From the NCBI GenBank assembly GCA_041562555.1, contig JBFEXS010000018.1, positions 1 to 27,511 on the forward strand: DNA of 27,511 bases, written 5' to 3'. The stretch is from Sulfurimonadaceae bacterium. Its GTDB lineage: Bacteria > Campylobacterota > Campylobacteria > Campylobacterales > Sulfurimonadaceae. Each line of letters opens with the position of its first letter. The first letter of the stretch is position 1. The notes under the pieces were generated by a model. That model did no database searches. It was not told where the DNA came from and saw only the letters and a list, made by a program, of their open reading frames with translations. Positions 1 through 27,511 of the stretch are shown here, one piece after another. A program made the translations under genes and the position numbers.

Positions 1-105
1 CTACGGAAATGAAGACCTCCTCCAGTGAGTATAGAATTAATGTGATAATATTAATATATTAAAGCGCTATACTTTAGTATATCATTTGCATGAAAAGGTT
101 GAACT

Positions 106-855
106 ATGAGCAAAGCGAAGATTCTAATCGTAGAAGATGATGAAGTCACTGCAATGCACCTGAAAATGGCCCTTAAAAAACTTGACTACGATATCGTCTC
201 TATCGCAGAGAACACGATCCAGGCACGTAACAAGATCAAAATCTATGAGCCCGATGTTGTTTTACTCGACATCTCACTGCAAGAAGACACCGATGGCATC
301 GAGCTGGCAACCTATATCAAGCGCAAACACAGTATACCCTTTATCTATCTGACTTCCCATTCCGAATCAGAGGTCCTGGACGAAGCCAAAGTCACCGAAC
401 CTTATGGCTATATTGTCAAACCCTTTGATCCTAAAAGCCTGCATTCAACCATCCAGATGGCTTTGTATAAATTTGAGGAAGAACGCAAGCTTAAAGAAGA
501 TATCAATACCTTGCAGATGGATAAATCCCATCTTGAAAAACTTCTGTATACAAAAAAGGTGTCTGACAAGCCATTGGTCCCTTTTGCCGAAGACTATCAT
601 TTAGACATCAGTACCTGTGAGACCTTTTATAAGGGTCAAAAGATCAAATTGACCAAAAAGGAGAATGCCTTTATACGGATTCTTGTCGCTCAACTTGGCC
701 TTGTGGTCAGTTTTGAACAGGCCATGAGTTATGTCTGGGAAGATGAAGGAGCTACTGAGAACAGCGTACGTACACTCGTATGGAGACTACGGAACAAACT
801 TCCCACAGACATCATCCAGAATGCTTCCGGTATGGGATACTATATCGAACACTAG
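106..855 (+). CDS. Two-component response regulator (REC + C-terminal OmpR/PhoB-type winged-helix DNA-binding domain)
   Basis: N-terminal KILIVEDD, phospho-acceptor VLLDISL, YLTS and YIVKPF; C-terminal IKLTKKE...VW...SVRTLVWRLRNKL...GMGY is a Trans_reg_C pattern. AAAGG SD upstream. Confidence 0.93.
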   Translation: MSKAKILIVEDDEVTAMHLKMALKKLDYDIVSIAENTIQARNKIKIYEPDVVLLDISLQEDTDGIELATYIKRKHSIPFIYLTSHSESEVLDEAKVTEPYGYIVKPFDPKSLHSTIQMALYKFEEERKLKEDINTLQMDKSHLEKLLYTKKVSDKPLVPFAEDYHLDISTCETFYKGQKIKLTKKENAFIRILVAQLGLVVSFEQAMSYVWEDEGATENSVRTLVWRLRNKLPTDIIQNASGMGYYIEH

Positions 856-860
856 TATCC

Positions 861-3509
861 TCACAGGATCAATTCGGCCATCACCTCTTCCATCTCATCC
901 AGGGCAGCGTTGAAATTGAAGCTGCTATCCTCTTTTCGTGCACTTGTTTCCATCTCCTTGGCAAGCTTTTCAAGCCTCTCAAGCCTGAAATTTGCCGCTG
1001 ATCCCTTAATGGAGTGTGCTTCCAAAGAGATCTTGGAATAGTCCTCTTTTTCAATAGCATGAGAAAGTACAGGAAAAGATTTCTTCATCTTCTTGACAAA
1101 GGTATCCAACAAAAGCAAGATCTCGTCATCCTCAAGTAGAAGCTCTTTTTTCAGAGCGTGTATATCCACTCCCTGATAACTCACCTCTTCACGGGGAAGT
1201 GCTTTGAGCAGACTGTCTTCTTCTACGAGGTAACGTTGCAAAATCTCCTCAAATTCCCGTATCACCAGAGGTTTTCCTAAAAAGGCATCACACCCGAAAG
1301 AGAGCGCACGCTCTTCAGCCCCCTCAATCACATTGGCACTCAAACCGATGATAGGCGTGTGCGTTTTATTTTTTGCTTTCTCATATTCTAAAATCTCACG
1401 TGTCGCCTCCAGACCATCTTTACGTGGCATTTGTTCATCCATGAAGATGAGATCAAACGAGGCCAGTTTAAAGGTCTGAACTACTTCAAGTCCGTCAGAA
1501 GCGATATAATAACTAAGCCCGTAACGCTCCAGAATGATCTTGATCAATTCCTGATTGGCGATATTGTCCTCTGCAACGAGAACATGCCCTTTAAAGCGAC
1601 GCTGTTTCTTTTTTTTGACATACCTCGCATCATCTTGAGGAGTCATTTGCAGGGCCTCCACAAAGGCATGATACATCTTCTCGCAATAGACAGGGTAGAT
1701 AAGCGGTGTGACCTGCTTTGTATCATGATACTTTTTACTCGGCTGGGTCATAAGAGCAATGCTTGGCACTTCAAGCTTCATAATCTCCTCTCGCTGTTGA
1801 TCATTCACATAGGCATCAATGAAAAAGAGCAGATCATATTCATCTTCATCCAGATGCCTGATGCAAAAGGTATTTAACTGAAAACTTTCCCAATACTTGC
1901 GTATATAGTCAAATCGTTCCTCTATCTTCTGACTTTCGCAAAGGACGGCAATACGAAGTTTTTGAAATGGTGTGGGGTCAAAAGGGAAATGGCTTTCATT
2001 CTCAGGTTGCTCAACCGGTATCTCAAACTCGAATCGACTCCCATGCGGAACAACTTCTTTATAACTGAGGCTGCCACCCATATGTTCGGCCAGCTGTTTA
2101 GAGATCGATAGTCCCAGTCCCGTACCTCCCTGTGTCTCTTGTGCTTGTTTAAAGGCATCAAAAATCTTATCTTGCTGATCCTTTCTGATCCCTTCCCCAT
2201 TATCACAGACACAGATTTTCAAATGCCTGTCGCCATAATTCACCAACACTTCTACTTCTCCATCTTCAGGGGTGAATTTAATCGCATTGGATAAAAGGTT
2301 TGAAAAAACTTGCTTGATGCGAAGGGGGTCGGCAATAAGTTCATTAGGCATTTTCGGATCAAGAAACGAGCGTATCAGTATCCGCTTTGAATAGGCACTT
2401 TGCGAAAACAACTCCAGGACATGGGAAAACTCCTCATGAGGGTTGAAATGCTTCTTCTCCACACTAAAGGCCCCGGAACGAAGCTTCGAGAAATCCAAAA
2501 TGTCATTTATAATCCCCAAAAGGTTTTCACCGCTGTTATTGATGATATTCAGATAGTGACTGTGTCTTGGATCATGCTCTTCTTCAAGTAAGATCGAGAC
2601 AAATCCCAAGATGGCATTCAGCGGTGTACGGATCTCGTGACTCATCGAAGAGAGAAAAGACTCTTTAGCCTGACCGGCTTCCAGTGCCTCCTGTCTTGCC
2701 GTCACAAGTGTCGTGACCTCATATCCAATGGCGATGAACTCATTAATCTCCTTTGTCGGGTCAACGATAGGAACGATCGTAATATCCAGATAATAGGATT
2801 CCCCATTTTTTTTTCGGTTTTTAATCGTTCCTTTGAACATCTTGTGCTGTTTAATCGTCTGCCACAGCTGAACGAAAAACTCATCGGACGTATCCGGGTG
2901 GCGAACGATGTTGTGAGAGTTTCCTATCAGTTCCTCGACACTGTAACCGCAGATCCTGCAGAAGTTTTCATTCGCATAGGTAATGATCCCGTTGTCATCC
3001 GTTTTGGAGACGATGGCACTCTCATCAAGTGCCCTCTTGTATTCGTTTAAAAGCTGAACATTACGAGCGATCTCTTGCTCTTTTTGATAGATCGTGTCTG
3101 TATAAAGCTTCAAGACACCCGAAAAGTTCTCGTCAAAGATATAGGAGATCTCATCAAAAAGCTCCTTGGAGTTTATCTTCGCATCATAGGAAAAATCCAC
3201 CATCGATTTTCGAAAATGACTGCAGATGGTAAACAGTTCATTTGCCGAGATATCTCTATCTTTCAAATAGGCCAACAACTCATGCATAACAGGACAGTCC
3301 CCAACCTCCATCTCACCTTTGATCACTCCGACAAAATAGTCAAATACACCCGATGCGTAATAGTTCGCAAACCTGTGCGTATCTATATTGTGAAAGTCCA
3401 AGATAGCCTTAGGTTCGGGATAGTTGATCCATTGCAAAAGGATCTGCTCCTTATGTCCCTGGAAATGTGAGATATGAGCTGTTAAATAGGTAAGTAGATG
3501 TCTTTGCAT
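861..3509 (-). CDS. Cytoplasmic hybrid sensor histidine kinase (helical N-terminal domain, PAS, HisKA, HATPase, degenerate REC, REC, Hpt)
   Basis: PAS: YANENFCRICGYSVEELIG...RHPD...NRKKNG. H-box SHEIRTPLNAILG; N-box NLLSNAIKFT; G-boxes DNGEGI and GGTGLGL; REC VAEDN...FMDEQMP...KP; Hpt AHSIKGSAAN. Start placed at ATG 3509 rather than TTG 3515 because of promoter geometry. Confidence 0.93.
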   Translation of the reverse strand: MQRHLLTYLTAHISHFQGHKEQILLQWINYPEPKAILDFHNIDTHRFANYYASGVFDYFVGVIKGEMEVGDCPVMHELLAYLKDRDISANELFTICSHFRKSMVDFSYDAKINSKELFDEISYIFDENFSGVLKLYTDTIYQKEQEIARNVQLLNEYKRALDESAIVSKTDDNGIITYANENFCRICGYSVEELIGNSHNIVRHPDTSDEFFVQLWQTIKQHKMFKGTIKNRKKNGESYYLDITIVPIVDPTKEINEFIAIGYEVTTLVTARQEALEAGQAKESFLSSMSHEIRTPLNAILGFVSILLEEEHDPRHSHYLNIINNSGENLLGIINDILDFSKLRSGAFSVEKKHFNPHEEFSHVLELFSQSAYSKRILIRSFLDPKMPNELIADPLRIKQVFSNLLSNAIKFTPEDGEVEVLVNYGDRHLKICVCDNGEGIRKDQQDKIFDAFKQAQETQGGTGLGLSISKQLAEHMGGSLSYKEVVPHGSRFEFEIPVEQPENESHFPFDPTPFQKLRIAVLCESQKIEERFDYIRKYWESFQLNTFCIRHLDEDEYDLLFFIDAYVNDQQREEIMKLEVPSIALMTQPSKKYHDTKQVTPLIYPVYCEKMYHAFVEALQMTPQDDARYVKKKKQRRFKGHVLVAEDNIANQELIKIILERYGLSYYIASDGLEVVQTFKLASFDLIFMDEQMPRKDGLEATREILEYEKAKNKTHTPIIGLSANVIEGAEERALSFGCDAFLGKPLVIREFEEILQRYLVEEDSLLKALPREEVSYQGVDIHALKKELLLEDDEILLLLDTFVKKMKKSFPVLSHAIEKEDYSKISLEAHSIKGSAANFRLERLEKLAKEMETSARKEDSSFNFNAALDEMEEVMAELIL

Positions 3510-3514
3510 GATCA

Positions 3515-3523
3515 ACTATAGCA
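3515..3523 (-). promoter_or_regulatory. Putative extended -10 promoter (TGcTATAGT) for the hybrid kinase
   Basis: Minus strand reads TGCTATAGT-tgatc-ATG, with no SD in between. Confidence 0.5.
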
Positions 3524-3595
3524 AAGAATTCATCTTGTTTTGCTTGATTTAATGATCTTTTTGCTATATTTTGTCAGTTTATAATAAGTCATACA

Positions 3596-5539
3596 ATGAA
3601 ACCTAACCTAATATTTCTTTTTCTTGTTTTTTGCACCTTCGCGTATGCAGACAGCAACCTAAAATACACCCTGTCTCACTTTGAGGACACCAGTAAACAA
3701 TTGAATGAAAAAGAGATTGTACATCAGGAGTTCACGCCCGTCGACAAAGGCGTACAGAACCTGGGAATCACAAACACCCCTTCCTGGTTCAAGCTGGAGT
3801 TCTATCCCAGTGCGGAACAAATCAAGCAAGAGTGGTGGCTCAAAATAGACTACCCTCCCCTGGACTACATCGATTATTTTTTGTATGAAGAAGACAGATT
3901 GATCCATGCCCTTTACACAGGAGAGCTCAGAACATTTAAAGACCGAGAGATAGAAGACCCGTCTTTCATCAATCAAATCCCGTTTCGTTCGGATAAGAAA
4001 CACACGCTGTATCTTCGTGTTCAAACCGAAGGTGCCTTGCAGGTTCCTATCTCTTTGTATACGACCAAAGAGTTGATCAGGGCGCAATACCTTCCCCTGA
4101 TCATTGCAGGTATTTATTATGGCCTGTTTATTATCATTGTTTTATACAACAGTGTGATCTATCTCTATACCAAAGATCTAAACTATCTCTATTACCTGAC
4201 CTTCGTCAACGGTTTTGTCTTTTGGCAGCTCTCTTTAGATGGGATAGGTATCGCCTATATCTGGGGAGAGTATCCATGGATCATTGAACATGCATCCGTG
4301 TTCGGCACCTCCTTTGTCGCTTTTTCGGCCATTCTCTTCTCGCGAAAATTCCTACACACAAGCGAGTTTCTACCTAAATTTGATCCCTATCTGAAATATC
4401 TGATGTACTTCTGTTTTGTACTCACTTTGGCTGCCTTTGTAGCACCGTATCATTTTGTGGTCAAGATCGATGGCCTTCTATCCATCTTTGTACCGATCAT
4501 GCTCTTTACGACAGGAATCCTTGTCCTGCGAGACGGATACAAAGCTGCCAAATTTTACACCATCGGATGGTTCGTATTTCTCGTAGGATGTATCCTTTTT
4601 GCTCTAAACAAGTTTAATCTCATCGGTGGATTCTATCTTATGAACCATGCCCAACAGATAGGCTCAGCTGTCGAGATGCTCATGCTTTCATGGGCATTGG
4701 GTGACCGCATCAAGTCCATTCAAGATGAATATCTACAAAAAACCAAAGAGTTAAACACTACTCTCCAGACACGTTTGGAAAAGGCCCTCTTTAAAGAACG
4801 TCACAAAGACAAGATCATGATGCAGCAATCACGTTTTGCTGCCTTAGGAGAGATGATCGAACAGATCGCCCATCAATGGAGACAGCCCCTCAATAATCTG
4901 GCACTCATCCATCAGGACCTCTATTTTAAATTTCAATTGCAAAAGTTCAGCCCCGAGGCATACAACAGTGCCCATGAAAAGATCAATGACAACCTTCAAT
5001 ACATGTCTAAAACCATTGATGATTTCCGAAGTTTTTATAAAGACAAGACAGATGCTGAGACCTATAACGTAAAAGATCTCATAGACTCGGCTATTTCACT
5101 CTCTGAATCCATGCTCAAATATGCAAAGATCGAGATCATCATCAAAAGCGAAGAGCTCTGCTACGTACACAATATCAAGAATGAGCTCTTACAGGTATGT
5201 ATGAATATCATCAAGAATGCCCATGATGCCCTTGTGCTGGAAAAAGAAGAGGATCGGAAGATCATAATTGACATCTACCACAGGGAGGATTACATCTGTA
5301 TTGACATCGAAGACAATGCCGGTGGGATCGAAGAAGACATCATTCATATGATCTTTAATCCATATTTTACCACCAAAGCAGACTCCCATGGGACAGGAAT
5401 CGGCCTCTACATGTCCAAGTCGATCATGCAAGAGCATTTAAACGGCAGTATTTCTGTCAAAAATGCTGCAGAAGGCGCCTGTTTCACCCTTTGCATACCT
5501 CAGGCTGAGGCTACAGAGAAATCTCCTGTCTCTGTGTAG
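3596..5539 (+). CDS. 7TM-DISM membrane sensor histidine kinase (7TMR-DISMED2 + 7TMR-DISM_7TM + HisKA + HATPase)
   Basis: Signal peptide; DISMED2-like NLGIT...WFKL...YPPLDYIDY...LYLRVQT; seven hydrophobic segments from GIYYGLF...LYN to LSWALGDR; H-box IAHQWRQPLN; EDNAGGI, IFNPYFTTK, GTGIGLYMSK. Confidence 0.92.
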   Translation: MKPNLIFLFLVFCTFAYADSNLKYTLSHFEDTSKQLNEKEIVHQEFTPVDKGVQNLGITNTPSWFKLEFYPSAEQIKQEWWLKIDYPPLDYIDYFLYEEDRLIHALYTGELRTFKDREIEDPSFINQIPFRSDKKHTLYLRVQTEGALQVPISLYTTKELIRAQYLPLIIAGIYYGLFIIIVLYNSVIYLYTKDLNYLYYLTFVNGFVFWQLSLDGIGIAYIWGEYPWIIEHASVFGTSFVAFSAILFSRKFLHTSEFLPKFDPYLKYLMYFCFVLTLAAFVAPYHFVVKIDGLLSIFVPIMLFTTGILVLRDGYKAAKFYTIGWFVFLVGCILFALNKFNLIGGFYLMNHAQQIGSAVEMLMLSWALGDRIKSIQDEYLQKTKELNTTLQTRLEKALFKERHKDKIMMQQSRFAALGEMIEQIAHQWRQPLNNLALIHQDLYFKFQLQKFSPEAYNSAHEKINDNLQYMSKTIDDFRSFYKDKTDAETYNVKDLIDSAISLSESMLKYAKIEIIIKSEELCYVHNIKNELLQVCMNIIKNAHDALVLEKEEDRKIIIDIYHREDYICIDIEDNAGGIEEDIIHMIFNPYFTTKADSHGTGIGLYMSKSIMQEHLNGSISVKNAAEGACFTLCIPQAEATEKSPVSV

Positions 5540-5552
5540 CAGACACCTGAAG

Positions 5553-5843
5553 CTATACTTCGTAGTCCACAACCTTAGCCATCTCCGTCACCTCTTTGAT
5601 AAACGTGACGACTTCTAAATGTGCCGGGTGTGTCGCGTACTCCGAAAGTCCGTTTCTATCTTCGAACATTGACGTCAATACAAGATCAAATGAACGATCA
5701 CTCTGTAAAAAATCGATCCCGACTTCCATTGATTTCAGGCTGGGAACCTTCTGTGCCAATCCCTCCAGCATCTCCTTGGTCTTATGAAGATTATCGGTCT
5801 TGTTCTCAGATTTGAACTTAAACATCACAATATGTGTAACCAT
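5553..5843 (-). CDS. Dabb family (stress-responsive A/B barrel) protein
   Basis: MVTHIVMFKFK...FDLVLTSMFED...YATHPAH...VVDY; AAGGA SD. Confidence 0.9.
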   Translation of the reverse strand: MVTHIVMFKFKSENKTDNLHKTKEMLEGLAQKVPSLKSMEVGIDFLQSDRSFDLVLTSMFEDRNGLSEYATHPAHLEVVTFIKEVTEMAKVVDYEV

Positions 5844-5881
5844 ATATTTTTCCTTTGAATGTAATACAATAGTGTGGCTGA

Positions 5882-5890
5882 ATCATATCA
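5882..5890 (-). promoter_or_regulatory. Putative extended -10 promoter (TGaTATGAT) for the Dabb gene
   Basis: TGn-TAnnAT about 40 nt upstream of the ATG. Confidence 0.45.
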
Positions 5891-5966
5891 TTTTACTCTA
5901 AATATCCATTGAGAGTATCCCCGGATCAGTATCTATATACGATGTGATAGATTTTAGATGCAGATA

Positions 5967-5975
5967 TGATATAAT
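5967..5975 (+). promoter_or_regulatory. Putative extended -10 promoter (TGaTATAAT) of the efflux operon
   Basis: Consensus TGn-TATAAT; a second TATAAT at 5980-5985; GAGGAG SD before ATG 6010. Confidence 0.6.
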
Positions 5976-6009
5976 CTATTATAATTAAATTTATAAGAGG
6001 AGATATGAA

Positions 6010-7362
6010 ATGCGATTGCTATTTTTTTCATGTATCTTCATTATACCGCTCTTTGCCCAAGGACTTTCCCTTACAGATGCCATCAGACTCCTAAAAGAGA
6101 ACAATCTGGAGGTAGAAGCAGCTGAATATGCCCTGCAAAGCGCTGAACTCTCCTATGACATGGCGAATGCGCATGATTACGGCCAACTTGATTTTACCCA
6201 GGACATTATGCGCAGCAATGATGCAGGCAATGTCTTCGGCTTCAAACTTGCTTCAAGGGAAGCAGCATTTGAAGACTTTGGACTGGCCCAGTTCAATCCG
6301 GCAAACCCGAACATCCTTCAGGTTCAGCCCGAAGACCTGAATTACCCTGACGATCACAACTTCTTTCAAAGTACCCTGCGTTATGAACTTCCACTTTATA
6401 CCGGCTACAAACTGACGTCCTATCAAGCTATGATGAAACAGATGCGAGAGATCGCCCTTTTAGACAAGGAAGAAAAGATAAACACCAAAATCTTTGAAAC
6501 ACGTAAAGCCTATTTCGACATGGCCCTATTGGTCGCCTCCCTTAACAATCTACATGCTATCTTGGAAAACATCAAAAAACTCGAGACAATGACGCAGGAG
6601 ATGATCACAGAAGGATATGCTAAAAAGATCGATCTTTTGGAAGTACAGTCAAAAAAGACCAATCTTTTGAGAATCATCTCGGAGCTGGACGCCAATAAAG
6701 AGCTTTTGTACCATTATCTCTCTTTTTTACTCAATCAAGAAGTCACCCAGATAGAAATACCCGACAAGGAGCTATCCGAACCAGACATATCCACTGAAGC
6801 GATCTTAGCTCAGAATATCGATATTCAAAAAACGATACATGCCCTCAACATAGCGGAAGAAAAGATCACCCTCGAAAACTCACGTTATCTTCCGGTTATC
6901 GGCGCGGTAGCCCAAGTCCAAACTGCCGATGACAGCTTTTTGGGTGATGTATCCGATCACAGTTCCTATAATGTGGGGATACGTCTGAGATGGAACCTCT
7001 TTAACGGAGGCGGCGACAGTACAGCAATAGAGCAGGCCCGCGTCGAAAGTCTTAAGATGCAGACACAAACGGAATTGGCAAAAAAAGGTATCGCACTGAA
7101 AGTCAAGGAGATTCAGACCAAGATCAAGACTTCCGATGCCAAGATCAGACATCTCAATGTTGAACTTACGCTTGCAAGAGAAATCTATAAAAACTACGAA
7201 AACCGTTATAAGGAGCAGCTTTCGTCAATGAATGATGTCATCATCAAGCAAAGTGACTGGTTGGAGAAGGTCTTAGAACTTTTAAAGGCTGAGAACTCCC
7301 GGAACACCCAGATCTTTGCCCTGGAACGGCTAGGAAACCTTACTCAAGGAGATACACTATGA
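6010..7362 (+). CDS. TolC-family outer membrane efflux protein
   Basis: Signal peptide; LSLTDAI...NNLE; two OEP-like repeats (LRYELPLYTG; RYLPVIG...YNVGIRLRWNLFNGG); first gene before the adaptor and RND genes. Confidence 0.9.
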   Translation: MRLLFFSCIFIIPLFAQGLSLTDAIRLLKENNLEVEAAEYALQSAELSYDMANAHDYGQLDFTQDIMRSNDAGNVFGFKLASREAAFEDFGLAQFNPANPNILQVQPEDLNYPDDHNFFQSTLRYELPLYTGYKLTSYQAMMKQMREIALLDKEEKINTKIFETRKAYFDMALLVASLNNLHAILENIKKLETMTQEMITEGYAKKIDLLEVQSKKTNLLRIISELDANKELLYHYLSFLLNQEVTQIEIPDKELSEPDISTEAILAQNIDIQKTIHALNIAEEKITLENSRYLPVIGAVAQVQTADDSFLGDVSDHSSYNVGIRLRWNLFNGGGDSTAIEQARVESLKMQTQTELAKKGIALKVKEIQTKIKTSDAKIRHLNVELTLAREIYKNYENRYKEQLSSMNDVIIKQSDWLEKVLELLKAENSRNTQIFALERLGNLTQGDTL

Positions 7363-8108
7363 AACAGTTTCTATTTTTTCTATTCTTATATCCCGGTTTA
7401 GCCTTAGCCGAATCCCTGATCCTCTCAGGAACACTCATCTCAGATAACGAAAAAATGATCACTAGCCGGTTTATGGGCTTTGTGACCGAAGTGAACGTCT
7501 CAGAGGGAGAACAGGTCAAAAAAGGTGACCTTCTCTACAGCATCGACTCAAGGGAGATTGACTCAGCTTCGCGTCAGGCCGAGCTTTCCTTGCAGATGTA
7601 TCAGAACCAATATTCCAATGTCAAACTGAACTTGGAGCGCCATAAACGTCTATTGAAAAAGGACATGGTCTCAAAATACGAAGTCGAAAACATTGAACTG
7701 GCGGCTAAGAACCTTGAAGATATGATAGCCATTGCGCAGGCACGCCTGAACGAAGTCAAAAACCAGTATAAATATCTTCGTATCACTGCACCTAATGACG
7801 GTGTAATCGTTGCTAAAAACATCAAAGTCGGTGAGATGGCAATGCCGGGCATGCCTGCGATCATACTTTCAGACCTCAATCAACTCAAAGTCGCTGTCGA
7901 GATAGCAGAAAGTGAACTCAAACGTGTGCAATACGGTAAAAAAGTAAAGGTAAACGTACCATCAATGGATTTGAAGCTCGAAGGCAAGATCAATGCGATT
8001 ATCCCTTCGTCCAACGCGATGACACATAGCTTCAAAATAAAAGTCTCTATCAATACAGCTAAGTACCATCTTTACCCGGGCATGTATGCAACCGTAGAAG
8101 TAGATTAA
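7359..8108 (+). CDS. RND efflux periplasmic adaptor (membrane fusion protein), short form
   Basis: Lipoyl-like VNVSEGEQVKKGDLL, helical hairpin, ITAPNDGVI...VGE, and LYPGMYATV; ATGA overlap with tolC. Confidence 0.92.
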   Translation: MKQFLFFLFLYPGLALAESLILSGTLISDNEKMITSRFMGFVTEVNVSEGEQVKKGDLLYSIDSREIDSASRQAELSLQMYQNQYSNVKLNLERHKRLLKKDMVSKYEVENIELAAKNLEDMIAIAQARLNEVKNQYKYLRITAPNDGVIVAKNIKVGEMAMPGMPAIILSDLNQLKVAVEIAESELKRVQYGKKVKVNVPSMDLKLEGKINAIIPSSNAMTHSFKIKVSINTAKYHLYPGMYATVEVD

Positions 8109-8110
8109 CA

Positions 8111-9691
8111 ATGCAATCATACACACCTAAAGATATCGCCGGCAAACTCTCGCAACTCTTTATGCGAAATCCTTTAACCCCTCTATTGGGCTTGTTTTTA
8201 CTACTGCTGGGATACCTTGCTCTTGCCCTGATGCCCCGTGAAGAGAATCCGCAGATGGTCGTCAGCGGTTCGACTGTCATCATTTCACTTCCCGGTGCAA
8301 CAGCCAAAGAAGTCGAAAAGGTCATCGTCAAGCCGGCTGAGCGTAAACTCAAGGAGATCAAAGGCATAGAGAACATTCATGGTATGGCCATGGATAACTT
8401 TGCTGTACTCAATGCAGCCTTTTATATTGGAGAAGAGAAAGAAGACTCCAACCTCAAGGTCTATGACAAAGTCATGCAAAATATGGATATTCTTCCTAAA
8501 GGAGCTGTTCAGCCGATCATTAAACCCCTTGATATCGATATCGATATCCCTGTTGTCTCTGTTGCTTTTTATTCCCATGACAAGACGATGCAGCCATCGG
8601 AGCTCTATGACAAGGTCAAATTCATCCAACACCATATCAATGGACTTGAAAACGTTGCCGTAACGAATATAAAAGGTGGTCATAAACATCAATATAATAT
8701 CTTGGTCGATCTGCATAAACTCTCAGGATACAATCTCTCTATGGGACAGATCGTCCAAGCCGTAAAAGCACTCTCCTACAATGTTCCCGAAATCAAGAAC
8801 CGTACAAAAACCAATGAGATCGTGATGTTTGGTATCAAGAATGCCATTGATAGTGCGGATGATATCGGAAATATCATCGTAGCTTCCTACATGGGTTCAC
8901 CTATCTATCTCAAACAGATCGCGACCGTGACAAAAGGTCATAATATTCAGGACTTCAAATCTGCAATGATCTCGTCAAAAGATGATAAAGGAGTGTTCTC
9001 GCCGCTTCACGAACAGGTCACATTGACAGTCTCTAAACTTCAAGGTACCAATGCTGTCATCATCGCAGACGCCGTTAAAAAAGAGCTGGAAAAGTACAAG
9101 GCAAAGATGAAAGAATCCGGCATATCCTATGTGATCACACGTAATGACGGAGAACGTGCCAACGAAGCGGTCAATGAACTGGTCTTTCACCTCATCCTCT
9201 CAATCATCATCATCGCGATCTTGCTTATCTTTGTCCTGGGCTGGAGAGAGTCTTTGATCGTCACCTTCTCCGTACCTGCGATCTTGGCCATCACACTTTT
9301 TGTCGCTTTTATCACGGGACAGACGATCAACCGTATTACACTCTTTGCCTTCTTGTTAAGTCTAGGCTTACTCGTCGATGCCGCGATCATCGTGATCGAG
9401 AACATCCACCGTCACTTCCATTCTCACGATGCTGAAGATATGGACCCGGATGCATTGATGACGATGGCCACCGATGAGATCGGACCACCGACGAACATAG
9501 CTACCTTGGCGATCATTCTGACGATGGTGCCTATGGCCTTTGTCGGACAGATGATGGGGCAGTTCATGAAACCTATCCCTGCCAATGTCCCCGTAGCACT
9601 TATCGCATCCCTGTTTGTCGCATATATCTTCACTCCCTATCTTGCGACACGTCTGCTCAGAAAACCTAAGCATGGAAAGGAGCAAAAATAG
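8111..9691 (+). CDS. RND (AcrB/AcrD/AcrF family) permease, N-terminal half
   Basis: TM1 followed by MPREENPQ, LPGATAKEVE, then TINRITLFAFLLSLGLLVDAAIIVIENIHR and GQFMKPIP; ends after the TM6-equivalent segment. Confidence 0.9.
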   Translation: MQSYTPKDIAGKLSQLFMRNPLTPLLGLFLLLLGYLALALMPREENPQMVVSGSTVIISLPGATAKEVEKVIVKPAERKLKEIKGIENIHGMAMDNFAVLNAAFYIGEEKEDSNLKVYDKVMQNMDILPKGAVQPIIKPLDIDIDIPVVSVAFYSHDKTMQPSELYDKVKFIQHHINGLENVAVTNIKGGHKHQYNILVDLHKLSGYNLSMGQIVQAVKALSYNVPEIKNRTKTNEIVMFGIKNAIDSADDIGNIIVASYMGSPIYLKQIATVTKGHNIQDFKSAMISSKDDKGVFSPLHEQVTLTVSKLQGTNAVIIADAVKKELEKYKAKMKESGISYVITRNDGERANEAVNELVFHLILSIIIIAILLIFVLGWRESLIVTFSVPAILAITLFVAFITGQTINRITLFAFLLSLGLLVDAAIIVIENIHRHFHSHDAEDMDPDALMTMATDEIGPPTNIATLAIILTMVPMAFVGQMMGQFMKPIPANVPVALIASLFVAYIFTPYLATRLLRKPKHGKEQK

Positions 9692-11367
9692 TGTTTAAAA
9701 AGTTTGAGAATAGTATCTTTGACATCCTGTCTGACAATAATAAAAAGCGTATAGTACTCCTGGGAACTCTAGTCTGTTTTACCCTCTCCGTATTGATGAT
9801 CCCCAGTGAGCTTGTCCTCGCCAAAATGCTTCCTGGCAAGAACAATGATACCTTTACTATCTATATCGATCTTCCAAACGGATCCTCTATTCACCGGACC
9901 GAAGAGGTATCGCGTTGTGTTGTCGGGTTCATTCAAAAAGAGAAAGAGGTCCTGGACACGGAGATCTTTTTAGGTATGGGCAGCCCACTCGATTTTGCAG
10001 GACTCATCAAGGGTTCACATTTCAAGAACAGCGAGCACCTCAGTGAGATCGTGGTCAATCTGAGCAAGAAGCATCATAGAGATGAGCCTTCGTACCTAAT
10101 GGTTCAGCGTATACGTCCACAGGTTATTGAGAGTTGTGAGCTTCTCTACCCTGGAACAACGATCAAATTCGTAGAACCTCCTGCAGGACCTCCGGTACTC
10201 GCAGCCATAGTCGCTGAGATCTATGGTGAAGATTCCAAAGGGATCCGGGACTTGGCCATTAAAGTGAAAGATGTCTTTAAAAACACTCCGGGGCTTGTTG
10301 ATATCGATATCATGCAAGATGAGATATATGATAAATTCGAGGTACGTGTTGACAGTATCAAGATCGCACGTTCGGGCCTCAATGTCAAACAGGTCAACAA
10401 TATCCTCTATCTTGCCTTTGAAGGCATGGATATCTCTGTTAAGAACTCCGAGGTCTATGACGACCAGATCCCGATATTTTTAACGCTCTCTACTGAGACC
10501 AAAGTGTTCAGCTCAAAAAACAAAGAGGCTATTGAAAGTAAACTCGCAAGTCTAAAGCTGATGAATACCATGGGGATGATGGTACCCGTTACCGAAGTCA
10601 TACAACTCATCGCCGTCAAGTCCAATCCGATGATACTGACAAAGAATCTGCATCAGATGACCAATGTCATGGCTGAAACGGACATGCTCTCACAAGTCTA
10701 TCCTCTGATGGATGCTCGCAGTGCACTACTCGAAAAACTTGATGGTGAATACGAGATCAAGAAGATCGGTCTTTTAAACCTCCAACTCAAAGATAAGAAA
10801 ACGGCTAAAGTCTACAGACTACTTTGGGATGGGGAGATGGAACTCACCCTGGACACCTTTGTAGACTTGGGAGGGGCGTTCATCGCCGCATTGGTCCTCA
10901 TCTTCTTGTTGATGGTCGTCTATTATAAAAGCTTCAAACTCAGCGGTATCGTCTTATTAGGAAGCTTTCTCTCTATCATCGGTGTGATCCTTGGTCATTT
11001 TATCATGGACCTTTTTACACAAGAGACCTTTTTTCTCACAGCGACGTCTCTCGTTGGGTTTATCGCCCTGATCGGTATCTCTTCACGCAATTCTCTTCTG
11101 CTTTTAGATTTTACGAAGTCTCTGATATTTGACAAGGGAATGGCACAAAAAGAAGCGATTGCCTATGCTGCTGCGACACGGGCGAAACCTATCTTTTTAA
11201 CGGCCGTAGCGATCATTTTGGCATCAGCTCTATTAGCTTCCGATGCCGTCTTTGGTGGTTTAGGTGTCGCACTCATCTTTGGTACGATAGCAGCCGTTGT
11301 AGCCTCCCTTGTCGTTGTTCCGGTCCTTATGGACAATACTGACCTGCAAAAGGAGTTCACACACTAA
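9691..11367 (+). CDS. RND permease, C-terminal half (separately encoded)
   Basis: GTG start overlapping the upstream TAG, with an AAGGAG SD; KMLPG..., PPAGPP, SLVGFIALIGISSRNSLLLLDF, TRAKPIFLT. Confidence 0.88.
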   Translation: MFKKFENSIFDILSDNNKKRIVLLGTLVCFTLSVLMIPSELVLAKMLPGKNNDTFTIYIDLPNGSSIHRTEEVSRCVVGFIQKEKEVLDTEIFLGMGSPLDFAGLIKGSHFKNSEHLSEIVVNLSKKHHRDEPSYLMVQRIRPQVIESCELLYPGTTIKFVEPPAGPPVLAAIVAEIYGEDSKGIRDLAIKVKDVFKNTPGLVDIDIMQDEIYDKFEVRVDSIKIARSGLNVKQVNNILYLAFEGMDISVKNSEVYDDQIPIFLTLSTETKVFSSKNKEAIESKLASLKLMNTMGMMVPVTEVIQLIAVKSNPMILTKNLHQMTNVMAETDMLSQVYPLMDARSALLEKLDGEYEIKKIGLLNLQLKDKKTAKVYRLLWDGEMELTLDTFVDLGGAFIAALVLIFLLMVVYYKSFKLSGIVLLGSFLSIIGVILGHFIMDLFTQETFFLTATSLVGFIALIGISSRNSLLLLDFTKSLIFDKGMAQKEAIAYAAATRAKPIFLTAVAIILASALLASDAVFGGLGVALIFGTIAAVVASLVVVPVLMDNTDLQKEFTH

Positions 11368-11481
11368 AAAATACCAGCTAAACAAAGATTTAATACAAAT
11401 CCTATATGATACATGCATTATAAACAAAATATACATAACGTATTACATATTTAAGAAATACATCTCCTCTGAAAGGCACTA

Positions 11482-13146
11482 GTGTTTAAGCAAACCATCA
11501 TTCTTCTATCTTTCATATTAACACCTTTAACTGCTGTAATACTACCTGCCGAGCTTGATATCTCCCGTGCACAAGAACATATTGGGAAATCCATGTTGAT
11601 GTATGAAGACAGAGGTGCCAATATGAAACTTTCGGATGTTCAAAAACTTCCGGCGGATGCCTTTTCTCCGCTTAGTACGGATGTCTTTAGCACCATGTTT
11701 ACCTCGTCCGCTTACTGGTTTAAATTTGATGTTTCTAATCCCGGCAATACACCATTGTCACGTATCTTTGTCTTCGAACCACCTTGGCTCGACTATATAG
11801 AAGTTCATATACTTAATCAGGGTTCTTCCCCTTTAACCTATAAGGAAGGGAATAGTTTTGTATACGATAAACGGACAATAGACTATCACCTCATTAATGT
11901 TGAACACACCTTTAAACCGGGGGTCTCAAATGTTTATATACAGATTAAGACCCGTGATCCCTTTATCCTTTCACTCTCGATAATAAAAGAGAAAACATTT
12001 CTGATTCAGCAACAACAAGAGTCACTCTACATAGGGCTGGTATATGGTGTATTGATTGCGATGCTTCTGTATAATTTTTTCTTGTTTTTAGGCATAAGAG
12101 AGCCTTATTATGCCTATTATGTTCTTTTTGTCACTGCTTTTCTAATTATGAACACTTCCTATAACGGTTACACCTTCAAATACGTATGCGCCGAACTTCC
12201 CGAGGTACAAAACTGGCTGCAGGCAAGTTCCATCTTTTTTTATTCCCTGACAGCACTTCTCTTTGCAAGGTCTTTTCTGAACCTGAAAGTGACCCATGAA
12301 CGTTTAAATATCGCGACCCTGTATATGGTTTTCTTCTTACTGTTCATTGCCACCCTCTCTGCAACAATCGGTGGATACCATTATCATGTCATGTTTTCGA
12401 TTCTCATGAGTGTCATCGTCAGTCTATATATATTTTTCATAGCGATATTTTCATGGAAATATGGAAATCGCTCTGCACGCTTTTTTATACTGGGCTTCTT
12501 TAGCAGTCTCTTGGGAACGATTATCACTGCGCTGACCGTTATGGGTCAGATACCTTACCATGAATACACCTATAGGGCTCTTGATATCGGCATGGTTATT
12601 GATGCGATACTGCTTTCACTAGCCCTCAGCGACAAACTTAAAATCACCAATGAACAGAAACTTATTGCAGAGCAGGCTTCCAGAACTGATATCTTAACAG
12701 GATTGATGAACCGCCGTGCTTATTATGAGATCAGTATGAATGAGGTACATCGTTCACAACGATACGGGGCAAAACTTTCATTGGTGTTCTTGGATATTGA
12801 CAACTTTAAAACCTTCAATGATACCTATGGGCATGATATAGGCGACAAGGTTCTTAAACACTTTGCGACAATATTAATGCAGATCAAACGTAAAGATGAT
12901 TACGCTTTCAGATTGGGTGGCGATGAGTTTTTGCTACTTCTGCCTGAGACAGAAAAGAGTGAGGCGGATTATCTCGCCCAGCGTATTCAAGCCGAGACAG
13001 CCTCACACATGATTTACCTTGATGATATAAAACTGGGTATACAGACCTCTTACGGTGTATCAGAACTTGAAGCAGATGACAGGTCTATAAAAGAAGCTGA
13101 AAAAAGAGCTGATCAAGCACTTTATCAAGCTAAAGAATCCTCTTAG
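11482..13146 (+). CDS. 7TM-DISM sensor diguanylate cyclase (GGDEF)
   Basis: DISMED2-like SAYWFKF...PPWLDYI; 7 TM segments ending LSLALSDK; TDILTGLMNRR, DIDNFKTFNDTYGHDIGD, I-site RKDD five residues before an intact GGDEF, RADQALYQAK. Confidence 0.93.
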   Translation: MFKQTIILLSFILTPLTAVILPAELDISRAQEHIGKSMLMYEDRGANMKLSDVQKLPADAFSPLSTDVFSTMFTSSAYWFKFDVSNPGNTPLSRIFVFEPPWLDYIEVHILNQGSSPLTYKEGNSFVYDKRTIDYHLINVEHTFKPGVSNVYIQIKTRDPFILSLSIIKEKTFLIQQQQESLYIGLVYGVLIAMLLYNFFLFLGIREPYYAYYVLFVTAFLIMNTSYNGYTFKYVCAELPEVQNWLQASSIFFYSLTALLFARSFLNLKVTHERLNIATLYMVFFLLFIATLSATIGGYHYHVMFSILMSVIVSLYIFFIAIFSWKYGNRSARFFILGFFSSLLGTIITALTVMGQIPYHEYTYRALDIGMVIDAILLSLALSDKLKITNEQKLIAEQASRTDILTGLMNRRAYYEISMNEVHRSQRYGAKLSLVFLDIDNFKTFNDTYGHDIGDKVLKHFATILMQIKRKDDYAFRLGGDEFLLLLPETEKSEADYLAQRIQAETASHMIYLDDIKLGIQTSYGVSELEADDRSIKEAEKRADQALYQAKESS

Positions 13147-13155
13147 TTGGCCTTT

Positions 13156-15774
13156 TTATACTAGAATCTTCGAGACAATCTCATAAACATTTTTGGATAG
13201 GCCTTCTGTATTAAGGATCTTTTCCAGCTCCTGTTTCATCAGGTTCTTTGACGTCTCATTCAACTTGCGATAATCCTTGAAGACACCGGAAAGTCCCGAG
13301 GCGATCTGAGGATTGATCCTATCAAGTTCAAGAACCTTATCGGCGATGAAACGGTATCCGCTTCCATCTGTAGCATGAAAATGCAGCGCATTTCTTGCAA
13401 ATGAACCAATGAGAGAACGTACAAGGTTAGGCACTTTAATGTCAAAGACCTCATCATCCAGTAATTTCTTAACATTTTCAGGTGTCTCTTTCAGTTCAGA
13501 AGAGGCGATAACTGCCAGGTACTTATTCATGACCAATGTATTGGTTTTATAGCGTTCGTAAAAATCACTCAATGCTTCCCCTTTAGCAGAACCTCTGAGA
13601 TTGGCCAGGACACTCAAAGCACTCAGGCGATCGGTCATATTGTTTGCATTATGATATTGTCTAAGGGCCAATGTCTCATCTTTTAAGGCGCCAAGATATG
13701 ATAAAAGCGTGTTTTTAAGCTTTCTACGTGCCATCTCTTCAGAACTTATCTCATACTCGCATTCCGTATTAAGATAATCATACATTCCTCTGATGTCCGC
13801 ACCGTATTCACGCACGATCTCCCTTTTCAGGAAGTTCTTGGCCATATAGATTGCTTCCACATCCAGGATCCTGCGTGTCTGCATCAGCATCGAGATGCTT
13901 GGAAGGCTTAACATATCTGCCTTTAAAGAGTTGTCAATATTTTTGTCTTTCAAGACGGTAATGAAAGCATTTGCATAGATCTCGCTTTTTCTCATCGGCG
14001 CGTTATGTTCAAGTGCATCGATCAATTTTGTCAACACCATGGTCGCCAAGGTTTGCGAAGCCTCAAAACGATTGAACTCATCCTTATCATGTGCCATCAA
14101 AAAGGCGTATTCTTCAAAGGAATAAGAGGTATTTAGTTTAATTGGTGCAGAGAAGTTCTGGTTCAAAGAGAGTATTGGTGCAGCCTCGATCTCTTCAAAT
14201 ACAAAGGCCTGTGTCTCTTGACTTACCAGTAATATCCCCCGATCGATAAAGGGCTGCTTCTCACCTTCTTCTCTAAGCTTGAGTGCAATCGCATTCCCTT
14301 CTGCATCCAAGATCCCGACTTTGAAAGGGAAAAGATAGGGTTTTTGATCTGTTTGTGTTGGTGAAAGGTATGACTGAGTCAGCGTAAGCTCAAGACTCTT
14401 CTCCTGTTTATTGTACTGAGTCTTGATATCTACTTCAGGCGTACCGCACTGAGAGTACCAGAGTTTGAAATGTTCCATATCAAAGCCTGATGCTTCTTGC
14501 ATCGCCCAGATAAAATCTTCTGTACGGACTGCTTGTCCGTCAAAGGTCTTAAAATACAGATCCATTCCTGACCTGAAGGCATCCTCGCCTATCATGGTAT
14601 GTATCATACGGATCACCTCGGCACCTTTTTCATAGATGGTTGCCGTATAAAAATTATTGATCTGAATATAGGACTCCGGCTTGATCGGATGAGAAGTAGG
14701 ACCTGCATCTTCAACAAACTGACGTTCCTGAAGTGCCTTGACATCGGCAATACGCTGAACTGACCGGGAGTTCATGTCTGCGGAGAACTCTTGATCTCTA
14801 AAGACGGTCAAACCCTCTTTAAGTGTTAACTGGAACCAATCCCTGCAGGTAATACGATTTCCTGTCCAGTTGTGAAAATACTCATGTCCTATCACTGACT
14901 CAATCCCCATAAAGTTCGCATCAGTTGCCGTATCTGCATCTGCAAGGACATAATGGGAATTAAAGATATTCAGTCCCTTGTTTTCCATCGCACCCATGTT
15001 AAAGGAGTCCACTGCCACAATATTGTAGATATCAAGATCATATTCCCTGCCAAAACGATCTTCATCCCATTTCATCGAGTTTTTAAGAGAGTCCATAGCG
15101 TGGGAGCACTGAGCCTCATTTCCCTTGTCACAATAGATATTCAACTCGATCTCTTTGTTACCCATGGTCGTGAAAGTATCTTTGACACAGCCAAGGTCTC
15201 CGGCCACTAACGCATACAGATAAGAAGGCTTTGGATGAGGGTCTTTCCAGATCGCATAATGTTTCCCTTCCGTCAAATCACCGGTTTCGGCCAAATTCCC
15301 GTTGCTTAGTAAGACAGGATAGTCACTCTTATCTGCGATAATCTTCGTTGTATATACTGCCATCACATCAGGTCTGTCCAAGAAATATGTGATACGTCTA
15401 AAACCCTCAGGTTCGTTTTGTGTACAAAAGATTCCACTGGACTTATACAAGCCGTCTAAAGCTGTATTTGCTTCCGGATTAATAATCGTCACAATCTGTA
15501 ATATGAAGTTTTCAGGAAGCCTGTGCAGTCTTAAAGATGTCTCATCTTTTTCATATTCACTTTCATGAAGTTCTCTGCCGTCCAGATGCACAGACTGCAG
15601 TACAATCTCTTCACCGTTCAATACAAGCGGCAGTGCTATATCTGCATGTCGTTCTATCATCATCGTGTTCTTAACACATGTTTGCGTATCGTGAAGCTCA
15701 AACTCCAGGTCTACCGTCCTGATCTCAAACCCCGGTTTTTCGTAATCTTTTAAATATATTTTATCCATACTCAT
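13156..15774 (-). CDS. pepN: Aminopeptidase N (M1 family)
   Basis: IYLKDY, TQNEPEGFRRIT, GAMENKGLN, HEYFHNWTGNRITCRDWFQLTLKEG (HExxH-x18-E), YEKGAEVIRM. Confidence 0.97.
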   Translation of the reverse strand: MSMDKIYLKDYEKPGFEIRTVDLEFELHDTQTCVKNTMMIERHADIALPLVLNGEEIVLQSVHLDGRELHESEYEKDETSLRLHRLPENFILQIVTIINPEANTALDGLYKSSGIFCTQNEPEGFRRITYFLDRPDVMAVYTTKIIADKSDYPVLLSNGNLAETGDLTEGKHYAIWKDPHPKPSYLYALVAGDLGCVKDTFTTMGNKEIELNIYCDKGNEAQCSHAMDSLKNSMKWDEDRFGREYDLDIYNIVAVDSFNMGAMENKGLNIFNSHYVLADADTATDANFMGIESVIGHEYFHNWTGNRITCRDWFQLTLKEGLTVFRDQEFSADMNSRSVQRIADVKALQERQFVEDAGPTSHPIKPESYIQINNFYTATIYEKGAEVIRMIHTMIGEDAFRSGMDLYFKTFDGQAVRTEDFIWAMQEASGFDMEHFKLWYSQCGTPEVDIKTQYNKQEKSLELTLTQSYLSPTQTDQKPYLFPFKVGILDAEGNAIALKLREEGEKQPFIDRGILLVSQETQAFVFEEIEAAPILSLNQNFSAPIKLNTSYSFEEYAFLMAHDKDEFNRFEASQTLATMVLTKLIDALEHNAPMRKSEIYANAFITVLKDKNIDNSLKADMLSLPSISMLMQTRRILDVEAIYMAKNFLKREIVREYGADIRGMYDYLNTECEYEISSEEMARRKLKNTLLSYLGALKDETLALRQYHNANNMTDRLSALSVLANLRGSAKGEALSDFYERYKTNTLVMNKYLAVIASSELKETPENVKKLLDDEVFDIKVPNLVRSLIGSFARNALHFHATDGSGYRFIADKVLELDRINPQIASGLSGVFKDYRKLNETSKNLMKQELEKILNTEGLSKNVYEIVSKILV

Positions 15775-16274
15775 TTTATCTGCTCCAAAACTGTTTCTAA
15801 CGTTCCTTTTATAATTGTGCTCGACTCGGTGATCATCAGATTGAACAGACCATCGAAATCTTCTATTATCAATCCATTTTGATCATACCAGATATCTTTT
15901 GTCTGATAACATTTATCATCATGCGATTTCGTCTTTTCCAGCATACTTTTATCCGAATCCACATAAACATAGACTTCTTTACCCAAGGCGGATGCATAAC
16001 CTATTTCAAATACTGTTCCAGCATCCGGTTCACCATGTCTAAAAGCATTGAGATTAACACATAAGATATCGGCATCCTCTATCAGAGAAATGTTTGCGGT
16101 ATAAATATCCCGACGAATCTTTTCCTTTGGCTGCGAGAAGTCAATCTCATTATCCAAAGGGGCCAAGCCCTCATAGCCATAAGCCTCACACAACTTTTTC
16201 TTCTTATCCAGGACCTCTATCGCATTCAGATAAAAAACGTCAAATCCAGCTAAATAAATCTTCTTTTTTCGCAT
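15771..16274 (-). CDS. Nucleoside 2-deoxyribosyltransferase family protein
   Basis: IYLAG.DVF, DADIL..NL..FR..EPDAGTVFEIGYA.ALGK (catalytic Glu motif), C-terminal NLMI. Start moved to ATG 16274 (MRKKKIYLAG). ATGA overlap with pepN. Confidence 0.9.
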   Translation of the reverse strand: MRKKKIYLAGFDVFYLNAIEVLDKKKKLCEAYGYEGLAPLDNEIDFSQPKEKIRRDIYTANISLIEDADILCVNLNAFRHGEPDAGTVFEIGYASALGKEVYVYVDSDKSMLEKTKSHDDKCYQTKDIWYDQNGLIIEDFDGLFNLMITESSTIIKGTLETVLEQIK

Positions 16275-16280
16275 AATGCG

Positions 16281-16286
16281 ATTGTA
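16281..16286 (-). promoter_or_regulatory. Putative -10 box (TACAAT) 6 nt before the ATG of the deoxyribosyltransferase gene
   Basis: Minus strand reads gtTACAAT-cgcatt-ATG; no SD. Confidence 0.55.
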
Positions 16287-16365
16287 ACGAATTAACGTTA
16301 AATTAACGGTTTTCATCTATAATTATTCCGGTAATAAGCTATTTTATTCTAAAAGGTTTCTTCTC

Positions 16366-16379
16366 TTGACAAACGTCAA
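16366..16379. promoter_or_regulatory. Crp/Fnr-family-type palindromic operator TTGAC-N4-GTCAA
   Basis: Perfect 5-4-5 inverted repeat, 22 nt upstream of TAAAAT (16402-16407) in front of the cytochrome c gene. Confidence 0.6.
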
Positions 16380-16435
16380 CTTTTTATCTTCACCTTTAGT
16401 CTAAAATATCATCAAAATTAATGGAGAACACACAT

Positions 16436-16861
16436 ATGTATAAAAAACTGTTACTACTTTCCCTGCTTCCATTTGCACTTCTTGCAGATGAAGACGCCAC
16501 CTTACTAGCAGGTCAAAAAGTTTTTGACAAAGTCTGTTCTGCTTGTCATATAGAGATCATAGATAAAAAGACCGCCCTTAAGACCTTTAAAACGCTTAAG
16601 GCACCACCAATGAACGAGGTCGCCAACCAACTTAAGAACAATATCATCATCAAAGACGATGACGATGATGTACATAGAGCCGTCGTGATTGCTTTTATCA
16701 AAGATTACATCAAATATCCTGAACTTTCAAAAGTCATGTGTAATCCGCCTGCCGTGGATAAATTCGGCATTATGCCATCTCAGCGACCGCATTTAAGCGA
16801 AGAAGAGATTAACGCTGTTTCGACGTGGCTCTATGATCGTTATGAAGGTGTCGATTTTTAA
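16436..16861 (+). CDS. Periplasmic monoheme cytochrome c
   Basis: Signal peptide MYKKLLLLSLLPFALLA; heme motif CSACH; APPM and FGIMP Met motifs; LSEEEINAVSTWL helix. The GGAGA SD favours ATG 16436 over 16421. Confidence 0.9.
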   Translation: MYKKLLLLSLLPFALLADEDATLLAGQKVFDKVCSACHIEIIDKKTALKTFKTLKAPPMNEVANQLKNNIIIKDDDDDVHRAVVIAFIKDYIKYPELSKVMCNPPAVDKFGIMPSQRPHLSEEEINAVSTWLYDRYEGVDF

Positions 16862-16959
16862 GGGTTAAAAATCCTTCATCAAACCCTGTTACAGCAAGTT
16901 CTCATTGCATTTCTTCGATTTTAATGTTAAAATATAACAATTTTGAATAAAGAAGAAAA

Positions 16960-18192
16960 ATGTCAAACTATTTATATATAGCTAAGCAGCCGATTTTTGA
17001 CAAAGATGAGCATATTTTTGGTTATGAGCTCTATTATCGCAATGATGATCAGGATATGACTCTTCCTGATAAACGTTTGGCAACTGCTTCGGTTTTAGTA
17101 AACACACTCAATCAAATGGGTTTACATACCCTTGTTGGGTCCGCTAAGGCATTCATTAATATCGATGCTTCCATTCTTCTGACTGATATTATCTATACGA
17201 TTCCCAAAGACCGGTTTGTCCTTGAGCTCAATGAAGATATTCAGATCAATCAAAAAGAGCATGAGTCTATCAAAGCCTTCCACAAAGAGGGATATGCATT
17301 TGCACTGGACAATGTTACCTTTACACAGGAGCACCTTGCCAATATTACCCGTGTATTGCCCAATGTCGATTACATCAAATTTGACACCACCCAAACAGAC
17401 TTTGAGCTCTTAAGAGAGCATCTTTCCATGTTTGATGGCAAAAAACTGATGGCTCAAAAAATCGAGTCTATCTATGTTTATAACGCCTATAAGGACTTGG
17501 GTTTTGACTTTTTTCAAGGCTTCCACCTGGGTGAACCTGAACTTATCAAGAAAAACCGGATCGATCCCCATCATTTAGGTGTTATTCGCTTATTCAACCT
17601 ACTACAGGGGGCAGTCTCCATGCAAGATATCTGTGTGGAATTTGAGCAGCATAATGAGATCGTTCTGCAACTGCTGCAATTTGTTAATTCGGGTGGGTTC
17701 AACTTCGAGACTACACCAAAGACGATTTGCGACGTTCTGGATTTTATCGGGAAAAAACCTTTGATGCAGTGGCTCATGCTTATCGTATATGCGAAATCCG
17801 GACGCACCGGAGATGCTGATCTCAATCCAAATTCGATCTTGGTTCAAAACCGAATCGATCTGATGCTCGGAATACTAAAACGCATGGGGAAAAGTGATGA
17901 TGAGGAGTTGATGATGCAGGCACGTTTTGTCGCACTTTTATCACTCCTGGAGACTGTCTTTGAGATGCCACTTCCATTAATCTTAGCCGAACTGGACGTT
18001 GAAGCAGTAATCAAGAATGCGCTGTTAAACAATGAAGGAGAACTGGGAAAACTCTATGCTCTGGTTCTCGCACTGGAAAAATCCGATCAGGAAACTTCAG
18101 AGAAGCTCTTGCTTGCCTTTGGCATCAAAGTGGAGAATGTATGGCATATTCTGGAAGATCACCTGGGTCACCCAGGAGAGATCTTACATTAA
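16960..18192 (+). CDS. EAL and HDOD domain protein (YuxH/PdeH-like), EAL domain appears degenerate
   Basis: AKQPIFD...GYELYYR, AFINI, FVLEL, GYAFALDNV, GFDFFQGF; HDOD-like LLQFVNS...LLSLLETVFEMPL...IKNALL..EG.LG. TGtTAAAAT at 16925-16933. Confidence 0.88.
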   Translation: MSNYLYIAKQPIFDKDEHIFGYELYYRNDDQDMTLPDKRLATASVLVNTLNQMGLHTLVGSAKAFINIDASILLTDIIYTIPKDRFVLELNEDIQINQKEHESIKAFHKEGYAFALDNVTFTQEHLANITRVLPNVDYIKFDTTQTDFELLREHLSMFDGKKLMAQKIESIYVYNAYKDLGFDFFQGFHLGEPELIKKNRIDPHHLGVIRLFNLLQGAVSMQDICVEFEQHNEIVLQLLQFVNSGGFNFETTPKTICDVLDFIGKKPLMQWLMLIVYAKSGRTGDADLNPNSILVQNRIDLMLGILKRMGKSDDEELMMQARFVALLSLLETVFEMPLPLILAELDVEAVIKNALLNNEGELGKLYALVLALEKSDQETSEKLLLAFGIKVENVWHILEDHLGHPGEILH

Positions 18193-18207
18193 GACATACA
18201 CTTCCGT

Positions 18208-18897
18208 TTAAAGTGCTTGATACACCTCTTTTAAACCGGTATAGAGTTCATCTGCACTTAATGATGGACTATTTGCCATAATCGATTGCATCACTACATT
18301 ATCTTCTTCCCCATTCCAGACTTTGATGTATGTGCCCTCTTTATATCCGTGATCTTGCCGAAATCGGTTAAGAATATTCTTTCCTATATAAAGAGAATAG
18401 AGTACCTGAAGATTAACGCCGCAGTTCAGTGCCATAGTAAAGAAGTCTGTAATAAACCTGTCCAGATCCAATCCTTCCGGTTTTAAGACATCATACATCA
18501 TTTGCTCGACCATTTTAATGACACCATAAAAATCTTCATCATCCGTTTTTGCCTCGGAATCGGAAAAAGCCTTATATGCATCCTTAGAGACTATCTTTGC
18601 AGCCAAATCCTCTATGCTGCCCAGGCCATTCACCTTGTACTCTTGTAGAAGCAGTGAGAGGACAAAATGCCAGATGTCAATCGTTTCAACCTTGATATTA
18701 TCCCAATCGGGAGCCTTGTTGATCGCCTTCCAATGTTTCCAGGCAAAGGAGTCAATAAGTTCTGCGGACTCCATATAAATACAGCGTTTCCAATCTATCA
18801 CCTTTCCGTTTTTTGTCAGGCCTTCTTCCCAGCCTTTTCCATTTGTCGAGTCGTTCAGTTCTTGTTGAAGTGTTAACATCTGTAAAATTTGTTGCAT
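18208..18897 (-). CDS. dut: Dimeric (all-alpha, Campylobacter-type) dUTP diphosphatase
   Basis: LQQELND, ESAELIDSFAWKHWK, VETIDIWHF, GKNILNRFRQDHGYKEGTYIKVW.GEEDN. Confidence 0.93.
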   Translation of the reverse strand: MQQILQMLTLQQELNDSTNGKGWEEGLTKNGKVIDWKRCIYMESAELIDSFAWKHWKAINKAPDWDNIKVETIDIWHFVLSLLLQEYKVNGLGSIEDLAAKIVSKDAYKAFSDSEAKTDDEDFYGVIKMVEQMMYDVLKPEGLDLDRFITDFFTMALNCGVNLQVLYSLYIGKNILNRFRQDHGYKEGTYIKVWNGEEDNVVMQSIMANSPSLSADELYTGLKEVYQAL

Positions 18898-19033
18898 CTA
18901 TTTCTCTTTGTTGATTTTTTAGCTGAAAAACCGGGTTTCCAGTTAGACCGAAATTTTGGCATTCATGAGAACAATTATATTATAATGGCATTATGATTAG
19001 GATTAATTGTAAGCAGTGTAAACACTATTTTGT

Positions 19034-19148
19034 GACCTGGCAACATACGCAGCCCCACGGATGTAAGGTTTATGGGTTTAAATCCCTCCAGATCCCTTCC
19101 ATGGTTGTTCAACAGAGCACAGGACAGGCATGTCAGGCCTTTGAGGCC
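19034..19148 (-). other. GC-richer intergenic element with nested inverted repeats (candidate structured RNA or transposon-end relic)
   Basis: Minus-strand pairings GGCCUG/CAGGUC, ACAUGC/GUAUGU and CCAUGGA/UCCGUGG, an apical GGGAUUUAAACCC, and a hairpin GGCCU-CAA-AGGCC. Confidence 0.4.
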
Positions 19149-19153
19149 AAACA

Positions 19154-19573
19154 TTAATATTTCCAGACTTCTTTCTGACCGAATCCCATGTTGTTGTCCG
19201 TATATTTAAGTTCAGTTATCTTGAGCTTCCATAACTCTTTATCATCTATATCAGCAGCATATGGATATTCCTTTAGATAAAGATGCTCTCCACGTGAATG
19301 AGGTTTTTCCACCATACCTTTGATCTGTATCCCCTTGATATGTTCGATCTCCTTTGTCTCCACGTGAATATTTGCCGACACATCCGGGTTTTGCAGAATA
19401 TTTGTTATATGTTCCGTATCATTGGATGAAGCAAAGATAAAACAGGCTTCATCCTCAATAAAGGTATAAAACAACGAACATGTCGAAGGCATGTCATTTT
19501 GTGTGGTTGCCAGTGTAAGGACATGATGTTCCTTGATAAAATCAGCCATCATCTTTGGGATCTTATTACTCAT
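19154..19573 (-). CDS. Pyridoxamine 5'-phosphate oxidase-like split-barrel protein (YhbP/UPF0306-like)
   Basis: FIKEHHVLTLAT...CSLFY...SS.DTEH..N...NP.V...IKGIQIKG...LKYTDNNMGFGQKEVW; AGGAG SD; 8-nt overlap with the upstream gene. Confidence 0.82.
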   Translation of the reverse strand: MSNKIPKMMADFIKEHHVLTLATTQNDMPSTCSLFYTFIEDEACFIFASSNDTEHITNILQNPDVSANIHVETKEIEHIKGIQIKGMVEKPHSRGEHLYLKEYPYAADIDDKELWKLKITELKYTDNNMGFGQKEVWKY

Positions 19574-20468
19574 ATGCTACTCCTAAAAAATCTTCAATTC
19601 GCTGTCTTGAGCTCAAGCCATCTCTCCACTCTTGGGGAATCCTGTCCAGTCCATTATAGGCACCGAGTATCATTCCTGCCACCATGCCCCGTGCTGCGGA
19701 ATCTCCTCCGGCATACACGTTCTGTCGCATCGCTTCTGCATAATCATTCTCATACTTCAAGATCAGATGTAAAGCGCCAGGACAGCCCCCCTTTACATTA
19801 CATGATTGACCACAGGCACCGATGGCTTCTACCGTATCATGTTCAACCGATGCTAAAGCTGTCTTAATCCAGCTGTTCATCGTCTCATCTGTGCTCTCTT
19901 CCAACATAGCCAGAATAGAGTTTTTTGGCTTATACCCTTGTAGTATCAGATATAACAGCTGTGAAAAGAAACGTGTGACCTTGATGACATTCTCCGAGTT
20001 GTGGGTCATCTGCGACTGCAAGACAGCAGCATCTTCCAACTCTTTTTGTTTATCGGCATACAAAAGCGCCAAAGGAGAAATACGTCCGACTACACTGAGG
20101 TCTTGAGAACTTGATCCGGCTTCCAAGGCAGACTTACCTTGATTCAGATTTTCCAAGGTAGTCTTACTTGCTCCATCGACATACCCCTTGTATGCGCTCA
20201 TATACTCTTTCCAACGCGCGCAAAAACTTGCCAAAGAGAACTCTTTTTCAAGAGCGACAGATTCCAAAAGCCACATACATTGATCACCATAGTGGGTAAA
20301 ATCACCGGCTTTTTTATCTCCGTGATAATCTGTCATCGGATCATAAAATCCATCCAGATTAGGAAAATGCTCTTTGATTACATCCACTTCATAGACCCAA
20401 TGCCCGCCCAGAGCAAAAGCATCCGCTACTAGGGCACCATAAATAGCACCATATACAGAAGACTTCAT
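19566..20468 (-). CDS. ADP-ribosylglycohydrolase family protein with non-canonical metal motifs
   Basis: GAIYGALVADAFALG, GDFTHYGDQ, QMTHN, NVYAGGDSAARGMVAGMILGAYNG...IPQEW; AAGGA SD. Confidence 0.88.
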   Translation of the reverse strand: MKSSVYGAIYGALVADAFALGGHWVYEVDVIKEHFPNLDGFYDPMTDYHGDKKAGDFTHYGDQCMWLLESVALEKEFSLASFCARWKEYMSAYKGYVDGASKTTLENLNQGKSALEAGSSSQDLSVVGRISPLALLYADKQKELEDAAVLQSQMTHNSENVIKVTRFFSQLLYLILQGYKPKNSILAMLEESTDETMNSWIKTALASVEHDTVEAIGACGQSCNVKGGCPGALHLILKYENDYAEAMRQNVYAGGDSAARGMVAGMILGAYNGLDRIPQEWRDGLSSRQRIEDFLGVAYE

Positions 20469-20493
20469 ACAGATTCCTTGTATCGTTTGAACA

Positions 20494-20502
20494 AGTATAT
20501 CA
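20494..20502 (-). promoter_or_regulatory. Putative extended -10 promoter (TGaTATACT) for the ARH operon
   Basis: TGn-TATACT about 25 nt upstream of ATG 20468. Confidence 0.55.
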
Positions 20503-20525
20503 TAAGTAAAAAATATAGTATAAGG

Positions 20526-20756
20526 CTAAACACTCACCCTAGAAAGATTGACATACCAGTCATCTCGAATATACGACCGATCACGACAAAGTGTAACATG
20601 CAGTTCTTCCTCATACAAAGTAATTTCCTCAAGATACTCTCTTGGTATCTCTAACTCTTCTGCACAAAAGTACTCCCCATCATCGATCGTCTCTATATCA
20701 GGCCATTGCCAACCGTTGTCCAGTTCTGTAATCTTAAACCTTGTCACAAATTGCAT
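20526..20756 (-). CDS. Small acidic hypothetical protein (76 aa)
   Basis: Fills the gap between co-oriented genes; the AGGA SD favours ATG 20756 (MQFVTRFKI...DDWYVNLSRVSV). Confidence 0.7.
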   Translation of the reverse strand: MQFVTRFKITELDNGWQWPDIETIDDGEYFCAEELEIPREYLEEITLYEEELHVTLCRDRSYIRDDWYVNLSRVSV

Positions 20757-20840
20757 CACGATTATCCTAATGAAGTTCATGCAAAATGGTACAAATCCAA
20801 TATCTCAAAACCATTACATTAGCTTACATTTCAAATACAA

Positions 20841-21002
20841 TCACTCTTGCAATGTCTCCTTAATCGATTCTCCAAACTCTGCTGCTTTTTCTTTATCAAC
20901 GGAGACATCCACACTATCCCCACTTGTATCAAGCTCTAATGCACCACTTAGATAGAGACCGATACCACCTGCGATCAACGCCAAAAAAATCCATTTATAC
21001 AT
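20841..21002 (-). CDS. Small membrane-anchored or exported hypothetical protein (53 aa), absent from the ORF track
   Basis: Hand translation: MYKWIFLALIAGGIGLYLSGALELDTSGDSVDVSVDKEKAAEFGESIKETLQE*. GAGGAG SD; ATGTATAA overlap with the sirtuin stop. Confidence 0.75.
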   Translation of the reverse strand: MYKWIFLALIAGGIGLYLSGALELDTSGDSVDVSVDKEKAAEFGESIKETLQE

Positions 21003-21714
21003 CCATAAACTCCTCTATAATCTCCATCATCTCTTCTACAGACTCTTCTGCACCTTTTTGGATAAAATGCTCAAAATATTCATCTATATGCCGATTAAAC
21101 GACCCATAGGCATTCATATACTCTTCTCGCTTAGGGTTTACCAGGATTGAATGCTGAAACTCTTTCGATATGGGAACAATATCGATCACCTGACCACTTG
21201 TTCCGATTGCAATAAAAAGCTTCGAGTTTTCTATCGCCTCATAAATACGCTGGTACATCGGTGCTGCTTCCCCAAACATCACTACATTATGGCGTACGAT
21301 ATCACTTTCACAGCGTGGACAGGCATCATACTCCGTCTGTGCACTGTACCCCACATCCCACACATGCCCGCAGCTCTCACAACGCAGATCGGTCAGTGTC
21401 CCATGCAGATGGATCACCTCCTTGCATCCCGCTTTTTCAAGAAGGTTATCTACATTTTGTGTAAGATTATAGATCTGACCCGGATATCTCTTCTCAAGTT
21501 CTGCCAAAGCCTTGTGTGCCAAATTAGGTTCCTTGTCTGCCAGGTCCTTTCGTCGCGCATTGTAAAACTCTGTCACCAATCTTCTATCTGCCTGCCATCC
21601 CTGCGTAGAACAGACCTGCATAACATCATAATTCTCCCACAAGCCATCATGATCACGAAATGTCTTTATACCGCTAGCCGCACTTAAACCTGCTCCTGAG
21701 ATAATCATGATCAT
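20995..21714 (-). CDS. cobB: NAD-dependent protein deacylase (Sir2 family, class III-like)
   Basis: GAGLSAASGIKTFRD.DGLW, FYNARR (YxxR), PNLAH, TQNVDNL, catalytic HLHG, Zn ligands CESC/CPRC, VVMFGE, IGTSGQV. Confidence 0.92.
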   Translation of the reverse strand: MIMIISGAGLSAASGIKTFRDHDGLWENYDVMQVCSTQGWQADRRLVTEFYNARRKDLADKEPNLAHKALAELEKRYPGQIYNLTQNVDNLLEKAGCKEVIHLHGTLTDLRCESCGHVWDVGYSAQTEYDACPRCESDIVRHNVVMFGEAAPMYQRIYEAIENSKLFIAIGTSGQVIDIVPISKEFQHSILVNPKREEYMNAYGSFNRHIDEYFEHFIQKGAEESVEEMMEIIEEFMDV

Positions 21715-21950
21715 CGAGACAACCTCTTATAGAGATAATCCTCTAACTGTTCTGGTTTTTTTATATCACGTTTTTGAAGCATCATCTCCCCTATCTCATC
21801 ACTGCTAAGGATATCAAAGACCTCAAAAGAAGAACTCTTGTTATAGAAACTTCTTAGAAACTCCAAAAGCAGTTCAAAATTGTCCAATTCATCAATAGTT
21901 TGACGCTGCTGTTTATAGTGCTTGTATTCGTCCCAATCAATCTTCGACAT
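21711..21950 (-). CDS. Hypothetical protein (79 aa) translationally coupled to the sirtuin
   Basis: GGAGG SD, TATAAT at 21978-21973, ATGA overlap with the sirtuin start. Confidence 0.8.
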   Translation of the reverse strand: MSKIDWDEYKHYKQQRQTIDELDNFELLLEFLRSFYNKSSSFEVFDILSSDEIGEMMLQKRDIKKPEQLEDYLYKRLSR

Positions 21951-22065
21951 AAGCCCTCCATGAAGATTTTTAATTATATTAGCACAGAAATCACCCCGTG
22001 TCTATAATAAACTTTTGGAAAAAGCCGATCTTATTTCTAAACAGAGACTTAAGGGAGAAAAAACG

Positions 22066-22242
22066 ATGAATGCCATTATCAAACAGATCCAAGAAGCATT
22101 GGAGCATGGGCGTCCTGCTAATATCCAGACAAGTCCCCTCGCGTCTCAGGTAATCAAAGAGATCCAAAAATGTACACGGACTTCAGAAAAATCAACACAC
22201 CCGATCAAAAACGAGAGCAAAGATTATGCGTATCATGACTAA
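22066..22242 (+). CDS. Small hypothetical protein (58 aa)
   Basis: TATAAT at 22003-22008 and AAGGGAG SD before ATG 22066 (MNAIIKQIQEAL...). Confidence 0.6.
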   Translation: MNAIIKQIQEALEHGRPANIQTSPLASQVIKEIQKCTRTSEKSTHPIKNESKDYAYHD

Positions 22243-22348
22243 ACGACAGACACATTCACGAAACCTTATCACGCGGGAGCTTTCACGAAAACTTTTCTTC
22301 GCTCTTATGCAAACCCTGATCCTTTTATTCAAAAAAAGAAGACACTAA
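22235..22348 (+). CDS. Possible 37-aa basic/hydrophobic peptide
   Basis: Hand translation: MTKRQTHSRNLITRELSRKLFFALMQTLILLFKKRRH*. ATGACTAA overlap with the preceding ORF; fills the gap up to the patB stop. Confidence 0.35.
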   Translation: MTKRQTHSRNLITRELSRKLFFALMQTLILLFKKRRH

Positions 22349-23547
22349 AACCGTCGTGATTGATATGCTCCATGCAAACGGGAAACTGCCTCCTCAACTG
22401 TTGCACGCGGTGTAGCAAGGTTTATACGCATAAAACCATCCCCCTCTTTGCCAAAACTGACACCTGATGAGAGTCCCAACTTTGCTTCCTCAAAGAAAAA
22501 CGTTTTCAATGCTTTATACGGAAGTCCTAGACCACGGCAATCAAGCCAGGCCAAATAGGTTCCTTCCGGTTTTTTCATCGTAATTGATGGCATATACTCT
22601 TTTAAACAAATATCCAAATAATCGATATTTCCCTGAATATGTTCTATTAACCCCTCTAGCCAGTGCTCGCCTTCTTTATAGGCCGTCTCAAAACCGACAT
22701 GGCCAAAGATAGTTCCTTCACCAAAGTGTGTTGCCTTATAAACCTTCTCAAACTCTTTGCGAAGCTCTTCATTGGAGATGCTGACGGTAGAAATGGACAG
22801 ACCTGCTAGATTGAATGTCTTACCCGGACCATAGCAGACGATTGTTCTATCCGCTAACTCTTTGGAAAGACTTCCAAAAGGGATATGCTTACACCCCTTA
22901 AATATCAGATCAGAATGTATTTCATCTGAAAGTACGATCAAATCATGCCTGATACAGATATCTCCCAAACGCCTGAGTTCTTCCTCACTCCATACACGTC
23001 CCACAGGATTATGAGGAGAACATAAGAGCAGCAGCTTACATCTTTCGTCTATAGAAGCCTCCAAAGCCTCAAAGTCCATAGTATAGTAGCCATCTTTTTC
23101 AAGCAACGCATTTTTTACAAGGACTCTGTCGTTATTCGTCACCGAAGAATAAAAAGGAAAATAAACAGGTGACTGGACGATCACCTTGTCACCGATCTCC
23201 GTAAAGGCTTTGATAGCCATGTTGATACTTGCGACCACGGAGGGAGAATAATACATCCACTCACGCTGTAATCTATACGCATGTCGTTTACCGATCCACT
23301 CTATCTGTGCTTCGAACATGGATTCAGGTGCCTCTTCATATCCTAATATAGGATGCCCGATACGCTCAGAAATCGCTTTCATCACAAAATCGGGGGTCTT
23401 AATATCCATATCTGCCACCCACATAGGCAAAACATCATCCGAACCAAAGAGTCTCTTCTTTAATGCATATTTTTCTGCATTGGTCCCCTCTCTCGAAGAA
23501 ACTTCATTGAAATCTGTCTTACCGTCTCGTCTCACTTTTTCTTCCAT
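22345..23547 (-). CDS. patB: MalY/PatB-family PLP-dependent C-S lyase (cystathionine beta-lyase-like)
   Basis: LPMWVADMD, LLCSPHNPVGRVW, SDEIHSDL, PLP-lysine GPGKTFNLAGL, EGTYLAWLD, FMRINLA. Confidence 0.92.
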   Translation of the reverse strand: MEEKVRRDGKTDFNEVSSREGTNAEKYALKKRLFGSDDVLPMWVADMDIKTPDFVMKAISERIGHPILGYEEAPESMFEAQIEWIGKRHAYRLQREWMYYSPSVVASINMAIKAFTEIGDKVIVQSPVYFPFYSSVTNNDRVLVKNALLEKDGYYTMDFEALEASIDERCKLLLLCSPHNPVGRVWSEEELRRLGDICIRHDLIVLSDEIHSDLIFKGCKHIPFGSLSKELADRTIVCYGPGKTFNLAGLSISTVSISNEELRKEFEKVYKATHFGEGTIFGHVGFETAYKEGEHWLEGLIEHIQGNIDYLDICLKEYMPSITMKKPEGTYLAWLDCRGLGLPYKALKTFFFEEAKLGLSSGVSFGKEGDGFMRINLATPRATVEEAVSRLHGAYQSRRF

Positions 23548-25667
23548 ACAGACATCTGAGAAATGGTATGTTGATATTTTCGCGGTGTCTCACGGATCAC
23601 AAAAGGGACATCCTCCGTTGAAACCAATCGAAAATTCCTATCGAGCATCTCTTTCAACCCATCCAAAGTGGAGACTTGCTTACCATGTTCATCTTCATAG
23701 CCACCGATCCAAAACTCTTTTTTCGTATACTCTTCCAGCCAGGTATACGGGGATGTCAATACCAGATATCCTCCTTCATTGATGCGTTCATGCACCGTCG
23801 TCAAGAAAAGATGCGGTTCATAAAGTCTGTCAATCAAATTAGTTGCCATGATAAGATCGTATCCTTTAAAATGAGGCTTAAGATTACATGCATCTCCCTG
23901 CCAGAACTCGACGTTGTCTTTCATACTTTTAAAATCAAAATCTTCGATATCGATCTCAAGACGCTTACCGATATCTCCTTCACCTTTTTGGTAATAACCG
24001 ACTTTACCCTTTGTCTGTAGTTCGACCCCAACCTGTACGAAACGAGCAGAAAAGTCAATCCCCGTTACCTTCTTAAACACTTTTGCCAGTTCAAAAGAAG
24101 CTCGTCCCGTCGCACACCCAAGATCAAGAGCACTCTCCTGTCTTGTGTCCTTCGTATACTCTATAGCCTTTTTTGCACATGCTTGCGCAAAATTCTCTAC
24201 CCCAAAATGACTCTCACCATACTGGAAGTCGCAATACTGCGACACCAATTCATCCGTTTCATAAATATTTTCATCTTCGATCTTCAAATCTTTCCCTTCT
24301 ACATATCTAAACCCTGCATGCTGATAGAAATGACGCCTGAACGCATATCTCGAATGCTTCATAATCTCATTTCCGCTACTGGCCCATGAACCGCCTTTGA
24401 TCAGATTATGCTTTCCGTCAAAAGTGGGAGTTGAAAAATCATCATAGGCCGGGTGAACTTCAAACCCTTCAAAAGCGTCCATGTGCGATTCCGTCCACTG
24501 CCAAACATTTCCCATCACATCATAGACATCACCAAAAGAAAATCGATTTACAGGACAGGATGAAGCCCAATATCTAAAATTTATATTTGCTCTTCTGTCA
24601 TCATACAAAGGTAGATCCTCGATACCTGCACGCTGATATAGTCGATACCATTCTGCCTCACTTGGCAAACGATAGGATTTTCCATCCTTTTGGCTTTTCC
24701 AGCGGCAGAATGCCTTGGCCTCCAAATAGTTCACATCTACCGGCCAACTCAGAGGAAGTTCCATCTCCTCAAGCATCGCACGATAACGGAATGTCCCGTC
24801 CCCCTTATCTATCCAAAAGACAGGATGGCGTATCTTAGAGGTATTTAAAAAAGTAATTCCTTCTGTATCCCAAAGATCATGATCATCATACCCACCATCT
24901 TGGACAAAATCCAGGAATTCTGCGTTAGACACAAGAAATTTACTTGTCTTAAAGGAAGCAACATCAACCTCTTGACGGCCATACTCATTATCCCATCCAT
25001 AAAGATGATGATCCCTTTCTTTACCCAGGACAATCGTTCCGCCTTCAATCGATACCATCTCATTCTTAGGCTCTGTTCCCGTCTCTTCACAACGTAAAAA
25101 AAATCCATTATCCTGAATCATCTCAATAGGAAGCTGACGATGTAAGACTGATGAAGTTTCCAAATGTATGCGTTCATGTTCGATTCCCATAAGTATGATC
25201 CACATCGGGTCTTCTTGTTTTATAGGGAGTGTCATCGGCAATGTAGAGATCAAGCCATCTACTCTCTGACGAACACGTTGTCTGTATTCACGGACTTCTC
25301 TGACCGCAGGCCATTGATAATGCTCTTCATTCATATCGTCCCAGTTCATCTCATCAACACCCACAGCAAACATTGATTCAAAATCAGCATTAATACGCTC
25401 GTGAATGATATTAGCAACAATAAGCTTATTAATAAAAAAGGTAGCCGTATGTCCAAAATAAAAGATCATAGGATGGCGAGTAGGCTCTGATTTCAAATAA
25501 AAGACTTCGTCGTCACTTAAGCACTCGAACAGTTTTTCAAAAAAAGAATAGGTTTTGTGAAAATAGTCACGAATCTCTTCACGTTTTGCATTCACATCAT
25601 TCCCATCAAGTGTCGGAGACATCACATGAAATGTAGCCATTGAACTTGAGTTTATGTTGTGTGACAT
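23532..25667 (-). CDS. ovoA: 5-histidylcysteine sulfoxide synthase / methyltransferase (DinB_2 + FGE-like + SAM methyltransferase)
   Basis: RHPMIFYFGHTATFFINKL, FAVGVDEMNWDD, iron motif GIEHERIHLETSSVL, YGWDNEYG, GNVWQW, HPAYDDFSTP, RYAFRRHFYQHAGFR, LDLGCATGR, GDACNL, NLIDRLY.P, SPYTWLEEYT, RET.RKYQH. The AAGGTGG SD favours ATG 25667. Confidence 0.94.
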   Translation of the reverse strand: MSHNINSSSMATFHVMSPTLDGNDVNAKREEIRDYFHKTYSFFEKLFECLSDDEVFYLKSEPTRHPMIFYFGHTATFFINKLIVANIIHERINADFESMFAVGVDEMNWDDMNEEHYQWPAVREVREYRQRVRQRVDGLISTLPMTLPIKQEDPMWIILMGIEHERIHLETSSVLHRQLPIEMIQDNGFFLRCEETGTEPKNEMVSIEGGTIVLGKERDHHLYGWDNEYGRQEVDVASFKTSKFLVSNAEFLDFVQDGGYDDHDLWDTEGITFLNTSKIRHPVFWIDKGDGTFRYRAMLEEMELPLSWPVDVNYLEAKAFCRWKSQKDGKSYRLPSEAEWYRLYQRAGIEDLPLYDDRRANINFRYWASSCPVNRFSFGDVYDVMGNVWQWTESHMDAFEGFEVHPAYDDFSTPTFDGKHNLIKGGSWASSGNEIMKHSRYAFRRHFYQHAGFRYVEGKDLKIEDENIYETDELVSQYCDFQYGESHFGVENFAQACAKKAIEYTKDTRQESALDLGCATGRASFELAKVFKKVTGIDFSARFVQVGVELQTKGKVGYYQKGEGDIGKRLEIDIEDFDFKSMKDNVEFWQGDACNLKPHFKGYDLIMATNLIDRLYEPHLFLTTVHERINEGGYLVLTSPYTWLEEYTKKEFWIGGYEDEHGKQVSTLDGLKEMLDRNFRLVSTEDVPFVIRETPRKYQHTISQMSVWKKK

Positions 25668-26012
25668 GAAAACCACCTTTACAAGATAAAATTAATTTAT
25701 TCTAGCAGATTTCACACAAAAGACTCAGTAGAGAGTATTTGTAGGGAAAAAAAATCAAAACCGAGGTTATTTGACACATATTTTTTATATATATATTCAA
25801 AAAAAAACAAAAAACACTTTAGTTATAGATAAAAAAATACATAGTGTTATATTTGATGAAACTAAACAAATGGAAATGTGCATAAGAGTTACACAGTATT
25901 TAGATATTAGCTTAAATTATATCTATAGTTACAAATAGAGCTTGAAATCATAGATTTGGATGTTAGAATATTTGTATATATACTATAAAAATATTGTTTA
26001 TTTGGAGGAGTT

Positions 26013-26339
26013 ATGATGAAAAAACTTCCTTTTTATCTAAATGACAGTTTGGTACCATTCTATCGTGTTGTACTTGTATTGGCATTTTTACTCAGCTTCT
26101 CATCGATGCTGGTCGGAGCGGGATTTACAATTGTCACTTATATAAGCAGTGAGCTATCTTTTAGCGCGTCACTCTATCAAGGGTTTATCCTCTTTCTAAA
26201 AGGAGCTGCACTGAGTGCACTGCTTGGCTTTACAGGTTTTCTTGCATTTTGGAAAAGACATCAGATCATGTATGAAAACTGCCAAGACTCCCATAAACAG
26301 TCCGATTGCAATAAGATAGGATTTTTCACCTTTGCTTGA
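26013..26339 (+). CDS. Small integral membrane hypothetical protein
   Basis: GGAGGAG SD; at least two long hydrophobic stretches; TTGA overlap with pgeF. Confidence 0.75.
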   Translation: MMKKLPFYLNDSLVPFYRVVLVLAFLLSFSSMLVGAGFTIVTYISSELSFSASLYQGFILFLKGAALSALLGFTGFLAFWKRHQIMYENCQDSHKQSDCNKIGFFTFA

Positions 26340-27094
26340 TGAGAATAGTTCAAAGCACTCTTTTTAACGACTTTTACGAACTTCTGCACGCCTTCAGTAC
26401 CAAAGAAGAAGGCTTCTCTAAATACCCATACACCGGAAACAACCTAGCATTTCACGTAGATGATGATCCCCTTATCGTAAAACGTAATCATAAGGCATAT
26501 GCGAACTTTTTAAACTATCCGTATCATAGGCTTGTCCGAATGGATCAAGTACATGGAAACAAGATAAAAGTCATTAGAAACGACAGTGATCTACAAGATA
26601 TTCCCCAATGCGATGCCCTTATTACGAACATGAGACAGACGCCAATAATGGTGATGGTAGCGGACTGTATTCCAATTCTGATATATGATCCTCACAAAAA
26701 AGCCATAGCAGCTGTTCATGCAGGACGTGCTGGCATATTTTTAGAGATAGTGCCAAAATGTATCAAACGATTAGAAAAAGAATATAATTGTAAACCCGAT
26801 GACATGCTGATTGCAGTCGGACCGGCTATTCATGAATGCTGCTATGAAGTCGGTGAAGATGTTGTGAGTGAAATAAGTGAGAAGCAATACGGCTATGCAT
26901 TAAAACAGCGTGACAATACATATTATTTGGATCTGTTGGCTATATTAAAAGCTCAATTGAAAAGCCATGGCATAAGAGAGACAAATATAGACATATCGCC
27001 TTTATGTACCTCATGTAACAATGAGCTCTTTTACTCATATCGTGCAGAAAAAAATCAATGTGGAAGATTCAGCGGCTTGATAATGCTTAAATAA
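26336..27094 (+). CDS. pgeF: YfiH/PgeF family (peptidoglycan editing factor; FAMIN-like purine nucleoside enzyme)
   Basis: NLAFHV.D, QVHG, DALIT, ADCIPIL, AVHAGRAG, GPAI..CCYEVG, CTSC...FYSYR...GR. Confidence 0.93.
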   Translation: MMRIVQSTLFNDFYELLHAFSTKEEGFSKYPYTGNNLAFHVDDDPLIVKRNHKAYANFLNYPYHRLVRMDQVHGNKIKVIRNDSDLQDIPQCDALITNMRQTPIMVMVADCIPILIYDPHKKAIAAVHAGRAGIFLEIVPKCIKRLEKEYNCKPDDMLIAVGPAIHECCYEVGEDVVSEISEKQYGYALKQRDNTYYLDLLAILKAQLKSHGIRETNIDISPLCTSCNNELFYSYRAEKNQCGRFSGLIMLK

Positions 27095-27133
27095 ACACTG
27101 AAGACTAAACATTGTAGATGACTGAGGATTAGT

Positions 27134-27186
27134 AAAGAAAGTCCGGGCGGAGACACCCTAAGGGTGCTTGTCGCCTCGCTTGGGCG
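27134..27186 (-). terminator. Possible intrinsic terminator hairpin downstream of the 5S gene, convergent with pgeF
   Basis: CACCC-TTA-GGGTG core within a GC-rich imperfect stem, followed on the minus strand by UUUCUUU. Confidence 0.4.
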
Positions 27187-27376
27187 CCTACGATACTTCA
27201 TAATAAATTATCCCTAAGGATGATCGATTATGAACAAGGTAGAAAAAATGGAAAACAAGCGAAGTGAAGTTTCTTTAGTAAAGTAGGACGTCAAAGGACG
27301 AAATTAATCAAACAAGGTAAAGTAAGTTAGATTTGTAAAATAAAGTAAATGGGAATAAAGATTGTGAAGAAAAAAG

Positions 27377-27492
27377 TCCAGGCGGCGACCTACGTTCCCA
27401 CACCTGAAAGGTGCAGTATTATCAGCGAAGAGGGGCTTAGCTTCTGGGTTCGGAATGGGACCAGGCGTTTCCCCCTCTCTATAACCACCTGA
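27377..27492 (-). rRNA. rrf: 5S ribosomal RNA
   Basis: Reverse complement reads UCAGGUGGUUAUAGAGAGGGGGAAACGCCUGGUCCCAUUCCGAACCCAGAAGCUAAGCCCCUCUUCGCUGAUAAUACUGCACC...GGGAACGUAGGUCGCCGCCUGGA, with the conserved CCCAUUCCGAAC and helix I pairing; about 116 nt. Confidence 0.97.
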
Positions 27493-27511
27493 GTGAAGGG
27501 CTACGAGTAGC

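Follow-up and report, generated by a model that had tools for sequence, protein, structure and literature searches.

The gene pair

The minus strand of the window (the whole stretch of Sulfurimonadaceae DNA that was analysed, 27,511 nucleotides) carries an ovoA gene whose end overlaps the beginning of a gene for a PatB-family C-S lyase. An earlier note on this DNA had taken the lyase for an alternative to OvoB, the enzyme paired with OvoA in Erwinia tasmaniensis, and the question raised by the locus is whether it departs from the known route to the antioxidant ovothiol A or belongs to it. The answer reached here is that the ovoA-ovoB pair is real, ordinary and already known, and that no alternative lyase family is present. 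The features of the locus are the following.

23532..25667, minus strand: ovoA, 711 aa from ATG 25667, in an open frame that extends to GTG 25676 (TIGR04344 and TIGR04345, Pfam and PDB matches, motifs)
22345..23547, minus strand: ovoB, PatB/MalY-family PLP-dependent C-S beta-lyase, 400 aa (TIGR04350, PDB 5z0q, residues kept)
23532..23547, minus strand: overlap of ovoA and ovoB, 16 nt, from the ovoB ATG (23547-23545) to the ovoA TGA (23534-23532)
25668..26012, no strand: AT-rich intergenic stretch separating ovoA from the divergently oriented orf108-pgeF, holding the ovoA ribosome-binding site AAGGTGG (25679-25673)

The ovoA reading frame as called (23532..25676, minus strand) starts with a GTG and has an in-frame ATG at 25667, 5 nt downstream of AAGGTGG. 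The protein made from this ATG is about as long as its relatives of 74-79% identity (709-719 aa, mostly 710-711), which align across 100% of the query. For ovoB, a start at GTG 23535 would leave a 4-nt GTGA overlap with ovoA; ATG 23547 is favoured because tblastn matches in 9 adjacent relatives begin at query residue 1 or 2. The 16-nt overlap recurs in one relative (L038), and overlapping matches were found in 8 more adjacent relatives. By itself, the overlap suggests that the two genes are co-transcribed and translationally coupled.

GC content is 0.338 in positions 25001-26000. As a consensus scan of the minus strand of 25668..26012 gave no two-hexamer promoter, we can only infer the ovoA promoter, which presumably lies within that interval. 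No terminator was seen after ovoB in a simple scan, and an Rfam search of the window returned 5S rRNA only.

A complete three-domain OvoA

Model scores identify ORF 23532-25667 (minus strand) as a complete three-domain OvoA, predicted to be a sulfoxide synthase fused to a 5-thiohistidine N-methyltransferase. It reached 681.6 bits with TIGR04344 (ovoA_Nterm, cut-off 400) and 328.3 bits with TIGR04345 (ovoA_Cterm, cut-off 170), and Pfam recognised DinB_2, FGE-sulfatase and methyltransferase domains. With the EgtB and SenA models, it stayed below the cut-off of each (179.6 against 420 for SenA). The closest solved OvoA is OvoA(Th2) of Hydrogenimonas thermophila, also of the Campylobacterota (8khq; E 2.7e-263, 879 bits, residues 31-713), and the C-terminal domain matches OvoM (PDB 9bxl; E 5.2e-113, 382 bits). 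The 8KHQ paper presents OvoA(Th2) as a sulfoxide synthase of the ovothiol pathway; in its accessible part, OvoB is cited solely as the C-S lyase of Erwinia, and neither "gene cluster" nor "neighbor" occurs in its text.

The translation contains HERIHLE, HPAYDDF and the SAM motif LDLGCATGR, as the earlier note had pointed out. The iron site, which it had given as H-x3-H-x-E, calls for one correction. A paper on OvoA(Mtht) lists three histidines as iron ligands (His68, His159 and His163) and Tyr405 as catalytic residue, and this Glu is absent from that ligand list. These four residues correspond to H76, H167, H171 and Y411 here (translation numbering, mapped by sequence and not by structure), and all four are invariant in 12 aligned OvoAs.

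The lyase belongs to the family of OvoB

With TIGR04350, the model for PatB family C-S lyases, the second protein scored 522.8 bits (cut-off 340). The earlier description of a full three-domain OvoA overlapping a PatB-family lyase by 16 nt is thus confirmed by the TIGR04344, TIGR04345 and TIGR04350 scores and by the coordinates. The curators of TIGR04350 reportedly remarked on seed members adjoining ovoA; a literature search for "TIGR04350" gave no text match, and one for "OvoM" with "ovothiol" yielded an unrelated spelling only.

The opposition between PatB and OvoB, on which the idea of an alternative lyase was built, fails on three counts. First, Erwinia OvoB is itself of the MalY/PatB family: PDB 5Z0Q, a class I/II aminotransferase-fold protein identified as Erwinia OvoB in the 2021 survey (PMC8433421), matches the window lyase over its full length (E 1.7e-75, 258 bits, residues 28-394). 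Second, a 2026 paper counts "MalY", a CDD family, as OvoB in its list of genes co-localised with these synthases. Third, in Methyloversatilis thermotolerans an OvoB homologue adjacent to ovoA is the basis of a predicted ovothiol pathway (Cheng et al. 2022, PMC8943887), an adjacency like that of the window in a different phylum. Both adjacent ovoA-ovoB pairs and the co-localisation of "MalY" as OvoB are therefore already in print. The supplementary tables of PMC8433421 list OvoB accessions genome by genome, so pairs from Sulfurimonadaceae may be among them. The window pair has in common with the Erwinia OvoA/OvoB system the three OvoA domains and the lyase family, and its main value lies in correct annotation: it is to be labelled ovoA-ovoB.

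As no Erwinia locus was among the best 80 OvoA loci listed in the contig scan, Erwinia OvoB was represented by a stand-in from Neptunomonas antarctica, which aligns to 5z0q without gaps (E 1.4e-133) and scores 443.7 bits on TIGR04350, above the cut-off of 340. Identity between this stand-in and the window lyase is 35%. The OvoB paper is reportedly that of Naowarojna et al. (2018, Org Lett).

Published OvoB residues were mapped through the alignment of the stand-in with 5z0q onto a 79-row alignment. As quoted in PMC8433421, these are the catalytic Lys240, the PLP contacts Y66, V100, V101, Y125, N176, D204 and H207, and a substrate pocket deduced from docking (S352, D356 and R364), in which D356 is implicated in substrate selectivity. 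The window lyase keeps Y66, V100, V101, Y125, N176, D204, H207 and K240, that is, all the PLP-binding and catalytic residues of Erwinia OvoB, as well as S352 and R364. Since Lys240 and the PLP contacts are shared by all other PatB-family rows, they speak for an active lyase and not for ovothiol specificity. D356 is replaced by Ser, so that Arg355-Asp356 of Erwinia OvoB reads Val-Ser here.

Neither pocket position proved usable as an OvoB marker. D356 is also missing from three ovoA-linked Geobacteraceae copies within the Erwinia-type branch described below, two of them adjacent to ovoA and one about 1.3 kb downstream. At position 352, most ovoA-linked copies from three families (f12, f4 and f7) have Asn; within the window group, as delimited in an initial tree, 19 of 22 rows have Ser.

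Co-occurrence and linkage with ovoA

TIGR04350 gave 6 matches in the window's own genome (88.9% complete, or 89%), and only one, this ovoB, was above the cut-off; no other PatB-family gene was found in that assembly. OvoA was present in 80 of the 401 genomes of our phylum sample. A PatB above the cut-off occurred in all 80 of them, compared to 112 of the 321 genomes devoid of OvoA. Within the window's own family, both genes were found in 30 of 34 genomes and neither in the remaining 4.

A survey of ovoA neighbourhoods had been proposed in the earlier note, and it shows that linkage is not universal. In 39 of the 80 OvoA genomes of the phylum sample, PatB immediately follows ovoA on the same strand, and in 4 it is 1-6 kb downstream; in 34 it is unlinked, and in 3 its place is not listed. 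Among the best 80 named OvoA loci, 39 had an adjacent PatB, 9 had one nearby and 22 had none within the DNA covered, while for 10 the downstream DNA was too short to judge linkage. In the named loci listed, linkage was seen as well in Methylococcaceae, Thiobacillus, Geobacteraceae and Pontiella.

Sulfurovum mangrovi (NZ_CP087125.1), of the same phylum, has ovoA and a gene for a "PatB family C-S lyase", both so named by the automatic annotation of RefSeq, in the same order and orientation, the two being 1 nt apart instead of overlapping by 16 nt. Geothermobacter has OvoA and no PatB above the cut-off. On a Rahnella plasmid, the enterobacterial record that was inspected, ovoA stands alone, in contrast to the overlapping genes of the window, and no PatB match was obtained at E up to 1e-40.

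Two relatives lacking both OvoA and PatB allow the locus to be compared with an empty site. In these, pgeF is followed by orf79-yhbP-dUTPase, and exactly ovoA-ovoB is missing. The downstream genes orf79 and the YhbP-like gene were considered as possible parts of the pathway and rejected, as both persist in these two relatives. Such clean presence or absence of the pair among close relatives offers a natural comparison for the role of ovothiol in sulfur-oxidising Campylobacterota.

The status of sole PatB in the genome, the co-occurrence in every OvoA genome of the sample, the adjacency in about half of them and the joint absence in two relatives lend good support to the view, already put forward in the earlier note, that this PatB is the dedicated lyase of a self-contained two-gene ovothiol module, as far as gene content can indicate. 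The protein would then act as the 5-histidylcysteine sulfoxide lyase OvoB.

The place of the lyase in the PatB family

In a quick maximum-likelihood tree, unrooted and with Erwinia OvoB present as the stand-in only, the window lyase sits in a 24-row branch (SH-aLRT 95), all rows of which come from OvoA-bearing genomes. Together with two long rows (L098 and L174), this branch is the neighbour of the Erwinia-type one (11 rows, SH-aLRT 100), at a joining support of only 85. By this placement, the window lyase is on a different, neighbouring branch of the same family as Erwinia OvoB.

The ovoA-linked PatBs do not form one clade and are spread over several branches. Adjacent copies from Thiobacillus, betaproteobacteria and Methylococcaceae make up a branch of their own, and the Sulfurovum mangrovi lyase, 42% identical to that of the window, falls in yet another, beside PatBs of OvoA-less genomes. 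That OvoB homologues are polyphyletic was already stated in the 2021 survey (PMC8433421). With ovoA-linked lyases on several PatB branches, an OvoB assignment is better made from genomic context combined with family membership than from resemblance to the Erwinia enzyme only.

The ovoA-coupled lyases of Sulfurimonadaceae have Val/Ile-Ser at positions 355-356, against Arg-Asp in Erwinia. We consider it possible, but rather doubtful, that they constitute an OvoB lineage of their own, apart from the Erwinia type. If they did, this lineage could stem from an independent recruitment out of general PatB lyases, and its substrate preference, or the tightness with which it works with OvoA, could differ.

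The window protein could also be a general cysteine-S-conjugate or cystathionine beta-lyase of sulfur amino-acid metabolism, incidental to ovothiol if involved at all. Going by the names of the matched PDB molecules, PatB/MalY enzymes are broad beta C-S lyases, and OvoB itself is termed "a broad specificity beta-lyase" in a 2025 paper. B. subtilis PatB, E. coli MalY and Treponema cystalysin share family and fold with the window lyase, and solved PatB-like enzymes with no ovothiol link, 4dgt (361 bits) and 6qp3 (B. subtilis PatB, 336 bits), outscore 5z0q against it; cystalysin (1c7n) reached 300 bits and MalY (1d2f) 230 bits. By score, then, B. subtilis PatB is closer to the protein than Erwinia OvoB is, and PatB-family genes do occur in about a third of the OvoA-less genomes counted above. 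However, these three enzymes have no OvoA partner, whereas in the window's family the gene occurs only alongside ovoA. Two of the 4 relatives devoid of it miss exactly the pair at the same site, and such joint loss with ovoA is not expected of a housekeeping lyase. The coding overlap with ovoA is conserved, and the 24-row branch contains no protein from an OvoA-less genome. We therefore regard a general lyase as unlikely, and retain a dedicated OvoB as the preferred reading.

Predicted pathway and product

Onto the gene identities, conserved catalytic residues, linkage and joint presence or absence observed here, we carry over by inference the chemistry of the enzymes characterised from Erwinia and Hydrogenimonas. 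With its N-terminal part, OvoA would join cysteine to the histidine ring at C5, relying on non-haem iron and O2, and so form 5-histidylcysteine sulfoxide. The PatB-family PLP enzyme, acting as OvoB, would cleave the cysteinyl C-S bond to yield 5-thiohistidine, an imidazole nitrogen of which would be methylated by the C-terminal SAM methyltransferase domain of OvoA to produce ovothiol A. That the stop codon of one gene and the start codon of the other overlap suggests joint production of OvoA and OvoB. The pair is thus very probably the ordinary bacterial ovothiol A pathway, laid out in this Campylobacterota genome as an operon of two genes.

A different 5-thiohistidine product, for instance the unmethylated compound or a further modified derivative, appears quite improbable. 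Recent papers do describe such derivatives, among them N-acetyl-5-thiohistidine and thiohistidine dipeptides, for other OvoA-type clusters. In a sister genus (g6), OvoA has no fused methyltransferase (frames of 462-487 aa, 3 genomes), and a stand-alone methyltransferase copy is present in only 2 of 4 genomes. In the window, by contrast, the methyltransferase domain is fused and intact, judging from its TIGR04345 score and SAM motif, and neither an acetyltransferase nor an ATP-grasp gene stands beside the pair.

Synthesis of the selenium analogue ovoselenol can practically be dismissed: OvoA shows distant homology with OvsA, a selenoxide synthase (8ux5, 71 bits), and its C-terminal domain is homologous to OvsM (9bxh, 222 bits), but the scores with 8khq and 9bxl are far higher, SenA remains below its cut-off, and selD is absent from the window and, in the 88.9%-complete assembly, scores no higher than 37.7 bits (cut-off 125), which makes selenium chemistry unlikely. 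The preference of the earlier note for a sulfur product therefore stands. To our knowledge, a C-S lyase plays no part in the ovoselenol route.

As for the physiology of the organism, SoxB was not found in the assembly, so that only the names given to related records back the label "sulfur-cycling". The genome encodes the cbb3 oxidase subunit CcoN (658 bits), which indicates that the organism meets O2, and it is when meeting oxygen that it is predicted to make ovothiol A.

An OvoA-OvoB pair read from sequence

The two genes of the pair lie on the reverse strand and overlap.

23532..25676, (-): ovoA open frame from ORF calling, followed by the ovoB frame
22345..23547, (-): ovoB, PatB-family C-S lyase, 400 aa, 522.8 bits on TIGR04350 (cut-off 340)

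Judged from its sequence, the window OvoA is complete. Its N-terminal module scored 681.6 bits on the NCBIfam equivalog TIGR04344 (cut-off 400) and its C-terminal methyltransferase 328.3 bits on TIGR04345 (cut-off 170); the Pfam domains were DinB_2, FGE-sulfatase and SAM methyltransferase, and the top solved-structure match was OvoA of Hydrogenimonas thermophila (8khq, E 2.7e-263, window residues 31-713), all in agreement with the complete three-domain protein described in the earlier note. In the profile search, the ergothioneine and selenoneine synthase models stayed below their own cut-offs. The nearest named OvoA loci, drawn from all bacteria, encode proteins 74-77% identical to it. The start is most likely the ATG at 25667, as previously placed, since AAGGTGG is found 5 nt upstream and the resulting length, 711 aa, is typical of the closest relatives. 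All motifs quoted earlier were found in the translation, including the one proposed as an H-x3-H-x-E iron site. That description calls for correction: for a related OvoA, a published study assigns iron site and catalysis to three histidines and one tyrosine. Their counterparts here, H76, H167, H171 and Y411, are unchanged across 12 aligned OvoAs.

ORF coordinates and the TIGR04350 score bore out the 16-nt overlap and the PatB-family assignment of the second gene, whose ATG precedes the ovoA stop by 16 nt. A GTG start, leaving a 4-nt overlap, is also possible; the ATG is favoured because tblastn matches in 9 adjacent relatives start at residue 1 or 2.

The PatB-family lyase and Erwinia OvoB

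The lyase had been presented as an alternative to OvoB. We rejected this reading, as the OvoB of Erwinia tasmaniensis is itself a full homologue inside the PatB family. This enzyme is PDB 5Z0Q, according to a 2021 survey of bacterial ovothiol genes (PMC8433421). The 5z0q chain, entered in the PDB under the name "Aminotransferase, class I and II", matched residues 28-394 of the window OvoB (E 1.7e-75). Erwinia OvoB was represented by a stand-in, the sole above-cut-off PatB-family gene of Neptunomonas antarctica, where OvoA is unlinked. The stand-in scored 443.7 bits on TIGR04350 and its top PDB match, gap-free, was 5z0q (E 1.4e-133), which places the Erwinia type within the PatB family. From these comparisons, the window pair reads as an ordinary ovoA-ovoB arrangement, genuine and correctly recognised. 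Such an arrangement is already published and in automatic annotation: a 2026 paper equates the CDD family "MalY" with OvoB and tabulates it as neighbouring 4.4% of all genes for non-haem iron sulfoxide/selenoxide synthases; an OvoB homologue gene adjoins ovoA in Methyloversatilis thermotolerans (2022 paper, PMC8943887); and RefSeq annotates Sulfurovum mangrovi with ovoA then "PatB family C-S lyase", the gene order of the window.

The published PLP and catalytic residues of OvoB are kept in the window protein (Y66, V100, V101, Y125, N176, D204, H207, K240), as are S352 and R364; D356 is replaced by Ser, and is missing too from ovoA-linked copies close to the Erwinia type. The invariant residues are invariant in the whole PatB family, and are thus a sign of a working lyase, not of a specific one. 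Identity to the Neptunomonas stand-in is 35%, and several solved PatB-like enzymes without an ovothiol link outscore 5z0q as matches to the window OvoB.

A quick maximum-likelihood tree (unrooted, short search, several long or compositionally odd rows) was built from 80 PatB-family proteins. Besides the window protein, the named loci contributed 24 of their 48 linked copies (all 9 non-Campylobacterota plus 15 picked for spread) and the phylum sample 45 of the 58 that were fetched; the Neptunomonas stand-in, the Sulfurovum copy and 8 plasmid-borne PatB/MalY references completed the set. The window OvoB fell in a branch of 24 rows (SH-aLRT 95), of which 20 are linked copies and 4 unlinked; every row belongs to a genome with OvoA, and no protein of a genome lacking OvoA lies among them. 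The neighbouring branch of 11 rows (SH-aLRT 100), joined to it in this unrooted quick tree with a support of only 85, holds the Erwinia-type stand-in, the unlinked copies of family f11 and three linked copies from Geobacteraceae, of which two adjoin ovoA and the third lies about 1.3 kb downstream. The ovoA-linked PatBs, whose grouping the earlier note proposed to check, did not form a single clade, well-supported branches forcing at least 8 changes. This accords with the polyphyly of OvoB homologues stated in the 2021 survey (PMC8433421).

Linkage and co-occurrence

The window assembly, 88.9% complete at 2.10 Mb in 137 contigs, contains one OvoA, and its single above-cut-off PatB-family match in the profile search is the window ovoB. 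In an evenly drawn phylum sample of 401 genomes, OvoA was found in 80 and above-cut-off PatB in 192, the latter in 80/80 OvoA genomes versus 112/321 without OvoA. Within the window's own family, 34 genomes strong in the sample, OvoA and PatB were found in one identical set of 30, and both were missing from the other 4. The strongest evidence comes from the locus itself. The gene order pgeF / ovoA-ovoB-orf79-...-yhbP-dUTPase is commonly conserved in the family; in two relatives without OvoA and PatB, orf79-yhbP-dUTPase lies directly beside pgeF, with precisely ovoA-ovoB absent, so the two genes are gained or lost as one unit. Genomic context therefore points to the window PatB as the dedicated lyase of the OvoA pathway, in line with the earlier note.

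Linkage was recurrent but not universal. Coordinate comparison placed the PatB gene directly downstream of ovoA and in the same orientation in 39 of the 80 phylum-sample OvoA genomes, 1-6 kb downstream in 4, elsewhere in 34 and at an unlisted place in 3; by family, linkage ranged from 4/4 (f12), 8/10 (f4) and 4/15 (f7) to 0/17 (f11). Among the best 80 named OvoA loci, the PatB gene was adjacent in 39 and within about 1-6 kb in 9, 22 had no PatB gene in the DNA covered and 10 ended too early to judge; the two samples overlap in species, so they are not independent, and close kin are counted repeatedly. Adjacent pairs also occur in Methylococcaceae, Thiobacillus, Geobacteraceae and Pontiella. 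Geothermobacter hydrogeniphilus (G402, locus L085; OvoA 56% identity) has no above-cut-off PatB-family gene genome-wide (best 148.8 bits), so some OvoA organisms must rely on a different lyase.

Two variant layouts were seen. In Sulfurimonas-type loci (L043, L045, L047, L048, L055, L058, L064), 1-4 ORFs (1.0-4.4 kb) separate ovoA from ovoB. In genus g6 (G174, G231, G365, G285), whose named loci L083, L095 and L110 are Sulfuricurvum, OvoA has no methyltransferase fused to it, its frames measuring 462-487 aa, and ovoB follows 24-86 nt later; a methyltransferase of the OvoA C-terminal type was stand-alone on another contig in 2/4, truncated but fused in 1/4 and not found in 1/4.

Selenium and oxygen

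The preference for the sulfur product over ovoselenol was supported: no selD scored above cut-off in a profile search of the 88.9% complete assembly, and the window protein matches OvoA far better than it does the selenoxide synthase OvsA. A cbb3-type oxidase subunit is encoded in the assembly, and fits an organism meeting low oxygen, oxygen being required by the OvoA chemistry. SoxB was not found in this assembly at the same completeness.

Other genes of the window

Downstream of ovoB lie:

22066-22242, (+): 58-aa ORF without Pfam match, on the opposite strand
21711-21950, (-): orf79, a conserved 79-aa ORF, its stop overlapping the Sir2 start
19154-21714, (-): Sir2-family deacylase, 84-aa ORF, ADP-ribosylglycohydrolase and YhbP/PNPOx-like protein, in a row

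Profile searches gave no family match for the orf79 product. Its homologues are found 3' of ovoB in 20/80 named loci (gap of 5-30 nt in L042, L051 and L059), and are retained in 2 of the 4 relatives without ovoA-ovoB, G015 and G030 giving no match. The ovoB-orf79 spacer (21951-22344), with the 58-aa ORF as its conserved core, measures 285-395 nt in the window and L038-L040 and is absent from other relatives. In these closest loci, L038-L040, the Sir2 and glycohydrolase genes sit between orf79 and yhbP; among named loci the former occurs in 8/80 and the latter in 6/80 (plus one weak 23% match), and yhbP and dUTPase genes are widespread.

Elsewhere we observed:

8111-9691 and 9691-11367, (+): RND efflux permease as two abutting ORFs, matching first and second profile halves
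15771-16316, (-): nucleoside 2-deoxyribosyltransferase-like ORF, overlapping the start of aminopeptidase N (13156-15774)
18208-18897: dimeric epsilon-type dUTPase, near the preceding ORF
27377-27492, (-): 5S rRNA gene

The permease ORFs come after TolC-like and adaptor genes, and their split could be natural or a frameshift. As the 5S rRNA gene is close to the contig end, an rRNA operon probably starts just past the window.
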